Of a stretch of DNA of 64,000 nt, positions 1-64,000 are shown piece by piece (position 1 is the stretch's first letter; each line of letters begins with the position of its first letter). The position numbers were made by a program, and so were the translations under genes. The stretch spans positions 54,916 through 118,915 of the forward strand of contig JAJPHL010000035.1 of NCBI GenBank assembly GCA_021325275.1, read 5' to 3'. The DNA is from Terriglobia bacterium (lineage in GTDB: Bacteria; Acidobacteriota; Terriglobia; JAJPHL01). The notes beneath the pieces are model-generated. The model made no database searches, had not been told where the DNA came from, and saw nothing but the letters and a program-made list of their open reading frames with translations.

Positions 1-327
1 ATGCTTAAAGAAGCCGCTAGCCGCAGGGGAAGAAAGAACTCCCTGGTTCTGGCGCGTGTCTTCGGCCGAACAGGGCGCCGTGAAGAAGCTCGCAGGTTGA
101 TTGCGGAAGCTGAAAAGACCGGAGGAGGAGATTCCTATGCACTGCCTCTGGCCTACGCCGCAATCGGCGACAATGGGCGGGCCCTGAATTACTTGGAAAG
201 GGAGTTTGACCAGCGCAATCTTGTGATCTTCATCAAGTTCGATCCACTCTTCGACGGTCTGCGTGCCGAGCCCAGGTTCCAGGCGCTGATGGAACGCTTG
301 AAGATTCCCGACCGCACGGCCAGATAG
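1..327 (+). CDS. 3'-terminal fragment of a TPR-like repeat protein; the ORF starts upstream of the window
   Basis: ORF is open from the window edge. The C-terminal sequence has TPR-like helix-pair character (ARRLIAEAEKTG..YALPLAYAAIGDNGRALNYLEREF). No specific family recognised. Confidence 0.35.
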   Translation: MLKEAASRRGRKNSLVLARVFGRTGRREEARRLIAEAEKTGGGDSYALPLAYAAIGDNGRALNYLEREFDQRNLVIFIKFDPLFDGLRAEPRFQALMERLKIPDRTAR

Positions 328-432
328 CCAGTATGTCTTCTGACAACTCCAGGCGTGGACCGACAAGGAGCAATAGAAGTTTTATCCACGATGAGGATGG
401 GCCAAGAGCCACGGGTCGGACAATGCTAAGAA

Positions 433-507
<75 letters not shown>

Positions 508-761
508 GTATCGGACCGATTAAAACAGTATACATCAAAAACCGAAGGCCTTCGCCGATGAGGACGGAGGCCTTGGTCATTTTCCCGATCTTGTTCAGTC
601 TAAGCCGCGACCGCTCCACGCTATTGGTTTGGTCCGGCCGCAGGTGAATCGGGCGTCAGTCGCAATGACTTGTGATGCCCATCGGTGCAGCGCGATTCGT
701 AAACCGTTTCGAGCGCGTCTCGGTCCAGCTAGATTCACGGTAACGCCGCGGCGTTTTCTTG

Positions 762-2066
762 TCAAGCTTGTTTCGAACGCTCCAACGCTTGTAACGCCAA
801 TCCGCGAGCTACCGACGTGAACTCGTTGCCCGAGCGCAATCGCGCGACGCCGAAGCGCGACTCGAAAATCCGCCGCACCGCGGGCACAAACGACGAGCCG
901 CCGGTCAGGAACACCATGTTCACGTCCTTCGCGTTCACGCGCGCCGACTTCAGGAGGGCGTCGACACAACTTTCCACCAAGTGCAATTCCTCGGCGATCC
1001 AACTCTCAAACGACGAGCGCTTCACGTTCGCTTCAATCTCGATGGGACCATCGGCAAACTGGAAAACCGCCGCCGGACCACTCGACAAATCGCACTTCAC
1101 TTTCTGCACCGCGCGATGCAGGTGATATCCCAGGTCGTTGCGGATCAGATACCTCAACGCGGCGATCTTCCGCGGTTCCACGGCGTAACGATGCAACTCG
1201 TCGAGCATGTTCATTACCTCGCGGCCCTTCAGCAGCGAGAGATGATGCCAGCGCTCCAGTCGCGAGTAAATCCACGTCGGCACCGGCATCATTTTTTCGA
1301 GCGAACGATATTCGGATCCCGCGCCTAGCGCCGGCGACACAAGGTGACGCACCAACTTCGCGTCGAAGGCATCGCCGGCCACGCCGACGCCCGCGTTGCC
1401 CAGCAAATCCGCAGCGGAGCGGCCGCGTTTGCGGATGGTGGGTCCTACGTGGATCAGCGAAAAATCGCTCGTGCCGCCGCCGAAATCGCCGATCAGGATC
1501 AACTCATCGTGATCGAGCGTGGACTCGTAGAAATGTGCGGCCGCCACCGGCTCCATTTCAAAATCCACCGACTCGAAGCCGGCTTGACGGAACGATTCGC
1601 GCAAGCGCGCTTCGGCGTAGGCGTTGTCGTCCGCGTTTTCCGCGCCCACGAATTGCACCGGACGGCCCACGACTGCCGCGCGGATTGCCTCGCCGAATTG
1701 CACTTCCGATTTTTGGCGTAATTCACGCAGAATGCGCGCGATCAGTTCTTCGAGTTTGCGGCGGCGTCCAAAAACGTCGGTGGTCGTGAGGGTGCGACTG
1801 CTTAAGAACGACTTCAGCGATTGAATCAAGCGGCCCTTCGTGTCGGCCGCCAGATATTGCTCGATGCCCTCGGGGCCGCTCCACGACTTCACGCTATTCG
1901 CGCCGTGTTCTTTGATTTTCTCGAGATAAAGAAGCGATCGATACGCGTCCGTGACGCCGCCGAACGACGGGAACTCGGCCATTTGGACGCGGCCATTCGA
2001 GTCGACGCACGCGACGGAGCTATTGGTGGTGCCGAAGTCGATGCCGAACGCGGAAGTTTTCGTCAT
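762..2066 (-). CDS. Hsp70-family protein (YegD/StbA-like actin-fold ATPase)
   Basis: Phosphate-1 motif GIDFGTTNSSVA at the N-terminus, GDFGGGTSDFSL, and a C-terminal LTGGSSFVPAV. The length (434 aa) and the lack of a substrate-binding-domain lid fit the YegD-type Hsp70 homologs. Confidence 0.8.
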   Translation of the reverse strand: MTKTSAFGIDFGTTNSSVACVDSNGRVQMAEFPSFGGVTDAYRSLLYLEKIKEHGANSVKSWSGPEGIEQYLAADTKGRLIQSLKSFLSSRTLTTTDVFGRRRKLEELIARILRELRQKSEVQFGEAIRAAVVGRPVQFVGAENADDNAYAEARLRESFRQAGFESVDFEMEPVAAAHFYESTLDHDELILIGDFGGGTSDFSLIHVGPTIRKRGRSAADLLGNAGVGVAGDAFDAKLVRHLVSPALGAGSEYRSLEKMMPVPTWIYSRLERWHHLSLLKGREVMNMLDELHRYAVEPRKIAALRYLIRNDLGYHLHRAVQKVKCDLSSGPAAVFQFADGPIEIEANVKRSSFESWIAEELHLVESCVDALLKSARVNAKDVNMVFLTGGSSFVPAVRRIFESRFGVARLRSGNEFTSVARGLALQALERSKQA

Positions 2067-3572
2067 TTAGCGCGCGATGTCCGCCCAATCGCGATCGTAA
2101 TATCGCACCAGCACTTGATCGTTCAGGCGATTCGCTTCCGCTTGCACCGGGCGCATGTCCGTCGGAAAATCGAAAAGCTCGCGCAAACCCGCGACCGTTA
2201 GAAATCGCAGGCCCGGCGGCAAGGACTCAGGCGGCGCGTAGACACCGCGCTCCTCTGCGCTCGCGATCATGTAACCCCATTCGCCGAACGACGGCACGTA
2301 CACGTGATACGGATACGCGCGCAGGCCCGCTTGTTTCAAGGTCTCCGCGATGCACCAATACGATTGCCGCGCGAAAAGCGGCGACGTGCTTTGGATCACC
2401 GCCAAGCCGTTGTGTGTGAGATGACGGCCCATCAAACGATAAAACGCCGTGGTGTACAACTTCCCCAACGAGTAATTCGTGGGATCGGGAAAATCCACCA
2501 CGATGAAATCGTAGTAATCGCTGTGATCTCCGAGCCACACAAAGGCATCAGCGTTGATCACGTGAACTTTCGGCGAGAGCAGCGAGCCGCCATTCAACTG
2601 CTTCAAATACGGATGCGTGGAAAACAGGTGCGTCATCTCGGGATCGAGATCCACCAGCGTGATGCTCTCAAGATTCGGATAGCGCAGCAGCTCGCGGACC
2701 GCCAAGCCGTCGCCGCCGCCGAGCACCAGCACGCGGCGCGCACCGGGGACGGCGGAGAGTCCCGGATGCACCAACGCTTCGTGATAGCGATACTCATCGC
2801 GTGAGCTGAATTGCAGATGGCCGCTGAGGAAAAGGCGCACGTCGTCTTTCCATCGCGTTAGGACAATGCGCTGATACGGCGTGGCGCGAGAGAAAATCAC
2901 TTCATCGGAGTAGAGCGAATTGTCAGCCGCCGACGAAATGCGGTCGGCGAACACCGTACCGGCGCCGAGCATCGCCAAGACCACCGCGCATGACGCACGT
3001 AGGCCGCCGGTGTGACCAATCTGGTCTTTAAAGATAAACGTCGACCACAACGCGACGGCCGCGTTGACGATCCCGAACGCCAGCGCCGCGCGCACCAAGC
3101 CCATTTTCGGCACGAGCCACACGGGAAACAACAGCGACGCGCCGAGCGCGCCGAGATAGTCGAACGTCAACACGTGCGCGACCACGTCCTTGAAGTTGAA
3201 TCGATCGCGAAGAATGCGCATCAGCAGCGGGATTTCCAATCCCACCAAAGCGCCGATGCCGATCACCAGCGCGTACAGCGCCAGGCGAAACGCCTGCGTA
3301 TACGCGAACGCCAGAAACATGATCGACGACGAAAATCCGCCGAGCAATCCCACCATCAGCTCGACGGCGATGAATCGTGCGACTAATCCGCGCGCGATGA
3401 AGCGCGACATGCCGCTGCCGATACCCATCGCGAACAGGTAGCAGCCGATGACGGTGGAAAATTGGAAGATGCTGTCGCCGAGGAGATAGCTCGCCAACGT
3501 GCCGGCGATCAGCTCATAGACCAAGCCGCACGCAGCGATCAGAAAAACCGATACGAAGAGAACGATAGGCAT
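2067..3572 (-). CDS. Polyamine aminopropyltransferase (spermidine synthase-like) fused to an N-terminal multi-TM membrane domain
   Basis: The C-terminal half has the spermidine synthase signature VLVLGGGDGLAVRELLRYP...VDLDPEM...FDFIVVDFPDP...LNGGSLLSPKVHV. The N-terminal ~230 aa form about 7 hydrophobic helices. Start placed at MPIVLFVS (3572); the track ORF extends to 3770 only by reading through the upstream REP palindrome. Confidence 0.8.
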   Translation of the reverse strand: MPIVLFVSVFLIAACGLVYELIAGTLASYLLGDSIFQFSTVIGCYLFAMGIGSGMSRFIARGLVARFIAVELMVGLLGGFSSSIMFLAFAYTQAFRLALYALVIGIGALVGLEIPLLMRILRDRFNFKDVVAHVLTFDYLGALGASLLFPVWLVPKMGLVRAALAFGIVNAAVALWSTFIFKDQIGHTGGLRASCAVVLAMLGAGTVFADRISSAADNSLYSDEVIFSRATPYQRIVLTRWKDDVRLFLSGHLQFSSRDEYRYHEALVHPGLSAVPGARRVLVLGGGDGLAVRELLRYPNLESITLVDLDPEMTHLFSTHPYLKQLNGGSLLSPKVHVINADAFVWLGDHSDYYDFIVVDFPDPTNYSLGKLYTTAFYRLMGRHLTHNGLAVIQSTSPLFARQSYWCIAETLKQAGLRAYPYHVYVPSFGEWGYMIASAEERGVYAPPESLPPGLRFLTVAGLRELFDFPTDMRPVQAEANRLNDQVLVRYYDRDWADIAR

Positions 3573-3586
3573 GAGGACCGGAAAAA

Positions 3587-3672
3587 GCAACCGCAGATGA
3601 ACGCAGATAAACGCAGATGGAGATGCAAGGTTTGGTCTTATCGGCGTCCATCTGCGTTCATCTGCGGTTGCT
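3587..3672. repeat. REP-like long palindromic element, family A copy 1 (arms GCAACCGCAGATGAACGCAGATAAACGCAGATGG / CCATCTGCGTTCATCTGCGGTTGC)
   Basis: Near-perfect inverted repeat around a ~25-nt loop. The same element recurs at 33316-33392 and 38621-38700. It lies in the intergenic gap between the DUF350 and speE-like genes. Confidence 0.8.
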
Positions 3673-3681
3673 TTTCTTGTT

Positions 3682-3900
3682 TTAGTGTACCGACGCGGCG
3701 ATGATGATGCACATTCCCAGCGACATCGCGCCGAGCAGAATCGCCAGCGCCAGGTTCTTCTCCACCACAATCTCCTTCCAGAGATGATACGGCGTGATCT
3801 TGTCGATGATCACGAACGCCGCGAAGAAAATCGCGATGCCTAGGAACGAGTAGATCGCCGCGTTCAGCAGATTGCCGGCCATGGAATTGGGATTCGGCAT
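3682..3900 (-). CDS. DUF350-family small membrane protein (YjfL-like, 2 TM helices)
   Basis: 72 aa with two hydrophobic helices (AIYSFLGIAIFFAAFVII / LALAILLGAMSLGMCIIIAA). Resemblance to E. coli YjfL-type proteins, and it sits inside a polyamine/SPFH module. Confidence 0.55.
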   Translation of the reverse strand: MPNPNSMAGNLLNAAIYSFLGIAIFFAAFVIIDKITPYHLWKEIVVEKNLALAILLGAMSLGMCIIIAASVH

Positions 3901-3903
3901 AGT

Positions 3904-4089
3904 CTATTTCCCTCCGATGTAACGAAAGTAACTGGCGAAGTGCGAGCGATACGCGCCGGGATTATCGCGCACCGTGTTCGGCACGTCTTTCAGCTCGTTC
4001 ACCTTGTTCAGGCTCCAGCCGCGATATTGCGCCGTGCCCGCGAGCAAGAGCGTCAGCAGTCCGTACGCGAGATACAAAGGATGTCGCAT
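3904..4089 (-). CDS. Small hypothetical membrane protein (61 aa, one N-terminal TM helix)
   Basis: Reading frame is tightly packed between the neighbouring genes with 4-nt spacing to each. N-terminal hydrophobic helix LYLAYGLLTLLLAGTA. No family recognised. Confidence 0.4.
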   Translation of the reverse strand: MRHPLYLAYGLLTLLLAGTAQYRGWSLNKVNELKDVPNTVRDNPGAYRSHFASYFRYIGGK

Positions 4090-5453
4090 CAGTCGTCATC
4101 TCCTGAAGAAGAAAACACGCTGGCTGCGCCGCGGCCCGAGTAATCGCTCTCCATCCAGCGATGTCCTTCGAACGCCGCCGAGCGCCATTGCACAATGATA
4201 GGCGGAATCAGCAGTGCGAAGAAAGCGAGAAGGAAAAACGTGAGATTGGGCACGTCGCGGCGCAAGCGCAGATGATAGTGCAAATCGTAGGCGGCGTCGG
4301 GCGTTTCCGGCTCCACGCGCAAGTAGTAGCGGCCCGGCGGCACCGAGGGAATCGTGGCGGTGTCGCTCTTGCTTCCCTCCGAACCGTCGGAATCGGTGTA
4401 GTAGCTGACCTCGCGTCCGAAGTCGTACGCCTTGTTGTTGTCCTGATCGATCAGCGCGAAATTGAAGTATGCCCAGTTGTTGTAGATGTCGGTGTCGAGG
4501 TTCAACTCCACGTTCGACGTGCGTCCGGTCAGTTCAAATGGTTCGGTGACGAACGAGGGCTCGCCCGCGCCGCGGCGGAACGAGTAGTCGTGCGAGAAAA
4601 TTTCCTTGTTCGACGAAAGCGCAATGGAGCCGATAGCCGCCACGAGCAGTGCCAACAGCAGCAATCCGAAACTTCCCCAAATTCCTTTGGCGCGCGCCGC
4701 GTAGGGATTCGGTTGATCCGCGAAGATACCGGCGGGCGGCGGCAATCGCGGAATCTTGAACGCTTGTTCGATCTCCGAGGCGGCCATGTACGTGCTCAGC
4801 GACCACGTGATTTCCTCCGCGCCTGCTTCGGCGGTGGTGGCTTCCGAGGACAACATGTGCGGCGGCGCGATGTAATCGCGAACCTCGGCGACGTCGCCGG
4901 AGTGCACTTCCCACGGAAATTCGCCGACCACGAAGGTGGTCTGTGCTTGCGCCGTTTGGAAATGCGTGTAGGTTTCGCCTTGCAGGATCACCGCGGGCTT
5001 GCCCATGTGACTCGATCCCAGGGGAAGCGCCTGCACCGTGCGCACGAAATTCCAGTGACCTTGATAGTGCGTCAGGTAGCGGAATCCCTGATACGGATTG
5101 AACAGCAGATGCTCGCTCCAGGAGTACGCCACGCCGTCCACTTCGATGGTGCGCACTTGCGCGCCGATCACTTCCCAAATTTGCCCGGCCATTCGCCCGC
5201 GGCTGCCGAGCGGTACGAGCGGCTGAAAGCGCATCTTGCTTTCGAATTGCGAGAGGACTTGGTAGTTTTCGTCCTTCGCGTCGAGGACGGAATGGCAACT
5301 GTCGCAGACGATGGACAAGCTGTGTCCGGCGGCGCGCATCGTGAGCGACGCGCCGCAGTTCGGGCAATTCAGCGCGCGCGTGAGTGCCACAGCTCCGGAT
5401 GGTCCGCCGGGCCCATCCAGCCGCACGTCGGCTTTTGATTCGCCCGTTGGCAT
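4089..5453 (-). CDS. DUF4178-family protein (YdjH-like) with N-terminal CxxC...CxxC zinc ribbon, a central TM helix and a C-terminal extension
   Basis: Zinc ribbon LNCPNCGASL...IVCDSCHSVLD followed by the DUF4178-like beta-rich region (QIWEVIGAQVRTIEVDGVAYSWSEHLLFNP), and a TM helix GSFGLLLLALLVAAIGSIAL. Confidence 0.6.
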   Translation of the reverse strand: MPTGESKADVRLDGPGGPSGAVALTRALNCPNCGASLTMRAAGHSLSIVCDSCHSVLDAKDENYQVLSQFESKMRFQPLVPLGSRGRMAGQIWEVIGAQVRTIEVDGVAYSWSEHLLFNPYQGFRYLTHYQGHWNFVRTVQALPLGSSHMGKPAVILQGETYTHFQTAQAQTTFVVGEFPWEVHSGDVAEVRDYIAPPHMLSSEATTAEAGAEEITWSLSTYMAASEIEQAFKIPRLPPPAGIFADQPNPYAARAKGIWGSFGLLLLALLVAAIGSIALSSNKEIFSHDYSFRRGAGEPSFVTEPFELTGRTSNVELNLDTDIYNNWAYFNFALIDQDNNKAYDFGREVSYYTDSDGSEGSKSDTATIPSVPPGRYYLRVEPETPDAAYDLHYHLRLRRDVPNLTFFLLAFFALLIPPIIVQWRSAAFEGHRWMESDYSGRGAASVFSSSGDDD

Positions 5454-5460
5454 CAGTTCG

Positions 5461-6096
5461 TCACCATTTTTCGAACAACCGAACGTTCTTCAACTGCAAC
5501 GCATCGTACTCGATCGATTCGCCGACGAAGAGCAGCGGTGTCGATTCGCTGTAGTCGATGGTGGCGAAATGCGCGTCGGGCGACTTCAAATCCGCAAACG
5601 TCACTTTCGATTTGTCCCAGTATTCGAACGGCAATTCACCTTGCACTCCGGCGTAGTTCGCCACCGTGATTGTCGTCACCGAGTATTGTTGATTGAACCA
5701 AGCGAACGTTTGCATCGGCTGGAGATTGCCGGCGGGCGGCAGCGGACTCGGCGGCGCGTGCTGAAAGGAAATCGCGAAGTCGAGTTGCGCATCCGAAAGC
5801 CAACCAGACGTCCCGTCGTTGAACGCGAGATGCCACTCATTCCATCCGCCGCGCTCGTATTCATAAATAATTCGGCCGACGACCACGAATGCTTTTTGCC
5901 GGTAGACTCCCTCGGCGCCGATCTGGATCGGCGACGCGTCGAGGGGAAGATCGGCGATTTCGCCGACCTTTTGCCAATTCACATCGCGACGCACGATGAT
6001 CGATTTGCAGTAAGGGCAAGTGGTCTGCACCGCCGCCGACCAAAGGAATTCCACCGGCGCGCCGCAGTTCGGGCAATTGGCCGTTTTCGCGGGCAT
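5461..6096 (-). CDS. DUF4178-family protein (second, shorter paralog) with N-terminal zinc ribbon
   Basis: Start at MPAKTANCPNCGAP (6096). Zinc ribbon ANCPNCGAP...TCPYCKS, then a DUF4178-like region (FVVVGRIIYEYERGGWNEWHLAFNDGTSGWL). The track ORF extends to 6318 through a frame without a convincing start. Confidence 0.6.
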   Translation of the reverse strand: MPAKTANCPNCGAPVEFLWSAAVQTTCPYCKSIIVRRDVNWQKVGEIADLPLDASPIQIGAEGVYRQKAFVVVGRIIYEYERGGWNEWHLAFNDGTSGWLSDAQLDFAISFQHAPPSPLPPAGNLQPMQTFAWFNQQYSVTTITVANYAGVQGELPFEYWDKSKVTFADLKSPDAHFATIDYSESTPLLFVGESIEYDALQLKNVRLFEKW

Positions 6097-6101
6097 ACGT
6101 G

Positions 6102-6449
6102 TTACGGTTCGTACGGACGATCGACGTGGCGCACGCGCACATCGGCGGCGGCCACGGCGTCGCGCAAGGCCGCGGTAAAATCGCCTTCCGGCCGCGGCTT
6201 GCAGCAAAAAAGATTCAGGCACAGTGTGCCGTACTCGGGAAACGTGTGGCACGCGAGATGCGATTCCGCGAGCAGCCACAGTCCGGTGATGCCGCCGGGT
6301 CCCGCGAAGCGATGCCACGTGGCGTCTTCAATGGGATGCAGCGACATTTCTTCCACGATGCGGCGAAAGAGCGCTTGCATGCGCGCGAGATCGCACAACG
6401 CCGCAGGATCGCAGCCGTACGCTTCAATGATCCATTCGCATCCGCTCAT
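6102..6449 (-). CDS. speH: S-adenosylmethionine decarboxylase proenzyme, pyruvoyl-dependent (SpeH/SpeD class 1)
   Basis: 115 aa with the self-processing motif LLAESHLACHTFPE; the E|S cleavage site generates the pyruvoyl group. The YGC...L..L motif near the N-terminus is typical of small archaeal/bacterial AdoMetDC. Confidence 0.8.
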   Translation of the reverse strand: MSGCEWIIEAYGCDPAALCDLARMQALFRRIVEEMSLHPIEDATWHRFAGPGGITGLWLLAESHLACHTFPEYGTLCLNLFCCKPRPEGDFTAALRDAVAAADVRVRHVDRPYEP

Positions 6450-6476
6450 CGCGCCTTGATTTTAGCCTGCTTTAAC

Positions 6477-7505
6477 CTAACCCTGAGCTGCCCCGCACTC
6501 CGGACAGAATTTCGACTTGCGTGGAATCGGCTTGCCGCACTCCATGCAGAATTTCGTTTCCGCACTCGCCGCCGAGCCGCCACCGCTTGGCGCGACCGGC
6601 GGTGCCGCTCCCGCGGGCGCCGTGGGTGCGCTTCCTCCGCCATCCGGCGGATGAATCGCTTGCATCATCGTTTGCGCCATCGCGAGTCCCGCGCCCAATC
6701 CCGCGCCGATGCCCGCCGCGCCTCCGCCTTCGTTCGCCGCGGCGATCGGCATCGATTGCGCCACTTGAAATTGCGTGTACTTGCCCATGTCGCCGACCAT
6801 GCGCATGCCGATGCCTTCGTCGAGGCGCTTCTGCAACTCTTCCGGCAGTGAAAGATTCTCCACGACAAACGTGTCGAGCGCCAAACCCATTTCCTGCATC
6901 CACGGCTTCAGTTGCTCGGCGATTTTCTGGGCCACCAGTCCTTGATTCGCGGCCATGTCGAGGAACGGCACATTGGATCCGCCGAACGCGTCGGTCATCT
7001 TGGCGACGATCGTGTTGCGAAGCTGACCTTCCAGATCGGCCACGCTGTAGGTGTCGCGTGTGCCGCTGACTTTGGTATGAAACGTCCGCGCGTCGGCGAT
7101 TTTGTAGGAGTAAATGCCGAAAGCGCGCACGCGCACCGCGCCAAAATCCTTGTCGCGGATGGTGATGGGCTGCTGCGTGCCCCAGTGCTGATTCGTTTGC
7201 AAGCGCGTGGAGAAGAAGTACACGTCCGTCTTGAACGGCGACTTGAACATCTTGTCCCAATTCATCAAGTCGGTGAGGATGGGCATGTTTTGCGTGGTGA
7301 GTTTGTATGTTCCCGGCCCGTACACATCGGCCATGCGGCCTTCGTTCACCAGCGCCGCCACTTCCGACTCGCGCACGATCAGCATGCCGCCGTTCTGGAT
7401 TTCCATATCCTCCACAGGGAAGCGCCAGGCAAGCACGCCCTCGGTCGCTTCGGTCCACTGAAGAATGTCGATGAATTGTTTCTTGAGGAAATCCTTGATG
7501 GACAT
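6477..7505 (-). CDS. SPFH/band-7 family protein (PF13421-like, YdjI-like) with C-terminal Cys4 zinc ribbon
   Basis: N-terminus MSIKDFLKKQFIDILQWTE...VLAWRFP is characteristic of Band_7_1 SPFH proteins. Gly/Ala-rich linker, then CMECGKPIPRKSKFCPECG. Confidence 0.7.
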   Translation of the reverse strand: MSIKDFLKKQFIDILQWTEATEGVLAWRFPVEDMEIQNGGMLIVRESEVAALVNEGRMADVYGPGTYKLTTQNMPILTDLMNWDKMFKSPFKTDVYFFSTRLQTNQHWGTQQPITIRDKDFGAVRVRAFGIYSYKIADARTFHTKVSGTRDTYSVADLEGQLRNTIVAKMTDAFGGSNVPFLDMAANQGLVAQKIAEQLKPWMQEMGLALDTFVVENLSLPEELQKRLDEGIGMRMVGDMGKYTQFQVAQSMPIAAANEGGGAAGIGAGLGAGLAMAQTMMQAIHPPDGGGSAPTAPAGAAPPVAPSGGGSAASAETKFCMECGKPIPRKSKFCPECGAAQG

Positions 7506-7573
7506 GACGGCCTCCAAGGGCAGTATATACCGCCCGGTTTCAGTTACCGATGTCTGTTACGGAGGCGCGACGG

Positions 7574-8854
7574 TTAAAGTTCCGTGGCCACATCAACCTT
7601 GAAACGGCCTTTGCTGACATGCACATCGAGGCGATCGCCCGGCTGAACCTGCGAGGGATCGCGCACCAAGCTGCCGTCGGCGCCGGCCACGAGCGCATAT
7701 CCGCGATCGAGTACGGCTTGCGGTCCAAGCTGCTGCAACGCGGCGGCGGATAGGGTGAGGCGCGAGCGTTCACGCTCCAAACGCAGATGCACAGCGTGGC
7801 GCAATCGCGTAGCGAGATCGGCGGCACGCACACTTCCAGCATGCAGTCTTTGGCGGACATCTTGGCGCATCAGGCGGCGGTCCAGTTCGTCCACCGCGCG
7901 CCAGAACCTTTGCACGCGATACGCGGCCGCTTTTTCCAGCGCGAGACGCAGCGAGTCGATGCGGCGATGCAGATCCACTTTGCTTGCGATCACGAGTTCC
8001 GCGGCGGCCGAGGGCGTCGGCGCGCGGAAGTCCGAGACAAAATCGGCGATGGTGAAATCGGTCTCGTGGCCGATGGCGGAAATCACCGGGATGCGCGACG
8101 CCACGATGGCGCGCGCGATCGCTTCTTCGTTAAATGTCCAGAGATCTTCGAGAGATCCGCCGCCGCGCGCCAGAATAATCACGTCGACCTCGCCGCGAAG
8201 CTGCCGGTCTCCCGGCAAACTAAAGTATTTCAACGCTTGGACGATTTGCTCCACCGCGCCTTCGCCCTGCACGCGCACCGGATAAAGGAGCAAGTGCAGA
8301 TTCTCGAATCGCCGCTGGAGAATCGTGATCATGTCGGCGATCGCCGCGCCCGAGGGTGAGGTGATGAGTCCGATGCGTTGCGGCAGCGCGGGAATCGGCC
8401 GCTTGCGCGATTGTTCAAACAGTCCTTCTTTGGCGAGACGTTGCTTGAGTTGCTCGAACGCCAATTGCAGCGCGCCGAATCCGGCGGGCTCCATATGTTC
8501 GACAATGATTTGGTATTCGCCGCGCTGCTCGTAGACCGTGAGGCGTCCGCGCGCGGTGACGCGCAGGCCGTCGGCCGGCTTCAGCCGCGAGAGTCGCAGG
8601 GAACTGCGGAACATGACGGCGCGAAGCTGCGCCGTGTGATCCTTCAATGTGAAGTAACAGTGTCCGGACGCGGCGGACTTGAGTCCCGAGATTTCGCCTT
8701 CCACCCAAACGTCGGCGAACTCGCCCTCCAGCGCGTCTTTGATCGCTTGCGTGAGGTCGGCGACGGTGTAGATGGAGCGCAATTTGGAGTGCGGCGACTT
8801 GTCGCCGCTTTGGATGCCCGCGGCTTGACGCGGGCCGGGGTGCAAGCAGTTCAA
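7574..8854 (-). CDS. xseA: Exodeoxyribonuclease VII large subunit
   Basis: OB-fold N-terminus (IYTVADLTQAIKDALEGEFADVWVEGEISGLK), catalytic region RGGGSLEDLWTFNEE, coiled-coil C-terminus. Confidence 0.85.
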   Translation of the reverse strand: MNCLHPGPRQAAGIQSGDKSPHSKLRSIYTVADLTQAIKDALEGEFADVWVEGEISGLKSAASGHCYFTLKDHTAQLRAVMFRSSLRLSRLKPADGLRVTARGRLTVYEQRGEYQIIVEHMEPAGFGALQLAFEQLKQRLAKEGLFEQSRKRPIPALPQRIGLITSPSGAAIADMITILQRRFENLHLLLYPVRVQGEGAVEQIVQALKYFSLPGDRQLRGEVDVIILARGGGSLEDLWTFNEEAIARAIVASRIPVISAIGHETDFTIADFVSDFRAPTPSAAAELVIASKVDLHRRIDSLRLALEKAAAYRVQRFWRAVDELDRRLMRQDVRQRLHAGSVRAADLATRLRHAVHLRLERERSRLTLSAAALQQLGPQAVLDRGYALVAGADGSLVRDPSQVQPGDRLDVHVSKGRFKVDVATEL

Positions 8855-8915
8855 AGCAGGCGCGCGGTCAAGCCTCGCGCGTCGAAAGCGGCGTCAAGCC
8901 GCCGCACTCCAAGAA

Positions 8916-9329
8916 TTACATCACTTCAAATGCGTTGAAGAAGTACGACATCTCGAACTTCGCCGTCTCCGGCGCATCGGACCCGTGGATCACGTTGCGT
9001 TCAATCGACTCCGCGTACATCTTGCGGATCGTTCCCACCGTCGCATTCGCCGGATTCGTCGCGCCCATCACGTCGCGCAAACGGGAAATCGCGTCTTCGC
9101 GTTCCAAAATCATCGGCACGATGGGACCTTCGGTCATGAACTTCGTCAAGCTCGCGAAAAACGGGCGCTCGCGATGCACCGCGTAAAATCCTTCGGCTTC
9201 GGCCAGCGTCAAATGCACCATCTTCAGCGCAACGATGCGAAATCCTTCTTCCTGCAAACGCGCCACGATTTTTCCAGTGAGTCCGTTCGCCACCGCGTCT
9301 GGCTTGATGATTGAGAATGTGCGTTCCAT
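8916..9329 (-). CDS. ndk: Nucleoside-diphosphate kinase
   Basis: [13 protein letters not shown]...[12 protein letters not shown] with active-site His; canonical 137 aa. Confidence 0.95.
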
Positions 9330-9336
9330 ATTTGAG

Positions 9337-10212
9337 TTATTTTTTCCCGATTCGTTTGGCGAGCGCCTCGCCCATTTCCGCCGGCGACTTCACCACGGTA
9401 ATCCCCGCCGCCGTCATCGCTTTCATCTTGTCTTCCGCCGTGCCCTTGCCGCCCGAAATGATCGCACCCGCGTGCCCCATCCGTCGTCCCGGCGGCGCGG
9501 TTTGTCCGGCGACAAATCCCACCACCGGCTTCTTCATGTGCTTCCCGACGTACTCGGCGGCCTGCTCCTCGCCGTTTCCGCCGATTTCGCCGATCATGAT
9601 CACGGCGTCGGTCTCGGGATCCTCGTTGAACAAGCGCATCGCGTCAATGTGCGTGGTGCCGATGATCGGATCGCCGCCAATGCCGATGCACGTCGATTGT
9701 CCGATGCCCAGCGCGGTCAGTTGACCCACGGCTTCGTACGTGAGCGTCCCGCTGCGCGACACGACGCCGACGCGTCCAGGCAAGTGAATGTGCCCCGGCA
9801 TGATTCCAATTTTGCATTTGCCCGGCGAGATAATGCCCGGACAATTCGGTCCAATGAGCCGCGACGACGTTTGCTTCAACACGGCGTGCGCGCGAACCAT
9901 GTCCATCGTGGGAATGCCTTCCGTGATGCAGACGATCAGGGGGATTCCGGCATCGGCCGCTTCCATGATCGCTTCCGCGGCGAACATCGGCGGAACGAAA
10001 ACCACGGACGCATTCGGCTGCACTTCACGCACCGCGTCGGCGACGGTGTTGAACACCGGCAAGCCTTCGTGTTTCGTGCCGCCTTTCCCGGGCGTCACGC
10101 CGCCGACCACTTTGGTTCCGTACGCGATCGCTTGCTGCGCATGGAACGTTCCTTCCTTGCCCGTGAATCCTTGCACCAGGAGGCGCGTGTTTTCGTTGAC
10201 CTGAATGCTCAT
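9337..10212 (-). CDS. sucD: Succinyl-CoA synthetase alpha subunit
   Basis: [32 protein letters not shown], active-site His loop SRSGTLTYE. Confidence 0.95.
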
Positions 10213-11390
10213 CGCGCACCTCCCGCTTGATTTCCAGCAGCCGCCGCCACGACTTTTTCCGCGGCGTCCTTCATGTCTTTCGCCACCGTGAATGCCAATC
10301 CGGATTTCTCGAGAATCTCGCGACCTTCTTTCACGTTCGTTCCTTCCATGCGCACGACAACGGGCAACGTCATCCCCAGCGCTTTCACGGCGTCCACCAC
10401 GCCGTTGGCCAGGCGATCGCAGCGCAAGATGCCGCCGAATACGTTGATCAACACGGCCCTCACGTTGGGATCGCTCATCAAAATGCGGAAGGCGTTTTTC
10501 ACTTGCTCGGCGTTCGCGCCGCCGCCCACGTCGAGGAAATTTGCGGGACTGCCGCCGGCGTACTTGATGATGTCCATGGTTGCCATCGCCAAGCCCGCGC
10601 CGTTCACCATGCAGCCGACGCTTCCGTCGAGCTTGATGTAGTTCAAGCTGTACTTGGCCGCTTCGATTTCGAGCGGCTCTTCTTCGTTCAAGTCGCGAAG
10701 TCCCGCGAATTCGGGATGGCGCGACATGGCGTTGTCGTCGAAACTGAACTTGGCGTCGAGCGCGATCACGCGATTGTCTTCGGTGAGAATCAACGGATTG
10801 ATTTCCGCCAGCGACGCGTCGGTTGCTTCAAACGCTTTCGCCAGCGCCGTCAACGTCGCCGAACCCGCCTTGATCGCTTCATTCGGCAATCCCAAACCGA
10901 AGGCCAGGCGGCGCGCTTGATAGCCTTGCAATCCCAGGCCCGGGCGCACCGGCTCTTTCAAAATCAATTCCGGAGTTTTCGCGGCGACTTCTTCAATCTC
11001 CATGCCGCCGGCCGAACTCGCCATGAACACGGGGCATCCGTAGCCGCGATCGATCACCAATCCCGCGTACAATTCCTTTTTGATCGGCAGCGTTTCCTCG
11101 ACGAGCACGCGATGTACCTTGCGTCCTTCGGGACCGGTTTGATGCGTGACCAGCGTCATGCCGAGAATTTGTCCGGCGATGCGCGCGGCGTCGTCGGGAC
11201 CATTGGCCAACTTCACGCCGCCACCCTTACCGCGTCCGCCGGCGTGAATTTGCGCCTTCACCACGACGCGTCCACCCAGACGTCCGGCGATGTCGGCGGC
11301 TTCTTCCGGCGTGTCGGCGACGTCGCCGCGAGGAACGGGCACACCGAACTTCTTCAGGGTTTCCTTGGCTTGGTATTCGTGAATTTTCAT
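10209..11390 (-). CDS. sucC: Succinyl-CoA synthetase beta subunit
   Basis: [23 protein letters not shown]-grasp domain; 4-nt overlap with sucD. Confidence 0.95.
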
Positions 11391-11550
11391 GGATGCTTGA
11401 AAGAGAGCCTATCGCAAGGTGCTAGAATGCTCTAGTTTAACACGGGTATTAGCCACCGAGACACGGAGAACACCGAGGAAAAACACCGACATCTCTCGCG
11501 GTTTTGTTTTCTCCGTGATCTCGATGTCTCGGTGCCTAATTTGGTTTTTT

Positions 11551-12600
11551 ATGCTCCACGAGGCCTTACACAAACTCGTTCACCACCACGCCGACCTGAC
11601 GCGCGAGGAATCGCGCGCCGTGATGGAGGAAATCCTTTCGGGACGCGAAGGGGATCCGCTGATCGCCGCGTTTCTCGCCGCGCTGGCCGTAAAAGGCGAA
11701 GCGGTGGAAGAATTGGTGGGCTTCGCGCAGGCGATTCGCGCGCGCGCCGTCGATCTCGGGATTCGAGTCGGCGAGGATTTGAGCGGCACCGAACGCGAGG
11801 CGCTCGTCGACACCTGCGGCACAGGTGGCGACGTGTCGGGGACATTCAACATTTCTACGGCTGTGTCATTTGTTGTCGCCGGGGCGGGCGTAAGGGTCGC
11901 CAAACACGGGAATCGCTCGGCCACGAGCAAGTGCGGCAGCGCCGACGTGATGGAAGCGCTTGGCGTGCGCCTCGATATGCCGGCGGCACGGCTGCATGAG
12001 GCGCTCGATCAAGTGGGGATTGTGTTTTTGTTCGCGCAGGCGATGCATTCGGCCATGAAGTACGCGGCGCCCGCGCGTCGCGCGCTGCGCCCGCTGCGAA
12101 CCGCCTTCAATTTGCTGGGACCGCTCACCAATCCCGCGGGCGCGTCGGCGCAAGTGGTCGGCGTGTACGAGAAGAAGTCGGCGGAAAAGCTCGCAGTGGC
12201 GTTGCGCGAACTCGGCGTGCAGCGCGCGTTCGTGGTGCACGGCCTCGACGGCCTCGACGAAATCACCACGACCACGGGAACGTACGTGGCGGAAGTGGGC
12301 ATCGACGGCGTGCGCTTCAGCTTCATCGCGCCGGAAGATTTCGGCGTGCCGCGCGCGACCATCGCTGACCTTGCGGGCAGCGACAACGCGCAGGAAAACG
12401 CGGTGCTGGTGCTCGACGTGCTGTCGGGCAAGCCGGGCCCGCGCCGCGACATCGTGCTGGTGAACGCGTCGGCGGCGCTGGTGGCCGCGGGCCGCGCGCG
12501 CGACTGGCTGGAAGGCGTCGCGATGGCCGCCGCGTCAATCGATTCGGGCGCGGCGCAGCGGAAGCTCACGATGCTGGCGGAGTTCTCGCAGCAGGCGTAA
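11551..12600 (+). CDS. trpD: Anthranilate phosphoribosyltransferase
   Basis: CGTGGDVSGTFNISTAVSFVVAGAGVRVAKHGNRSATSKCGSADVMEALG and the LTNPAGA motif. Start placed at MLHEALHKL (11551). Confidence 0.9.
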   Translation: MLHEALHKLVHHHADLTREESRAVMEEILSGREGDPLIAAFLAALAVKGEAVEELVGFAQAIRARAVDLGIRVGEDLSGTEREALVDTCGTGGDVSGTFNISTAVSFVVAGAGVRVAKHGNRSATSKCGSADVMEALGVRLDMPAARLHEALDQVGIVFLFAQAMHSAMKYAAPARRALRPLRTAFNLLGPLTNPAGASAQVVGVYEKKSAEKLAVALRELGVQRAFVVHGLDGLDEITTTTGTYVAEVGIDGVRFSFIAPEDFGVPRATIADLAGSDNAQENAVLVLDVLSGKPGPRRDIVLVNASAALVAAGRARDWLEGVAMAAASIDSGAAQRKLTMLAEFSQQA

Positions 12601-12688
12601 GACTTTTCAACCAGAAAGACACAAAGGACACAAAGAAAACCTTGATCCGGCGGTTATTACGTGCCACGATATTACGCGAGGCGTAATA

Positions 12689-13489
12689 ATGAAACGATGG
12701 CTTTGGATTCTCGCGGTGATGGCTGCGGCGCATCCCGCCTGTGCGCAACAAATGGGCGTGCGCGATTTCATCGCGGCGGCCAAAACGCAAAAACGCGCGC
12801 CTCTCGAATTCGAAGCAGCCTCGATTCATCCCACCGATCCGAAAGAACGCGGACAATACATGCTGCCGCGATCGCCCGTCCAAAACGAAGTGTTCGGCAC
12901 TACTTTGAAAGTGATGATCTGGGTAGTGTACCGGGTGACGCCGAGCCAGGTGGCGGGCGGACCGGATTGGATCGATAAGGAACGTTGGAACATCATCGGG
13001 AAAGCGGCGCGTCCGTCTTCGCGCGATCAACTCGCCGAGATGTTCGAGACATTACTGGCCAACCGCTTTCAACTGAAGTTCCACATCGAGTCGCGCAAAT
13101 TGCCGGCGCTCGTGTTGACCGTGGCGAAGCCCGGCAAACTCAAGGTGAACACGGCGAATTTGTCGGACTTCGACCGCTTGCCGATTCGCATGACGACGTT
13201 CGGCAAGTTCAGCGCCGAAGCCTGCGACATTCCGTACTTCACTTGGTGGATGGCGTCGAACATTTTGCACCAACCGGTGATCAATCGCACCAACCTCACT
13301 GAGAAGTACGACTTCAACGTACAGTTCGATCCGCGCCTGACCGTCAATCCCGATGACGAATCGAGCAACGCTACCGCGCTGCCTTCGCCTTACAGCGCGT
13401 TCAAAGACCAGCTCGGATTGAAACTGTCGAGAGGGACGGGGGCCGTCGACGTGATCGTGATCGATCACGCCGAAAAGCCGTCGAACTAG
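12689..13489 (+). CDS. TIGR03435-family protein (Acidobacteria-specific, 'Soli' C-terminal domain), signal peptide
   Basis: Signal peptide MKRWLWILAVMAAAHPACAQ. Family hallmarks: EFEAASIHPTDP, FQLKFH, LPALVLTVAKPGKLK, and the terminal GTGAVDVIVIDHAEKPS. Confidence 0.7.
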   Translation: MKRWLWILAVMAAAHPACAQQMGVRDFIAAAKTQKRAPLEFEAASIHPTDPKERGQYMLPRSPVQNEVFGTTLKVMIWVVYRVTPSQVAGGPDWIDKERWNIIGKAARPSSRDQLAEMFETLLANRFQLKFHIESRKLPALVLTVAKPGKLKVNTANLSDFDRLPIRMTTFGKFSAEACDIPYFTWWMASNILHQPVINRTNLTEKYDFNVQFDPRLTVNPDDESSNATALPSPYSAFKDQLGLKLSRGTGAVDVIVIDHAEKPSN

Positions 13490-15891
13490 CTTCCAATCGC
13501 GATCGCCTGAATGTATTCTTCGAGCGACTGCTGCGCTTTGTCGACCGCGTCCTGCAACTTTTGCGTTTCCGATTTGATCTGCGCCAAGCGATCCTCTTGC
13601 TCTTCCATTTGCCGGATGTAGCGCTGGCGCAGCGTCGTTTCGTCTTTGTGGTCGGGATTTAGTCTCGACAAGTTGTCGCGCAACCGGCTTTGATCCTTCT
13701 CGATCCCGCTTTTTTCGTTCGCGAGCGCTTGAAGCTTGTTGTTCTGCTCGGCAATCGCCGACTGCCGGCGGATCACTTCCCGAATCGCCTTTTCCGTCGC
13801 AGGGTCAAGCGACTTTTCGGTGAACCATGTGGAAATGTCGTCTTCGTCGATGTCGGAGATTTTGTAAGTGGTTTCGACGGGGTTCGATTCCTGCACCACA
13901 AGCTGCGTGGTGGTTTTCGGCTTTACCTCCACGCGGAAACGGTAGAATCCCGCGGTCGTTTCCGCGGGATCGGGCGTATCGACGAGCTTCCAGCCGGGCC
14001 GCAGCGTGTGTTCCACCACAACCACGCGCGGTTTGTCATCGTTATTGCGGATCACGTACGTTTTTTTCTCGCGCGCCTGGCGTGTTTGCGTCATCACGCC
14101 GTGAATGATCGTGGTTTTCGCCAGCCGCTCCTTCTCGCTATCGAGCGCGGAGGTGATCGCGAGCCCCGAATCGAGCGCGTAACTCAGCAGGCGGCGCTCG
14201 CCGGGATGGATCGCGTCGGTCAAGCCTTCGCCGGCGAAGGCGTTCGAGTCGATCACGTTGAACGATCCGGAGTCGAGTGTGAGTGGGCTCGAGTTTTTCA
14301 GCCACACCGCCAGGCGCGGACGACGGTCGCGGCCCGCCTCGTTGTAGACCACCACTTTTTCACCGTCGATTTCTGAGTTGACGATCGGCAGAAGCGCCGA
14401 TTGATTGCGGTGAATCGTCACGGGCTGGCGGATCTTGTATTCGAACTGATCGCCAACGGGTTGCGCGTCGGCGACTTCGGTGTCGCTTTCGCGAATCATG
14501 TTGCTCAGCGTTAAGCCTGGCTTCGGGGCGTAAACGACGTCCTCCTTGAGCCAGCGCGTGTTCCGCGACGACGAGACCGTCGCGTTCGACGTTTCCAGTG
14601 ACTGTAGGCTTTGAGCTGTCACCGTGACCGTCTCCGCTGTTGATCCCACGCTCAGCGCTGGATTCAAAGACGTCGCGCGTCCCGCCGTGACATTGACATT
14701 GGAGACTGCCATGTCTTTAAAACCGCGCATCGCGACTTTCACGGCGTACTTCCCGGGATCGAGTGTGGCTTCGAATCTCCCGTTGCTATCCGTGAAGACT
14801 TGCCGCATGTGTCCCTGGCCGTCGATAGATACCGTCGCACCGGGGATCACCGCGCCGGTGGCGTCAGTCACCGTTCCTGAAATCCCCGACGCGCCCGCTG
14901 GAAGCTCTAGCGTCGCTTCGTGCGTTTGCGGCGACACTTCAAATCCTTGCGCCATCGGGATCACGGGACGCCGCCCGTAAATCGGCTGCGACAAATTCTG
15001 GATGAAACTCACTGGCTGCCCGGCGACGAGTGAGAGGTCTACGTTCTCCCAATCGTTCGCCGTGGTGTTGTCGACAATCGCCCAGCCTTGCAGAAACGGC
15101 TTGCGTTGCGCGTCGAGCACCAAGCGATACGTCGTCTTCCAAATCGGCGACTCCGACGTGTAGCTGACCAGCAATCCGCGATCGCCGGCGCCTGTCGTGG
15201 CGATGCGCAGGCGACGCGAGTCGCGTTGATGCGCGGAGTCGAGCACGGTGAGATAGTCGCGCAGTTCCGCGGCGAGTTCCGGCTTCACGAGTCTCACACC
15301 CGCCGTCGACGGCAGTTCGATGGTGCGAACTTCGCCGTGCTGCGTGAGGAGATTCAACTGCATCGTTTGTCCAATGATGTATTCACCCGATTTTTTCTGG
15401 CGAATTTCGGCGCCCATCAATCTTCCGACGACCGGCGCGGCCGGCGCGCCACCGGTAGCCGGAGGCACCGCAACTTCTACCTCCGCGCCGGGAATGCGAT
15501 TGAGGAAATCGATCAACCCTTGCGCCGGATCGACCTTCACAGGAAGATCGCTCAGCCGCCGCGCGACGGATTCCGCCGAATCGTAGGTGATCGCGCCGAT
15601 TTGTCCGCGCCCGCGATCGATCACGGTGAGCGATTTCAGCACGTCGTCGAGCTGGCGGCTCGGCAGCAGAATCTCGACGTTTTGATTGCCCGTGACACGG
15701 CCGTCGTGCTCGAAGTATCCGAGGCCGTTTTTGTACAAAACCACTCGCTTGACCGGCAAGTCCTGCGGCCACAACGAACTTGCTCCAAAAAGCAGAAAGG
15801 CCGCCAGCGTGGCGGCCGTACGGAAACACAAAGATGTGCGACTCTGGCTAGAAGTCATGTTGCCCCCACCCGTTGCATGGCCTGTATGCAA
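13486..15891 (-). CDS. DUF4139 / TIGR02231-family large secreted protein with an inserted carboxypeptidase-regulatory-like beta-sandwich domain and a C-terminal coiled coil
   Basis: N-terminal VVLYKNGLGYFEH, central ISGTVTDATGAVIPGATVSIDG...GRFEATLDPGKYAVKV (CarbopepD_reg-like), DUF4139-like middle region, coiled-coil tail. Confidence 0.6.
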   Translation of the reverse strand: MHTGHATGGGNMTSSQSRTSLCFRTAATLAAFLLFGASSLWPQDLPVKRVVLYKNGLGYFEHDGRVTGNQNVEILLPSRQLDDVLKSLTVIDRGRGQIGAITYDSAESVARRLSDLPVKVDPAQGLIDFLNRIPGAEVEVAVPPATGGAPAAPVVGRLMGAEIRQKKSGEYIIGQTMQLNLLTQHGEVRTIELPSTAGVRLVKPELAAELRDYLTVLDSAHQRDSRRLRIATTGAGDRGLLVSYTSESPIWKTTYRLVLDAQRKPFLQGWAIVDNTTANDWENVDLSLVAGQPVSFIQNLSQPIYGRRPVIPMAQGFEVSPQTHEATLELPAGASGISGTVTDATGAVIPGATVSIDGQGHMRQVFTDSNGRFEATLDPGKYAVKVAMRGFKDMAVSNVNVTAGRATSLNPALSVGSTAETVTVTAQSLQSLETSNATVSSSRNTRWLKEDVVYAPKPGLTLSNMIRESDTEVADAQPVGDQFEYKIRQPVTIHRNQSALLPIVNSEIDGEKVVVYNEAGRDRRPRLAVWLKNSSPLTLDSGSFNVIDSNAFAGEGLTDAIHPGERRLLSYALDSGLAITSALDSEKERLAKTTIIHGVMTQTRQAREKKTYVIRNNDDKPRVVVVEHTLRPGWKLVDTPDPAETTAGFYRFRVEVKPKTTTQLVVQESNPVETTYKISDIDEDDISTWFTEKSLDPATEKAIREVIRRQSAIAEQNNKLQALANEKSGIEKDQSRLRDNLSRLNPDHKDETTLRQRYIRQMEEQEDRLAQIKSETQKLQDAVDKAQQSLEEYIQAIAIGS

Positions 15892-15939
15892 CTCTTGAGG
15901 CGTGAGACGCCTTACGCAACCGCAAGGTTCCAGGAAAAG

Positions 15940-16530
15940 TTACGCGGCCGTACCGCGCAGACCCAATTCGTCCGCCGCGCCCTGAAGCGCCTGGATGCAA
16001 AACTGTACGTGATCGGCGAGTTCCACGCCCATCGCCGCCGCGCCGTTGCGGATGTCGTCGCGATTCACGGAGCGCGCGAACGCTTTGTCCTTCATCTTCT
16101 TGATCACCGAGGGCGCTTCCACTTCGAAGATGCTCTTGTTGGGCTTCACAAGGGCGCACGCCGTCAGGAATCCCGCCAGTTCGTCGCAGGCGAAGAGCGC
16201 TTTTTCGAGCGGCGTCTCGCGCGACACGCCGCTGTACTCGGCGTGCGACAAGATCGCGCGCCGGAAAAACGGCGGATAGCCGCGGTCTTCCAGGATTTTC
16301 TCGCCGACAAAGGGGTGTTCCTGCGGCGTGGGGAATTGATCGTAGTCGAAATCGTGCAGCAGCCCGACGAGTCCCCAGGCTTCTTCGTTGGCGGGATCGA
16401 GTTTCTTGGCGTAGGCGCGCATGCACGCCTCCACGGCCAGGGCGTGCTTGATCAAACTTTCATTTTTGGTGTATTCGTGCAGCAAGGCCAGCGATGTAGC
16501 GCGGTCCAATTCCTTCGGTAGGCTTTCCAT
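15940..16530 (-). CDS. HD-domain (HDIG) phosphohydrolase
   Basis: H..HDxD metal-binding motif (HALAVEACM...GLLHDFDYD), ~196 aa. Confidence 0.75.
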   Translation of the reverse strand: MESLPKELDRATSLALLHEYTKNESLIKHALAVEACMRAYAKKLDPANEEAWGLVGLLHDFDYDQFPTPQEHPFVGEKILEDRGYPPFFRRAILSHAEYSGVSRETPLEKALFACDELAGFLTACALVKPNKSIFEVEAPSVIKKMKDKAFARSVNRDDIRNGAAAMGVELADHVQFCIQALQGAADELGLRGTAA

Positions 16531-16646
16531 GCGTAAAAATGTACCATAGCAGGCACGGCGGGCCGCCGATGGTCAAACAATTCACTTTCAAAATGTTCCG
16601 TGTTGTGCGAGGATAGCTCTCGGCGATTCACCTCGACGCGCTACGT

Positions 16647-17354
16647 ATGGCCACTTCCGTACGCGTTGAAACCATCCCTGTTACCAGCACGCCCGCCGGG
16701 AAGCTCCCGCCGATGAACGGCGCGGAGATTTCCGCGAGCCACATTGCCGCTCCCATCCCTGTTCAGGACAAAGACACCTCATCACCCGATGCTCGTCCTG
16801 TCGTGCGGTGCGACCGCTGCCGGCTGGTTCAGTTTCGGGCCTCCCACAATCGTTGCCGCCGCTGCATGATGCCGTTCGTGGTGGCCGCGCCTCCGCCGCC
16901 GGAACCGGTGGTGGAAGCCGAAGCCCATCCCGACATCGCCGCCGGCGTGCGCGCCTGGCGACAGCAGCGCGGCCTCACGCAGAAGCAACTCGCCTTCGCC
17001 GCGCATCTGCCGCGCACCTACATCTCGCGCATCGAGAACGGCCGCATTCTGCCCGGACTCTCCACGCTCGAGCGGGTCGCGGGCGCGTTGCACGTAGGAC
17101 TCGCGGCGCTGCTCGATCGACGCGGGTGCAACGGACACGGTCCAAACGGCAACGCCCTTCATCCGAATGGAAACGGCCACGCCTTCGTTCCCGATCCCGC
17201 CGTTTACGACACGGCGTCTGGAAACGGTCACGCGGTGATGAACGAGAACGAGGCGTTCTTACGCCAGATGGTCCGCTACTGCCGGCGCATGACGGTGGTG
17301 CAGCGCGCCGCGGTGATCGATCGCGTGAAGGCACTGGCGACGGCTGGACATTAG
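16647..17354 (+). CDS. XRE-family HTH transcriptional regulator with N-terminal CxxC...CxxC zinc ribbon and an (NGH)-repeat linker
   Basis: CDRCRLVQF...HNRCRRC; HTH WRQQRGLTQKQLAFAAHLPRTYISRIENGRILP; linker NGHGPNGNALHPNGNGHAF...SGNGHAV. Confidence 0.7.
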   Translation: MATSVRVETIPVTSTPAGKLPPMNGAEISASHIAAPIPVQDKDTSSPDARPVVRCDRCRLVQFRASHNRCRRCMMPFVVAAPPPPEPVVEAEAHPDIAAGVRAWRQQRGLTQKQLAFAAHLPRTYISRIENGRILPGLSTLERVAGALHVGLAALLDRRGCNGHGPNGNALHPNGNGHAFVPDPAVYDTASGNGHAVMNENEAFLRQMVRYCRRMTVVQRAAVIDRVKALATAGH

Positions 17355-17938
17355 GTCGTCAACAAACGATAGAGCGCGGCCACGGGCAAGCCCATCACGT
17401 TGTAGTAGCAGCCTTCGATTCGCTCGATAAACTTGGCCGCGCCGCCTTGGATTCCGTAGGCGCCCGCTTTGTCGCGCGGTTCACCCGTCGCGACATAGGC
17501 AGCGATTTCCTCATCGCTCATCGGCCCAAAGTACACGCGCGTGGACGCTACTTCCTCACGACGCGCGCCTCCCGCGCCTCCATCGAGGGGAACAACGCAA
17601 ATGGCCGTGAGCACGTCGTGCGCGCGACCGGCGAGCGATCGCAACATTTCCGCGGCGTGCGCGTCCGATTGCGGCTTGCCGAGCGCGCGGTGATCGAGGA
17701 TTACTTCGGTGTCCGCGCCCAACACCACGGCCCCCGGCCGCGTGCCCGCCGCGCGCGCGACATCTTGCGCTTTTTCCCGCGCCAATCGCGCGACATATTG
17801 CTCGCCGGTTTCCCCGGCGATTTGCTTTTCCTCAACTCTACTGGCGCGTACTTCAAACTGCACGCCCACAAGCGACAGCAACTCGCGGCGTCGCGGTGAC
17901 GCTGAGGCCAGGACCACATAAGGCAGCGCGTTGGGCAT
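17351..17938 (-). CDS. maf: Maf-family nucleoside-triphosphate pyrophosphatase (septum formation protein)
   Basis: VVLASASPRRRELL...GAYGIQG motifs. Convergent 4-nt overlap with the XRE gene. Confidence 0.85.
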   Translation of the reverse strand: MPNALPYVVLASASPRRRELLSLVGVQFEVRASRVEEKQIAGETGEQYVARLAREKAQDVARAAGTRPGAVVLGADTEVILDHRALGKPQSDAHAAEMLRSLAGRAHDVLTAICVVPLDGGAGGARREEVASTRVYFGPMSDEEIAAYVATGEPRDKAGAYGIQGGAAKFIERIEGCYYNVMGLPVAALYRLLTT

Positions 17939-17961
17939 TTGAAAGGTATACACTATTTCGC

Positions 17962-20076
17962 ATGTTCAGCACCCACACCCGCTCTATCCTTGCTTTCGCC
18001 GCCGTGGCCGCCTGCGCGCTGCCGGGCTTTTCGCCCAAACTGGTGGCCCAGAAGCATCCCATGACCATCGAAGACATCCAGAAATTCCGCGAAGTGCGCG
18101 ACGCCCAATGCTCGCCCGATGGCAAGCAAGTGGCCTACGTCGTCTCGCAAATCGACGTGAAGGAAGATCGCAGCAATTCGCACATCTGGATGATCGGCTA
18201 CGACGGCTCGAACGATCGCCAAATGACCTCGAGCACCGATAGCGAGAGCGGGCCGCGCTTCAGTCCTGACGGGAAGTATCTGTCGTTCACGTCGTCGCGC
18301 ACGGGACCGGCGCGCGGGAATCAAGTGTGGCTGCTCGATCGCAACGGCGGCGAAGCGTTTCAGCTTACTGACGTCAAGGGACGCTTGCAAGGCTACGAGT
18401 GGTCGCCGGATTCCAAGCGCCTCGCGCTTGTCGTCGGCGATCCCGATCCGGATGCGCCGGATGGTCCCGAAGGCGGTGGCGGAGGCGCACCGGCCGCGGG
18501 AGGTCGTGGCGGAGCGGGACGTGGCGGCGCCGCGCCGAAGCCGATCGTCATCGATCGCTACAAGTTCAAGCAAGACGGCCAGGGATATTTGCTTTCCGGC
18601 CGTCACAGCTACGTTTATCTCTTCGACATCGCAACGAAGAAAACGGAGCGCCTAACGAAATCGAAATTCGATGAAGCATCGCCCGCGTGGTCGCCGGACG
18701 GATCGAAGATCGCGTTCACGAGCAATCGCAATCCCGATGCCGACCGTGAACCGTCCACGCAAATCTTTATCGCGGAATCAAAGCCGGGCTCGATAGAGAA
18801 AGCGATCACGCCGGCGACGTCCCGCGGCGGTCGCGGACGCCCCGAGTGGTCGCTGGACGCCAAGTGGATCGCGTATCTTGAGGGCGAAGCGGATAAGAAG
18901 TTTGCCGCGTACGGCCAGGAACATTTGAATTTGGTAGCCACCGACGGCAACTCCGCGCCGATCCGCCAAGCGATTTCAGACGCGCTCGACCGCAGCGTGT
19001 CGTCGCCGAAATTCACAGCGGACTCGATCACGTTCCTGGTGACGGACGATATGTCGGAATATCCCGCGCGCATGCGGCTGGGCCGCAGCGATGTGGAGAA
19101 GCTGCTGCCCGAACCGGTAGTGGTTTCCGCGCCGAACACGGCGGGAGCGTGTTCCATCGTGATGGCCGGAGGCACGCAGAAGCACCAAGAGATTTACGCG
19201 TTTGAAAACAGCAAACTGCGGCAATTGACGCATCAGAACGACGCGCTGTTCGACACGCTCGATCTCGGCCAAGTGGAAAAAGTCAGTTTCAAGAGCAAGG
19301 ACGGCACCGAAGTTCACGGCTTGCTGACCATGCCGGTAGGTTATAAAGCCGGACAAAAGGTTCCGCTTCTGCTGCGCATTCACGGCGGACCGAATTCGCA
19401 GGAAGCGTATCGTTTCTCCACCGAGCATCAGTTTTTCGCGGCTAACGGCTACGCGGTGCTGGCGGTCAACTATCGCGGCAGCGCGGGACGCGGCCAGAAA
19501 TTCTCGCGCGCCATCGCCGCCGACTGGGGACATCTGGAGGTAGAGGATTTGATCGCGGGCGTCAATCACGTGATCGAGATGGGCGTGGCCGATCCCAACA
19601 AGTTGGGCGTCGGCGGATGGAGCTATGGCGGCATTCTCACCGACTACATGATCGCCAGCGACACGCGCTTCAAAGGCGCGACCTCGGGCGCGGGCACCGC
19701 CTTCACCGTGGCGTTCTACGGAACGGATCAGTACATTTTGCAATACGACTACGAGATCGGACCACCGTGGCAGGAAGAAGCGTGGAAAACGTATCAGAAA
19801 ATTTCCTATCCGTTCCTCCACGCGGATCGCATCAAGACGCCGACGATTTTCTTCGGCGGCGAGCGCGACTTCAACGTGCCGGTGCAAGGCGGTCAGCAGA
19901 TGTATCAAGCCCTGCGCAGCTTGGGCATCGACACGCGCCTGGTGATTTATCCGAACGAGACGCACGGCATTTCGCGCCCAAGCTACGTGAAGGATCGCTA
20001 CCAGCGGTATCTGGCGTGGTACGACAAATACGTGAAAGGCACCGAGACCGCGAAGCAACCGATCGAAGACAAGTAA
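17962..20076 (+). CDS. S9-family serine peptidase (prolyl oligopeptidase / dipeptidyl aminopeptidase-like) with N-terminal beta-propeller and signal peptide
   Basis: Repeated PDGK...SPDG propeller blades, then GWSYGG nucleophile elbow and a C-terminal Asp/His (NETHGI). Start at MFSTHTRSILAFAAVAA (signal peptide). Confidence 0.85.
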   Translation: MFSTHTRSILAFAAVAACALPGFSPKLVAQKHPMTIEDIQKFREVRDAQCSPDGKQVAYVVSQIDVKEDRSNSHIWMIGYDGSNDRQMTSSTDSESGPRFSPDGKYLSFTSSRTGPARGNQVWLLDRNGGEAFQLTDVKGRLQGYEWSPDSKRLALVVGDPDPDAPDGPEGGGGGAPAAGGRGGAGRGGAAPKPIVIDRYKFKQDGQGYLLSGRHSYVYLFDIATKKTERLTKSKFDEASPAWSPDGSKIAFTSNRNPDADREPSTQIFIAESKPGSIEKAITPATSRGGRGRPEWSLDAKWIAYLEGEADKKFAAYGQEHLNLVATDGNSAPIRQAISDALDRSVSSPKFTADSITFLVTDDMSEYPARMRLGRSDVEKLLPEPVVVSAPNTAGACSIVMAGGTQKHQEIYAFENSKLRQLTHQNDALFDTLDLGQVEKVSFKSKDGTEVHGLLTMPVGYKAGQKVPLLLRIHGGPNSQEAYRFSTEHQFFAANGYAVLAVNYRGSAGRGQKFSRAIAADWGHLEVEDLIAGVNHVIEMGVADPNKLGVGGWSYGGILTDYMIASDTRFKGATSGAGTAFTVAFYGTDQYILQYDYEIGPPWQEEAWKTYQKISYPFLHADRIKTPTIFFGGERDFNVPVQGGQQMYQALRSLGIDTRLVIYPNETHGISRPSYVKDRYQRYLAWYDKYVKGTETAKQPIEDK

Positions 20077-20088
20077 GGTTAACAGCGG

Positions 20089-21000
20089 ATGGCGGAAGCC
20101 CTTTGCCTCGGCGAGTTGCTCGTCGATTTCGTTGCGCTTACTTCGGGCGTTCGCTTGGCCGATGCGGTGGAGTTTCGCCGCGCGGCGGGCGGCGCGCCGG
20201 CGAACGTGGCCGTTGGCTTGGCGCGTCTCGGCGTCGAAACCGCGTTGATCGCCAAGGTGGGCGCGGATGAATTTGGCCGATTCCTGCGGAAAACCATCGA
20301 AGACGAAGGCATCGATACATCAGGATTGGTCAGCGCCAAGCGCGCGCAAACGGCGCTGGCGTTTGTGTCGCTCGATTCTTCCAACGAACGTTCGTTCGAG
20401 TTTCACGGCGATCCGTCACCGGACGCGCTACTCGCGCCTGGCGATTTGCGCGAGCGTCCCTGGCGTGGCGCGCGCGTCTTCCACTACGGCAGCATCAGCT
20501 TGATCGCGGAACCAAGCCGCGCGGCGACACTTGCCGCCATCGCGCGCGCGAGAAAGCGCGGATTGTTGGTGAGTTGCGATCCGAATTTGCGCTTGGCTCT
20601 GTGGCCGTCCCCCTCGGCGGCTCGCGCGGGAATGCGTTTGGCATTGCGTCACGCCGACGTGGTGAAGATCAGCGAAGAGGAAGTGGATTTTCTCGGGAAG
20701 ATGCCCCACGCAAAGCTGGTTGTAGTTACGCGAGGACCCCAGGGCGGCACGGTCTTCCAAGACGGCAAGCGTGTTTCCGATTTTCCGGCGTTCCGCGTAA
20801 AATCGATCGACTCCACCGGCGCGGGCGATGCCTTCACGGCGGGGCTGCTCTATGGCTTGCTGCGCGAAAAGCCCATCGCGGAGACAATCCGCATCGCCGC
20901 AGCGTGTGGTGCGCTCGTCACGTTGCGCCGGGGCGCGATTCCCGCGATGCCGGGACTTCCGGCGGTCATGCGATTAGCACGAAGCCGCGAAAGCCGGTGA
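20089..21000 (+). CDS. PfkB-family carbohydrate kinase (fructokinase-like)
   Basis: GGAPANVAVGLARLG N-terminal motif; C-terminal DSTGAGDAFTAGLLYGL anion hole. Confidence 0.85.
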   Translation: MAEALCLGELLVDFVALTSGVRLADAVEFRRAAGGAPANVAVGLARLGVETALIAKVGADEFGRFLRKTIEDEGIDTSGLVSAKRAQTALAFVSLDSSNERSFEFHGDPSPDALLAPGDLRERPWRGARVFHYGSISLIAEPSRAATLAAIARARKRGLLVSCDPNLRLALWPSPSAARAGMRLALRHADVVKISEEEVDFLGKMPHAKLVVVTRGPQGGTVFQDGKRVSDFPAFRVKSIDSTGAGDAFTAGLLYGLLREKPIAETIRIAAACGALVTLRRGAIPAMPGLPAVMRLARSRESR

Positions 21001-21176
21001 ACAACCGTTTCGAGGCGCGGCTGACAAGCCGTCGCAGTCCAAATGTGATATCTCTTCATATTGAATCTTGCGAACAGCGGCTTGTGTTAAGCTGCTGTTA
21101 TTTTTCCGCGCTTGCGGCAAAAGCGTAGCGCGTTGCGCCGCTCGGCGGCGCGCAATCAAAACTTGGGAGTGGACAC

Positions 21177-23306
21177 TTGGCACTGAAACTGTACGACGGA
21201 AAAGACATTCGCAACGTCGGAGTCGCTGGGCACGGCGGCTCCGGCAAAACCTCTTTGGTCTCCGCACTTCTTTATACCGCCGGTTCAGTCGACCGGCTGG
21301 GCCGCGTCGACGACGGCACGACCGTCACCGATTACGACGAAGAAGAGATTGCCCGCAAAGTATCGATCTCCACGGGCGTCGCGTACGCCGAATGGGCGGC
21401 CGGCGGCGGCAAGGTGAAAATCAACCTGCTCGACACACCCGGCTACAACATCTTTATCGGTGAAACGCGCGCCAGCATCGTGGCCGCCGATTCCGTGCTG
21501 GTGGTGGTCGACGCGGTGGCCGGCGTGGAAGTGCAAACGGAAAAAGTGTGGTCGTTCGCCGAAGAGTTCGGCCAGGCGCGCGCGCTGGTGGTGAATCGCC
21601 TGGATCGCGAGCGCGCTGGATTCGATCGCGCAGTGGAATCGATCCAAAACGCCTTCGGACGCGGCGCCGTGGCGATCCAGATGCCGCTGGGCGAGGAGAA
21701 AAATGCGCGCGGCATCGTGGACTTGATCGGTATGAAGGCGTACACCTACGATTCCGGCGGAAACGGCAAGGGTAAGGAAGAAGCGATACCCGCGAATCTG
21801 GCCGACGCCGCGCAAGCCGCACACGAAAAGCTGGTGGAAGCAGCGGCCGAAGGCGACGACGCGCTGCTCGAGGAGTTTTTCGACAAAGGAACATTGCCCG
21901 TCGAGCATATTGTCGACGGTTTGAAGAAAGCGATCGCCGCGGGACGTTTGTTCCCCATCCTGTGCGCGTGCGGCGGGAAGAATTTGGGCAGCGATCACAT
22001 CCTGAGTTTCCTCACGAACTTCATGCCGTCGGCCGCCGATCGCGGCACGGTGAAAGGCGCGGCCAAGCCGGGTGGAGAGCTCGACGTGACGCGCAAGATC
22101 ACCAACGACGAGGCGCTTTCCGTCTACGTTTACAAAACCGTCGCCGATCCCTTCGCTGGACGCCTGACGTACTTCAAAGTTCAATCGGGCGTGCTGAAAT
22201 CCGACGCCACGCTGACCAATTTCGTGCGCAGTTCGGAAGAACGCATGGCGCATATCGGTGTGCTTCTGGGAAAAGAGCAAGTACCGGTGCAGGAATTGCG
22301 CGCCGGCGATTTGGGCGTGGTCGCGAAATTGAAGGACACCGTGACCGGCGACACCCTGGGCGCGGTGAAGTCCACGCCGATTTTCTATCCGCCGGTGTCG
22401 CTGCCCGAGCCGCTGATCAAGTTCGCGATCGAAGCCAAGTCGCGTGCGGATGAAGATCGCATGGGCGTGGCGCTGCACAAGATTCTTGAGGAAGACCGGT
22501 CGCTGCGCTTCGAGCGCGATCCGCAAACCAAGGACTTTTTGCTCGGCGGATCGGGCCAGCAGCATATTGAAGTGATCGTTTCCAAGTTGAAGAAGCGCTA
22601 TCACGTCGAAGTGACGCTGAAAGCGCCGCGCGTGCCGTATCGCGAGACCATCCGCGGCAAGGCCGACGTGGAAGGGAAGCACAAGAAGCAGTCGGGCGGT
22701 CACGGACAATTCGGCGTTTGCAACGTGAAGATGGAGCCGTTGGTGCGCGGCGGTGGGTTCGAATTCGTCAACGACATTTTCGGCGGCTCGATCCCCAGGA
22801 ACTTCATTCCGGCGGTGGAAAAAGGCATCGTGGAATCGGCGGCGCGCGGCTATCTCGCGGGATTCCCGGTGGTCGATTTCAGGGCCACGGTCTATGACGG
22901 AAAGTATCACGACGTCGACAGCTCGGAAATGGCGTTCAAGATCGCCGGATCGCTGGCATTCAAGGCGGCAATGGCAGTCGCGAAACCGGTGTTGCTCGAG
23001 CCGGTGATGAACGTTGAAGTATACGCGCCCGACACGTACTCCGGCGATCTGATGGGCGATCTGAACTCGCGCCGCGGGCGAATCCAGGGCATGGACAACA
23101 AAGGATCGATGACGGTGATCCGCGCGCAGGTCCCAATGGCGGAAATGCTCACCTACGCCACCGATCTGACGTCAAAGACGCAGGGCCGCGCCAGTTATCA
23201 CATGGAATTCGACCATTACGACACGGTCCCCGGCCCGATCGCGGATAAGGTGATCGCCGCTGCGAAGGCCGCCAAGGCCGGTCAGGTCGAGCCGGAAGAG
23301 GAATAG
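21177..23306 (+). CDS. Elongation factor G paralog (EF-G2-like translational GTPase)
   Basis: Full five-domain EF-G architecture (DTPGY, NRLDR, G' domain, domain IV loop KKQSGGHGQFG). G1 P-loop is degenerate: GVAGHGGSGKT instead of AHIDAGKT. Apparent TTG start. Confidence 0.85.
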   Translation: MALKLYDGKDIRNVGVAGHGGSGKTSLVSALLYTAGSVDRLGRVDDGTTVTDYDEEEIARKVSISTGVAYAEWAAGGGKVKINLLDTPGYNIFIGETRASIVAADSVLVVVDAVAGVEVQTEKVWSFAEEFGQARALVVNRLDRERAGFDRAVESIQNAFGRGAVAIQMPLGEEKNARGIVDLIGMKAYTYDSGGNGKGKEEAIPANLADAAQAAHEKLVEAAAEGDDALLEEFFDKGTLPVEHIVDGLKKAIAAGRLFPILCACGGKNLGSDHILSFLTNFMPSAADRGTVKGAAKPGGELDVTRKITNDEALSVYVYKTVADPFAGRLTYFKVQSGVLKSDATLTNFVRSSEERMAHIGVLLGKEQVPVQELRAGDLGVVAKLKDTVTGDTLGAVKSTPIFYPPVSLPEPLIKFAIEAKSRADEDRMGVALHKILEEDRSLRFERDPQTKDFLLGGSGQQHIEVIVSKLKKRYHVEVTLKAPRVPYRETIRGKADVEGKHKKQSGGHGQFGVCNVKMEPLVRGGGFEFVNDIFGGSIPRNFIPAVEKGIVESAARGYLAGFPVVDFRATVYDGKYHDVDSSEMAFKIAGSLAFKAAMAVAKPVLLEPVMNVEVYAPDTYSGDLMGDLNSRRGRIQGMDNKGSMTVIRAQVPMAEMLTYATDLTSKTQGRASYHMEFDHYDTVPGPIADKVIAAAKAAKAGQVEPEEE

Positions 23307-23447
23307 CAACGCGCCCAGTACGTGGTGGAAGTGAAATTCACTAAGGATAACGCCGCGCTTAATGCCACGTACCCGCGCTTAATGATCCTCCCGCAGAAGT
23401 TCGTTCAGCGTTGAATACGCACGGTCCGGAGGTGCCTGCACCACTTT

Positions 23448-23459
23448 CACCAATTGGTG
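23448..23459. promoter_or_regulatory. Perfect 12-bp palindrome CACCAATTGGTG 14 bp upstream of vapB; candidate antitoxin operator
   Basis: Perfect dyad immediately upstream of the TA operon start. A shorter GGTGC..GCACC dyad sits just 5' of it. Confidence 0.4.
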
Positions 23460-23472
23460 CTAGGATAGACGC

Positions 23473-23709
23473 ATGAAACGCGCCACGATCACGGTTCCCA
23501 AGGATTTGGCGGCGGCCGTTGACGGTTATGTTCAGGCCCAGGAGACGCCTCCCGCCTTCACGGCGGTCGTCCAAACGGCATTGCGGCATTTCCTGGCCGA
23601 GCGCGGCTACTTGCGGTCACGCGTGCCCCTCCGAATTACTCCGGCGACGCGCGGAAGTGGCCGACGGGACGTAAGCGAAGCGCATGATCGCTACCTCGCC
23701 GGCAAATGA
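23473..23709 (+). CDS. Type II antitoxin (VapB-like, RHH/CopG-type N-terminus)
   Basis: 78 aa. N-terminus MKRATITVPKDLAAAVDGYV is typical of ribbon-helix-helix antitoxins. 4-nt ATGA overlap with the downstream PIN gene. Confidence 0.6.
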   Translation: MKRATITVPKDLAAAVDGYVQAQETPPAFTAVVQTALRHFLAERGYLRSRVPLRITPATRGSGRRDVSEAHDRYLAGK

Positions 23710-24113
23710 GGCGCGCCGTACTCGCTGACGCCGGCCCTTTGTATGCTGCCGCTGATCCTGACGACGCACACCATCATCGTGCTCAACGCGAGCTGAAGCG
23801 GCTGGCACGGGATAAACGCGAAGTGTTCGTTGCCTATCCAACGCTGGCCGAGGCCTACACTCTGGTGCTTAGGCGGCTCGGAAAACAGACCGCTACGCAG
23901 TGGCTGAACGACGTGGTGACCGGCACCGCCGTCCTCAATCCAACGCCCGAGGATTACCATGCCGCGATCAAGGCGCTCTCATCGTTCCCGGATCAAGCGA
24001 TCTCGTTATTCGACGCAACAGTGGCCGCGATGGGCAACCGCTTAGGAGTCGAGATTTGGACATACGATCACCACTTCGACATCATGCAAGCGCCGGTTTG
24101 GCATGCAGAGTAA
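23706..24113 (+). CDS. vapC: PIN-domain toxin (VapC)
   Basis: LADAGPLYAAAD (first acidic residue), ...FDATVAAMG..., C-terminal IWTYDHHFD; 135 aa. Confidence 0.8.
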   Translation: MRRAVLADAGPLYAAADPDDAHHHRAQRELKRLARDKREVFVAYPTLAEAYTLVLRRLGKQTATQWLNDVVTGTAVLNPTPEDYHAAIKALSSFPDQAISLFDATVAAMGNRLGVEIWTYDHHFDIMQAPVWHAE

Positions 24114-24247
24114 TCCGCCCCTAACCAGTACCAAGGTCCCGGCGTCCTAAAGATGAAACTAGGCATTGACTTTGTGAATCTTGTGTTAGCATGGCCCCTG
24201 AGTTGCTTTCCGGGTATTGAGGTCTTAGGTTCGTTTTGTAATTTCTA

Positions 24248-26167
24248 ATGCCGCGCCACCGGAACCCAGTTCGTCGCCTCAAGCATGTAACGCTCGCTCT
24301 CGTGGTGTGCGCGACCCTGTCGGTTCCCGCGATCGCCCAGAAACAGAAGAAGAAAAAGGCCCAAGAAGCCGCGCCGGTTCCGCCGCCGCAGTTCGTCGCC
24401 GTTCAGGACAAGCTCCCCGCCGGTCCTTGGTCTTCGTTCCCGCTGCCCGCCGTTCTTCCCCCCGTCGATCCCGTTAAGGAACTCCTTAGTAAGGTGCGGA
24501 CCTCATACGCCGCCGGCGTCGAGGCGTACCAAAGCGGGCACCTCGGCAAGGCACGCATCGAGTTCGACCATGCCGTCGAGATCATGCTGACCTCTGGAAT
24601 GCACCTGCGGGCGAACCCGGACCTGGAGCGCGAGTACGAATCACTGGTGGATCATGTCAACGGCTTCGAAGTTTCCGCGCTGACCGAAGGCGACGGCTTT
24701 ACCGAGCGCAAGCCGGTCACCGCCGCCATCGACGAAGTGGCCGACATCGACCTTCCCAAGGTAGACATGCAGCAGGTCGACGCCCGCATCCGCGACTTGG
24801 TGGAAAAAGGCCTGCGCGACACGCGGTCGGACCTGCCGTTGATGATCAACGACGAGGTCCTCCGCTACATCAACTTCTTCTCCGGGCGCGGACGCGGCGG
24901 CATCCAGGCTGGATGGCGGCGCGCCGGGCGCTATCGCGAGATGATCTCGCGCGTTCTGCGGGAAGAAGGCGTTCCTCAGGACCTGATCTATTTGGCGCAG
25001 GCGGAATCGGCCTTTCACCCCACCGCGCTATCGCGGGCAGGAGCACGCGGGATGTGGCAGTTCATGGCTTACACGGGTAAGGTCTATGGCTTGAAAGCCG
25101 ACTGGTGGGTCGATCCGCGCCAGGACCCCGAAGCCGCCACGCGAGCCGCCGCGCATCACTTGCACGACCTTTATCGCCAGTTCGGCGACTGGTATCTGGC
25201 GATGGCGGCCTACAATTCGGGACCCCAAAACGTCTCGCGGGCCATCGAACGCACCGGATACGCCGACTTCTGGGAGCTGTATCGTCGCAACCAATTGCCG
25301 CGGGAAACCAAGAACTACGTGCCGATCATCTTGGCGGTGACGATCATGGCCAAGAATCCGGCGGCGTATGGACTAACCGAAGTTGAGCCGGATCCGGCGG
25401 TGCCCACTGAAACGGTGAAGCTGACGACGCCCACCGATCTGCGCTTGATAGCCGAAACCATCGACTGCACGGTCGAGCAATTGCAGGATTTGAACCCCAG
25501 CCTCTTGCGCTGGGTAACGCCGAAGCAGGACGAATTCGACTTGCGCCTACCCGCCGGTTCGCGCGACCGCTTCCTGGAGCAGATCGCGGCGATCCCCGAG
25601 GACAAGCGCGTTTGGTGGCGCTGGCATCGCGTGGCCGACGGAGAGTCGCTGGCGCAGATCGCCAAGCAGTACAAGACCACCAGCACGGCCATCGCGGAAG
25701 TAAACAACATTCAGGATGCCAAGACCGCGGACTTGGCTCCCGGAAGCCGCCTGGTAATTCCGATCACTCCAAAGAATTCCTCGTTGTTGGCCGCCGCCAT
25801 GGAAGGCTCGAAGACGCGCTCGGTAAGCCTGCACTACAAGGTTCGCAAAGGCGACACCATCGCCGTTGTAGCCGATCGCTTTGGCGTGGAGAAAGACGAT
25901 GTGCTGAAGTGGAACGGATTGAAAACAAGCACGTTATCGCCAGGTAGAGTGCTGACGATCCGGGCGGTCCAGAGCGGTCCGGCGCCTTCGGTTTCGGCGT
26001 CGCACAAGAAGTCCAGCCATTCGCTCGTGGCTACCGCGCATCACGGCACGGCCACTCACCACCACACCACCGTGAAAGCCGCTGCGCACCTGCCTGCAAA
26101 ATCCTCGCCCAAACTGGTCGCCAAAGGATCGGCGCCCCGGTCGAGCGCGGCTCTTGCGGATCACTAA
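24248..26167 (+). CDS. Membrane-bound lytic murein transglycosylase D-like (SLT domain + two LysM domains)
   Basis: SLT catalytic region LAQAESAFHPTALSRAGARGMWQFM...AAYNSGPQNV. LysM domains HRVADGESLAQIAKQY and YKVRKGDTIAVVADRF. Signal peptide present. Confidence 0.85.
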   Translation: MPRHRNPVRRLKHVTLALVVCATLSVPAIAQKQKKKKAQEAAPVPPPQFVAVQDKLPAGPWSSFPLPAVLPPVDPVKELLSKVRTSYAAGVEAYQSGHLGKARIEFDHAVEIMLTSGMHLRANPDLEREYESLVDHVNGFEVSALTEGDGFTERKPVTAAIDEVADIDLPKVDMQQVDARIRDLVEKGLRDTRSDLPLMINDEVLRYINFFSGRGRGGIQAGWRRAGRYREMISRVLREEGVPQDLIYLAQAESAFHPTALSRAGARGMWQFMAYTGKVYGLKADWWVDPRQDPEAATRAAAHHLHDLYRQFGDWYLAMAAYNSGPQNVSRAIERTGYADFWELYRRNQLPRETKNYVPIILAVTIMAKNPAAYGLTEVEPDPAVPTETVKLTTPTDLRLIAETIDCTVEQLQDLNPSLLRWVTPKQDEFDLRLPAGSRDRFLEQIAAIPEDKRVWWRWHRVADGESLAQIAKQYKTTSTAIAEVNNIQDAKTADLAPGSRLVIPITPKNSSLLAAAMEGSKTRSVSLHYKVRKGDTIAVVADRFGVEKDDVLKWNGLKTSTLSPGRVLTIRAVQSGPAPSVSASHKKSSHSLVATAHHGTATHHHTTVKAAAHLPAKSSPKLVAKGSAPRSSAALADH

Positions 26168-26207
26168 ACTTTTTCCTCAAAAAGTATCGTTCTCAGTCGG
26201 CTTTTTC

Positions 26208-26236
26208 TTGACAGCGCACGTCGCACTGCGTTAATT
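26208..26236 (+). promoter_or_regulatory. Sigma70-type promoter (TTGACA - 17 nt - TTAATT) for the histone-like gene
   Basis: Consensus -35 TTGACA at 26208-26213, 17-nt spacer, -10 TTAATT at 26231-26236. GGAG Shine-Dalgarno at 26254-57, ATG at 26267. Confidence 0.45.
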
Positions 26237-26266
26237 TCCAACTCGATCCATTTGGAGTCCCGAACT

Positions 26267-26581
26267 ATGCCTTTTGAATACGAACGCGAAGAGGAAGAGT
26301 TGGAGGAACTGGAAGCGGGATCCGAATACGAAGCCGAGGAGGAAGAGATGGACGAAATGGAAGGAACCATGGGCGAAGTAAGCGCCCCAGTGGAGTCTGC
26401 TCCGGTCGACGTGCCCGCTCCAGCAGCCCCCAAACCGAAAGCCAAGCCCAAGGCCAAGGCAAAGCCAAAGGCCAAACCCAAAGCCAAGGCCAAGCCCAAG
26501 GCGAAGAAGGCCGCGAAGAAGCCGGCCAAGAAAGCCAAGAAGGCTGCCAAGAAACCGGCCAAGAAGAAAAAGAAGAAGTAG
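26267..26581 (+). CDS. Histone H1-like lysine/alanine/proline-rich protein with acidic N-terminal half
   Basis: N-terminus MPFEYEREEEELEELEAGSEYEAEEEEMDEME is highly acidic. C-terminus is (KAKPKA)n then AKKPAKKAKKAAKKPAKKKKKK. Codon periodicity is clean and a strong promoter/RBS lies upstream. Confidence 0.6.
   Translation: MPFEYEREEEELEELEAGSEYEAEEEEMDEMEGTMGEVSAPVESAPVDVPAPAAPKPKAKPKAKAKPKAKPKAKAKPKAKKAAKKPAKKAKKAAKKPAKKKKKK
26434..26505 (+). repeat. Tandem 18-nt repeat (AAGCCCAAGGCCAAGGCA-like) encoding KAKPKA units
   Basis: About four degenerate 18-nt units inside the histone-like gene. Confidence 0.6.
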
Positions 26582-26680
26582 TCCTGATTCTCCGCTCCGC
26601 GTCTCCGCTTGAGGCGAGTTGTTCCTTGCATCAGGCGGAGTCGCGGCGTTCTTTTCCCTCCCGTTGCGCCAACCACTGCC

Positions 26681-28171
26681 ATGAAAACCAGATCTCTCCT
26701 GTTGCTCTGCGCCGCTTGCACGGCGGTCGCCTTCGCGCAGCCTCCCAACAACGCCAATCGTATCGGACTCTTCGAAGATCACGGCGACATCGGCGCCGTG
26801 CTGCATAAAGGATCGTCGGAATACGACGCGGCGGTGAACAAGTACACGCTCACCGGCAGCGGCGAGAATGTCTGGGCCACTTCGGACGCCATGCAGTTCG
26901 CGTGGCGCCGCGTGGCGGGCGGGGACGTGACCATGTCGGCGGAAATCGCCTTCGCCAACTCGGGCGGCGAGCATCACAAGAAAGCCATGCTGATGATCCG
27001 GCAATCGCTCGACCCCGACTCCGCGTACGTCGACGCCGTGCTGCACGGCAATGGTCTGGTGTCGCTGCAAATGCGCGACGCCAAGGGCGCGGTGACGCAT
27101 CAAATAGAAGAAACTTCCACCGGCGCGAAGCGCCTGAGCATCCGCAAAATCGGATCGTACTTCGTGCTGATGCTTTCCAACAGCGCGGAAGAACTGCGTC
27201 CCGCGGGCGGGGCTTTTCGGCTGGTGCTACAAGAGCCCTTCTACGTGGGCATTGGCGTCTGCGCGCACAACAAAGACGCCAGTGAAACGGCCACGTTCCG
27301 CAACATGGAGTTGAGTGTGCGCACTCCCAAACTGTACAGCACGCTGGAGACAATGTCGGTGCCCGGTGGCGATCGCCAAGTGGTCTACGTGGTTGACAGC
27401 CGTATCGAAGCGCCGAACTGGACGCACGACGGAAAATGGCTGCTCTTCAATGGCAACGGCCGCTTGCAGAAGATTTCCCCCGATCCTGCGGCGGGCGCGA
27501 AGCCGGAAATGGTCGACACCGGATTCGCGAATCGCTTGAACAACGATCATGGGCTCTCGCCCGACGGCGCCATGCTGGCCTTCAGCGACAATTCGCAAGA
27601 GGACAAGCATTCTCTCGTGTACACGATGCCGTTATCGGGCGGCACGCCGAAGCGCATCACCAAAGAATCGCCGTCGTATTGGCACGGATGGTCGCCGGAC
27701 GGAAAAACGCTGGTCTATGCGGCGGTGCGCAACAACGATTTCGACGTTTTCTCCATCTCTGCCGATGGCGGCGAAGAAAAACGGCTCACGTCCACGCCCG
27801 GCACCGACGACGGTCCCGAATTCACGCCCGACGGCAAATACATTTACTTCAACTCCGAGCGCACCGGTCACATGCAAATCTGGCGGATGAAACCCGACGG
27901 CAGCGAGCAGGAGCAAGTCACCAACGACGAATACAACAATTGGTTTCCGCACTTTTCTCCCGACGGAAAAACGCTGGTGATGCTCAGCTACGAGCCGGAA
28001 GTCACCGGGCATCCGGAGAACAAAGATGTGCTGCTGCGGCTGATGAACGTGAACGACAAGAAAATCACCGTACTCACGCGCTTGTTCGGCGGACAAGGAA
28101 CTATCAACGTACCGTCGTGGTCGCCCGATGGAAAACGGATCGCCTTCGTCAGCTATCAACTGATACCCTAG
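26681..28171 (+). CDS. Secreted protein with N-terminal uncharacterised domain and C-terminal TolB-like WD40 beta-propeller
   Basis: Signal peptide MKTRSLLLLCAACTAVAFAQ. Five C-terminal repeats of the type SPDG..L.F....DVF/IW (LSPDGAMLAF, WSPDGKTLVY, FTPDGKYIYF, FSPDGKTLVM, WSPDGKRIAF). Confidence 0.7.
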   Translation: MKTRSLLLLCAACTAVAFAQPPNNANRIGLFEDHGDIGAVLHKGSSEYDAAVNKYTLTGSGENVWATSDAMQFAWRRVAGGDVTMSAEIAFANSGGEHHKKAMLMIRQSLDPDSAYVDAVLHGNGLVSLQMRDAKGAVTHQIEETSTGAKRLSIRKIGSYFVLMLSNSAEELRPAGGAFRLVLQEPFYVGIGVCAHNKDASETATFRNMELSVRTPKLYSTLETMSVPGGDRQVVYVVDSRIEAPNWTHDGKWLLFNGNGRLQKISPDPAAGAKPEMVDTGFANRLNNDHGLSPDGAMLAFSDNSQEDKHSLVYTMPLSGGTPKRITKESPSYWHGWSPDGKTLVYAAVRNNDFDVFSISADGGEEKRLTSTPGTDDGPEFTPDGKYIYFNSERTGHMQIWRMKPDGSEQEQVTNDEYNNWFPHFSPDGKTLVMLSYEPEVTGHPENKDVLLRLMNVNDKKITVLTRLFGGQGTINVPSWSPDGKRIAFVSYQLIP

Positions 28172-28178
28172 CAAGCGC

Positions 28179-30134
28179 GTGCGATTCACCATTCTCTTCC
28201 TCGCGGTAGCGGCCGTCGGGCAAACACCCGACTCTTCAATCAACGCGGGCCGCGTCACATTCGAAAAAAGCTGCGGCAAGTGTCACGGCGGCGACGGCAA
28301 CGGCGGCGAAATGGGTCCCGCGATTCTCTATCGCCTGCCGGCGCGCAACGACTCGGAACTCGCCGTGCTAATCCGCGCAGGACTCCCTGAGCGCGGCATG
28401 CCGCCGGTGCCCATTGCCGAGGCCGACATGCCGGCGCTGGTGCGTTTTCTGCGCACCATTCAACGCGCCGATCGTCCCGTGGTTCGGAGAAAAGTAACGC
28501 TCGCCGGCGGATTGTCGCTGGAAGGCGAAGTGCTCAATGAAGGTGTCAACGATTTGCAGCTTCGCACCGACGATCATCGCGTGCATCTATTGCGCCGCGC
28601 GGCCAACCAGACTTTCCGCCAAGTCACATCGGAGCACGATTGGCCCAACTACGACGGCGTGCCCGGTGGAAATCGTTACACGTCGATGACCGAGATCAAC
28701 AAATCCACCGTCGGGCATCTCTCGCCTGCGTGGATGTTCAATATTCCGAACGGTGGACACTTGCAGGGAACTCCGGCTGTCTCGGGCGGAATCATGTACG
28801 TGACGGTGGCCAACGAGTGCTACGCGCTCGACGCGGGTACCGGACGCATGATCTGGCACTTCCGGCGCAAATCGACGCGCGGACCCACCGAAGCCACCGG
28901 CGGCGCGACAAATAGAGGGGCTGTTGTGGCCGGTGACCGCGTCTTCATGGACACCGACGAAGCGCACATCATCGCCTTGGATCGTTTCACAGGCTGGCTT
29001 CTCTGGGAAACGACCATCGCCGACTGGCGAGAGAATTACTTCACAACTTCCGCGCCGCAAATCGCGGGGAATTTCGTGTTGACCGGAGTGGCAGGCGGCG
29101 AGCACGGGTCCAACGGATTTGTCGCGGCCTTCGAGCAATCCACCGGCCGCGAGGTCTGGCGGTTTTGGACCGTCCCGAAACCCGGCGACCCGCAATCCGA
29201 AACATGGCGCGGCATCGATCTCGCGCATGGCGGCGCGCCGACTTGGTTCACCGGTACCTACGATCCGGAGCTCGACGTCGTTTATTGGCCGGCGGGAAAT
29301 CCCAGCAAGGAATACAACGGCGACGAGCGCGCGGGCGACAATCTCTACTCCGATTCTCTGCTGGCGCTCGATCGCAAGACGGGAAAGTTGAAATGGTATT
29401 ACCAATTCACGCCGCACGATTTGTGGGATTGGGATGCCACGGAAACTTCGGTCCTGGTGAATGCCGAATGGCAAGGACGCCCGAGCAAACTGCTACTCCA
29501 CGCCGATCGCAATGGATTTTTCTACGTCTTCGATCGCGCCACCGGCGAATTGCTGCTCTGGAAACCGTTTGTGAAAAAACTCACCTGGGCCAGCGGCATC
29601 GACGCGCAAGGACGTCCGGTGAAAAATCCCAACCAGGAGCCGACCAAGGAAGGCACGCTCGTTTGTCCGTCGCAGGACGGCGCGACGAATTGGTTTTCGC
29701 CGTCGTTCAATCCCGCAACGGGTCTGTACTACGTCCAGACGTTCGAGAAATGCAGCGTCTACACCAAACGCGACGGCGACGTTTGGGAAGCCGGCAAACT
29801 GTATCTCGGCGGATCCCAGCGCACCGCGGAGGAATTGCAGCCGGAACGCGTCTTGAAAGCGATCGATATTCACACCGGCGCGATCGCCTGGGAACTGCCG
29901 CAGCCGGGATCGGCGAATTCCTGGGGAGGCACGCTCGCGACCGCCAGCGGTCTGGTGATTTTTGCCGAGGAAAGCGGAGCGCTCGCCGCGGCCGACGCCG
30001 TGTCGGGCAAACTGCTATGGAGTTTCCCAGTGAATGCGGGATGGCGCGCGTCGCCGATGACGTACATGTTCGACGGCAAGCAATACATCGCCATCGCCGC
30101 GGGACCGGATATCATTTCATTTGCATTGAGGTAA
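28179..30134 (+). CDS. Cytochrome c domain fused to a PQQ-dependent dehydrogenase-like eight-bladed beta-propeller
   Basis: N-terminal haem-binding CGKCHG (CxxCH) and a later Met ligand region (GMPPVP). Then PQQ-propeller features (W-motif repeats, DAGTGRMIWHF, DRKTGKLKWYY, DAVSGKLLWSF). Confidence 0.65.
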   Translation: MRFTILFLAVAAVGQTPDSSINAGRVTFEKSCGKCHGGDGNGGEMGPAILYRLPARNDSELAVLIRAGLPERGMPPVPIAEADMPALVRFLRTIQRADRPVVRRKVTLAGGLSLEGEVLNEGVNDLQLRTDDHRVHLLRRAANQTFRQVTSEHDWPNYDGVPGGNRYTSMTEINKSTVGHLSPAWMFNIPNGGHLQGTPAVSGGIMYVTVANECYALDAGTGRMIWHFRRKSTRGPTEATGGATNRGAVVAGDRVFMDTDEAHIIALDRFTGWLLWETTIADWRENYFTTSAPQIAGNFVLTGVAGGEHGSNGFVAAFEQSTGREVWRFWTVPKPGDPQSETWRGIDLAHGGAPTWFTGTYDPELDVVYWPAGNPSKEYNGDERAGDNLYSDSLLALDRKTGKLKWYYQFTPHDLWDWDATETSVLVNAEWQGRPSKLLLHADRNGFFYVFDRATGELLLWKPFVKKLTWASGIDAQGRPVKNPNQEPTKEGTLVCPSQDGATNWFSPSFNPATGLYYVQTFEKCSVYTKRDGDVWEAGKLYLGGSQRTAEELQPERVLKAIDIHTGAIAWELPQPGSANSWGGTLATASGLVIFAEESGALAAADAVSGKLLWSFPVNAGWRASPMTYMFDGKQYIAIAAGPDIISFALR

Positions 30135-30138
30135 TCCG

Positions 30139-32136
30139 ATGAAGCCACTTGTCGCTCTCACCAGCCTGCTGGTTGCCGCCGCGCTCGGCGCGCAGAGTTC
30201 GTATTTCATGTACGTCGGCACGTTCACGCGCACCGGCAGCAAGGGAATTTACGCGTTCCGCTATAACCCCAGCGATGGCAAAGCGACGCCGATGGGTTTG
30301 GCCGCCGAAGCTTCGAATCCCACGTTTCTCGCCGTGCATCCGAATCACCGATTCTTGTACGCGGTGAATGAAGACAACGAATATCAAGGCCAGCCGGCCG
30401 GAAGCGTCAGCGCGTATGCGATCAACTCGGCGACGGGCGCGTTGAAGTTGCTGAACCGCGTGTCGTCGAAAGGCACAGGACCATGCCACGTCTCGCTCGA
30501 TCACACCGCGAAGTGGCTCTTCGTGTCCAACTACGCCGGCGGCAGCGTCGCCGTGTATCCGGTTCACGACGATGGATCCCTCGGCGAAGCCACGGCGTTT
30601 TTTCAACACGCCGGGAAAAGCGCGCATCCGCAGCGGCAGTCGGGACCGCATGCACACGAAGCGATCATCGCGCCCGACAATCGGCGCGTGCTGGTCGCCG
30701 ATCTCGGTCTCGACGAAGTTTTGAGCTACAAGCTCGATCGCACGGCCGGCCTTGTGCCCGATACGCCGCCGTTTACGAAAGTCGCGCCGGGCACGGGACC
30801 GCGTCACTTGGTTTTCAGCGCCAACGGACAATTCGTTTACTCGCTGAACGAACTGGCCTCCAACATCATCGTCTTTCGCTACGACGCTGCGTCGGGTGCG
30901 CTCAGCGAAGTACAGACGATCACGACTTTGCCCAAGGAATTTACGGGAACCAATTCGACGGCCGAAATCGAGTTGCCTCCTAGCGGCAAATTCCTTTACG
31001 CGTCAAATCGAGGGGCCGATTCGATTGCCAGTTTCGCCATCGACACAACCACCGGCAAGCTGACACCCCTCGGTTGGACGGCGACGCGCGGAAAAACGCC
31101 GCGCAATTTCGCACTCGATCCCACAGGATCGTTCTTGATCGCCGCGAATCAGGACACCAATAACTTGGTGATGTTTCGCGTCGACCGCGCCACCGGTGCG
31201 CTCTCACCCACCGGCGACACCTTCGCCGTGCCCGCGCCTGTGTCGATCGTTTTCGCTGCGGCAATCGAGCCGCCGCCGCCCGCGGCAACCAACCCGCCGG
31301 GACGCGCCGCGGAAATCCGTTTGTGGCCGAACGGCGCGCCAGGATTCGAGAATCTCGCGGCCCCGGAAGTGTCGCGGCCGTCGACCACGCCGAAATATGC
31401 GGGACTCGCCGCGAACTACACGGTCACGCATGACCCATCGATCTTCGTTTTCCTGCCGCCGAAGGAAAAAGCCACGGGCGCGGCGGTGGTGGTCGCGCCG
31501 GGCGGCGGTCACACACAAGTGGTGATCGAAAAAGAAGGTTGGGAAATCGCCGACTGGCTGAACTCGCAAGGCATCGCCGCGTTCGTGCTGAAGTATCGAC
31601 TGGCGCGCGCGCCGGGATCGCCGTATACGATCGCCAAAGAGGCGCACGCCGACGCCGTGCGCTCAATGCGCCTGGTGCGGAGTCACGCGAAGGAATGGGG
31701 AATCGATCCCGCGCGCATCGGCTTCATGGGATTTTCCGCGGGCGGCGAGATTGCCGGAATGATGGAGGCGAAATTCGACGCGGGTAACAGCGCGGCGGCG
31801 GACGCGATCGAACGCGCCAGTTCGCGTCCCGATTTCAACGTGCTCGTGTATCCCGCGTATCGTCCCGGCGCCAATCCGGCATCGCCCGACGCCGCGCTGT
31901 TTCCGATACCGGCCAATGCGCCGCCGGCGTTTCTGATCTGCGCCGACGACGATCGCTCGCACGTGGAAGCGACCGCGCGACTCTATCTCGAACTCGAGGC
32001 GCAGAAGATTCCTTCGGAAATGCACATCTACGCGTCGGGCGGCCACGGCTTCGCCCTGCGTCAGTCGCCGAAACCGGTGAGCGGCTGGCCGGAGCGTTTG
32101 AAGGAATGGTTCGCAGAGAGAGGAATTTCAAAATAG
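30139..32136 (+). CDS. Lactonase (7-bladed beta-propeller, 6-phosphogluconolactonase/PF10282-like) fused to a C-terminal alpha/beta-hydrolase esterase domain
   Basis: N-terminal YVGTF...[27 protein letters not shown] lactonase hallmarks. C-terminal VVVAPGGGH..., [13 protein letters not shown] (GxSxG), [14 protein letters not shown]. Confidence 0.7.
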
Positions 32137-32246
32137 GCGCGGAGGCTAGTCCCGACGGCGCGCCTGCACAACTGCGCACCGCAACCAGACACTCGCGCGA
32201 TTTCCTTCGTGGTAGCATCCTGCTGTTAACAAACGGAGGTTCACCC

Positions 32247-33305
32247 ATGTCTCTTGCGAGCAGATTCTTCTTCCTGGCCGCGGCCGCGTTGGCGGTCGGA
32301 ACAGTCGTCGCCATCGCGCAACCTGTCGTACTCTCAGGCGTTCCCTGCGCCACGCCCACGTATCTGCACTGCCCGGACGAAGGTTGCTCAAGCGCCATCG
32401 TCATCAATCAAGGACCGGCCGTGGAAATGAAAACGCGCCGGACGTATTTCATCGACTATCCGTGCGACCTCCAAAAGGGCGAGAAGGTTACCTTCATCCT
32501 GGCGCTGCACGGCGCGGGATCGTACGGCAACTGGCAGCGGAATTATTTTCCCCTGATGGATTACAAAGAAAAATACCGTCTGGTGATCGCCACGCCGAAT
32601 TCGCCCACGCATGTGTGGTCGCAGGCCGACGACGAATACTTGCAAAACATCGTGACGTCGGTGGTGGATCAACTCGGCAAGCAGAACATCAAGGCGTTCT
32701 GGCTGGTCGGACACTCCCAAGGCGGCATGACCTCGAATCGCATCGTGCGCACGCCGTTCTTCGAGGAGCGCGTCGACGGATGGCTCAGTCTTTCGGGCGG
32801 CCGACTCGGCGGAAATCCTGGACGCGCGGGAAGTTTCGGCGCTGGACGCGCCACCGCAACCGCGGCAGCGGCAACTCCCGCCGCCGCGACTATGGCGCAA
32901 GCGATGGCGGCGCTACGCGAAGCGCCGTCGAACGAGTTTTCCTTCATTTACGAAACGGGACAGCGCGAAATGGACGACAAGGGAATGCCGGAATCGTCCG
33001 AATGGGCCAAGAAGCTTGGCTGCGGCGCGCGTGGCGCCTCGCGCGAAGTCGTCGATACGAAAGCGGGCTATGTTTTCGATAGCACGCGCCAGAATCCGCC
33101 GAATCCTTCTTGGGGATTGCAGCCCGCGCCGGGCAAAGCGATGGTCACCGCGTACGAAGGATGTAAGGACGGACGTGTGGTTGCCGACGTGGTGCGCATC
33201 GACAAAGGACACACCGAGGGACTCGAACCGCATGTCACCGAGGAACTCGTGAAGTTGTTGGTGAGCGCGAAAGGTGGGAAGGTCACGGCCATGCACGGAG
33301 AGTAA
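32247..33305 (+). CDS. Secreted alpha/beta-hydrolase (esterase / PHB-depolymerase-like)
   Basis: Signal peptide [18 protein letters not shown] after a [20 protein letters not shown] oxyanion region and GHSQGG nucleophile elbow. Confidence 0.65.
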
Positions 33306-33315
33306 CTCGGAAAAA

Positions 33316-33392
33316 AGCAACCGCCGATGAACGCAGATAAACGCAGATGAAGCATCGGTTTTATCCGCGTTCATCTGCGTTCATCTGCGGTT
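33316..33392. repeat. REP-like palindromic element, family A copy 2
   Basis: GCAACCGCCGATGAACGCAGATAAACGCAGATGAAGC ... GCGTTCATCTGCGTTCATCTGCGGTTG. Lies between the convergent esterase and degP genes. Confidence 0.8.
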
Positions 33393-33403
33393 GGGTTTCG
33401 TTC

Positions 33404-34918
33404 TTACACCGCCAAGAACATGGTCTGCCCGTGGCGATTCACAAGCAGCACCGGCTCATCGCCTGCACTGTGCATCGCTTGACGGAACTGCGAGACCGTC
33501 GTCACCGGCTTGCGATTCACTTCTTGAATCACGTCACCGGACCGCAAGCCCGCCGCCGCCGCTTGGCTTGAGGGACTCACGTCGGTTACAACCACTCCGG
33601 TGGTTCCCGAAGCGACTCCCGCCTGCCGGCGAGTCTGCGCGTCGAGAGTCTCCACCGAAATGCCTTGCACCGAAGCGCTGTCCGCCGACTCGTTGTCACC
33701 ACCACGCCGGCCCGGACGTTCGTTGCTGGCTTGTTCTTCTTTGTTCGGATACTCGGCCAAGCGCACGCTCAAGTCGCGCTCCGATCCGTTGCGCAGCACG
33801 CGCAGTTTCACGGTGGCGCCCGGTTCCATCATCGAGATCGTGTTGCGCAGGGTGTTGCCGTCGAGCACCGCTTTGCCGTTCACGTCGAGAATGATGTCGC
33901 CCTTCTCGACTCCCGCTTTGATCGCGGGGCCATCGGGGCTGACGTCGCCGACCAGCGCTCCGGTCATACCGTGCGCACCAAACGATTTCGCAATCGCCGG
34001 CGTTACGTCCTGCGCCATCACGCCGAGATACGCGCGCGTGACTTTGCCGTTCTTCAAGATGGCGTCCATCACCGTGCGCGCCAAATTCACGGGCACGGCA
34101 AATCCGATGCCGTGGCTCGCGCCTTCGCCGCCGCCGGTGACGATCGCCGTGTTAATGCCGATCAACTCGCCGCGATCGTTGATGAGCGCGCCGCCCGAGT
34201 TACCGGGATTGATCGGCGCGTCGGTCTGCAGAAAGTCCTCGTAATCTTCGATGCCCAATCCGCCGCGGCCCATCGCGCTAATGATGCCGCTGGTCACCGT
34301 TTGACCCACGCCGAAGGGATCGCCCATGGCGAGCGCCGTGTCGCCGATTTGCACTTTCGACGAATCGCCGAGAGTCATCACCGGCAAATTCGACGCGTCA
34401 ATCTTCAGCACCGCGACGTCGGTCTTCGAGTCGGTGCCGATGACGCGCGCCTTGAACTCGCGCTTGTCGCCGAGGGTGACGCGCACGTCGGTGGCGCCAT
34501 CGACAACGTGATTGTTCGTGAGAATGTAGCCCTCGGGGCTCACGATGACGCCCGAGCCGAGGCTCTGTTCACGCCGTTCGCGCGGAATGGTAAAACGCCC
34601 GTTGTTACCTTGTTCGCCGAAGAATTGGCGGAAGAGCTCGTCCATTGGGACTTCGCCGTTGCCGCCTCGCTGCATTTTCACGACCTTCGAGGAAGAAATG
34701 TTGACGACCGCAGGAAGCGCACGCTTCACGATGGGCGCGAAAGTTGCGCGCGCCGGTCCTTCGTTCGCGTCGGCGAGTTTAAATGTCGCCGGAGGATTCT
34801 TCGCGAGCTCACGGCCCGCTTGGGTTACGCCCGCAACCGCTGCCCCTCCCAACACAAATGCCAACGCGGCGCTCAAAGCCAAATGCTTCGCGCCGCTCGA
34901 TACAGGATGGAAATTCAT
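33404..34918 (-). CDS. degP: Periplasmic serine endoprotease DegP/HtrA family with two PDZ domains
   Basis: Catalytic triad context TNNHVVDGA, D, GNSGGALIN; two PDZ regions; signal peptide. Confidence 0.9.
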   Translation of the reverse strand: MNFHPVSSGAKHLALSAALAFVLGGAAVAGVTQAGRELAKNPPATFKLADANEGPARATFAPIVKRALPAVVNISSSKVVKMQRGGNGEVPMDELFRQFFGEQGNNGRFTIPRERREQSLGSGVIVSPEGYILTNNHVVDGATDVRVTLGDKREFKARVIGTDSKTDVAVLKIDASNLPVMTLGDSSKVQIGDTALAMGDPFGVGQTVTSGIISAMGRGGLGIEDYEDFLQTDAPINPGNSGGALINDRGELIGINTAIVTGGGEGASHGIGFAVPVNLARTVMDAILKNGKVTRAYLGVMAQDVTPAIAKSFGAHGMTGALVGDVSPDGPAIKAGVEKGDIILDVNGKAVLDGNTLRNTISMMEPGATVKLRVLRNGSERDLSVRLAEYPNKEEQASNERPGRRGGDNESADSASVQGISVETLDAQTRRQAGVASGTTGVVVTDVSPSSQAAAAGLRSGDVIQEVNRKPVTTVSQFRQAMHSAGDEPVLLVNRHGQTMFLAV

Positions 34919-35042
34919 AAGGTTGTCTCCTTCATATTGGTTGCCTTTTCTTGGCCTTCCATTGCGATAGACGTGTCAGGCGGAGGTCGGCTTATCCCGG
35001 CGAGTAGGGATAAGCGGCCGGGGAAAGTAGGTATTCTTGGCG

Positions 35043-35705
35043 TTACGAAATGATGCCCTTGCGGACAGCGTAAAGGATCAGCTCGGGGATTCCGCGCAGA
35101 TTCAGCTTTTTCATAATGCTGGCGCGGTGCGTCTCCACCGTGTAGACAGAGAGATGCAGCAGGTCGGCAATTTCTTTGTTCGATTTTCCTTCAGCCACCA
35201 GTTGCAGAATCTGGCGCTCGCGCGGCGAAAGCAGTTCGAAGGAGTCTTCCGCGCCGGTGCGTTGCAGCTTGCGCATGTAATCTTCGAGCAGAACTTTGCT
35301 CACCGCCGGGCTGAAATACGATTTTCCCGCGACCACCGCGCGCACCGCGCGCACCAGATCGGCTTCGGCGGAGTCTTTCAGCAAATACGATCGCGCGCCC
35401 GCGCGAAGCGCGCGCAAAATGTAACCTTCGTCCGAGTGCATGCTGAGGATGACGATGGCGATCTCGGGAAATCGCGCGCTCACTTGCCGGCTGGCTTCGA
35501 TTCCGTTCAAGTTGGGCATGCCGATGTCCATCACGAGAACATTGGGCTTCAGTTTTTCCGCGAGGCCGACCGCTTCGCGGCCGTCGCCCGCTTCGCCGAC
35601 AACGCGCAATCCTTCCTGCTGCTCCAACACCAACCGCAGTCCGGCGCGCATCACCACGTGATCGTCGGCCAGCACAATTCGGATTGGATTTAGTTCCGGC
35701 ATCAC
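35043..35705 (-). CDS. Two-component response regulator, NarL/FixJ family (REC + LuxR-type HTH)
   Basis: Phospho-acceptor region IVLADDHVVMRAGL...VLVMDIGMP; C-terminal LSPRERQILQLVAEGKSNKEIA. Confidence 0.9.
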   Translation of the reverse strand: MMPELNPIRIVLADDHVVMRAGLRLVLEQQEGLRVVGEAGDGREAVGLAEKLKPNVLVMDIGMPNLNGIEASRQVSARFPEIAIVILSMHSDEGYILRALRAGARSYLLKDSAEADLVRAVRAVVAGKSYFSPAVSKVLLEDYMRKLQRTGAEDSFELLSPRERQILQLVAEGKSNKEIADLLHLSVYTVETHRASIMKKLNLRGIPELILYAVRKGIIS

Positions 35706-37033
35706 GCTGCGGGCAGCGGCAACACGGCGCGGACGATGGTGCCCGCGCCGGCCTGCGAGTCGATGGTGAGCGTTCCGCCTAAATCTTTCACGCGCTCGCC
35801 CATCCCGACGAGTCCCAAGCCGCGCGTGTGGGGATCGAACCCGCGGCCGTCGTCTTGCACACTGACGCTCAACTGATCGTGAGCAAGCTGCACGTCGATT
35901 CTCGCATGCGACGCACCGGAATGCCGCGACACGTTGTGCAGCGCTTCCTGCACCACGCGATAAACGCAGGTACGGTAGGAATCAGGCAACAAATTGTCGG
36001 GAATATCCTCGGCGAAAACCTCCACTTCCGCCGTGCCTTGCCGCGAAACTTCGCGCGCTTGCCATTCGAGCGCGGGAATCAGTCCTAGATCGTCGAGCAT
36101 CGAGGGACGAAGCAACAGCGCCATACTGCGCACCGATTGGATCACGTGTTCCGCTTCGCCCTTGATCTTGCCCACCAGCGTGCCCGCTTGTTCTTCGCTC
36201 GGAACCAGCGCCGAGAGGCGGCCGACGTCGACCAGCAACGATCCCAGCGATTGTCCGATTTCGTCGTGCAACTCGCGGGACAGCGCCTTCCGCTCGGACT
36301 CCTGCGTTTCCACGAGGCGGGCCGAAAGCTTCTTCAGTTCGCTGCGATTCTCCGAGATTTCGAGATAGCGCAACTGCGCCTCGCGCTGCAATTTCAAAAT
36401 GTACGCGAGACTTCCCAGCGCGATCATCAATCCCGACGCCAGCGCGACAGCCAGCAACAGCAAGCTTCGGGCGCGCAGCGACCCAAAACGTTCCTCGAGC
36501 ACGCTATCGTTTTGATGGAGCGCGCCGGCGTTGAGCGCCTGCAGACCTTGCGCGGACGCCAGCACTGTGTCGCCGTCGGCGGCCAGCAATTGTTGTATCG
36601 CGGCGGCGCGCTTGCTAGGATCGTTGCCCAGCGCCGATTGCATCGCCGCACGATGGCGCGCCAGGGTGACGTAGATGCGCCGCAAAACGATTTCTTCGTC
36701 GGATGTCAGTGGATGCGGGTAATGCTCGACGACTTCGACAACTTGCGTGACTTCGGGGAGTTCCTTTTTCTGTTGCTCCTGCTCGGCGGCGGTGGCCGCT
36801 AATTCGCGGCGCGCTTTCACGGCGTAATCGCGATACGCGGTGCTGATCTGCTCGGCCATGCGCATGCGCTGCGCGTAGTCGGATTGTACGCGCTGGTGTT
36901 CTGCATTCAGCTCGCCAAGCAGTCGCATGACCTCCCAGCCGGACCCAACCATCAGCAGCAACATGGCGCCGAAGGCGCAGAACAGCACCAGTTTCAGGCG
37001 CCGGACGCGGCGATCGCCAAGATCTTCCGCCAT
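35702..37033 (-). CDS. Sensor histidine kinase (HisKA_3 / NarX-like) with TM segments and HATPase_c
   Basis: H-box RELHDEIGQSLGSLL; ATPase motifs DDGRGF and GLGLVGMGERV. 4-nt overlap with the response regulator gene. Confidence 0.85.
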   Translation of the reverse strand: MAEDLGDRRVRRLKLVLFCAFGAMLLLMVGSGWEVMRLLGELNAEHQRVQSDYAQRMRMAEQISTAYRDYAVKARRELAATAAEQEQQKKELPEVTQVVEVVEHYPHPLTSDEEIVLRRIYVTLARHRAAMQSALGNDPSKRAAAIQQLLAADGDTVLASAQGLQALNAGALHQNDSVLEERFGSLRARSLLLLAVALASGLMIALGSLAYILKLQREAQLRYLEISENRSELKKLSARLVETQESERKALSRELHDEIGQSLGSLLVDVGRLSALVPSEEQAGTLVGKIKGEAEHVIQSVRSMALLLRPSMLDDLGLIPALEWQAREVSRQGTAEVEVFAEDIPDNLLPDSYRTCVYRVVQEALHNVSRHSGASHARIDVQLAHDQLSVSVQDDGRGFDPHTRGLGLVGMGERVKDLGGTLTIDSQAGAGTIVRAVLPLPAA

Positions 37034-37051
37034 GCTTCTATTTTAAATCGG

Positions 37052-38701
37052 TTAGTGGGAAGCGGTGCGCGCGGGGCCGTACAGCACCTTTCCAGGACGC
37101 GCGGCCGTAACCGTTTTCCCGTCGAAAACCACTTCGCCGTTCACGATCACGGTGGAAAAGCCTTCGGCATATTGGTGCGGCTTGTCGAACGTGGCGAGAT
37201 CGCGCACACGGTCGGGATCGAAGACCGCGATGTCAGCCTTCATGCCTTCGCGCAACAATCCACGATCCGCCAATCCGAGGCGCTGCGCGGGAAGCGTGGT
37301 CATGCGCCGCACTGCGTCTTCCAGGGTGATCACTTTCTTCTCGCGCACGTACACGCCCAACACGCGGGCCCACGTTCCGTAGCTCCGGGGATGCGGCGCT
37401 TCTTTGCCGAAATTCGGAATTTCGCCGTCGGAGGCGATCATCGTGCCCGGATAACGCAGAATTCGCACCAGATCGTCTTCACTGATGGCGTGAAAAACGC
37501 CTTGGCAGCCGCCTTTCTCGACGATCCACAGCGCGGCCTCGGCGGCATTCTCGACCGTCGGGGAATTTCCGCGAAGTTGGGCGACCTCCGCTAAATTCTT
37601 TCCCGCGAGTGACGTATCCCAGTCGCAGCGCGACAACACTACGTTCTTGGGATCGCCGCCGCCGCGTTCTTCGCGAATCAAGCGCGCCGCTTCCGTTGCG
37701 ATTCGGGCGCGCGTCGCCTGATCCTTCAGGCGTTCGAGGACGCGCGCGCGTCCGCCTTCTTGCGCCCATGACGGAAACAGCGCCGCCTGAATGCTGGTGC
37801 TCGACGCCGTGTACGGATACTGATCCACAGACGCGTCCACGCCGCGGCGTCGCGCTTCTTCGATCAAGCGAATCGTCTCCGCGCTCTGTCCCCAGTACGT
37901 CTTGCCGATGATCTTGTGATGCGTCACTTGCGTCGGTAATCCGCCGTTCTCGCCGATGGCAATGGTTTCCTTGACGCTATCGACCACGTGCGACGCTTCG
38001 TCGCGCATATGAGAAATATAAATCCCGCCAAAACGTCCGGCCACGCGCGCGAGATCCGTGACTTCCTCGGTTGAGCTGAAACTCCCCGGCACGTAGAACA
38101 ATCCCGAGCTGAGACCGAACGCGCCGTCCTTCATTCCCTGCTCGACAAGCGCGCGCATTTGGGCCATTTCCTCGGGCGACGGCTTGCGGTCAACTTGGCC
38201 CATCACGGCTTCGCGCACCGAGCCTTGGCCGAGGAACGCGCCGATGTTCACGGATTTTCGCAACGCCTCGAGCTGCGCGAAGAACGGGGCGATCGGCACG
38301 GGTGAACTACCGTCGGGTCCTTCGATCAGCGTGGTGACACCTTGGCGAATGTAATTGTCAGCGGTGGGAACGTTGAAAATGTTGCGGCGCGCGTGACTGT
38401 GGATGTCGATGAATCCCGGCGCGACGACTTCGCTGTGTACGTCGATGGTTTGCCGCGCCGGTTCGTCGATCTTGTAGGCGATCCGCGCGATGCGGTCGCC
38501 GCGAATCGCAACGTCGGCGTGATACCAAGGATTCCCGCTGCCGTCGATGACACGCGCGTTCTTCAGCAGCAGATCATATGGTTGCGCTTGCGCGAACAAG
38601 ATGCAGGAAAAAAGAAAAATGCAACCGCAGATAAACGCGGATAAACGCAGATGGGCGATTGGTTTATGTCTGCGTTCGTCTGCGTTCATCTGCGGTTGCA
38701 T
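37052..38701 (-). CDS. D-aminoacylase / N-acyl-D-amino-acid deacylase (amidohydrolase superfamily), secreted
   Basis: LLKNARVIDGSG...ADVAIRGDRIARI, metal site GFIDIHSH, catalytic region ISHMRDE. The first ~27 codons of the track ORF are encoded by REP copy 3 and are probably not translated; the true start is likely a non-ATG codon before the signal peptide IFLFSCILFAQA (~38620). Confidence 0.8.
   Translation of the reverse strand: MQPQMNADERRHKPIAHLRLSAFICGCIFLFSCILFAQAQPYDLLLKNARVIDGSGNPWYHADVAIRGDRIARIAYKIDEPARQTIDVHSEVVAPGFIDIHSHARRNIFNVPTADNYIRQGVTTLIEGPDGSSPVPIAPFFAQLEALRKSVNIGAFLGQGSVREAVMGQVDRKPSPEEMAQMRALVEQGMKDGAFGLSSGLFYVPGSFSSTEEVTDLARVAGRFGGIYISHMRDEASHVVDSVKETIAIGENGGLPTQVTHHKIIGKTYWGQSAETIRLIEEARRRGVDASVDQYPYTASSTSIQAALFPSWAQEGGRARVLERLKDQATRARIATEAARLIREERGGGDPKNVVLSRCDWDTSLAGKNLAEVAQLRGNSPTVENAAEAALWIVEKGGCQGVFHAISEDDLVRILRYPGTMIASDGEIPNFGKEAPHPRSYGTWARVLGVYVREKKVITLEDAVRRMTTLPAQRLGLADRGLLREGMKADIAVFDPDRVRDLATFDKPHQYAEGFSTVIVNGEVVFDGKTVTAARPGKVLYGPARTASH
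38621..38700. repeat. REP-like palindromic element, family A copy 3
   Basis: GCAACCGCAGATAAACGCGGATAAACGCAGATGG ... TCTGCGTTCGTCTGCGTTCATCTGCGGTTGC. Lies between pepA and the D-aminoacylase gene, same strand. Confidence 0.8.
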
Positions 38702-40156
38702 TTAGCTTTTCTCGAAGCCCATCGCCAACTCGATCAATGACCGCACGGCGATCCCCGACGATCCCTTGGCGATAAACGCCTTGTTGTCGTCGATCCACGC
38801 GCAGCCGGCGATATCGAGGTGAATCCATGGCGTGTCGGCGACAAATTCCTTTAGGAACCACGCCGCGGTGATCGCGCCGCCGTAGCGTCCGCCGGTGTTT
38901 AGAAGGTCCGCGACCATGCCTTTGATTTGCTCGCGGTAGTCGTCGTCCATCGGCATGGGCCACATTTTTTCGCCGGCGGTTTTGGCGCACTTCAAGAAGC
39001 GTTCCTGATACGCTTCGTCGTTCGTGAAGACGCCGACGTTCACTTTGCCGAGCGCGACGCTGATCGCGCCCGTCAGCGTGGCCGCGTCGATCAAATGCGT
39101 GCAGCCTTGCAGCCGCGCGTAGTGCAAAGCGTCGGCGAGAATCAAACGGCCTTCGGCGTCGGTGTTGATAATCTCAATCGACTTGCCGGACATCGCGATG
39201 CGCACGTCGCCGGGTTTTTGCGCCTTGCCGTCGGGCATATTCTCGGTGGCGGGCACGAAACACTGAATGCGCACCGCCGGTTTCAGCAGCGCGATCGCGC
39301 GCATCGCGCCGAGCATCGCCGCGCCGCCGGCCATGTCGTACTTCATCAGATCCATGGAGTCGGCCGGCTTGATGGAGATGCCGCCGGTATCGAACGTCAC
39401 ACCCTTTCCGACCAGTCCCAGCACGCGGTCCGTCACCGCCGTCTCGGGGTTGTAGCGCAGGTGAATGAACTTGGGCGGCTCCTCGCTCCCCAGCGACACC
39501 GAAAGGAACGAGCCCATCTTCAGTTCCTCGCAGCGCGCGCGGTCGAGGATTTCGCATTCCAATCCCACTTCCGCGGCCATGGCGCGGGCGCGTTCCGCCA
39601 GAATCGTGGGCGTCATGTAGTTGCCCGGCTCGTTCACCAAGTCGCGCGTGAAATTCTGCGAATCTCCGATGATGCGCCCGCGTTCGAGCGCCGCGCGCGT
39701 TTCCGCCGTCGCCGCCGCGGCCACGTGAAATGCGCCCACGTGCTTGTCGTCGGCGCGACCGTCGGTCTTGTAGCGGCCGGGATCGAAGTCGGCGACCAGC
39801 GCGCCTTCCACAGACGCTTGCACCGCCGCGCCGGGATCCGCTACGCCGTCGGGAACAAACGTCATATTGGCAAGCGACTTCGGTTTCAGCAAGCGCACCG
39901 CGACTCCCGCCGCGCGGCGCAGTTCGTATGTTCCGAATTTCTCGCGCTTCCCTCCGCCAATCGCGATGACGCGCTTCGTCGCGATTCCGACGACGTTGTG
40001 GAAGGTGGCCGTCTCGTACAATTTTGTCGGCAGATCGCCGGTTGCGCTCAGCGGCGCCAGCGCGGGGTGCGACGGCGTTTCTTTGTCGAACGCGACAAAT
40101 GCCAGCGCGTCGGTGGAAATGCTTTCGATAGGTTGGTGGTTGAGTTGAATGTCCAT
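38702..40156 (-). CDS. pepA: Leucyl aminopeptidase (M17 family)
   Basis: NTDAEGRLILADAL, VGKGVTFDTGGISIKP, MKYDMAGGAA. Confidence 0.9.
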   Translation of the reverse strand: MDIQLNHQPIESISTDALAFVAFDKETPSHPALAPLSATGDLPTKLYETATFHNVVGIATKRVIAIGGGKREKFGTYELRRAAGVAVRLLKPKSLANMTFVPDGVADPGAAVQASVEGALVADFDPGRYKTDGRADDKHVGAFHVAAAATAETRAALERGRIIGDSQNFTRDLVNEPGNYMTPTILAERARAMAAEVGLECEILDRARCEELKMGSFLSVSLGSEEPPKFIHLRYNPETAVTDRVLGLVGKGVTFDTGGISIKPADSMDLMKYDMAGGAAMLGAMRAIALLKPAVRIQCFVPATENMPDGKAQKPGDVRIAMSGKSIEIINTDAEGRLILADALHYARLQGCTHLIDAATLTGAISVALGKVNVGVFTNDEAYQERFLKCAKTAGEKMWPMPMDDDYREQIKGMVADLLNTGGRYGGAITAAWFLKEFVADTPWIHLDIAGCAWIDDNKAFIAKGSSGIAVRSLIELAMGFEKS

Positions 40157-40165
40157 AAGTTCGGG

Positions 40166-40678
40166 TTAGTGGTTGTAGCGGGCTTTCGAGGAGTTCACGG
40201 CTCGCTTGGCTTCCATGTCCGCCTCGCGGCGGCGAATGGTTTCGCGCTTGTCCCACTCTTTCTTGCCCTTGGCGACGGCCACTTCGGCCTTGATTCGTCC
40301 CCGCTTCAAGTATACCCGCAACGGAATCAAGGTCACGCCGCCCTCGCGCGTGGTTCCCTGCAGGCGATGAAGCTGCGCCTTGTGGACCAGCAGTTTTCTG
40401 GTCCGGAGCGCTTCGTGATTCATGTAATTTCCGTGGCTATAGGGGCTGATGTTGCAGTTCATCAGCCACAATTCGCCGCCCTTGAGCTGCGCGTAGGCGT
40501 CCACCAGACTCACGCGGCCGTTCCGCGCCGACTTCACTTCTGTGCCGGTGAGCACGATGCCCGCTTCGAAGCGATCCTGGAAGAAATAGTCGTGGTGGGC
40601 GCGCCGATTCACTCCGAGGTCGCGCTCGGGGGCGTCTCCCTTGGCCTTTTCTGCTTTGGAATCATGTGGTTTGCTCAT
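40166..40678 (-). CDS. smpB: SsrA-binding protein
   Basis: NRRAHHDYF...GIVLTGTEVKS...NISPY; the basic C-terminal tail is typical. Confidence 0.9.
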   Translation of the reverse strand: MSKPHDSKAEKAKGDAPERDLGVNRRAHHDYFFQDRFEAGIVLTGTEVKSARNGRVSLVDAYAQLKGGELWLMNCNISPYSHGNYMNHEALRTRKLLVHKAQLHRLQGTTREGGVTLIPLRVYLKRGRIKAEVAVAKGKKEWDKRETIRRREADMEAKRAVNSSKARYNH

Positions 40679-40752
40679 ATCGAAAGGCCGAAAAACAGGT
40701 CAACGACTCGGGCGTAGGTATCGTCTTATCTCAAGAAGTCCGGAAGAACAGA

Positions 40753-43293
40753 ATGTTAACACAGTCTTTTTGCGCCCTCGTCGCGCCCCGCCATTTCCAT
40801 CAGCGACTCGCCCGAACCCGTATTGTGGTCGCTTTCATTCTCGCGTTTCTCATGGCCGCTCCTCCCGCACCCGCGTCGGTGTTTGGAGGCGCGGGCAGCG
40901 GCGAATTCAAGGCCGCACAGAAGGCCGAAGCCGCCGGCAATCTCGACCTTGCCACCGAGCTTTATCAAAAAGCCTTCGAAAAAGACCGCAAGAACATGAA
41001 CTACGAAACGGCCTTGCGCCGCACACGCTTTGCGGCGGGCATGAAGCACGTGGACAACGGTCACAAGCTGCGCGACCAGAACAAACTGGACGAAGCGCTC
41101 GAGGAATTCCGCAAAGCGCGGTTGATCGATCCTTCTACCTCGATCAGCGAGCAGGAAATCAACCGGACGCTGCAAATGATCGAGACGCTGAAGGCCAACG
41201 CCGCCGCCGAACCGCTGACGCCGCAGCAAAAAGAGAAAAAAGAATACGAGATTCGCATGCAGCGCGCCGAAGGGCCGCCGGAGTTGAAGCCGTTTTCGCG
41301 CTCGCCCATCAACGTGCGCATGACCAACGAGTCGAAAACAATTTTCGAGACCATCGGGCGGTTGGCCGGCGTCAACGTGCTCACCGATCCCGATTATCAG
41401 AGTCGCCGGATCACGGTGGACCTGGCGAACAGCACGCTGGAAGACGCCCTCGACTACGCCAGCATTCTCTCGAAAACAAAGTGGGCGCCGCTGAACGAAA
41501 ACACCATCGTGATCTATCAGGACAGTCGCGCGCGCGACCATGATCCGCTGATCATGAAGACGTTCTACCTCACCAACACCGTGAAGGACACCGAGATCAC
41601 CGAAATCACGCAGGTGTTGCGCAACATGCTTGAGAACATCAAGCTGATGCAGGTGAATTCGCAGAACGCCATCGTGATCCGCGCCACGCCGGACCAAATG
41701 GCGGTGGCGGAAAAAATTATCGCCGATATCGACAAGGCGAAGTCGGAAGTGGTGGTCGATGTAACGGTGTTGGCCGTGGAGCGCGACTTGAGCAAAACGC
41801 TCGGCATCACGCCCGTTTCCGGCGGCGCGCCGGGACTCACGCTGCCGGCCTCGTTCACCGGCGGCATCGCGGGCGCGGCCGCTTCCACGGTGGGCACGAC
41901 CACCGGCAACACAACCACCACCCCAACGACGGGCACGGGAACCACCGGCAGCACCACCGGAAACGTGATTCCCTTAAGCCAGCTTCCGCATCTCAGCATC
42001 AATCAGTGGAGCACCACGCTGCCCGGCGCGTCGCTCACCGCGATCCTGAGCGATGGTCACACCAAGATTCTGCAGAATCCGCAAGTGCGCGCCTCGGATG
42101 GACAAACCGCGAAACTCCGCGTGGGCGAACGCGTGCCGATCGCCACGGGAACTTTTTCCACCGGCATCGTCGCCACGGGCGGATTGCCCGCCGCACAAAC
42201 GTCGTTCCAGTACACCGACGTCGGCGTGATCATGGAAATTACGCCGCGCGTCAACGGAATCCATGAAGTGTCGTTGAAGCTGGTGATCGAAATTTCCGCA
42301 GTGAACTCCTACGTCACGATCGGCGGCGTGCAACAGCCGGTGATCGGGCAGCGCCGCGTGGAACAGGATATTCGCCTGAAGGAAGGCGAGATCAACGTGC
42401 TCGGCGGAATTATCCAGGATCAAACGTCGATCACCAAGGCGGGCGTACCGCTCTTGGGATCGCTGCCGTTGATCGGACACTTCTTCTCGCAGGATCAAAC
42501 CACGGTCTCGCAAAGTGAAGTGCTGATCGTGCTGACGCCGCACATCGTGCGCAGCGCGGATGTTTCCGAGCTGAACCTGCGCGGCATCGACACCGGCACC
42601 GCGACGAACACGCAAGTGCGCTATCGCGGCGTCGCGATGCAGGAAACGGCGCCGGGTGCGCCACCTACGAATACACCAAGTTCCGCGCCGAATGCGCCGG
42701 CAGCGACAGGCACCACGTCTCCATTGTCTGGCGCGCCGTCCGGCGCAGTGCCTGGCGCGCCGGCCACGGGTGGTGGTGCCGCGGTTGGTGCAGCGCCGAC
42801 GCCGGGCGTGTCGGCGGTGCCTGGTGCAGCGGCCAATCCAACAGCTCCGGCGGCGGTGGATGCGTCAACAGGTCCGATGCAGTTGCGTTTCCGCGAAAAC
42901 AATGTGAACGCCGTGGTTGGTACGAGCTTCTCGCTGAATCTTGAATTGGTGAATGCGCAAGACGTGAACGCCGTGCCGTTCCAGTTGCGCTTCGATCCGA
43001 AAGTGCTGAAGTTGCTGACCACCGTCTCCGGCGACTTCCTCGACAAAGACGGCCAGCGCTCCAGCATGGTCCCGACCATCGACGCCAACACAGGCACCGG
43101 CATGATCGCGCTGACGCGTCCACCGACTGCGCCGGGTGTTTCCGGCACGGGACGTCTGGTAACGCTGACCTTCGAGCCGATCGCCGCCGGTTCGGCGTCG
43201 GTGCAGGTGTTCGGCGGGACGGCGCGAGGTCCCGGGCATGAACCGAAACCATTGGCGGCCTCCGCGGCGTCCATTACAGTGAAAGACAAATGA
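40753..43293 (+). CDS. Secretin (GspD/PilQ superfamily) with N-terminal TPR-like region and C-terminal cohesin-like beta-sandwich domain
   Basis: Secretin core (ILQNPQVRASDGQTAKLRVGERVPI, VIMEITPRVNGIHEVSLKLVIEIS, VPLLGSLPLIGHFFSQDQT...VLIVLTPHIV). Thr/Gly-rich linker and a Pro/Ala-rich spacer. C-terminal ~150 aa resemble type-I cohesin (MQLRFRENNVNAVVGTSFSLNLELVNAQDVNAVPFQLRFDPKVLKL...GTGRLVTLTFEPIAAGSASV). Confidence 0.7.
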   Translation: MLTQSFCALVAPRHFHQRLARTRIVVAFILAFLMAAPPAPASVFGGAGSGEFKAAQKAEAAGNLDLATELYQKAFEKDRKNMNYETALRRTRFAAGMKHVDNGHKLRDQNKLDEALEEFRKARLIDPSTSISEQEINRTLQMIETLKANAAAEPLTPQQKEKKEYEIRMQRAEGPPELKPFSRSPINVRMTNESKTIFETIGRLAGVNVLTDPDYQSRRITVDLANSTLEDALDYASILSKTKWAPLNENTIVIYQDSRARDHDPLIMKTFYLTNTVKDTEITEITQVLRNMLENIKLMQVNSQNAIVIRATPDQMAVAEKIIADIDKAKSEVVVDVTVLAVERDLSKTLGITPVSGGAPGLTLPASFTGGIAGAAASTVGTTTGNTTTTPTTGTGTTGSTTGNVIPLSQLPHLSINQWSTTLPGASLTAILSDGHTKILQNPQVRASDGQTAKLRVGERVPIATGTFSTGIVATGGLPAAQTSFQYTDVGVIMEITPRVNGIHEVSLKLVIEISAVNSYVTIGGVQQPVIGQRRVEQDIRLKEGEINVLGGIIQDQTSITKAGVPLLGSLPLIGHFFSQDQTTVSQSEVLIVLTPHIVRSADVSELNLRGIDTGTATNTQVRYRGVAMQETAPGAPPTNTPSSAPNAPAATGTTSPLSGAPSGAVPGAPATGGGAAVGAAPTPGVSAVPGAAANPTAPAAVDASTGPMQLRFRENNVNAVVGTSFSLNLELVNAQDVNAVPFQLRFDPKVLKLLTTVSGDFLDKDGQRSSMVPTIDANTGTGMIALTRPPTAPGVSGTGRLVTLTFEPIAAGSASVQVFGGTARGPGHEPKPLAASAASITVKDK

Positions 43294-43772
43294 TGCGGCT
43301 GGCTTTTCAATCGCGGCAAGCGAGCGAGCGCGGCATGTCGCTCGTGGAGTTGATCGTGTCCTGCACGATCCTCCTGGTGCTAACGATGCTGGCGCTGCCT
43401 CTGGCGCGCGTGCGCATCAAGCGCTCGAAGGAAGCGGAACTGCGCTACGATCTGCGCGAAATGCGCGAGGCGATCAATCGCTACAAGGACGCTTCCGATC
43501 GCGGATTGATTCAGGTGAAGGTCGGCACGGAGGGTTATCCGCCGGATTTGGAAACGCTGGTGAAGGGCGTCGACGTCGTGGGTCAGGTGGACAAGAAATT
43601 CCGCTTTCTGCGGCGCATTCCCATGGACCCCATGACCCATTCCACCGAGTGGGGCATGCGCTCGATGCAGGACGATCCCACGTCCAGCTCGTTTGGCGGA
43701 CAAAACGTTTTCGATGTATTCACGAAGAGTCAGGACAAGGCGCTCGATGGAACGAAATATGCAGACTGGTAA
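43290..43772 (+). CDS. Type IV pilin / type II pseudopilin-like protein (prepilin N-terminal methylation motif)
   Basis: Leader then G|MSLVELIVSCTILLVLTMLAL (a G/FTLIE-type variant with Glu at +5). Overlaps the secretin stop by 4 nt. Confidence 0.55.
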   Translation: MMRLAFQSRQASERGMSLVELIVSCTILLVLTMLALPLARVRIKRSKEAELRYDLREMREAINRYKDASDRGLIQVKVGTEGYPPDLETLVKGVDVVGQVDKKFRFLRRIPMDPMTHSTEWGMRSMQDDPTSSSFGGQNVFDVFTKSQDKALDGTKYADW

Positions 43773-44157
43773 CGCGCGGCGCGGCTTCACGATCCTCGAA
43801 CTGGTGGTCGTCATGGCGATCATCGTGACGCTGGTGGCCATTGGTGTGCCCACGTACACCAAGTCGATCATCCGCGCGCGCGAGGCCGTGCTGCACGATC
43901 AGCTCTTCACCATGCGTCAAATGATCGACGAATACACAATGGACAAACAGCAAGCGCCGCAGTCGCTCGACGACCTGGTTTCCGAAGGCTATTTGCGCGA
44001 AATCCCCAAGGATCCGATTACGAACTCGCGTTCGTCGTGGAAAATCGACATGGAGGATTCTCTGAAAGCCGCCGACCAAACACAGCCCGGCATGGTGGAC
44101 GTTCACAGCGGCGCGACCGGCACGTCCCTCGACGGGACGGCGTATTCCACTTGGTAG
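43759..44157 (+). CDS. Type IV pilin / pseudopilin-like protein (canonical GFTILE prepilin motif)
   Basis: MQTGNARRG|FTILELVVVMAIIVTLVAIGVP. Start chosen at the Met giving a short leader; the track ORF extends upstream to 43693 (TTG). Confidence 0.6.
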   Translation: MQTGNARRGFTILELVVVMAIIVTLVAIGVPTYTKSIIRAREAVLHDQLFTMRQMIDEYTMDKQQAPQSLDDLVSEGYLREIPKDPITNSRSSWKIDMEDSLKAADQTQPGMVDVHSGATGTSLDGTAYSTW

Positions 44158-44194
44158 CGTCACTGGAACACGGAAAAGGCCTGTTCCAATAACG

Positions 44195-46093
44195 CTAGTC
44201 TTCCAGCATCCGCCGGATACGCATCAATTCCCCCAGCGACCAAGCTTGGAACGGACATCCCGCCGGTGTGTGCGGCGCGTCGCCGTCGGCAATTTCCGGA
44301 ACGTGACCGAGGCCGTATTCTTCGAGTCGCGCTCGCAGCGGTTCGAAGAAGCGCACGCGTGCTTCGTTCTTCGCCGCGGCCGAATCAAAAGCCGAACTTC
44401 GGCTGGATGGGCCTGCCGATTCGTTGCGCACGCGCAGCCACGCTTCCACGAACGCTCCCATGAGCCACGGCCACGCGGTGCCATTGTGGTATGCGGCGTC
44501 GCGATCGGCGGGCGATCCGGTGTAGTGCGGCGCGTATCCGGGCGATCCGGGCGCGAGCGTGCGCAATCCCAGCGGCGTGAGCAGGCGTTTTTCTACGGCG
44601 TCCACCACGCGACGCGCCGGCGGGCCCGAGAGAATCGCCAACGGCAATCCGCCGACGGCGAAAATCTGATTCGGCCGGAACGATTCGTCCGCGGGATCGG
44701 CGACGTCCAGCAAATATCCGCGCGACTCGCTCCAGAATTTCGCGAAGAACGCCGCGCACCCGCGCTCGAATTCGTCGGTGCGTCCGGCGAGTTTCAACGC
44801 GTTCAACCACAGTGCTTGAATTTCCACGGGCTTGCCGACACGCGGCGTCATCGCGTGGCCGTTGGCGCGCGCGTCCATCCATGTAAGCTGCGATCCCGGC
44901 TCGCCGGCGGCCAACAATCCGTCGGCATCCATGCGGATTCCAAAGCGCGTGCCCGCGGTGTAGCCGTCGAGGATCGCGTGGGCCGCGGCGACGATGCGCT
45001 TCTTGTCTTCCCGGCCCAAAGCCAAGCGGCGAATCGTCTCAAAGGCGGCGATCACGAACCACAGCGACGCGTCGACGGAGTTGTACTCGGGAGCGCTCCC
45101 GAAATCGGCGAAGCGATTCGGCAGCATGCCTTGCGAAACGCATCCTGACCACTCGCGCAGGATCGCGGCAGCGACTTTGGGTCCGCACAAACCGCGCACG
45201 GAAATGAATGTGTCGCGCCCCCAGTCGGTGAACCAGGGATAGCCCGCGACAATCGTTTGCCCCTTACCGCGGCGGACCACGTAGGCGCGCGCCGCGCGAT
45301 CCATCGCGTCGCGCAACGGCCGGCGCCGACGCGCTTCCGACACCATGATCACGCGATGGGCGGGCGCGTTGCGATCGGTGGATAGCGTGATGAAGGAATC
45401 GGTGGACGTTAGGTCGAACCACAACGCGCCCGGCACAGCGAGGTCTTCGGTGGCATCGAGTCCGCGATGCGCTTCTTGAGTGTAGAAGAAGTGGCGATAC
45501 CAATTGGGCGCGTGTTCGTAAGACCCGTTGGTCCGCACGCAAATTTCCGGCACGCCGTCATAGGGGCGCCAAACGAGCAGCGCGCCGGGCTTCCCGGCAT
45601 TTTCGGTGCGCTCGGGATCGAAGCGAAACGCGGGATTCTCTTTGTGCAGCGCGTGATAGTCGCGTCCGGAAAACAGCAGACGTACGCACAATCGCGCCGG
45701 ACTCTTTGACCCGCTGGTCGCCGCGCCCATGAGTCGCCAGCGCATCGTGACCGTCGGCGAGTTCTGCACGGCGACGATTTCGTGTTCCACGCGCGTGCCA
45801 TCGTCAAGGCGATAGATCCAGCGCGGCCAGGGGCGATAGTGAAACTCGCGAATGCGCTGCGCGCCGTCGGGATGCACCACGTCACCGGCATAGCGCTGCG
45901 AGGAAATCGGATACGTGCCGGCGCTGGTGGTTACCGACGCTTCCAGTCCGTTCACCAGCACGAATCGGCCGGTCGGAGGAGTTGTGGCCGCCAGCAGCAG
46001 CGCGTGATAGCGCCGCGTGCGGATTCCGCAAACCGTGCCGGAGGCGAATCCGCCAAGACCATCGGTTTCCAGCCACTCGGAGTCAGGATGCAT
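44195..46093 (-). CDS. Glycogen debranching enzyme-family protein (amylo-alpha-1,6-glucosidase, GDE_N_bis + GDE_C / six-hairpin glycosidase)
   Basis: WLETDGLGGFASGT...RRYHALL N-domain. Catalytic-domain motif YPWFTDWGRDTFISVRGL, LWFVIAAFE. Confidence 0.8.
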   Translation of the reverse strand: MHPDSEWLETDGLGGFASGTVCGIRTRRYHALLLAATTPPTGRFVLVNGLEASVTTSAGTYPISSQRYAGDVVHPDGAQRIREFHYRPWPRWIYRLDDGTRVEHEIVAVQNSPTVTMRWRLMGAATSGSKSPARLCVRLLFSGRDYHALHKENPAFRFDPERTENAGKPGALLVWRPYDGVPEICVRTNGSYEHAPNWYRHFFYTQEAHRGLDATEDLAVPGALWFDLTSTDSFITLSTDRNAPAHRVIMVSEARRRRPLRDAMDRAARAYVVRRGKGQTIVAGYPWFTDWGRDTFISVRGLCGPKVAAAILREWSGCVSQGMLPNRFADFGSAPEYNSVDASLWFVIAAFETIRRLALGREDKKRIVAAAHAILDGYTAGTRFGIRMDADGLLAAGEPGSQLTWMDARANGHAMTPRVGKPVEIQALWLNALKLAGRTDEFERGCAAFFAKFWSESRGYLLDVADPADESFRPNQIFAVGGLPLAILSGPPARRVVDAVEKRLLTPLGLRTLAPGSPGYAPHYTGSPADRDAAYHNGTAWPWLMGAFVEAWLRVRNESAGPSSRSSAFDSAAAKNEARVRFFEPLRARLEEYGLGHVPEIADGDAPHTPAGCPFQAWSLGELMRIRRMLED

Positions 46094-46375
46094 GGCCTAC
46101 GCAATCTAAGGTAGCATTATTGAATGGCTCACAGTTTTTCTCCGAACGAGCACGAGTTGGAGCCGCAACCGGCATCGGGCCGATCCGGCCGCGGAGGGAC
46201 GCGCCGCCCTCGTACGGCGGCCGCCGTCCTCGAAATGCCCGATCCGCCCGAGCGCACGCGCACCAGCACCTTGATGGATCGCTTGCGCGGATTGTTCTCG
46301 CGAAGGCGGAAGCGGAAATAGGTCGAGCGGGCAAGCGCCGATAGCGATATCGATCTCATAAAGCGGTGTGTCCAG

Positions 46376-46503
46376 GTTTTCTCTGCGCCTCTGCGTCTCT
46401 GCGGTGAAAGAACCGCTCGTGGGTGAAATCCTCGTGGGACACGGGCGTAACGACAGGCCTCAGGGGTTTTTCACCGCAGAGACGCAGAGACGCAGAGAAA
46501 ACC
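46376..46503. repeat. REP-like palindromic element, family B (arms GGTTTTCTCTGCGCCTCTGCGTCTCTGCGGTGAAA / TTTCACCGCAGAGACGCAGAGACGCAGAGAAAACC, ~57-nt loop)
   Basis: 35-nt near-perfect inverted arms. The unit CGCAGAGA x3 echoes the CGCAGATn x3 of family A. The loop carries a CTCGTGGG x2 direct repeat. Lies between GDE and aguB, about 58 nt upstream of the aguB start. Confidence 0.75.
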
Positions 46504-46560
46504 TGTTCGGACTCCGCCCGCGATCTGCACAACGCCAGATTCGCGATAAACTATCGAGCG

Positions 46561-47466
46561 ATGCCGCAATCTCGAAACGTCACGGTTGGCGCGATTCAGA
46601 TGAGCATGTCCCGGGATGTGCGCGAAAACTTGCGCAAAGCCGCAGATCTCGTCGCCGAAGCCGCGAAGCGCGGCGCGCAAATCGTCTGCCTACCGGAACT
46701 TTTCGGATCGCAATACTTTTGCCAGATCGAAGACGGCGCGCACTTCGACCTCGCCGAGCCGCTCTCCGGCCCGACGACCGAAACCATGTCGCGCGTTGCG
46801 AAACAAGCCGGCGTCGTTCTCGTGGTTCCGTTCTTCGAGCGCCGTGCCGCCGGCGTTTATCACAACAGCGCCGTGATTCTGGAACGCGACGGCTCCATCG
46901 CCGGGCATTATCGCAAAATGCACATTCCCGACGATCCGTCGTACTACGAAAAGTTTTATTTCACACCCGGCGATCTCGGTTTTCGGGCCATCGACACTTC
47001 GGTGGGGCGCGTCGGCGTGTTGATTTGCTGGGATCAGTGGTATCCGGAAGGGGCGCGGCTCACGGCGCTGCAAGGCGCGGAGATTTTGTTTTACCCCACG
47101 GCGATCGGGTGCTTGCCGATGGATCGCGGCGAGTACGGCGACGCGCAACGCGACGCCTGGCGCACGATTCAGCGAAGCCATGCCATCGCGAACGGTGTGT
47201 TCGTGGCCGCCGTAAATCGCGTGGGGCATGAGACGCCGAATGCGACGTCGCCCGGCATCGACTTTTGGGGATCGTCGTTCCTCTGCGATCCCATCGGCGC
47301 CGTCCTACAGCACGCCGGCGAGAAAGAGCAAATCCTCATCGCCGAATGCGATTTGAATCGCGTGGAAACGATCCGCCGCGATTGGCCTTTCCTGCGCGAT
47401 CGCCGCATCGACGCGTACGGCGGAATCACCGAGCGTTTCATCGATGCGCCACAGGGAGAGCGATAG
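46561..47466 (+). CDS. aguB: N-carbamoylputrescine amidase (CN-hydrolase family)
   Basis: VTVGAIQMSMS...QIVCLPELF (Glu), RKMHIPD (Lys), LICWDQWYPE (Cys) catalytic triad; about 300 aa. Confidence 0.85.
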   Translation: MPQSRNVTVGAIQMSMSRDVRENLRKAADLVAEAAKRGAQIVCLPELFGSQYFCQIEDGAHFDLAEPLSGPTTETMSRVAKQAGVVLVVPFFERRAAGVYHNSAVILERDGSIAGHYRKMHIPDDPSYYEKFYFTPGDLGFRAIDTSVGRVGVLICWDQWYPEGARLTALQGAEILFYPTAIGCLPMDRGEYGDAQRDAWRTIQRSHAIANGVFVAAVNRVGHETPNATSPGIDFWGSSFLCDPIGAVLQHAGEKEQILIAECDLNRVETIRRDWPFLRDRRIDAYGGITERFIDAPQGER

Positions 47467-48522
47467 TTGACGCCGTTCGAACTGGGATTCCGCTTCCCCG
47501 CCGAATGGACGCCGCACGCCGCCACTTGGATCGGCTGGCCGCACAACGAATCCGATTGGCCCAAACGATTTGAAAAAATCCCGGCCGTGTACGTCGAGAT
47601 CGTGCGGGGACTGGTGCGCGGCGGCGAGAACGTCAACATTCTCGTGAACTCGGCAGCGCACGAACAAGGAGCCGTGACGCTGCTCGCGCTGGGGGGCGTC
47701 GACATCTCAACGGTGAGATTCTTCCGGTGGCCGACAAATCGCGGATGGCTGCGTGACTTTGGGGCGATTTGCGTGCGGAACGGGAAAACGGGGGAAGTCG
47801 CACCGATTCGTTTTCGCTTCAACGCCTGGGCCCGCTACGACGATTACGAGCTCGACGATGCGGCCGGCGCGGAAATCGTGAAGACAATCGGCGGGCGAGT
47901 CTTCACCGCCAATCTCGACGGACGCGATGTTGTCCTCGAAGGCGGCGGCATCGACGCCAACGGTCTCGGCACACTGCTCACGACGGAAGAATGGCTGCTC
48001 GATCCCAAGACGCAAGTGCGCAATCCCGGCTTCACGCGCCGCGATTACGAACAGCTCTTCCACGATTACCTCGGCGCAACCAACGTTCTGTGGCTCGGCA
48101 AAGGCGTCGCCGGGGACGACACGCATGGTCACGTGGACGACATCTGCCGCTTTGTGAACGAGAAAACCGTGGTCCTGGCGATGGAATACGATTCCAGCGA
48201 CGAGAACTACCGGCCGCTGCAAGAAAATCGCGAGCGCGCGCGCGGCTTCCGCACCGAGTCCGGTGAAAAAATTGAAGTGGTGGAACTGCCGCTTCCCTCC
48301 GCGATCACGCAGGACGACGAACGCTTCCCGGCGAGCTACGCGAATTTCTACATCGCGAATTCCGCCGTGCTCGTGCCGGCGTTCGATCATCCCAACGACG
48401 CGAAAGCGCTCGGCATCCTCAGTGAATTATTCACCGGCCGCACGATCATCCCGATCGCCGCGGAAGATTTAGTGCTCGGCAACGGCACACTCCACTGCTT
48501 GAGTCACGAACAGCCGCGTTAA
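47467..48522 (+). CDS. aguA: Agmatine deiminase (agmatine iminohydrolase, PAD-porphyromonas-type family)
   Basis: FRFPAEWTPHAATWIGWPHN, HVDD, C-terminal GNGTLHCLSHEQP (catalytic Cys). Apparent TTG start directly after the aguB stop. Confidence 0.85.
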   Translation: MTPFELGFRFPAEWTPHAATWIGWPHNESDWPKRFEKIPAVYVEIVRGLVRGGENVNILVNSAAHEQGAVTLLALGGVDISTVRFFRWPTNRGWLRDFGAICVRNGKTGEVAPIRFRFNAWARYDDYELDDAAGAEIVKTIGGRVFTANLDGRDVVLEGGGIDANGLGTLLTTEEWLLDPKTQVRNPGFTRRDYEQLFHDYLGATNVLWLGKGVAGDDTHGHVDDICRFVNEKTVVLAMEYDSSDENYRPLQENRERARGFRTESGEKIEVVELPLPSAITQDDERFPASYANFYIANSAVLVPAFDHPNDAKALGILSELFTGRTIIPIAAEDLVLGNGTLHCLSHEQPR

Positions 48523-48629
48523 TCCACTTCATCACGATTATTCATTGGATGTTTCACGGGCGGCGGCGTTAACGTTGCTGCAACGAAAGACATTGAACAG
48601 GGCTCTGGGGTTGTTCGTGGAGGCTGGAA

Positions 48630-49028
48630 ATGAATTCAACTGCCCTGAAAGAAGTCATCGCGATTCTCCGGCCGGAACGTTGGCCGGCGGTGAAGAGCCG
48701 CTTGGACCGCTTGCCCGTGGCGTATTCGCAATGCCGCGTGCTCGGCCGCCGCCGTCATGGATCGCTGCGGTACCTGCCGCGAACCGGCGCCCGCCCCACC
48801 GTGATCAACCATCTTCCGCAGCGCATGATCTGCTGCGAGGTGGAGGAATCACTGCTCGATTGGGTGTTGCAAGCGTTCCAAGCGGATTGCACGGGCCGCG
48901 CCGGTGACGGTTTCGTTTTCGTGTTGCCGGTGGAGGCATCTTACCCGCTGGACGCGGAAAGTTTCGTGACGCTCGGCGCGCCGTCGCCGATTCCGGCCAC
49001 GGGGAACATCGTTCATGCAGCCCGGTAA
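48630..49028 (+). CDS. Divergent P-II (GlnB)-like signal-transduction protein
   Basis: LKEVIAILRPERWPAVKSRLDRL...VLGRRRHGS...DGFVFVLPVE follows the P-II beta-alpha-beta fold pattern. The T-loop is GRRRHGS rather than GRQKG. GGAGG RBS upstream. Overlaps the nirA start by 14 nt. Confidence 0.5.
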   Translation: MNSTALKEVIAILRPERWPAVKSRLDRLPVAYSQCRVLGRRRHGSLRYLPRTGARPTVINHLPQRMICCEVEESLLDWVLQAFQADCTGRAGDGFVFVLPVEASYPLDAESFVTLGAPSPIPATGNIVHAAR

Positions 49029-50640
49029 TAACCCCATCGAGACATATAAGGCGGCACTGGGCGGCCATCCGCTGCGAATTCGGGAGCACGTCCCGCGCAT
49101 CATCGCCGAGACCGCCGGCTTGGCGGCAGATGACTGGGACAAACTTGCGCCCTCCGATAAAGAAATGCTGAAATGGCTGGGCGTCTTCTTCCGCAAGCCG
49201 ACGCCCGGCAAGTTCATGATGCGCATCCGTATGCCCAACGGATTCGCCACCAGCGCGCAACTGGCCGCCATCGCCGATTTGTCCAAAAAGCTGGGCGACA
49301 ATACCGTCGACGTCACCACGCGCCAGCAACTGGAACTGCGCGGTTTCACGCTCCAAGGACTGCCCGAGATTTGGGAACGCCTGCGCGGTCTCGATTTGCG
49401 CTCGCTACAAACCGGGCAAGACAACGTCCGCAATCTGAATGGTTGCGCACTCGCTGGATTGACCCCGCACGAATTGCTGGATGCTTCTTCCATCGTCTTC
49501 GAGTTGGATCGCATCATTGTCGGCAAAGAAGGCAATCCGGAATACGCCAACCTGCCGCGGAAATTCAACGTGGTGGTGACCGGCTGCCGCGAAAACTGCA
49601 CGCACGCCGAAACGCAAGACGTCGCGCTCATTCCAGCCAGCAAGGATGGCCGCCTGGGATTCCATGTGCTGGCCGGCGGGAAAATGGGATCGGGCGGTTT
49701 CACGATCGCCAAGAACCTCGACTGGTTCGTTCCGCCGGAGCGCGCCGTGGAGACGGTTTTGGCGATCGTCCAACTGTTTCGCGACGAGGGTCCGCGCGAC
49801 GCGCGCACAAAAGTCCGTCTGGCGTTTCTCATCGCGGATTGGGGGTTGGAATCGTTCAAGGAGAAAGTGCGGGCGCGGTTGAACTGGGAGCCGGAGCCGC
49901 GCGGCGAGGATGCCCGATCCAAGAGGCACAACGATCATCTCGGAGTGCAGGAGCAGCGCGCGAGCGATCTTTGTTCGGTCGGCTTGGTGATTCCCGTCGG
50001 CCGCACAAGGCCCGCCGGATTGCGCGAACTCGCTCGTCTGGCCGATGAATACGGCAACGGCGAAGTCCGCCTGACCACGGCGCAGAACGCCATCATCGTG
50101 AATGTTCCGCGCGGACGCGTAGAAAGACTCTTGGCGGAACCGCTCTTGAAAGAATGGCCCGCCGCGCCCTCGCGTTTTCAACGAGGCTTAGTAAGTTGCG
50201 TCGGCACCGAATACTGCAATCTGGCGCTGATCGACACCAAGAATCGCTCGATGGAAGTGTCGCGCGCGCTGGACCAAATGCTCGGCGGACAAACCGAAGC
50301 GGGCGACGCCCCAACCATTCATTGGTCGGGATGTCCGGCTGGATGCGGCAACCACGCCGTGGCGGATATCGGCTTGCGCGGCACCAAAGTCAACGTGAAT
50401 GGCGAAAGCAAAGACGCCGTGGCGATCTACGTGGGCGGCCGGAGCGGCCCACAATCGCGCGCCGCCACTCAAATCATGGACCTGGTGCCCTGCGACGAAG
50501 TGTTGCCGGACGTTTTGGCCACCGTGATTCGTCATCTGGACTTGTTCAAAAAAGTGCAGCGCGATCCCGAAGCGAAGTCGCGCGTGCTGATGGTACCGGA
50601 AGAGCAATCTTTTCCCAGCGAAGGGAGTTGTACGGAATGA
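49015..50640 (+). CDS. nirA: Ferredoxin-nitrite reductase / sulfite reductase hemoprotein-family protein (sirohaem + [4Fe-4S])
   Basis: Two NIR_SIR ferredoxin-like halves. Cluster/sirohaem cysteines VSCVGTEYCN and HWSGCPAGCGN. Assigned as nitrite reductase from the FNT channel and P-II context. Confidence 0.75.
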   Translation: MQPGNNPIETYKAALGGHPLRIREHVPRIIAETAGLAADDWDKLAPSDKEMLKWLGVFFRKPTPGKFMMRIRMPNGFATSAQLAAIADLSKKLGDNTVDVTTRQQLELRGFTLQGLPEIWERLRGLDLRSLQTGQDNVRNLNGCALAGLTPHELLDASSIVFELDRIIVGKEGNPEYANLPRKFNVVVTGCRENCTHAETQDVALIPASKDGRLGFHVLAGGKMGSGGFTIAKNLDWFVPPERAVETVLAIVQLFRDEGPRDARTKVRLAFLIADWGLESFKEKVRARLNWEPEPRGEDARSKRHNDHLGVQEQRASDLCSVGLVIPVGRTRPAGLRELARLADEYGNGEVRLTTAQNAIIVNVPRGRVERLLAEPLLKEWPAAPSRFQRGLVSCVGTEYCNLALIDTKNRSMEVSRALDQMLGGQTEAGDAPTIHWSGCPAGCGNHAVADIGLRGTKVNVNGESKDAVAIYVGGRSGPQSRAATQIMDLVPCDEVLPDVLATVIRHLDLFKKVQRDPEAKSRVLMVPEEQSFPSEGSCTE

Positions 50641-50954
50641 AGATGATTCGCGCCATGATCCGGCCGGAGAACGAAGAGTTGGTGACGCAGGCGTTGGATG
50701 AAGCCAACATCGCCGGGTTCACCAAGTGGGACGTCTTGGGACGCGGCAAACAGAAGGGAATTCAAGTCGGCGCCGCGGTCTATCCCGAAATTCCGAAGCT
50801 CAGTCTGCTTCTGGTGGTGGAAGACGAGCAAGTGCCGAAGGTGGTGCAAGCGATTCAAAAGGGCGCGCGCACCGGGCATCCCGGCGATGGACGCATCTTC
50901 GTCAGCGACGTGGATTCCGCTTACACAATTCGAACCGGAAAAACTGAACGATAG
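50637..50954 (+). CDS. Nitrogen regulatory protein P-II family
   Basis: MKMIRAMIRPENEELVTQALDEANIAGFTKWDVLGRGKQKG (T-loop) ...GDGRIFVSDVDSAYTIRTGK; 105 aa. ATGA overlap with nirA. Confidence 0.8.
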   Translation: MKMIRAMIRPENEELVTQALDEANIAGFTKWDVLGRGKQKGIQVGAAVYPEIPKLSLLLVVEDEQVPKVVQAIQKGARTGHPGDGRIFVSDVDSAYTIRTGKTER

Positions 50955-50964
50955 AGAGGACGTT

Positions 50965-51825
50965 ATGGCAGACGATTACGTAAAACCCAATGAACTGATG
51001 GCCGAAGCCTTGGCCGCCGCGGAGCGTAAAGCCGCGTTGCCGGTGCGCGATCTTCTGCTGCGCGGCGCACTGGCCGGCGCTTTTCTCGGCTATGCGACGT
51101 CGCTGGTATTCGTGGTGGTATCGCAGGGCGTCGCGCCGATCGTCGGCGCGATTCTTTTTCCGGTGGGCTTCGTGATTCTTGTGTTGCTGGGCTTGGAACT
51201 CGCCACCGGAAATTTTGCGATCCTCACGCAAGGGTGTTTGTCGGGGCGAGTGCGCGGCTCCGGTTTATTGCGCAATTGGGCGTGGGTCTATCTCGGCAAT
51301 CTGCTGGGCAGCATGTTCTACGCCGCGCTCTTCTATGCGGCGATCACGAGTTTCGGCGCCACCGATGGCGGTCCGCTGGGCGAATTGGTGCGTCAAGCCG
51401 CGCAGAAGAAGACGCTGGCCTATGCCGCGCTCGGCACACGCGGTTGGGCCACGGCATTCGTCAAAGCAATACTCTGCAACTGGATGGTGACACTCGGCAC
51501 GATGCTGGCCTTTGTGTCGCGCTCCACGCTGGGCAAGATCGCCGCGATGTGGCTGCCCATTCTGACGTTCTTCGCGCACGGCTATGAACACTCCATCGTC
51601 AACATGTTCGTGATCCCCGCGGGGATGCTGCTGAAAGCTCCGATCTCGCCGGCCACTTGGTGGCTCTGGAATCAGATTCCCGTGACGTTGGGAAACATCC
51701 TGGGCGGCGCAGTCTTAACGGCATGGGCTTTGCACCTGACCTATCAACAACCCGCGCCGTCGCGATTGGAAAAAACGGAGCTTGCCGCCATCCCGGTGGC
51801 CATCCCACTCTCATCGGAGGAATAA
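50965..51825 (+). CDS. Formate/nitrite transporter (FNT) family channel
   Basis: Six TM segments. FNT signature regions LAGAFLGYATSLV, GLELATGNF, NWMVTLGTMLA, HSIVNMF. Confidence 0.85.
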   Translation: MADDYVKPNELMAEALAAAERKAALPVRDLLLRGALAGAFLGYATSLVFVVVSQGVAPIVGAILFPVGFVILVLLGLELATGNFAILTQGCLSGRVRGSGLLRNWAWVYLGNLLGSMFYAALFYAAITSFGATDGGPLGELVRQAAQKKTLAYAALGTRGWATAFVKAILCNWMVTLGTMLAFVSRSTLGKIAAMWLPILTFFAHGYEHSIVNMFVIPAGMLLKAPISPATWWLWNQIPVTLGNILGGAVLTAWALHLTYQQPAPSRLEKTELAAIPVAIPLSSEE

Positions 51826-51827
51826 TT

Positions 51828-53219
51828 ATGTCCCTACGGCCCGTTCTCTCGCTGGTGGTGTGCGCGACGTGCTTGATTGTCGCGGTTGGAGCGTCCGCCC
51901 AGGATTCCGCCGTCGTTCTGGCGCGTATCCTGGCCGAAAAAGGAATCATCACCAAGAGCGACTTGGCGCGGGTCGAGTCGGCCGGCGGCGACAAGTCGCA
52001 AGTCTTGACGCAAGTCGCAGCTTCCGCTCTCACGCAGAAGGAGAAGCCCCCGGCGGCGGTCGCTGCTTCCTCGGCGGCATCCTCCCCGGCTGAGAAAACC
52101 GCAAACGGGCCGATCACTTTTTACGGGTCAATCCTCTGGAACTCTTACCTGAACACTTCGCTCACCAACAACGCCGATGTTCCGCTGTTTGCTGGAAAGC
52201 AAGGGTCGGACGCGGCCGGCAATGACAAGAATTTCGGCATGACAGTCCGGCAATCGCGCCTGGGCTTGCGCTTTAACGGACCTGAAGTGGCCGGCGCGAA
52301 GTCGAGCGCCGTTGTGGAAACCGATTTCTTCGGCGGTCAAGCGTCGCTGGCCAACGGCATCGCCATGGATCTTGTTCGGCTGCGTCTGGCGTATGGAAGA
52401 TTGGATTGGACCAGCGCATCGCTCGTCGCCGGACAAGATTGGTCGGTGTTCGCGCCGCTCAACCCGACGTCATTGGCAAGTTTTGCGATTCCCGCGATGG
52501 CGGCCTCGGGCAATCCCTGGAGCAGGACGCCGCAAGTGCGCGGCGAATGGCGGGACAAATCGCTTCTGTGGCAGATGGCCGCCACCGATCCCAACATCGG
52601 CGACTATCCGGCCGCTTTCGCCACTTCGCGCACGCCGGCGATCGGCGAACGTGGACGCTTGCCTGCATTCGATTCCCGGTTGGCTTGGACGCACCGCATG
52701 AATGGACAACAAGCTTCACTCGGCGTGAGCTCGCACTATAGCCGCGGCAAAAACGCCGGCGCGATCGGCACGCGCAATGTGGAACAAGGTGTCGATTCCT
52801 GGGGAGTGGCGCTCGATTACATTGTTCCCTTGCATCGGCGATTGATATTGTCGGGCGAGATCTTCGAGGGCCGCGCCCTGGGCGCCTTCAGCGTCGGCCT
52901 GGGACAAGGCGTATTGGCCGTGGGAACCCCCGGCGCGCACGGCGTGGGAGCGGCCGGCGGGTGGAGTCAGGCGCAAATCCAACTGTCGCCGCGCTGGCAA
53001 TGGAACACGTCGTATGGTTTGGAGTCGGACGAAGCCGCCAATCTGACGGCGGGCGCCCGGAACCGCAACTCAACGCTGATGACCAACTTGATGTACAAGC
53101 TCTCGCCGCAATTCACCGTAGCGGGAGAATACCGGCGGTTGTTCACCGATTTCTACAATCAGCAACCGTTCAACGAACGCGGCGATCATTTCAACCTGGC
53201 GGTCGGGTACATTTTCTAA
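51828..53219 (+). CDS. Outer-membrane beta-barrel porin (putative anion-selective), signal peptide
   Basis: Signal peptide MSLRPVLSLVVCATCLIVAVGASAQ after a GGAGG RBS 3 nt past the FNT stop. Alternating amphipathic beta-strands and an aromatic C-terminal residue (GYIF). Confidence 0.5.
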   Translation: MSLRPVLSLVVCATCLIVAVGASAQDSAVVLARILAEKGIITKSDLARVESAGGDKSQVLTQVAASALTQKEKPPAAVAASSAASSPAEKTANGPITFYGSILWNSYLNTSLTNNADVPLFAGKQGSDAAGNDKNFGMTVRQSRLGLRFNGPEVAGAKSSAVVETDFFGGQASLANGIAMDLVRLRLAYGRLDWTSASLVAGQDWSVFAPLNPTSLASFAIPAMAASGNPWSRTPQVRGEWRDKSLLWQMAATDPNIGDYPAAFATSRTPAIGERGRLPAFDSRLAWTHRMNGQQASLGVSSHYSRGKNAGAIGTRNVEQGVDSWGVALDYIVPLHRRLILSGEIFEGRALGAFSVGLGQGVLAVGTPGAHGVGAAGGWSQAQIQLSPRWQWNTSYGLESDEAANLTAGARNRNSTLMTNLMYKLSPQFTVAGEYRRLFTDFYNQQPFNERGDHFNLAVGYIF

Positions 53220-53237
53220 TTATGGAGTGCGGCGGAA

Positions 53238-54239
53238 TTAGTCCACGTGCGCGTCGCGCAGGAACGCCGCTGCTTCTTCCGGTGGCGTGGGATTAATGTA
53301 GAATCCCGTTCCCCATTCGAATTCCGCGACTTTCGTGAGCTTGGGCATCAACTCGATGTGCCAGTGATAATAATCGTTGGTCGACTCCATCACCGGCGAC
53401 GTGTGGATCACTAGGTTGTACGCCGGGGATTCCAGCGCCTGATTCAACTTGCCGAGCACGTTTTTCAGCGCGCGCGCCAATCCTTCGTAGTGACCCGAAG
53501 GCGAGTTCTCCACCGCCGACTCGTGCTGCTTCGGTAGAATACACGTCTCGAACGGGAAACGCGGCGCCCACGGCGCAACGGTGAGAAAATCCGTGGAGTC
53601 TTCGATCACGCGCACCTGCGATTGCAATTCCTGGCGGATGATGTCGCAAAAAATGCAACGTTCTTTTTGACCGTAAAACGCCTTCGCCCCGTCCATCTCC
53701 TCGCGCACATAGCTCGGCACAATCGGCAGCGCGATCAACTGGCTGTGCGGATGTTCCAACGACGCGCCGGCCGGTTCGCCGTGATTCTTGAAAATTAAAA
53801 TGTAGCGGAAACGTTTGTCTTTTTTCAGATCGAGAATGCGATCGCGAAACGCCCACAACACGTCTTCCACGCCTTTCAGGGGCAGCGTGGCCAGCGATTG
53901 CATGTGGTCCGGCGACTCGATGATCACTTCATGCGCGCCGATGCCGTTCATCTTGTCGAACATGCCTTCGCCGCGCCGCGCCAATTCGCCTTCGATGCCA
54001 AGCGCGGGAAATTTATTCGGCACTACGCGCACGGTCCAGCCGGGCGTGTTCGGCGCGCCGCCGTTCGGGCGATAGGCCATGATCTCGCGCGGCGTGCGGT
54101 CTTCTTGTCCCGGACAAAATGGGCAGAAGCCGCCTTGCGGCACGACTTTTTCGCGTAAGAAATCGCTGGGACGGCGCGCGCGATCGGTGGAAATAATCAC
54201 CCAGCGCCCCGTCACCGGGTCCTTGCGTAACTCGGGCAT
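53238..54239 (-). CDS. galT: Galactose-1-phosphate uridylyltransferase (HIT superfamily)
   Basis: Zinc knuckle CPFCPG; VVPNKFPAL; active-site HPHSQLIAL. Confidence 0.85.
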   Translation of the reverse strand: MPELRKDPVTGRWVIISTDRARRPSDFLREKVVPQGGFCPFCPGQEDRTPREIMAYRPNGGAPNTPGWTVRVVPNKFPALGIEGELARRGEGMFDKMNGIGAHEVIIESPDHMQSLATLPLKGVEDVLWAFRDRILDLKKDKRFRYILIFKNHGEPAGASLEHPHSQLIALPIVPSYVREEMDGAKAFYGQKERCIFCDIIRQELQSQVRVIEDSTDFLTVAPWAPRFPFETCILPKQHESAVENSPSGHYEGLARALKNVLGKLNQALESPAYNLVIHTSPVMESTNDYYHWHIELMPKLTKVAEFEWGTGFYINPTPPEEAAAFLRDAHVD

Positions 54240-54763
54240 TACTTGACGACCTCCAACTCAAAAGTAATCACCTTGCCTCGAACCAGAAAACACAAATAGT
54301 ATTCCCAGAAGCGCCGGAAGCGCCGCGAATGATTCACCAGGAACTCGAATCCCAGCCAGCGCCAGAACGCCAGCAAGCGCACGTGCACGCGGCGTTCTTT
54401 CAATTTGTCCTTCGTGTAGTAGCCAAACCCGGCGTTATCGTCACCAAAGTGCCGAAAGCTGAAACTGTTCAAATGCCATCGATGCGTGGGATCGCACCAC
54501 GAACTGAAATCGGTGTAGTGCGGTGTGACGAGCACAATCACACCGCCGGGACGCGCCAGGCGATGCAATTCCTTCATCGTGGCCATCACGTCGCCCACGT
54601 GTTCGATCACGTGCACGCCGCGGATTTCCTCGAAGACGCTGTCGCGGAACGGATACGGTGGACGATCCAAATCGCACAGCACGTCGGCGGCGGTGTCGGG
54701 ATTGTTGTCGATGCCGATCGAACCGGGATATTTGTTGCGTCCACAACCGATGTCGAGAATCAC
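54239..54763 (-). CDS. Class I SAM-dependent methyltransferase
   Basis: ILDIGCGRNKY (motif I), acidic motif II, VIEHV. Confidence 0.7.
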   Translation of the reverse strand: MILDIGCGRNKYPGSIGIDNNPDTAADVLCDLDRPPYPFRDSVFEEIRGVHVIEHVGDVMATMKELHRLARPGGVIVLVTPHYTDFSSWCDPTHRWHLNSFSFRHFGDDNAGFGYYTKDKLKERRVHVRLLAFWRWLGFEFLVNHSRRFRRFWEYYLCFLVRGKVITFELEVVK

Positions 54764-54921
54764 GAAGAAGATTTCACCACAAAGACACTAAGAACACAAA
54801 GAAAACCGCGCGGCGCCCAGCGACAGCGCGGGGGCGGCGGCGATGGCGGATGAATCCTTATCGCACTTCGCGGCATCTGATAGATTTACGCAAGGGAGAT
54901 TTCAACCAGGGAGGATTTGTC

Positions 54922-55827
54922 ATGTCCATTCGTCCCGTGAAAAAACTATCCAAGGCCCAACCGACACTGGAGGGCGCGGGCGTGCATCTGCGGCGCGCGT
55001 TCGGTTTTCACAACACTTCGGACTACGATCCGTTTCTGCTGTTCGACGATTTCCGCAACGACGTTCCGCGCGATTATCTCGCGGGATTCCCCTGGCACCC
55101 GCATCGCGGCATCGAGACGATCACGTACGTGCTCGCGGGAACCGTGGAGCACGGCGACAGCATGGGGAATCGCGGCGCTATCGGCGCGGGCGACGTGCAG
55201 TGGATGACCGCGGGCAGCGGCATCATCCATCAGGAAATGCCCAAGGGCGACAACGTGGGGCGCATGCACGGTTTTCAGTTGTGGGCGAACTTGCCGGCGT
55301 CGATGAAAATGACTCCGCCACGCTATCAAGAAGTGAAGACCGGGGACATTCCGGAAATCACCGACGACGACGGCACGCAAGTGCGCCTGGTGTGCGGAAG
55401 TTTTTGGGGCCGGCGCGGACCGGTGGACGGAATCGCGGCCGATCCCATTTACATCGACGTGTCGGTGCCGCCGGGCGTGCGCCGGACTCTGCCTGTAGAA
55501 ACTTCCCGGCATGCTTTTGCTTATGTCTTTTCCGGCGCGGGGAAATTCTGCAACGCCTCGGGACCGCTCGCGGTGCCGACCGAAGGAGTCGGCTGGGCCG
55601 ACACAACGCCGCCGGCCGACGCCGGCAATCGCTCGTTGATCCTGTTCGATCGCGGCGACGAAGTGGAAGTGCAGGCCGGTGAGGACGGCATCCGCTTTTT
55701 GTTGGTTTCCGGAAAACCGCTGCAAGAACCGGTCGCGTGGTACGGACCAATCGTGATGAACACGCAGCAGCAACTTCAGCAGGCCTACCAGGAATTGGAA
55801 AAAGGCACGTTCTTGAAAACGAAATGA
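54922..55827 (+). CDS. Pirin-family protein (bicupin)
   Basis: GFPWHPHRGIETITYVLAGTVEHGDSMGN metal-binding His motif; GGGAGG RBS upstream. Confidence 0.9.
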   Translation: MSIRPVKKLSKAQPTLEGAGVHLRRAFGFHNTSDYDPFLLFDDFRNDVPRDYLAGFPWHPHRGIETITYVLAGTVEHGDSMGNRGAIGAGDVQWMTAGSGIIHQEMPKGDNVGRMHGFQLWANLPASMKMTPPRYQEVKTGDIPEITDDDGTQVRLVCGSFWGRRGPVDGIAADPIYIDVSVPPGVRRTLPVETSRHAFAYVFSGAGKFCNASGPLAVPTEGVGWADTTPPADAGNRSLILFDRGDEVEVQAGEDGIRFLLVSGKPLQEPVAWYGPIVMNTQQQLQQAYQELEKGTFLKTK

Positions 55828-56771
55828 CACTCGTCGTCATCGCCGATCCCGGCGCACCCTACTTGCGCCTCCTGGAACGGCTTCCCAAAGACGTGTGCGT
55901 CCAGGTCGGCAGCGATCCGGCGTTTCTGCGCGAAGCGGCCGCGGGCGCCGACGTGCTTCTGAGCGACATCACCGGCGGATCGCTCGAACCGGTCTTCGTG
56001 CACGCGAAAAACGTGCGCTGGGTTCACTCGCTCGCCGCGGGCGTCGACAAGATTCTGTTCCCGGCGCTCATCGAGAGTCCCGTGCCGCTGACGAATTCGC
56101 GCGGCGTATTCAAAGACGCGCTGGCCGAGTTCGTCATCGCCGCGATTTTGTTTTTCGCCAAGGATCTGCGGCGTTTGGTGCGACAACAGGAAGCTCACGT
56201 TTGGGATCAATTCGACATTCCCATGGTCCGCGGACAAGTTCTCGGCATCATCGGCTACGGCGAGATCGGACGCGCCACGGCAAAACTGGCGGCCGCGCTC
56301 GGGATGCGCGTGGTTGCGATGCGGCGGTGCGACGCGCCGGTGGAAGCGCCGGTGGAACGCGTCTACGCCCGCGAAGAATTGCACGCCATGCTCGCGGCTT
56401 GCGACTACGTTGTGCTCTGCGCGCCGCTTACGCCCGAAACGCGCGGCGTGATCGACGGGGCGGCATTGCGCGCCATGAAGTCAAGCGCGGTGCTGATCAA
56501 TATTGGCCGTGGACCGCTGGTGGTCGAAGCGGATTTGATCGGGGCACTCGCCAATCGCCTCCGGGGAGCCGCGCTCGACGTGTACGATCGAGAACCGCTG
56601 CCGCCAGACCATCCTTATTACACCATGGGGAACGTGCTGCTCTCGCCGCATTCGGCCGACCACGCGGTCGGCTGGGCGTCATGGTCGATGCTGAAGTTTT
56701 TGGAAAACTTTGAGCGTTTCTACAACGGCCGTGAACTATTGAACGTGGTCGACAAGCGCGCCGGTTACTGA
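55824..56771 (+). CDS. D-isomer-specific 2-hydroxyacid dehydrogenase (NAD-binding)
   Basis: GIIGYGEIGRATAKLAAALGMRV Rossmann motif; catalytic RG...E...H (SPHSADH). ATGA overlap with the pirin gene. Confidence 0.85.
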   Translation: MTLVVIADPGAPYLRLLERLPKDVCVQVGSDPAFLREAAAGADVLLSDITGGSLEPVFVHAKNVRWVHSLAAGVDKILFPALIESPVPLTNSRGVFKDALAEFVIAAILFFAKDLRRLVRQQEAHVWDQFDIPMVRGQVLGIIGYGEIGRATAKLAAALGMRVVAMRRCDAPVEAPVERVYAREELHAMLAACDYVVLCAPLTPETRGVIDGAALRAMKSSAVLINIGRGPLVVEADLIGALANRLRGAALDVYDREPLPPDHPYYTMGNVLLSPHSADHAVGWASWSMLKFLENFERFYNGRELLNVVDKRAGY

Positions 56772-57475
56772 ACGGCTTCCTGCGCCTTACGCTGCGTCCA
56801 CAGTTTCACGCCGCCGAGTAATCCCGCGATGTTCGGAACGATTTGGGTTTTCGGCGGCAGCGCGCCTTCGATCTTGGCGGCATTCCCGCCGCCGATATAG
56901 AGGCGATCGTAGTTGAAAAGCGCTTCCATCGTCGCGATCGCTTGGCGCAGACGCTTGTTCCACTTCTTGCGTCCCAATTTTTTCAAGCCCTTTTTGCCCA
57001 GCAGATCTTCGTAACTCTGGTTATCGCGAAATGGATGATGGCCGAGTTCGATGTTCGGCACCATCATGCCTTCCACAAACAGCGCCGATCCCATCCCGGT
57101 GCCGAGCGTGATCACCATTTCTACGCCGCGTCCCTTGATCGCGCCGAATCCTTGCATGTCGGCGTCGTTTGTTACCTGAACCGGTTTGTGCAAGCGCTTC
57201 TCGAGCTCGCGCTTCAAGTTGTGCAGCACCCAGCGGGGATGCAGATTCGCCGCCGTGTAGATCACGCCCTTGCGCACGACACCGGGAAATCCCACCGACA
57301 CGCGATCGAACGCGGGTTGCTTCGCGGCTTGCTCGCCAATCACTTTCATGCAAGCGGCGGGCGTCGCGGGATCGGGCGTAAGCGAGCGCAAACGTTCGCT
57401 GACCGGTTTTCCCCGTTGGTCGAGCACGATGGTTTTGATCCCCGTGCCACCGATGTCGATGCACAGGATCTTCAC
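56765..57475 (-). CDS. ROK-family sugar kinase (polyphosphate/ATP glucokinase-like)
   Basis: ILCIDIGGTGIK N-terminus, DADMQGFG, LGTGMGSAL. Start assigned to a GTG at 57475; the track ORF extends to 57760 without a credible start or homology. Confidence 0.7.
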   Translation of the reverse strand: MKILCIDIGGTGIKTIVLDQRGKPVSERLRSLTPDPATPAACMKVIGEQAAKQPAFDRVSVGFPGVVRKGVIYTAANLHPRWVLHNLKRELEKRLHKPVQVTNDADMQGFGAIKGRGVEMVITLGTGMGSALFVEGMMVPNIELGHHPFRDNQSYEDLLGKKGLKKLGRKKWNKRLRQAIATMEALFNYDRLYIGGGNAAKIEGALPPKTQIVPNIAGLLGGVKLWTQRKAQEAVQ

Positions 57476-58782
57476 TGCGCGAGCTCCACTTTCACGACGG
57501 TATCGTAGGGATCCCGTCCCTCGGGCAGCTTGAACACTTCGTGATCGAGATACGTCGAGTGACTCACAGCCGTGCCCCGGCCCAAGATTTGGGCGCTCTT
57601 CACGGCGCGCGGCAGTTTCGGAATCGCGATGACGGAATCGGGCCAATCGAAGATGTGCAGATAAACGACGTTGCCTTTTTGTGTGGTCACGCCCCAAGGA
57701 CGCGCCGTGATCGGGCCGGCCGTGGTTCCGTAAACACTCTCGCCGTTCCTCCCCATCCAATCGCCCACTTGCTGCAAGCGCTCGACAAATTCCGGTTGAA
57801 TCTTTCCATTCGGCATCGGGCCGATGTTCAGCAGGAAGTTGGCATTCAGCGCCGCGGCCTTCACCAAATACTGCACCAACTGACGCGGCGACTTGAATCG
57901 CTTGTCGCTCGAGTTATAGCCCCACGCGCCGTTGATCGTCTCGCAAGTTTCGAGCGGCAGTTCGCCCACTTTCGATTCGCTGTTGAAATCGGCGGTGTGC
58001 CCGCCCGGCAAATCCTTCTCGAACATTTGAAAATCTTCGCCGGGGTTCGGCAGGCGATGATGATTGTTGCCGATCAACGCGGCGGGCTGCAAATCGTGAA
58101 TCAATTGATAGGTTTGTCCCAATCGCCAATTCGCATCGGGACGATCCCACCAGCCGTCGAACCAGATTCCGCCAATCGGTCCATAGTTCGTGAGCAGTTC
58201 GCGGAGCTGGCCGTCCATGAAATCGAGATACTTGTTGAAGTCGCCGCTTTCGGGACGGCCCGCGGTCACGCCGGTGCCTCCGCGCGGAAAATAATCGGGC
58301 GAATGCCAATCGAGCTGCGAGTGATAGAAGAACAATTTAATGCCCTGGCGGCGGCATTCTTCCGCCAACATTTTCAGCGGGTCTTTCTTGTACGGTGTGG
58401 CGTCGACGATATTCCAAGGCGAGAGCTTCGTTTGGAACATCGCGAAGCCGTCGTGATGTTTGCTGGTGATGGTGATGTACTTCATGCCCGCGGCCTTCGC
58501 GAGCGAAACCCACTCGGCGGCGTTGAAGTCGGTGGGATTGAAGCGCGGGGCAAGCTTTTCGTACTCGGTGACGGGCATTTTGTCGTTGTTCATCACCCAT
58601 TCGCCCTTTCCCAGCACCGAGTAGACGCCCCAGTGAATGAACATGCCGAAGCGCGCTTGCTGGAACCATTGGCGCGCTTGCAAATTGTCAGGCGACGGGC
58701 GATATCCAGGTTGGGCCTGCAGCAGCAGAGAGAAAACACAGAGGAGAATCGCAAGACGTGCGGCGTGCTTCATGCGCCGCAT
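57472..58782 (-). CDS. Alpha-L-fucosidase (GH29), secreted
   Basis: WFQQARFGMFIHWGVYSV, MKYITITSKHHDGFAMF, catalytic Asp region. Signal peptide from MRRMKHAARLAILL. Confidence 0.85.
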   Translation of the reverse strand: MRRMKHAARLAILLCVFSLLLQAQPGYRPSPDNLQARQWFQQARFGMFIHWGVYSVLGKGEWVMNNDKMPVTEYEKLAPRFNPTDFNAAEWVSLAKAAGMKYITITSKHHDGFAMFQTKLSPWNIVDATPYKKDPLKMLAEECRRQGIKLFFYHSQLDWHSPDYFPRGGTGVTAGRPESGDFNKYLDFMDGQLRELLTNYGPIGGIWFDGWWDRPDANWRLGQTYQLIHDLQPAALIGNNHHRLPNPGEDFQMFEKDLPGGHTADFNSESKVGELPLETCETINGAWGYNSSDKRFKSPRQLVQYLVKAAALNANFLLNIGPMPNGKIQPEFVERLQQVGDWMGRNGESVYGTTAGPITARPWGVTTQKGNVVYLHIFDWPDSVIAIPKLPRAVKSAQILGRGTAVSHSTYLDHEVFKLPEGRDPYDTVVKVELAQ

Positions 58783-58792
58783 CGTATCATAG

Positions 58793-59428
58793 TTGACGAT
58801 GATGCTCGATTGGCCGGCGCGCGTGTCTCGGCATTTCCGCGAAGCGCGAATGCAGCGTTTTTTGCGCGAAATTCCGCTGACTCCCGAGACGCGCGTGCTC
58901 GACGTAGGCGGTGCGCCGGAAACGTGGGCGAATCTGCCGCTGCGTCCCCGCGTGGTCATCCTGAATATGCCGCGCGCCGCGGAAGCATTTGGAGAGATTC
59001 TCGCAGTCGGCGGAGACGGATGTGCGTTGCCCTTTGCGGATCAATCCTTCGACGTGGTGTTCAGCAATTCGGTGATCGAACACGTGGGAAGCTGGGAAAA
59101 GCAGCAGCGTTTCGCCGCGGAAGTGGCGCGCGTGGGACGCCGCTACTGGGTGCAGACGCCGAATCGCGGATTTCCCGTGGAGACGCACCTGCTCACGCCG
59201 TTCTTGCACTGGCTGCCGCGGGCTCTTCAGGAAATAATTGCACCTCGCTTCACCGTGTGGTCGATGTTGACGAAGGCGAGCGCCGATCAGCGCGCGTGGT
59301 ACGTTCGCCATTTTCTCGACGACATCAAACTGCTCGACGCCGGGCAAGTGTCCGCGCTTTTTCCCGGCGCGACGTTGATTCGCGAACGCGCAGGCGGATT
59401 CGTGAAGTCGCTGATCGCGATGCGATGA
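58793..59428 (+). CDS. Class I SAM-dependent methyltransferase
   Basis: VLDVGGAPE, FADQSFDVVFSNSVIEHV. Confidence 0.7.
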   Translation: MTMMLDWPARVSRHFREARMQRFLREIPLTPETRVLDVGGAPETWANLPLRPRVVILNMPRAAEAFGEILAVGGDGCALPFADQSFDVVFSNSVIEHVGSWEKQQRFAAEVARVGRRYWVQTPNRGFPVETHLLTPFLHWLPRALQEIIAPRFTVWSMLTKASADQRAWYVRHFLDDIKLLDAGQVSALFPGATLIRERAGGFVKSLIAMR

Positions 59429-59618
59429 CCAGCGGCACAGGCCTCCATTGCCTGCCCCATCCGCTCCGCCCCCCCGAGAAAATCGGTTTAAACGAAAGTT
59501 CTATTCCGATAAACCTTGGTTCTAGCTCCTCGGGATCATGCGCGCGAGTGACTACGTAAGCTATAGTAGAAACATTATCGACTGGGGTGCGCGCTGCAGG
59601 GCGGGCTCCGGGTTCATC

Positions 59619-62192
59619 ATGTCATTCAAAGGCACGGACACAGCGCCGACGGAATCCGACCGCTCCAAGTGGGATCAACTGGAGCGCAAGGAAGGCCAGT
59701 TGTGGAGCTACGCGCTTTGGCTCGGATTATTGCTGGCCGTGGCGTGGGCCGCCGCCGAGTGGGAACATCTCCGCGCGTTTTCACTGAATCTTACGAGTCT
59801 TCCGGCCGGCGTGGTGGTGTTGATGGTTCTGTTTTTCGTCTACGCGTTCCGGAAACGCCAGGAGATTTTGGAACTGCGCAGTTTCGTCCGCGGAATTCGC
59901 GAACGCGACGAAGCGCCTCCCACCGAGCAGCAACTGGAACGCCTTTTCGCGATCGTCGAAAAATCGCAGCACGGATATCGCGAGCTGATCGATAGCTTCG
60001 ACGACGTAGTGTTCGCGTTCAGTCTCGAAGGCCGCCTGCAAGCGGCCAATCGCGCGCTGGAAGCCGTGCTCGGCGAGCCGATCGGCGCGCTGGTGGGCCG
60101 CAATCTCAGCGAACTGGTCTCCGAACCAACGGCGGAAGACGCCGAGCGCGGACTGTCGCGCTTTCTCGACCGCCGTCATTGGCAAGGCGTATTGAAAGTG
60201 CGAATCCGCAAATCGGGCGGCGTACGTTATTACGATACGATCCTGCAGGCGATCGTCAGCAACGGCGTGGTCACGGGCGTCAGCGTGTTGGCGCGCGACG
60301 TGACGCGAGCGCGCGAAGTGGAAGCGCGCTTCACCGAGCTTTTCGAGACGCTGCAAGAAGGAATCTACGTGCGCTCGGCCGACGGTGAAATGTTGAGCGT
60401 CAATCCCGCGCTGGCGCGAATGCTCGGTTACGAGAACGCCAACGAACTGCTCGGCGTCCGCTGGCAGCAGTTGTGCGAAGCGTCGGTCCACGCAGGACTC
60501 CCTGGGCAGTCGGGAACGCGTCCGCTAACCGGCGAAATCCGCTTGCGCCGCAAAGACGGCGCGACGGTGCTGTGTCAGGCCTACACCACGCCGCTCTACG
60601 ATCCGCAAGGCAACGTGACGCGCTATCAGGGAACGCTGGTCGATATCTCGCAGCGCAAGGAAATGGAAGAGCGCCTGCACAGCGAGCAGGAGTTCGCGCG
60701 GCAACTGGTCACCAGCGTCCCGGACACGATTACGGCGCTCGATCGTGAGGGTCGCTTCACGTTTCTTACGCCTCACTACATGGAGGTCACAGGATATCCG
60801 CCGGAAGAGATGCTCGGCCAGCCGTACGGCGCGAACATCGCGTCGGAGGATTTTGCGCGCGTGCGTGACGCCTTCCAGGACTTGATCGCGGGGCGCTCGC
60901 CGCAAGTTTCCCTCGAGTATCGCGTGAATCATCGCGACGGCCGGCCGCGGACCGTCGCGACGATCGCGTGTCCGCTGACCGACAGCGGTGGGCAAATCAC
61001 GGGCGTCGTCGCGTCGACGCGTGATCTCACCGAGCGGCGGCGCCTGGAACAGCAAATCATGCAAACCGAAAAACTCGCCGCCATGGGTCGCATGATCGCC
61101 GGCGTGGCGCACGAACTGAACAATCCGTTGACCGTGATTCTCGGCGCCAGCGACACGCAAGGCGCGCCGGCGCCCGACGCCGGAAGCAATCGCCGCTTGG
61201 ATTTGATCCAAACGCAAGCCCGGCGCACGGCCGAGATCGTGCAGAATCTTTTATCGTTCTCGCGTCCACCGTCGCCGGAGCGAAAGCCCGTCGACATCGA
61301 CGAATTGATCGCTCGCACGCTGCAACTTTGCGATTATTCGCTGCGGGTCAACTGCATCACCGTCGACGTGGCCTCGGAAAAAGGATTGCCCGCCGTCGCC
61401 GGCGACGCCGCGCAACTCGTGCAGGTGTTCGTAAACCTGGTAGTGAACGCCGAACAAGCGATCCGCGAAGTTCGCGATCGCGGACGCATTCGCATCCGCA
61501 CCGGTGCGGGCGGCGGACAAGTTTGGATCAGCTTTCAAGACGATGGTCCCGGCATCAGTTCGCAAGTGCTGCCGAATATTTTCGACCCGTTCTTCACTAC
61601 GAAGCGTCCGGGACGCGGCACCGGACTGGGCTTGAGCATTTGTCTTTCGATTTTGCGCGAACACGGCGGATCGATCGACGCGCAGCACGGTCCCGTGGAC
61701 GGTGAATTCCCGAGCGGCACCCTCTTCATCGTCACGCTGCCGGAGGCCAAGGGCGCGGTGGTGCATCCCGAAGAGACGCCGGCGCCTTTGCCGTTCCCCG
61801 AATTGCGCGAACGCAGCATTCTCGTAGTGGACGACGAACCGGGCATTCTCGATTTGATCCGCATGACGCTGCAGAATCGCGGAATGATCGTGGAGTGCGC
61901 GCGCAACGCCGACGAAGGATTGCGCGCGCTCGCCACGCGCAAGTTCGACTTCATTCTTTGCGACATGAAGATGCCTCGCGGCAGCGGCAAGGATCTTTAC
62001 GAGCGAGCGCGGCAGCAGTTCGCCACGATACCCACTTACATCTTGATGGCCGGCGATCCCACCGATCCCGTCACCGTGGATTTCGCGCGCGAAGCGAAAG
62101 TCACGCTGCTCGCGAAGCCGTTCACCATCGCCGATTTGCTGCGCGTTTTGGGATCGCCGCAACGCGCGGGTCGCGAGAATCGCGCGTCGTAG
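59619..62192 (+). CDS. Hybrid sensor histidine kinase: TM region, three PAS domains, HisKA, HATPase_c and a C-terminal receiver
   Basis: H-box AGVAHELNNPL; ATPase DDGPGI and GTGLGLSI; receiver ILVVDDEPG...DFILCDMKMP. Confidence 0.8.
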   Translation: MSFKGTDTAPTESDRSKWDQLERKEGQLWSYALWLGLLLAVAWAAAEWEHLRAFSLNLTSLPAGVVVLMVLFFVYAFRKRQEILELRSFVRGIRERDEAPPTEQQLERLFAIVEKSQHGYRELIDSFDDVVFAFSLEGRLQAANRALEAVLGEPIGALVGRNLSELVSEPTAEDAERGLSRFLDRRHWQGVLKVRIRKSGGVRYYDTILQAIVSNGVVTGVSVLARDVTRAREVEARFTELFETLQEGIYVRSADGEMLSVNPALARMLGYENANELLGVRWQQLCEASVHAGLPGQSGTRPLTGEIRLRRKDGATVLCQAYTTPLYDPQGNVTRYQGTLVDISQRKEMEERLHSEQEFARQLVTSVPDTITALDREGRFTFLTPHYMEVTGYPPEEMLGQPYGANIASEDFARVRDAFQDLIAGRSPQVSLEYRVNHRDGRPRTVATIACPLTDSGGQITGVVASTRDLTERRRLEQQIMQTEKLAAMGRMIAGVAHELNNPLTVILGASDTQGAPAPDAGSNRRLDLIQTQARRTAEIVQNLLSFSRPPSPERKPVDIDELIARTLQLCDYSLRVNCITVDVASEKGLPAVAGDAAQLVQVFVNLVVNAEQAIREVRDRGRIRIRTGAGGGQVWISFQDDGPGISSQVLPNIFDPFFTTKRPGRGTGLGLSICLSILREHGGSIDAQHGPVDGEFPSGTLFIVTLPEAKGAVVHPEETPAPLPFPELRERSILVVDDEPGILDLIRMTLQNRGMIVECARNADEGLRALATRKFDFILCDMKMPRGSGKDLYERARQQFATIPTYILMAGDPTDPVTVDFAREAKVTLLAKPFTIADLLRVLGSPQRAGRENRAS

Positions 62193-62267
62193 CCAGGCAA
62201 AGAAGGAGAGATTTGCCGCGGCGGCTAGCATACCCAAGACAACGCGCGTGATAAAGTAGGAATTCCC

Positions 62268-63458
62268 ATGCCTGTGGAAACCGTGAAAATGAAGGCGCGC
62301 GGATTCATCTGCGTGAATTCGCATCCGGAAGGTTGCCGTCGCAACGTGGAGCGCCAAATCGACGTTGTGCGCGGCGCGGGAAAACGCGCCGGATTCAAGA
62401 ACGTGCTCGTTGTCGGCGCGTCCACTGGTTATGGACTCGCCAGTCGCATCGCTGCCGCGTGGGGATTCGGCGCGAAGACTCTCGGCGTGTTTTTCGAGCG
62501 ACCGCCCGAAGGCGGCAAGCCCGCCACCGCGGGATTCTACAACTCAGTGGCGTTTCACGACGCGGCGCGCCGGGGCGGTCTCTATGCCGCGAGCATCAAC
62601 GGCGACGCATTTTCCGACGGCGTGAAGAAGCAAGCCGTGGAAATCATCCGCCGCGGCATGGGCACGGTCGATTTGGTGATTTACAGTTTGGCGTCGCCGC
62701 GCCGCACGCATCCGAAAACGGGTGTGGTGTACAACTCGGCACTGAAACCGATTGGCGCGCCGTTCACTGCGCACACCATCGACCTGAATGCGGAAAAAGT
62801 TGTGGAAGTCACGATCCCGCCGGCCAGCGACGATGAGATCGCCGGCACGGTCGCGGTGATGGGCGGCGAAGATTGGCGCATGTGGATCCACACGCTGCTC
62901 GACGAGAAACTGTTGGCGCCCGGCGCCAGGACGGTGGCGTATTCCTACATCGGACCGTCGGTCACGTGGCCGGTTTATCGCGACGGGACAATTGGTCGCG
63001 CGAAGCAGGACCTGGAGGCCGCGGCCGCTGCGATGCGCGAGGGACTGGGCCAGAACGCCGCGTGGGTCGCGGTGAACAAAGCGGTGGTGACGCAAGCGTC
63101 GGCGGCGATTCCGGTTGTGCCGCTGTACATGAGTCTTTTGCCGCGCGTGATGAAGGCGAAGGGCCTGGAAGAAGGTTGTATCGAGCAAATGGCGCGCTTG
63201 TTCTTCGAGCACATCGCGCCCGATCGTACGCCCACGCTGGACGATGCGCGACGCATTCGCATGGACGATCGCGAGATGCGCGACGACGTGCAAAAAGAAG
63301 TCCTGCGTGATTTTCCAAGCATCACGACGGAAAACTTGCTCACGTCCACCGACTTTCCGAACTTCAAGCGGGAGTTTCAAGGCCTGTTCGGCTTCAACGT
63401 GGATGGCGTCGATTACACGCAACCTGTTGAGACTGACCTAGCGTTGGTAAATCCATAA
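62268..63458 (+). CDS. fabV: Enoyl-[acyl-carrier-protein] reductase (NADH), FabV / trans-2-enoyl-CoA reductase family
   Basis: RGFICVNSHPEGC, VLVVGASTGYGLASRIA, catalytic YSYIGP...K region; about 396 aa. Confidence 0.9.
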   Translation: MPVETVKMKARGFICVNSHPEGCRRNVERQIDVVRGAGKRAGFKNVLVVGASTGYGLASRIAAAWGFGAKTLGVFFERPPEGGKPATAGFYNSVAFHDAARRGGLYAASINGDAFSDGVKKQAVEIIRRGMGTVDLVIYSLASPRRTHPKTGVVYNSALKPIGAPFTAHTIDLNAEKVVEVTIPPASDDEIAGTVAVMGGEDWRMWIHTLLDEKLLAPGARTVAYSYIGPSVTWPVYRDGTIGRAKQDLEAAAAAMREGLGQNAAWVAVNKAVVTQASAAIPVVPLYMSLLPRVMKAKGLEEGCIEQMARLFFEHIAPDRTPTLDDARRIRMDDREMRDDVQKEVLRDFPSITTENLLTSTDFPNFKREFQGLFGFNVDGVDYTQPVETDLALVNP

Positions 63459-63462
63459 CGTT

Positions 63463-64000
63463 ATGAAACGCGTTCGCAAAATTCTCATGATTTTCGCCAT
63501 CGTTCTCGTCGTGCTCATCGCGATTCCAGCAGTGCTTTTCTGGAACGCGCAGCGCAGCTACGCTGCGGCGCATCTCAAAGCCGGCGATCGCGCGCCGGAA
63601 TTCGCGTTGCCCGATCAGAACGGACGCACCGTCCGCTTGGCCGATTACCTCGGGAAGAAGAACGTAGTTCTGGCGTTCTACATCAAGGCCAACACGCCTG
63701 GTTGAACGAAAGAAATGAAGGCGTATCAGGCTGATATCGCCAAACTGGAAGCCGCCGACACCGTGGTGATGGGATTGAGCGTCGATTCGAGCGCCGACAA
63801 TTTGAAATTCGCGAACGATGCAGGATTGAACATGCCGTTGCTTTCCGACACGTCGAAAGAAGTGAGCACGCGATATGGCGTGTTGAATCCCCTGCTGCGA
63901 TTTGCGAATCGCACCACGTTTGTGGTCGATAAGTCCGGCGTGATTCAACACGTCGATGCGGGCGGCGGCGCGGTGGATCCCACGGGCGCAGTGTCGGCAT
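63463..64000 (+). CDS. Membrane-anchored BCP/AhpC-TSA-family peroxiredoxin with in-frame UGA at the peroxidatic-Cys position; candidate selenoprotein, 3'-truncated by the window end
   Basis: TM anchor MKRVRKILMIFAIVLVVLIAIPAVLF. Prx motif GDRAPEFALPDQNGRTVRLADYLGKKNVVLAFYIKANTPG-[TGA 63703-63705]-TKE. The frame stays open to the window end, with further BCP-like sequence (VVMGLSVDSSADNLKFANDAGLNMPLLSD...YGV...RTTFVVDKSGVI). Confidence 0.6.
63720..63741 (+). promoter_or_regulatory. Candidate bacterial SECIS stem-loop (GGCGUAUC-AGGCU-GAUA[U]CGCC) 14 nt downstream of the UGA
   Basis: 8-bp stem with one bulged U and a 5-nt apical loop containing GG. Spacing from the UGA is within the range used by bacterial SelB-dependent elements. 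Confidence 0.3.

Follow-up and report, generated by a model that had tools for sequence, protein, structure and literature searches.

Two NifI-like P-II genes flank an assimilatory nitrite reductase gene in an acidobacterial operon

Background

The closest described system is the NifI1/NifI2 pair of P-II proteins, by which methanogens, and anaerobic bacteria of some kinds, shut down their nitrogenase (PMC12439982; bioRxiv 10.64898/2025.12.07.692841). According to the published work, the pair inhibits nitrogenase by competing with the electron donor, neither subunit works alone, and the NifI2 T-loop provides most of the contacts to the target; in the M. acetivorans NifDK-NifI1,2 supercomplex (PDB 9P1X) each trimer contains two NifI1 and one NifI2. 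The locus considered here, from a soil bacterium, lies in a 64-kb window (the whole stretch of DNA analysed) and likewise carries two paralogous P-II genes, but a sirohaem nitrite reductase takes the place of NifDK as the neighbouring enzyme, and the window is devoid of nif genes.

Other P-II systems offer different comparisons. GlnK-AmtB is the classic case of a P-II gene paired with a transporter gene, while enzyme-targeting P-II proteins include activators, as in PII-NAGK. In cyanobacteria, uptake through NrtABCD is subject to PII-dependent inhibition, and GlnB is not known to bind NirA. Cyanobacterial NirA is, however, bound directly by NirP1, a small protein unrelated to P-II, which sets a precedent for protein-level control of a ferredoxin-nitrite reductase by direct binding (PMC10907346). 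The present locus would share with these cyanobacterial controls the physiological aim of adjusting, at the level of proteins, both the uptake and the reduction of nitrite to C/N status. It differs in that cyanobacterial GlnB, a canonical homotrimer, has its gene elsewhere in the genome. We found no description of control of NirA by a P-II pair in the searchable literature.

Results and discussion

Organization of the locus

All five genes of the preliminary description are present at the coordinates stated, tightly packed on the + strand and preceded by an intergenic leader:

48523..48629, + strand: presumed operon leader or promoter, a 107-nt intergenic stretch between an agmatine-deiminase-like gene (ending at 48522) and PII-a
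48630..49028, + strand: PII-a, long NifI2-like P-II protein, 132 aa (Pfam P-II, AF2 fold, family profile)
49015..50640, + strand: NirA, assimilatory sirohaem/[4Fe-4S] ferredoxin-type nitrite reductase, 541 aa (Pfam, NCBIfam and PDB matches)
50637..50954, + strand: PII-b, short NifI1-like P-II protein, 105 aa (Pfam P-II 90 bits; NifI1 as best PDB match)
50965..51825, + strand: FNT-family anion channel, presumed nitrite importer, 286 aa (Pfam Form_Nir_trans 228 bits, in line with the first assignment)
51828..53219, + strand: outer-membrane porin, 463 aa (signal peptide, N-terminal helical region, predicted beta-barrel)

Translational coupling was originally proposed for all five genes; of the four junctions, two are true overlaps, PII-a/NirA (14 nt) and NirA/PII-b (4 nt, ATGA), and the other two are short gaps: 10 nt between PII-b and the FNT gene, with AGAGAGGA upstream of the latter, and 2 nt between the FNT and porin genes, where the last codons of the FNT gene contain the GGAGGA of the porin. 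The leader has GGAGG 7-11 nt ahead of the PII-a ATG, a stretch (ATCCACTTCATCACGATTATTCATTGGATG) resembling the leader of the related locus L005, and a predicted GC-rich hairpin (z = -2.6); it matched nothing in Rfam, and neither a promoter nor a terminator consensus rose above background.

The porin begins MSLRPVLSLVVCATCLIVAVGASAQ, ends ...AVGYIF and has no Pfam hit. It has 468 homologous proteins at E <= 1e-5; among the 120 matches listed, three homologues are named, each from Bryobacterales or Bryobacteraceae, and Porin_4 is present in three. Its AF2 model (pLDDT 64) shows many long strands, and the best Foldseek matches are OmpU, OmpF, OmpC and PhoE (target TM ~0.55). The porin also follows the FNT gene in L005 and L133; this position is taken by an Alginate_exp porin in L088, and L132 has no porin there.

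Two P-II proteins related to NifI1 and NifI2

The T-loop motifs first noticed in the two proteins, GRRRHGS and GRGKQKG, are confirmed at residues 39-45 of PII-a and 35-41 of PII-b. The second copy had been called a canonical P-II; it is instead of NifI1 type, with a T-loop 4 residues shorter, and not a canonical GlnB/GlnK. Its best PDB match is NifI1 (9p1x_H, 102.9 bits; next 74.4), to which it is roughly 60% identical across 103 residues as counted by hand from the alignment. PII-b and nif-linked NifI1 both lack 4 residues of the T-loop and both have AYTIRTG as C-loop, and the ligand-site residues of PII-b are the same, intact set as in NifI1. Its dN/dS is 0.02-0.04.

That the first copy is a P-II protein at all is supported by a narrowly passed Pfam cutoff (26 bits against 25), by the profile of its family of 49 homologues, which scores 109 bits against a solved P-II, and by an AlphaFold (AF2) model with a beta-alpha-beta x2 fold and a long T-loop, for which the best 50 PDB matches in Foldseek are all PII or PII-like (PstA). 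The solved structure best matched by the family profile is NifI2 (9p1x_G, 108.8 bits; next 83.9). This NifI2 affinity is visible at the family-profile level only, as the single sequence matches A. fulgidus GlnB (E 1e-7) better than NifI2 (E 5e-4). PII-a and nif-linked NifI2 nevertheless share (L/M)KEVIAIIR, (I/L)PKRM and VNxTGxxGDGxxFVLP. Neighbour-joining (NJ) bootstrap values were 62% for PII-a with nif-linked NifI2, 66% for the NifI1-like clade including PII-b and 69% for the union of the NifI1-like and NifI2-like groups, supports that are modest on an alignment of only ~104 columns. Judged by sequence comparison, PII-b is related to NifI1 and the PII-a family to NifI2, so that what had been offered as an analogy is better described as homology.

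Relative to E. coli GlnB, PII-a has six ligand-site residues replaced (G37R, Q39H, K58Q, K90F, R101P and R103D), while it retains the family T-loop LRYLPRTGA, the P-II core and the B-loop TGxxGDG. The loss is restricted to the acidobacterial subclade of the window; more distant family members retain the residues. The earlier suggestion of a degenerate, non-sensing first copy thus fits the residues for this subclade only, in which PII-a has been stripped of most ATP/2-oxoglutarate-binding residues with its T-loop kept.

The parallel with NifI extends to the combination of a short (105 aa) and a long paralogue, to their embedding in the operon of the reductase that they would control, and to the long subunit's T-loop as the target-specific element. 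The differences are the gene order (long-enzyme-short here, short-long between nifH and nifD for NifI), a PII-a T-loop of about canonical length rather than extended as in NifI2, and the lost ligand-site residues, which NifI2 keeps.

Conservation of the arrangement

Metagenome loci were fished with the PII-a T-loop alone, so that the synteny sample is not circular. NirA lay immediately downstream of PII-a in all 32 real loci so obtained, and a short PII followed NirA in each of the 15 that reached far enough past it; this conservation, a check proposed at the outset, extends to L004, L005, L006, L086, L088, L091, L132 and L133, all with the order PII-a, NirA, short PII. Since this order recurs in dozens of independent contigs, the arrangement is not due to chance. 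The T-loop of the long PII varies with context, being GLRYLPRxGA with NirA and of other sequences with MFS transporters, NirD fusions, NirB-only clusters and nif, which matches the published role of the NifI2 T-loop in target contacts. Long and short PIIs always co-occur, even where the long one is part of an enzyme fusion, in keeping with an obligate partnership. The NifI1/NifI2 affinities, the conserved gene order, the enzyme fusions and the context-dependent T-loop of the long PII are new here.

In most relatives the module is preceded by GAF-ANTAR genes, suggestive of NasT/NasR-type antitermination. The 64-kb window contains no ANTAR gene, and in L132 and L133, which are close relatives, none adjoins the module. 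ANTAR proteins work on transcription, whereas the P-II pair would work on proteins.

Proposed mode of action

We suggest that a NifI-type P-II pair has most likely been retargeted to an assimilatory nitrite reductase, which may be switched much as the NifI pair switches nitrogenase. We give about an even chance to the full proposal that the five genes make up a nitrite-assimilation operon complete in itself, with heteromeric NifI-type P-II control of NirA. In its favour are the NifI1 and NifI2 affinities and shared motifs, the synteny, Rosetta-stone fusions of the long PII to a NirB-like reductase or to NirD (detailed below), the T-loop that varies with context, the constant company of long and short PII, the ligand-site residues, the purifying selection on PII-a and the NirP1 precedent. 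Nitrite would be imported through the porin in the outer membrane and the FNT channel in the inner membrane, and converted to ammonium by the ferredoxin-type sirohaem NirA; PII-a, of the NifI2 lineage, and PII-b, of the NifI1 lineage, would act post-translationally on the pathway. From the NifI1,2 precedent we infer one heteromeric trimer, probably of two PII-b and one PII-a. The strongly conserved T-loop of PII-a may dock this complex on NirA and hinder access of the electron donor, with PII-a serving, in the subclade of the window, as a non-sensing targeting subunit. The intact sites of PII-b would take ADP, or MgATP plus 2-oxoglutarate. Following the logic expected from NifI, the ADP form would bind the target and 2-oxoglutarate with MgATP would release it, flipping the T-loops and freeing NirA under nitrogen shortage (high 2-oxoglutarate) with sufficient energy. 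It may be that the complex also throttles the FNT channel, avoiding a build-up of nitrite while NirA is off, since in other clusters the gene right after a PII of the PII-b subtype encodes a nitrate or nitrite transporter.

Inhibition of NirA without inhibition of uptake would build up toxic nitrite, a consideration that counts against the NirA-inhibition reading. Other points against the proposal are the NifI2 affinity of PII-a at profile level only, the modest bootstrap supports, the fast evolution of PII-a relative to its neighbours, and an alignment of NirA to plant nitrite reductase that revealed no lineage-specific insertion as a candidate docking site. The transporter-adjacent subtype of PII-b, moreover, fits an action on FNT at least as well as control of NirA.

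Alternative readings of the P-II pair

The position of PII-b raises the question of whether the two proteins act together. Window PII-b does not belong to the subtype that trails NirA in most clusters: it groups with MFS-linked short PIIs (63%), apart from the after-NirA subtype (94%). Its own subtype sits directly upstream of a transporter gene, which is an MFS gene in L004, L091, L093 and L111 and an FNT gene in the window, L005, L088, L132 and L133; of the after-NirA subtype, none of at least 20 short PIIs adjoins a transporter. Neither the after-NirA short subtype nor the MFS-type long subtype occurs in the window-type cluster, and its pair is in this sense mixed. A P-II gene immediately upstream of a channel gene is also the arrangement of GlnK-AmtB and SbtB-SbtA. 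All this would suit two independent homotrimers, PII-a acting alone on NirA and PII-b alone on the FNT channel (on MFS nitrate transporters elsewhere), as a GlnK/AmtB- or SbtB/SbtA-like plug that shuts nitrite import at low 2-oxoglutarate. PII-b is, however, of NifI1 type, not a GlnK; a long P-II partner is present in every cluster examined, and in MFS clusters every PII-b-type short PII is directly preceded by a long partner of its own; and neither NifI subunit is active alone in the studied system. FNT channels are pentamers and MFS transporters monomers, so that a symmetric trimer-on-trimer plug of the GlnK-AmtB kind is impossible on either; the channel here is presumably a pentamer too, rather than a trimer. 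PII-a, with its own ligand sites lost, would be unable to sense as a homotrimer. We regard independent homotrimers as rather unlikely.

The fusions found in other lineages bear on the direction of control. A reductase resembling the N-terminus of NirB (FAD/NAD(P)H) forms a single ORF with PII-a directly before NirA-Rieske in six loci (L006, L119, L120, L125, L127, L128) and in P0300, and a NirD(Rieske)-long PII fusion follows NirB, with a 105-aa PII after it. The fused FAD reductase must supply electrons to NirA-Rieske, and it would be odd to tether an inhibitor permanently to the very donor that it shuts out; a module for docking or gating is the more natural reading. The P-II pair could on this account be a positive adaptor, possible given that P-II activators such as PII-NAGK exist, in which the PII-a T-loop recruits or positions the electron donor on NirA (ferredoxin here, in other lineages a Rieske module or the fused FAD reductase) only if 2-oxoglutarate and ATP indicate a demand for nitrogen. 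We consider this quite unlikely, as NifI1,2, the nearest homologues, inhibit their target in competition with its electron donor, and the NirA of the window has no fused donor, like the free-standing plant and cyanobacterial nitrite reductases that work without an adaptor.

The degeneracy of PII-a could also mean that, in the window subclade, it is a decaying remnant without regulatory role, leaving control to PII-b alone or no P-II control. Besides the six replaced residues, no Pfam P-II hit was recorded for PII-a of L132 and L133; it is 71% identical to its L132 counterpart, where the neighbouring genes reach 88-95%, and by dN/dS it evolves 3-8 times faster than they do. This value, 0.18-0.29, is nonetheless well below 1 and points to purifying but relaxed selection, and thus not to a pseudogene; moreover, the ORF is intact and its overlap onto nirA conserved in every relative examined, and the T-loop (LRYLPRxGA), core and B-loop are kept. 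We therefore think decay very improbable.

Nitrite rather than sulfur

NirA has two copies each of Pfam NIR_SIR and NIR_SIR_ferr, a fold common to nitrite and sulfite reductases. It scores 491 bits against the NCBIfam ferredoxin-nitrite reductase model, under the equivalog cutoff of 594, and 113-176 against sulfite reductase models. In the PDB it matches plant Fd-nitrite reductases at 345 bits, M. tuberculosis NirA (1zj8, which we take to act as a sulfite reductase, SirA) at 189 and true sulfite reductases at ~80. Its motifs are Cys395-x5-Cys401, Cys440-x3-Cys444 and PRKFN at 181-185, in which the Lys-x-Asn is presumably of nitrite reductase type, CysI carrying Lys-x-Lys. Nitrate reductase, nitrate-type MFS transporter, MoCo, NirB/NirD and ANTAR regulator genes surround the cluster in relatives. 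Models, structures and this context agree on nitrite rather than sulfite. The first interpretation could have fallen on this point or on the P-II identity of PII-a, and it is supported on both.

The FNT channel is nearest in the PDB to Chlamydomonas LCIA (100 bits; presumably the protein also named NAR1.2, of the NAR1 family), ahead of FocA (86), 3tdo FNT (80; in our understanding the C. difficile hydrosulfide channel) and NirC (62), and has the motifs ELATGN (Thr) and YEHS (central His). Among NCBIfam models FocA (141 bits) exceeds NirC (81), both under their cutoffs, and nitrite is the presumed substrate from context only. A sulfur-handling cluster of sulfite reductase and hydrosulfide or formate channel, for which the shared fold and the FocA score might speak, is hardly credible given the wide margin of the nitrite reductase matches, the PRKFN motif, the nitrate genes of relatives and the LCIA affinity.

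Conclusions

If heteromeric NifI-type control of NirA is correct, nitrite reduction, and perhaps nitrite uptake, would be coupled in these bacteria to 2-oxoglutarate and to ATP/ADP.

Organization of the cluster

The ORF listing and its translation bear out the preliminary description of five co-directional genes, which are arranged as follows.

48630-49028, + strand: PII-a, the long P-II protein, 132 aa; first gene of the operon
49015-50640, + strand: NirA, 541 aa; 14-nt overlap with PII-a
50637-50954, + strand: PII-b, the short P-II protein, 105 aa; 4-nt overlap with NirA (ATGA)
50965-51825, + strand: FNT channel, 286 aa; 10-nt gap after PII-b
51828-53219, + strand: outer-membrane protein (porin), 463 aa; 2-nt gap after FNT

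A purine-rich Shine-Dalgarno-like stretch lies 5' of each of the five starts, and G+C content is even over the cluster region (0.59-0.63). Between the cluster and the gene pair upstream of it lies an intergenic leader of 107 nt, and a convergent GalT-like gene marks the downstream limit of the cluster. A gene search found no ANTAR regulator, MFS nitrate transporter, NasA, MoeA or TauE elsewhere in the 64-kb window, and we therefore regard the cluster as a nitrite-only module here. No nif genes were found in the cluster or in the gene calls about 10 kb to either side.

The upstream pair (46423-48522) consists of two abutting genes, one for a CN-hydrolase resembling N-carbamoylputrescine amidase and one for an agmatine-deiminase-like (PAD_porph) protein, a combination that makes up an ammonia-releasing polyamine route. 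In the closely related locus L132 the cluster is adjoined instead by spermine synthase and AdoMet decarboxylase genes; this link to polyamines may be a coincidence. An Rfam scan of 48300-53500 gave zero matches, and a scan of the cluster region for consensus promoters and terminators gave none above shuffled background. The leader at 48523-48570 shares with those of the related loci L005 (about 7520-7560) and L088 (about 9810-9850) an A/T-rich stretch followed by TTCATTGGA(T/C), and in L005 and L088 a TATCTT lies 18 nt 3' of it. The sigma-70 consensus scan missed this common stretch, a possible promoter or operator.

Relationship of the two P-II proteins to NifI1 and NifI2

The first small ORF had been called P-II-like at the outset, and this assignment holds. 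Its match to Pfam PF00543 is marginal (26 bits, cutoff 25), a family profile made by aligning its 49 homologues (118-201 aa) scores 84-109 bits against solved P-II proteins, and its AF2 model, with strands at residues 6-13, 32-37, 64-72 and 95-101, helices at 15-26 and 73-84 and a disordered segment at 38-63, is a twofold beta-alpha-beta ferredoxin-like fold with a protruding disordered T-loop. The best 50 Foldseek matches of this model in the PDB are all PII or PII-like (PstA) proteins. On the strength of these scores and matches, the reading of PII-a as something other than a P-II was rejected.

As a single sequence PII-a best matches archaeal GlnB/GlnK, with A. fulgidus GlnB ahead of NifI2; the family profile best matches NifI2 (9p1x_G), at 108.8 bits versus 83.9 for the next protein. 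PII-b is a clear P-II (90 bits to PF00543). Among solved structures it is closest to 9P1X chain H (105 aa; 102.9 bits versus 74.4 for the next match), with which it aligns end to end at roughly 60% identity, counted by hand on the printed alignment. Entry 9P1X shows the supercomplex of M. acetivorans nitrogenase with NifI1,2, where each P-II trimer contains two NifI1 and one NifI2; because the chain counts are 12 and 6, chain H is NifI1 and chain G is NifI2.

Genuine nif-linked pairs (L055 and L074, with NifH upstream, and L013, in a nifEN/nifX cluster) served as controls in the alignment. With nif-linked NifI2, PII-a has in common the motifs (L/M)KEVIAIIR, (I/L)PKRM and VNxTGxxGDGxxFVLP, while PII-b shares with nif-linked NifI1 a 4-residue T-loop deletion and the C-loop AYTIRTG. 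In a neighbour-joining tree (200 bootstraps), where support is moderate because the alignment is short, NifI1-like and NifI2-like proteins stand together apart from GlnB/GlnK (69%), the NifI1-like clade receives 66%, the NifI2-like clade, joining PII-a to nif-linked NifI2, 62%, and the PII-a family 79%. Neither protein matched a NifI-specific NCBIfam model, and the assignment therefore rests on PDB matches, motifs and tree. We take the annotation labels 'PII 1' and 'PII 2' to stand for the nifI1 and nifI2 KEGG orthologues. Several PII-b relatives in the JGI source are labelled 'PII 1'; of five labelled PII-a relatives there, two are 'PII 2' and three plain 'nitrogen regulatory protein PII'. 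PII-b is NifI1-like but not a NifI1, because no nif genes surround it; the window cluster does not resemble the nif clusters of control loci L013, L055 and L074.

The two proteins differ in their ligand sites. We take the P-II residues contacting ATP/ADP and 2-oxoglutarate to be G37, R38, Q39, K58, G87-D88-G89, K/R90, R101 and R103 (E. coli GlnB numbering). PII-b has the ligand-site residues of NifI1 and keeps the whole GlnB set except for R101T, a change also found in NifI1. PII-a departs from it by six replacements (G37R, Q39H, K58Q, K90F, R101P and R103D), all of which recur in its close relatives (proteins P0002-P0008 and loci L132 and L133); distant members of the family retain G37, K58, K90, R101 and R103.

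Two further features of the PII-a family are visible in its alignment, A1. Nearly all C-termini (window 49012-49028) read H-A-(S/A)-(R/G)-(Q/E), and within their CAT-GCN codons lies the ATG of nirA, which overlaps there; this conserved ending is probably due to the overlapped start and not to PII function. In many relatives (A1 columns about 40-70: P0011, P0015-P0020, P0023 and others; L004 10001-10140) the N-terminus is extended by about 60 aa, and the added part contains a conserved motif, ..E.G..RS.APG.L..W..P; this extension is missing from the window PII-a.

Nitrite reductase, FNT channel and porin

NirA has the duplicated NIR_SIR_ferr and NIR_SIR architecture (Pfam) and the C-x5-C ... 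C-x3-C ligands of the cluster and sirohaem at Cys395, 401, 440 and 444. The choice between a nitrite and a sulfite reductase, left undecided at first reading, falls to the former. Among PDB proteins NirA scores 345 bits against plant ferredoxin-nitrite reductases, 189 against 1zj8 (M. tuberculosis NirA, which presumably functions as a sulfite reductase, SirA) and about 80 against true sulfite reductases. Among NCBIfam models it scores 491 bits with the ferredoxin-nitrite reductase PRK09566, below the 594-bit equivalog cutoff and so not as a strict equivalog, versus 113-176 with those for sulfite reductases. It also carries the motif PRKFN; Lys-x-Asn is the nitrite reductase form of this site, and Lys-x-Lys is found in CysI. 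Homology and the nitrate-assimilation neighbours of related clusters thus suggest that NirA would reduce nitrite to ammonium with ferredoxin as donor.

The channel matches Form_Nir_trans in Pfam (228 bits) and has the conserved Thr (ELATGN at 78) and central His (YEHS at 207). Its closest PDB relative is Chlamydomonas LCIA (100 bits), presumably the protein also named NAR1.2, followed by FocA (86), 3tdo (80), an FNT that we take to be the C. difficile hydrosulfide channel, and NirC (62). None of the NCBIfam subfamily models was matched over its cutoff, and operon context points to nitrite as the likely substrate.

The porin starts with a signal peptide and ends in Phe. It had zero Pfam matches and 468 homologues at E <= 1e-5; among the 120 listed, three are named, all from Bryobacterales/Bryobacteraceae, and three have Porin_4. 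Its AlphaFold model, of medium confidence (pLDDT 64), contains many long strands, and the best PDB folds for it are the general porins OmpU, OmpF and OmpC (TM about 0.4-0.6, for a model of pLDDT only 64). In the porin and its homologues (window 51900-52040, residues about 25-70) the barrel is preceded by an N-terminal helical region, unusual among general porins, with the repeated motif LARILAEKGIITKSDLARVESAG.

Conservation of the gene order

The order PII-a, NirA, short PII was found by contig look-ups from PII-a homologues in L004, L005, L086, L088 and L091, by tblastn in L006, and in the close relatives L132 and L133. A scan of genome contigs with the full PII-a alignment was unspecific, because the pattern GDG[KRF][IV]FVLP is generic: 79 of 80 loci proved to be ordinary GlnB/GlnK or nif PIIs, with L006 the sole true relative; from the off-target loci, L013, L055 and L074 (nif clusters) and L011 (NirB variant) were used as controls. 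To avoid circularity, the query alignment for metagenome contigs was then confined to the T-loop region of PII-a. Of 33 loci recovered in this way 32 were real, all 32 had NirA directly downstream, and a short PII followed in every one of the 15 that reach past NirA, so that the bracketing of nirA by P-II genes extends well beyond the window. A GAF-ANTAR regulator lies upstream in about 20 of these loci. In many relatives NirA has a C-terminal Rieske domain.

The module of L004, L091 and L093 belongs to a large nitrate-assimilation cluster with MoCo biosynthesis genes and TauE, which also has a NasA-type nitrate reductase and a second long/short NifI-like PII pair directly 5' of an MFS nitrate-type transporter gene; one nitrate-assimilation cluster can therefore hold four NifI-like PII genes. 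This second pair (about 117 and 105 aa, overlapping) lies at L004 17158-17822, L091 7651-8318, L093 7594-8318 and L111 7977-8746. A variant order occurs in a Candidatus Troglogloeales MAG (L011 7248-13504), where a long PII, a short PII, an MFS gene, a 1058-aa NirB and another short PII follow one another, so that the association of NifI-like PIIs extends to NirB-type nitrite reductase.

The four-gene core PII-a/NirA/PII-b/FNT recurs among unrelated flanking genes in L005, L132 and L133, and in a more divergent version in L088. After FNT there is a window-type porin in L005 and L133, an Alginate_exp porin in L088 and none in L132; in L091 and L093 an Alginate_exp porin stands between the MFS transporter and NasA. 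Pairwise BLASTP found zero similarity between the window porin and the Alginate_exp porins of L006, L088 and L091, and on sequence grounds these are different families in an analogous position. Such an unrelated barrel takes the place of the window porin at L088 13797-14999, L006 4937-6607 and L127 4373-5503, and the pairing of a transporter with a dedicated outer-membrane channel seems to have arisen more than once.

By motifs and tree, the short PIIs of nitrate clusters fall into two subtypes. The first follows NirA in large clusters and has the motifs SLTKMDVLGRGQQRGIQV and GDGKIFISPV; the second, with TKWDVLGRGxQKGIQV and GHPGDGRIFVS, lies directly 5' of a transporter gene, which is an MFS in L004, L091, L093 and L111 and an FNT in the window, L005, L088, L132 and L133. 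Bootstrap support is 94% for the after-NirA subtype versus everything else and 63% for the transporter-adjacent clade. PII-b belongs with the latter, so that in the window cluster the long PII is of the NirA type and the short PII of the transporter type.

Fusions and T-loops of the long P-II

In six loci (L006, L119, L120, L125, L127 and L128) and in protein P0300, PII-a forms the C-terminus of a 420-aa Pyr_redox_2 and Rubredoxin_C module, the NAD(P)H/FAD part of NirB-type reductases, as a single unbroken ORF immediately 5' of NirA(-Rieske). At L095/L096 8001-9034 a long PII sits on the C-terminus of a Rieske NirD after full-length NirB, and a 105-aa short PII overlaps the NirD-PII end by 4 nt, followed by MoaA, NasA and MFS. 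A long PII is also fused to a molybdopterin oxidoreductase domain (P0340; L130 2772-4231), and there the next genes are a 105-aa short PII, overlapping by 4 nt, and an MFS transporter. By these fusions the long PII is physically linked to nitrite reductase or to the part through which electrons enter, and they show that the short PII accompanies the long one even when the latter is part of an enzyme.

The T-loop of the long PII is nearly invariant within one genomic context and different between contexts.

T-loop of the long PII by genomic context
With NirA: GLRYLPRxGA....RYLPK
Reductase fusions: GLQFL(P/A)RRGA
Before MFS: GLRG.PGGQG
NirD fusion: GLKYWNAKKRADRLD
L093 (NirB, no NirA): GLRREPGPG
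nif NifI2: long, variable loops

The PII-a loop is of about canonical length, and those of nif-linked NifI2 are 10-15 residues longer. In published NifI1,2 structures most contacts with NifDK are made by the NifI2 T-loop, and MgATP plus 2-oxoglutarate displaces the loops; the context-specific loops of the long PIIs agree with such a role.

Possible mode of action and alternatives

It is very probable, in our view, that PII-a and PII-b both belong to the NifI lineage of PIIs and are functionally linked to assimilatory nitrite reduction. The preliminary description had likened the two P-II-like proteins bracketing NirA to NifI1/NifI2, and this interpretation is supported, even strengthened, by the present results, its mechanistic part being what we infer. 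The most likely mechanism, by analogy with nitrogenase and with an even chance of being correct, would be a NifI-type heteromeric P-II complex on nitrite reductase. PII-a and PII-b may co-assemble as a 2:1 trimer, as suggested by their homology to both NifI subunits and their obligate co-occurrence, the long PII being always accompanied by a short one in the loci examined. PII-a would direct the complex to nitrite reductase, PII-b would make it responsive to ADP or to MgATP plus 2-oxoglutarate, and under nitrogen sufficiency the complex would restrict the flow of electrons into NirA and possibly also the entry of nitrite.

It is rather unlikely that PII-a and PII-b regulate independently of each other, the target of PII-b being the FNT channel; the transporter-adjacent subtype of PII-b would fit separate working, and equally a hybrid trimer serving both NirA and the channel. 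That the pair is a positive, donor-recruiting adaptor is suggested by the fusions of long PIIs to reductase modules, and seems improbable overall. Decay of PII-a is less probable still. Its dN/dS (0.18-0.29) exceeds that of NirA (0.06-0.15), FNT (0.08-0.16) and PII-b (0.02-0.04), all rough values since dS is saturated, and PII-a evolves faster than its neighbour genes, yet clearly under purifying selection and with its overlap with nirA always preserved. A sulfite reductase with a hydrosulfide channel was rejected because nitrite reductase models and structures outscore sulfite ones, and a role of the cluster in sulfur metabolism is most improbable.

The heteromeric complex on nitrite reductase would work like NifI1/NifI2, from the same branch of which the window pair probably descends. 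NifI proper differs in its nif-operon location and NifDK target, neither of which is true of the window pair, and NifI2 in its extended T-loop and ligand residues, both absent from PII-a. According to a structural paper of 2025, no heteromeric P-II complex other than NifI1,2 is known, and no other P-II variant acts directly on nitrogenase. Nitrospira nirA clusters have been reported with GlnB and AmtB, an arrangement different from that of the window, and cyanobacterial NirP1, which binds and regulates NirA (PMC10907346), is a precedent for a protein-level regulator of this enzyme. The openly searchable literature yielded no description of NifI-like PIIs with nitrite reductase.

More tentatively, NifI-type heteromeric P-II complexes may not be limited to nitrogenase, and a second widespread branch could serve assimilatory nitrate/nitrite reduction. 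One long/short pair would gate NirA or NirBD via electron-donor docking and a second pair the nitrate transporter or nitrate reductase, giving an 'ammonium switch-off' in uncultured soil and groundwater bacteria; the acidobacterial form would be one hybrid pair, with a ligand-blind NifI2-like targeting subunit and a NifI1-like subunit doing all the sensing.

If the heteromer on nitrite reductase is real, assimilatory nitrite reductase would be a new direct P-II target, and the NifI mechanism, in which a P-II trimer responding to 2-oxoglutarate and ATP cuts a reductase off from its electron supply, would be a general device that nitrogen-assimilation enzymes use repeatedly. In that case the window subclade would also supply a natural heterotrimer of the 'sensor plus pseudo-sensor' type, in which asymmetric ligand sites could be studied, and the FAD-reductase-PII and NirD-PII fusions make the hypothesis directly testable with recombinant proteins. 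The finding also bears on the interpretation of nitrogen cycling in Acidobacteria and groundwater metagenomes, where these genes have generic P-II labels.

Follow-up and report, generated by a model that had tools for sequence, protein, structure and literature searches.

An in-frame UGA at the peroxidatic position of a probable extracytoplasmic selenocysteine peroxiredoxin in Acidobacteriota

At the end of the 64,000-nt stretch of Terriglobia DNA analyzed here (the window), a peroxiredoxin (Prx) reading frame is interrupted by an in-frame TGA, and we consider it very probable that the gene encodes an extracytoplasmic selenocysteine (Sec) peroxiredoxin of 188 residues in which UGA81 is decoded as Sec. 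Recoding at the peroxidatic position, as proposed in the first-pass annotation of this DNA, is supported by the pairing of Sec and Cys in one alignment column, covariation within the SECIS hairpin, the reproducibility of the TGA across assemblies, and a Sec-type FdnG gene 1.8 kb away. Selenium-containing peroxiredoxins are already known as a class, and the gene is a selenoprotein of ordinary mechanism that is mis-annotated publicly. The features that the text refers to are listed below.

63463..64000, + strand: putative Sec-peroxiredoxin open reading frame (ORF; AhpC/TSA fold), cut at the window edge; the whole gene encodes 188 aa and ends ~29 nt past the window.
63463..63573, + strand: N-terminal signal-anchor, residues 1–37 (MKRVRK, then a 21-residue hydrophobic stretch, then ...SYAAAH), predicted N-in/C-out.
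63694..63696, + strand: Thr78 codon (ACG), the conserved Thr of the TxxU/TxxC peroxidatic motif; invariant in alignment A1, with Thr at −3 in 82/82 homologs.
63703..63705, + strand: UGA, the probable Sec81 codon, in the peroxidatic-Cys column.
63720..63741, + strand: putative bacterial SECIS hairpin within the coding sequence (encoding K-A-Y-Q-A-D-I-A), with a 4 bp lower stem, a bulged U (63737), a 5 bp upper stem, and an A-U closed apical loop, GGC (63729–63731).
63910..63912, + strand: Arg150 codon (CGC), the conserved peroxiredoxin active-site Arg, in the motif N-R-T-T-F-V-V-D; invariant in alignments A1 and A3.
64000, + strand: first base (T) of the codon for Cys180, the candidate resolving Cys; its other two bases and the 8 final codons fall outside the window and are taken from the L001 sequence.

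From the ATG at 63463, the ORF reads ...VVLAFYIKANTPG-TGA-TKEMKAYQ..., with ...GKKNVVLAFYIKANTPG directly before the TGA and TKEMKAYQADIAKLE... in the same frame after it, and it stays open for 98 more codons, up to the window edge. When the stop was replaced by C, the Pfam AhpC-TSA model (PF00578) matched residues 41–163 (E=3.1e-37; 127.7 bits vs. a cutoff of 26), indicating that the domain runs across the TGA, and the Pfam Redoxin model matched with E=2.3e-23 under the same replacement. The motif around the codon is T78-P-G-U81. The match covers both sides of the TGA and the column holds Sec or Cys among homologs, which bears out the earlier placement of the TGA at the peroxidatic-Cys position of an AhpC/TSA ORF. 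Reassignment of TGA to a sense codon was considered and rejected, as TGA serves as the ordinary stop of 11 of the 39 long ORFs in the window and the genetic code is therefore standard.

For comparison, 82 homologous genes were placed in register from the DNA of 80 Acidobacteriota species-representative genomes, covering the lineages Terriglobia, Pyrinomonadaceae/Blastocatellia, and Bryobacterales. The codon at the peroxidatic column is TGA in 78 of these genes and TGC in the other four (L046, L063, L068, and L073), and the sharing of TGA at this column by so many genes rules out chance. The alignment with Cys-containing orthologs that had been suggested as a check of column identity gave the same answer, placing Cys in this column in P0005, P0009, P0018, P0021, and others, in addition to the four TGC genes. 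In every homolog the frame continues for 101–114 codons after the Sec/Cys column, and the homologs are by median 63% identical to the window protein before the TGA and 55% after it, so that the region after the TGA is indeed conserved as protein.

The canonical active-site motif described for the Sec-Prx family is PxxxTxxU (PMC13188914), to which the window protein does not conform, having Ile at position −7 in place of Pro while retaining the Thr, Sec, and Arg. Each of the 77 other TGA forms likewise has V, I, or L at this position, and only three of the four Cys forms have Pro. The Ile at −7 is a variant of the motif, and the active site is not lost, with Thr78 and Arg150 placed on either side of Sec81 as they are throughout the peroxiredoxins.

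The N-terminus of the window protein carries four K/R residues followed by 21 uncharged residues (mean Kyte-Doolittle hydropathy of 3.65 over 15 residues) and by sequence is strongly anchor-like. The transmembrane anchor reported earlier is thus present by hydropathy, but its supposed peculiarity to this one gene did not hold, as export signals are found subfamily-wide. A subclade including the window gene (L001, L005:6217, L006:5441, and L010) has the look of uncleaved signal-anchors, most other family members have classical SPase-I signal peptides, and a Pyrinomonadaceae group has lipobox-like signals (...L-x-x-C-Q-K). The catalytic domain is predicted to be extracytoplasmic across the whole family. 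Across the homolog loci, we found no conserved reductant gene near the Prx gene and no universal neighbor. The recurrent neighbors are ClpB together with a large membrane protein (13 loci) and a DsbA-like CxxC gene (eight Pyrinomonadaceae loci), which looks like lineage synteny. Several apparent gene clusters at homolog loci were rejected as antisense shadow ORFs.

The gene had been described as a 1-Sec Prx with no resolving Cys, a description that holds only inside the window. Codon 179 ends at 63999 and base 64000 opens a Cys codon, and the full protein, as read from L001, has 188 residues with the C-terminus ...GAVSA-C-SRLGHRAD*. This C-terminal Cys is conserved in 82/82 homologs, lying 98–105 residues past the Sec/Cys column and in 73 cases at +99, and the 1-Sec reading is therefore an artefact of the window edge. 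In 80 of the 82 homologs, the equivalent of Cys180 is the only Cys after the Sec/Cys column, and it is missing from canonical cytoplasmic BCPs (P0068, P0073, and P0081). In the AF2 model of P0009 (pLDDT 93.7), the closest Cys form, which was modeled to stand in for the window protein, this Cys is part of the last helix. A mechanism that uses both Sec and Cys and ends in a selenenylsulfide thus seems likelier than a 1-Sec mechanism.

We infer from the sequence that Sec is inserted, that the protein faces outward and acts as a peroxidase, and what parts Cys180 and a reductant play; these elements may fit together as follows. The hairpin at 63720–63741, acting as a bacterial SECIS, would recruit SelB with Sec-tRNA(Sec), such that UGA81 would be decoded as Sec with no termination. 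The N-terminal signal-anchor would insert the protein N-in/C-out, leaving the AhpE/BCP-like Prx domain facing the periplasmic side. The catalytic steps are modeled on the mechanism of the peroxiredoxin family: the Sec81 selenolate, positioned by Thr78 and Arg150, would reduce H2O2 or an organic hydroperoxide and become a selenenic acid, which would most likely be resolved by Cys180 of the C-terminal helix as a selenenylsulfide. A putative extracytoplasmic thioredoxin-like reductant would then re-reduce the selenenylsulfide.

The best PDB matches of the P0009 model are AhpE (TM 0.88–0.91) and Sulfolobus Bcp1/Bcp4, while the best PDB match by sequence is 3drn (E=7e-22). Mycobacterium tuberculosis AhpE, a 1-Cys enzyme (PDB 1XXU, 4X0X) with 36–38% identity to P0009, is the closest solved fold; however, AhpE is a cytoplasmic Cys enzyme without a resolving Cys, whereas the proteins of the window family are predicted to be exported, mostly use the Sec codon, and have a conserved Cys in the C-terminal helix. 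With the BCP/PrxQ proteins (E. coli Bcp, NF006960; Sulfolobus Bcp1/Bcp4, PDB 3DRN/3HJP), the window protein shares a monomer-size Prx domain and the TPG-C/U-T-x-E motif. In 2-Cys BCPs, the resolving Cys typically lies five residues after the peroxidatic Cys, and the window protein, unlike these, has no Cys at that distance. The canonical BCPs named above also differ from the window family in lacking a signal as well as the C-terminal Cys. The placement of the candidate resolving Cys, in the last helix and ~100 residues past the peroxidatic residue, is reminiscent of Prx5-type atypical 2-Cys peroxiredoxins, in which the resolving Cys is in helix alpha5. By analogy, this suggests an intramolecular Se-S bond comparable to the Prx5 Cp-Cr disulfide, although no specific sequence relationship to Prx5-type proteins is detectable.

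Over 130 aa, 35% of residues are identical (E=3e-20) between the window protein and the reference Sec-Prx from Geobacter metallireducens (WP_011365628.1; PF00578/COG1225, Bcp-type). The two share the AhpC/TSA fold, Sec at the peroxidatic column, the core TPGUTKE, and a SECIS hairpin after the UGA, and widespread Cys-containing homologs are common to the Sec-Prx (TxxU) family and the window protein. The Geobacter protein, however, is cytoplasmic and signal-less, has the canonical Pro (FYPKDSTPGU), and is without a C-terminal Cys, whereas the window protein has a signal-anchor, Ile for Pro, fewer residues in the loop that leads to the catalytic Arg, and the conserved C-terminal Cys. PrxU of Eubacterium acidaminophilum (Sohling et al. 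2001, cited in PMC13188914) likewise has Sec in place of the peroxidatic Cys, but it belongs to a different subfamily (Prx1/AhpC-like, a model of ~233 positions, motif FTFVU), is cytoplasmic, and comes from a strictly anaerobic host. The PrxU type invoked by the first-pass annotation does not fit the window gene, with the NCBIfam PrxU model (NF040737) scoring 48.7 bits against a cutoff of 270. No curated NCBIfam model reached its own cutoff for the window protein: the top match, Bcp NF006960, gave 92.3 bits and fell below its equivalog cutoff of 140, and the Prx-SUH thiol peroxidase model (NF045827) gave 36.7 bits against 298, its CxxU motif being absent and TxxU standing instead. On these sequence comparisons, we place the window protein in an unmodeled AhpE/BCP-like subfamily and not in PrxU.

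An alternative that also takes the gene for a true selenoprotein would make the product an anchored extracytoplasmic thiol/selenol-disulfide oxidoreductase or a ResA/TlpA-type redox relay, for example, one that reduces periplasmic proteins or that senses peroxide and relays oxidation to a partner via Sec81 and Cys180. We regard this as unlikely. An N-terminal anchor followed by a periplasmic thioredoxin fold is the ResA/TlpA architecture, and the NCBIfam ResA model aligns with residues 3–167, anchor included, albeit at 63 bits and thus far under its cutoff of 170. Weak matches to the TlpA, MauD, and WAxxUGC models, the distant PDB match to ResA (3c71), and the DsbA-like CxxC gene adjoining the homolog in the eight Pyrinomonadaceae loci point the same way. 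Against this, the protein has neither CxxC nor UxxC and no Cys within three residues of Sec81 (G-U-T-K-E-M); its motif is TxxU, with Thr78 and Arg150 invariant, and peroxiredoxins are the best Pfam, PDB, and fold matches. Selenoproteins annotated as Prx-like thiol:disulfide oxidoreductases (for example, WP_010940744.1) are also PF00578-related and have a thioredoxin fold, but these carry UxxC and thioredoxin-like chemistry, in contrast to the TxxU of the window protein and its lack of a nearby second Cys. The peroxiredoxin reading is therefore the one that we retain.

The first-pass annotation had noted a stem-loop 14 nt past the UGA with a GG apical loop and a bulged U, and we recovered it at 63720–63741 (GGCGUAUCA-GGC-UGAUA(U)CGCC). 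The published bSECIS consensus model (PMC13188914) calls for an apical loop of 3–9 nt with G in the first two loop positions (pattern N1-G-[G|U]-N-N2), an upper stem of 4–16 bp, a UGA-loop spacing of 16–37 nt, and an MFE of <= -7.5 kcal/mol. The hairpin agrees with all four conditions, with a 3-nt GGC loop in the context A-GGC-U, a 5+4 bp stem, a spacing of 23 nt, and a folding energy of -10.0 kcal/mol. As an isolated 28-mer, this energy corresponds to z=-3.1 and was equaled by 2/200 shuffles. The z-scores of longer stretches (54–71 nt after the UGA) were not significant against shuffles, and the SECIS case therefore rests on covariation and not on energy; the SECIS region of the neighboring formate dehydrogenase (FDH) was also no more stable than shuffles.

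The hairpin register is fixed in all TGA forms, which allowed a gap-free alignment of 78 sequences (77 distinct). In this alignment, the 9-bp hairpin is paired in 96.7% of cells, and double-sided (compensatory) changes occur at four of the nine pairs (21 cells), for instance C-G in place of U-A at the third pair counted from the loop, and C-G or A-U in place of G-C at the pair next to the bulge. Not one of 500 column shuffles reached this covariation, and sliding the 3′ arm as a control brought pairing down to 13–63%. The hairpin overlaps the conserved peptide KAYQADIA, and coding constraint accounts for part of the nucleotide conservation. Among the Cys forms, the hairpin is gone in L063, L068, and L073 and retained in L046, in which the combination of TGC and hairpin is consistent with a recent Sec-to-Cys switch.

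Neither the 64-kb window nor a further 9.4 kb past its edge yielded a tRNA-Sec, SelA, SelB, or SelD, and a search for more upstream sequence by way of the first gene in the window gave only short contigs. ARAGORN and Rfam returned only a tRNA-Asn in the window, and E. coli SelA, SelB, and SelD used as tblastn queries on the window and on every locus gave no SelA and no SelD; the single weak SelB match (window positions 21216–21659) was rejected because it falls in an EF-G-like protein of 709 aa, in the GTPase domain. On the contig that carries the Prx gene, an operon of the FDH-N type (alpha subunit, Fe-S subunit, cytochrome b, and FdhE) starts 1.2 kb further downstream, and its FdnG alpha subunit, which has a Tat signal, is also split by a TGA (ENQARV-TGA-HGPTVSSLGPTFGRGAMTN), ~1.8 kb past the Prx gene. 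In a residue-by-residue alignment, this TGA (ARV-TGA-HGPTV) falls opposite Sec196 of E. coli FdnG (1KQF), and it is from this neighboring Sec-type FDH sequence that we infer Sec machinery in the host genome; together, the Prx gene and the adjacent Sec-FdnG would mark the organism as a selenium user. In L022, a related Terriglobia genome, 3.6 kb separate the TGA-Prx ortholog from a tRNA-Sec (ARAGORN; Rfam RF01852, 78.5 bits), and Acidobacteria have been on record as Sec users since 2006 (PMC1794560).

The absence of Sec machinery from the window and its 9.4 kb flank would also suit a read-through of the UGA that does not involve Sec, whether by near-cognate insertion of Trp, Cys, or Gly or by a local recoding signal, giving a full-length selenium-free protein. 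Some JGI gene calls indeed give W at this codon. We judge such read-through very improbable: catalysis would not survive Trp or Gly at the peroxidatic position, the hairpin matches the SelB-type SECIS consensus and co-varies, a Sec-type FdnG is on the same contig, and TGA is a normal stop elsewhere in the window. The protein search returned many ~100–109-aa "proteins" that comprise the post-TGA half only, together with full-length proteins with C or W at the catalytic column. The homologous genome loci carry TGA, and the W entries are therefore TGA under another translation table; the W in the JGI gene calls is a translation-table artefact. Decoding of UGA81 as Sec thus remains our preferred reading.

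In the public annotation, the gene is split into an 80-aa and a 104-aa gene, the second starting from an in-frame ATG (Met85). Using the neighboring FabV protein, we located the same locus in four assemblies, namely L001 (a JGI metagenome contig of 175 kb), L002 (NCBI MAG GCA_037024795.1), and L003 and L004 (Logan assemblies of different SRA runs). The 80 aa + 104 aa split is seen in all four, and the gene region of L001, L003, and L004 is base-identical to the window; these derive from different datasets, which excludes the sequencing or assembly error that had been raised as a possible source of the TGA. Although gene callers split the ORF in every assembly, the notion of a pseudogene, a sequencing error, or two true separate genes has next to no probability, as the TGA is identical in independent datasets and recurs as the same codon at the same catalytic column in 78 genes of different species, both halves are conserved at the protein level, neither half alone gives a Prx fold, and the split removes exactly the catalytic residue. 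The gene and dozens of orthologs are thus stored in pieces of 80 aa and ~100 aa, or with a W in the catalytic column, and are therefore invisible to function-based surveys. A dedicated Sec-aware model would repair hundreds of Acidobacteriota gene calls.

Sec-Prx proteins (TxxU) have been known since 2001 and are among the commoner bacterial selenoprotein families. Counts have grown from 12 genes in 2006 (PMC1794560) to 91 genes in 78 organisms in 2016 (PMC5029168), and 43 were found in Sargasso Sea surface water (PMC1088965); the latter two surveys contradict the earlier statement that Sec-Prx are known only in a few anaerobes. Our literature search found no paper joining an exported or periplasmic peroxiredoxin with selenocysteine, and no description of a subfamily combining export, the C-terminal Cys, the replacement of Pro(−7) by V/I/L in all 78 Sec forms, and a Sec majority in Acidobacteriota. 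A Solibacter Prx entry was not found in the supplement of Zhang et al. 2006 under the names tried. We therefore raise, tentatively, the possibility that these genes represent an undescribed subfamily of Sec-translocon-exported peroxiredoxins (anchored, soluble, or lipoprotein) with a Sec/Cys pair and Sec as the default state, and thus a reportable variant.

If such a subfamily is real, the extracytoplasmic peroxide defense of a dominant, largely aerobic soil phylum would hinge on the supply of selenium, and this would run counter to the stated view that selenoproteins are rarely retained by aerobic bacteria (PMC13188914). The gene itself suggests a selenium-dependent, outward-facing peroxide defense in a major soil phylum, which would link soil selenium availability to microbial stress tolerance. 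A natural Sec/Cys peroxiredoxin without the conserved Pro and outside the cytoplasm would also be a test case for the selection of Sec over Cys, a possible advantage of Sec being that it resists irreversible over-oxidation when reductant is in short supply. These points leave current knowledge standing and would not surprise a selenoprotein specialist, and the value of the gene lies in annotation and in soil selenium biology. Members range over Terriglobia, Blastocatellia/Pyrinomonadaceae, and related Acidobacteriota, often with tandem duplication, and tandem TGA paralog pairs occur at no fewer than eight loci. The sister paralogs have the motif LAFTGG(U/C), which resembles the PLAFTGIC of AhpE.

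The catalytic motif of the putative membrane-anchored peroxiredoxin (Prx) gene, a stretch that includes the in-frame TGA, was compared with that of its homologs. The features considered are as follows, with window coordinates except on L001, a 175-kb JGI metagenome contig that carries the same locus and continues past the 3′ edge of the window.

63682-63705: catalytic motif of the Prx gene
62268-63458, forward strand: fabV (enoyl-ACP reductase), upstream neighbour of the Prx gene
63394-63951, reverse strand: antisense ORF of 185 aa, overlapping the Prx gene
21177-23306, forward strand: EF-G-like translational GTPase of 709 aa, from a tblastn search with E. coli SelB
L001:12965-18409: FDH-N-type formate dehydrogenase operon, starting ~1.2 kb past the window 3′ end on the same contig

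None of the Sec forms has the Pro that is canonical in the peroxiredoxin PxxxTxxC motif; Val (66), Ile (10, plus the window gene) or Leu (1) takes its place. Three of the four Cys forms keep it. Loss of this Pro is coupled with Sec use across the homologs. Among the Cys forms, one from a Bryobacteraceae MAG (L046:4148, with TGC) retains an intact SECIS-like hairpin (GGCAUACCAGGCUGGUAUUGCC), which looks like a fossil SECIS left by a recent Sec-to-Cys conversion; the hairpin is gone from the other three (L063, L068, and L073).

In a Terriglobia MAG, a TGA-containing Prx ortholog is followed 3.6 kb downstream by a tRNA-Sec gene with a UCA anticodon (L022:9732-9826; Rfam RF01852, 78.5 bits); neither selA nor selB was detected within this 12-kb locus. 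The only tblastn match to E. coli SelB, a weak one limited to the GTPase domain, came from the 709-aa GTPase of the window, which is not SelB.

The formate dehydrogenase operon encodes a Tat-signal alpha subunit, an Fe-S subunit, a cytochrome b, and FdhE. The alpha subunit is interrupted by a TGA at the position of the canonical Sec196 of E. coli FdnG, directly followed by a GGCCCCA/UGGGGCC stem with GGUC in the loop, and is publicly annotated as two pieces (193 and 839 aa). For Prx, JGI and ENA gene calls place Trp at the Sec column (P0002-P0004, P0006-P0008, P0010, P0013, P0017, and P0020), evidently because short contigs were translated with a table in which TGA encodes Trp, an annotation artefact that conceals selenoproteins. 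The antisense ORF, whose equivalent was found in 66 homologous loci, was dismissed as a shadow ORF rather than a real gene, its recurrence being due to conservation of the sense (Prx) strand.

At least eight loci (L005, L006, L009, L013, L014, L017, L021, and L023) have a tandem pair of Sec-Prx paralogs that each contain the TGA. One member of the pair resembles the window gene, with an "IKAFTPGU" motif and an anchor-like N-terminus, and the other has a "VLAFTGGU" motif and a signal peptide of cleavable appearance. Only the "IKAFTPGU" type occurs at the window locus. There, 4 nt separate the end of fabV from the Prx ATG (63463), and a pdxA-family gene (L001:11769-12713) begins about 6 nt past the Prx stop; this tight, same-strand packing suggests co-transcription. 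This context is not kept in other genomes. In Pyrinomonadaceae, one neighbour of Sec-Prx is an exported protein of ~530 aa that combines a SurA-like N-terminal part with a DsbA-like CxxC domain (FQCPSC) and is encoded about 1.1 kb downstream on the opposite strand (L040, L041, L043, L047, L051, L052, L055, and L069). This protein could be a redox partner, or its position could reflect plain synteny.
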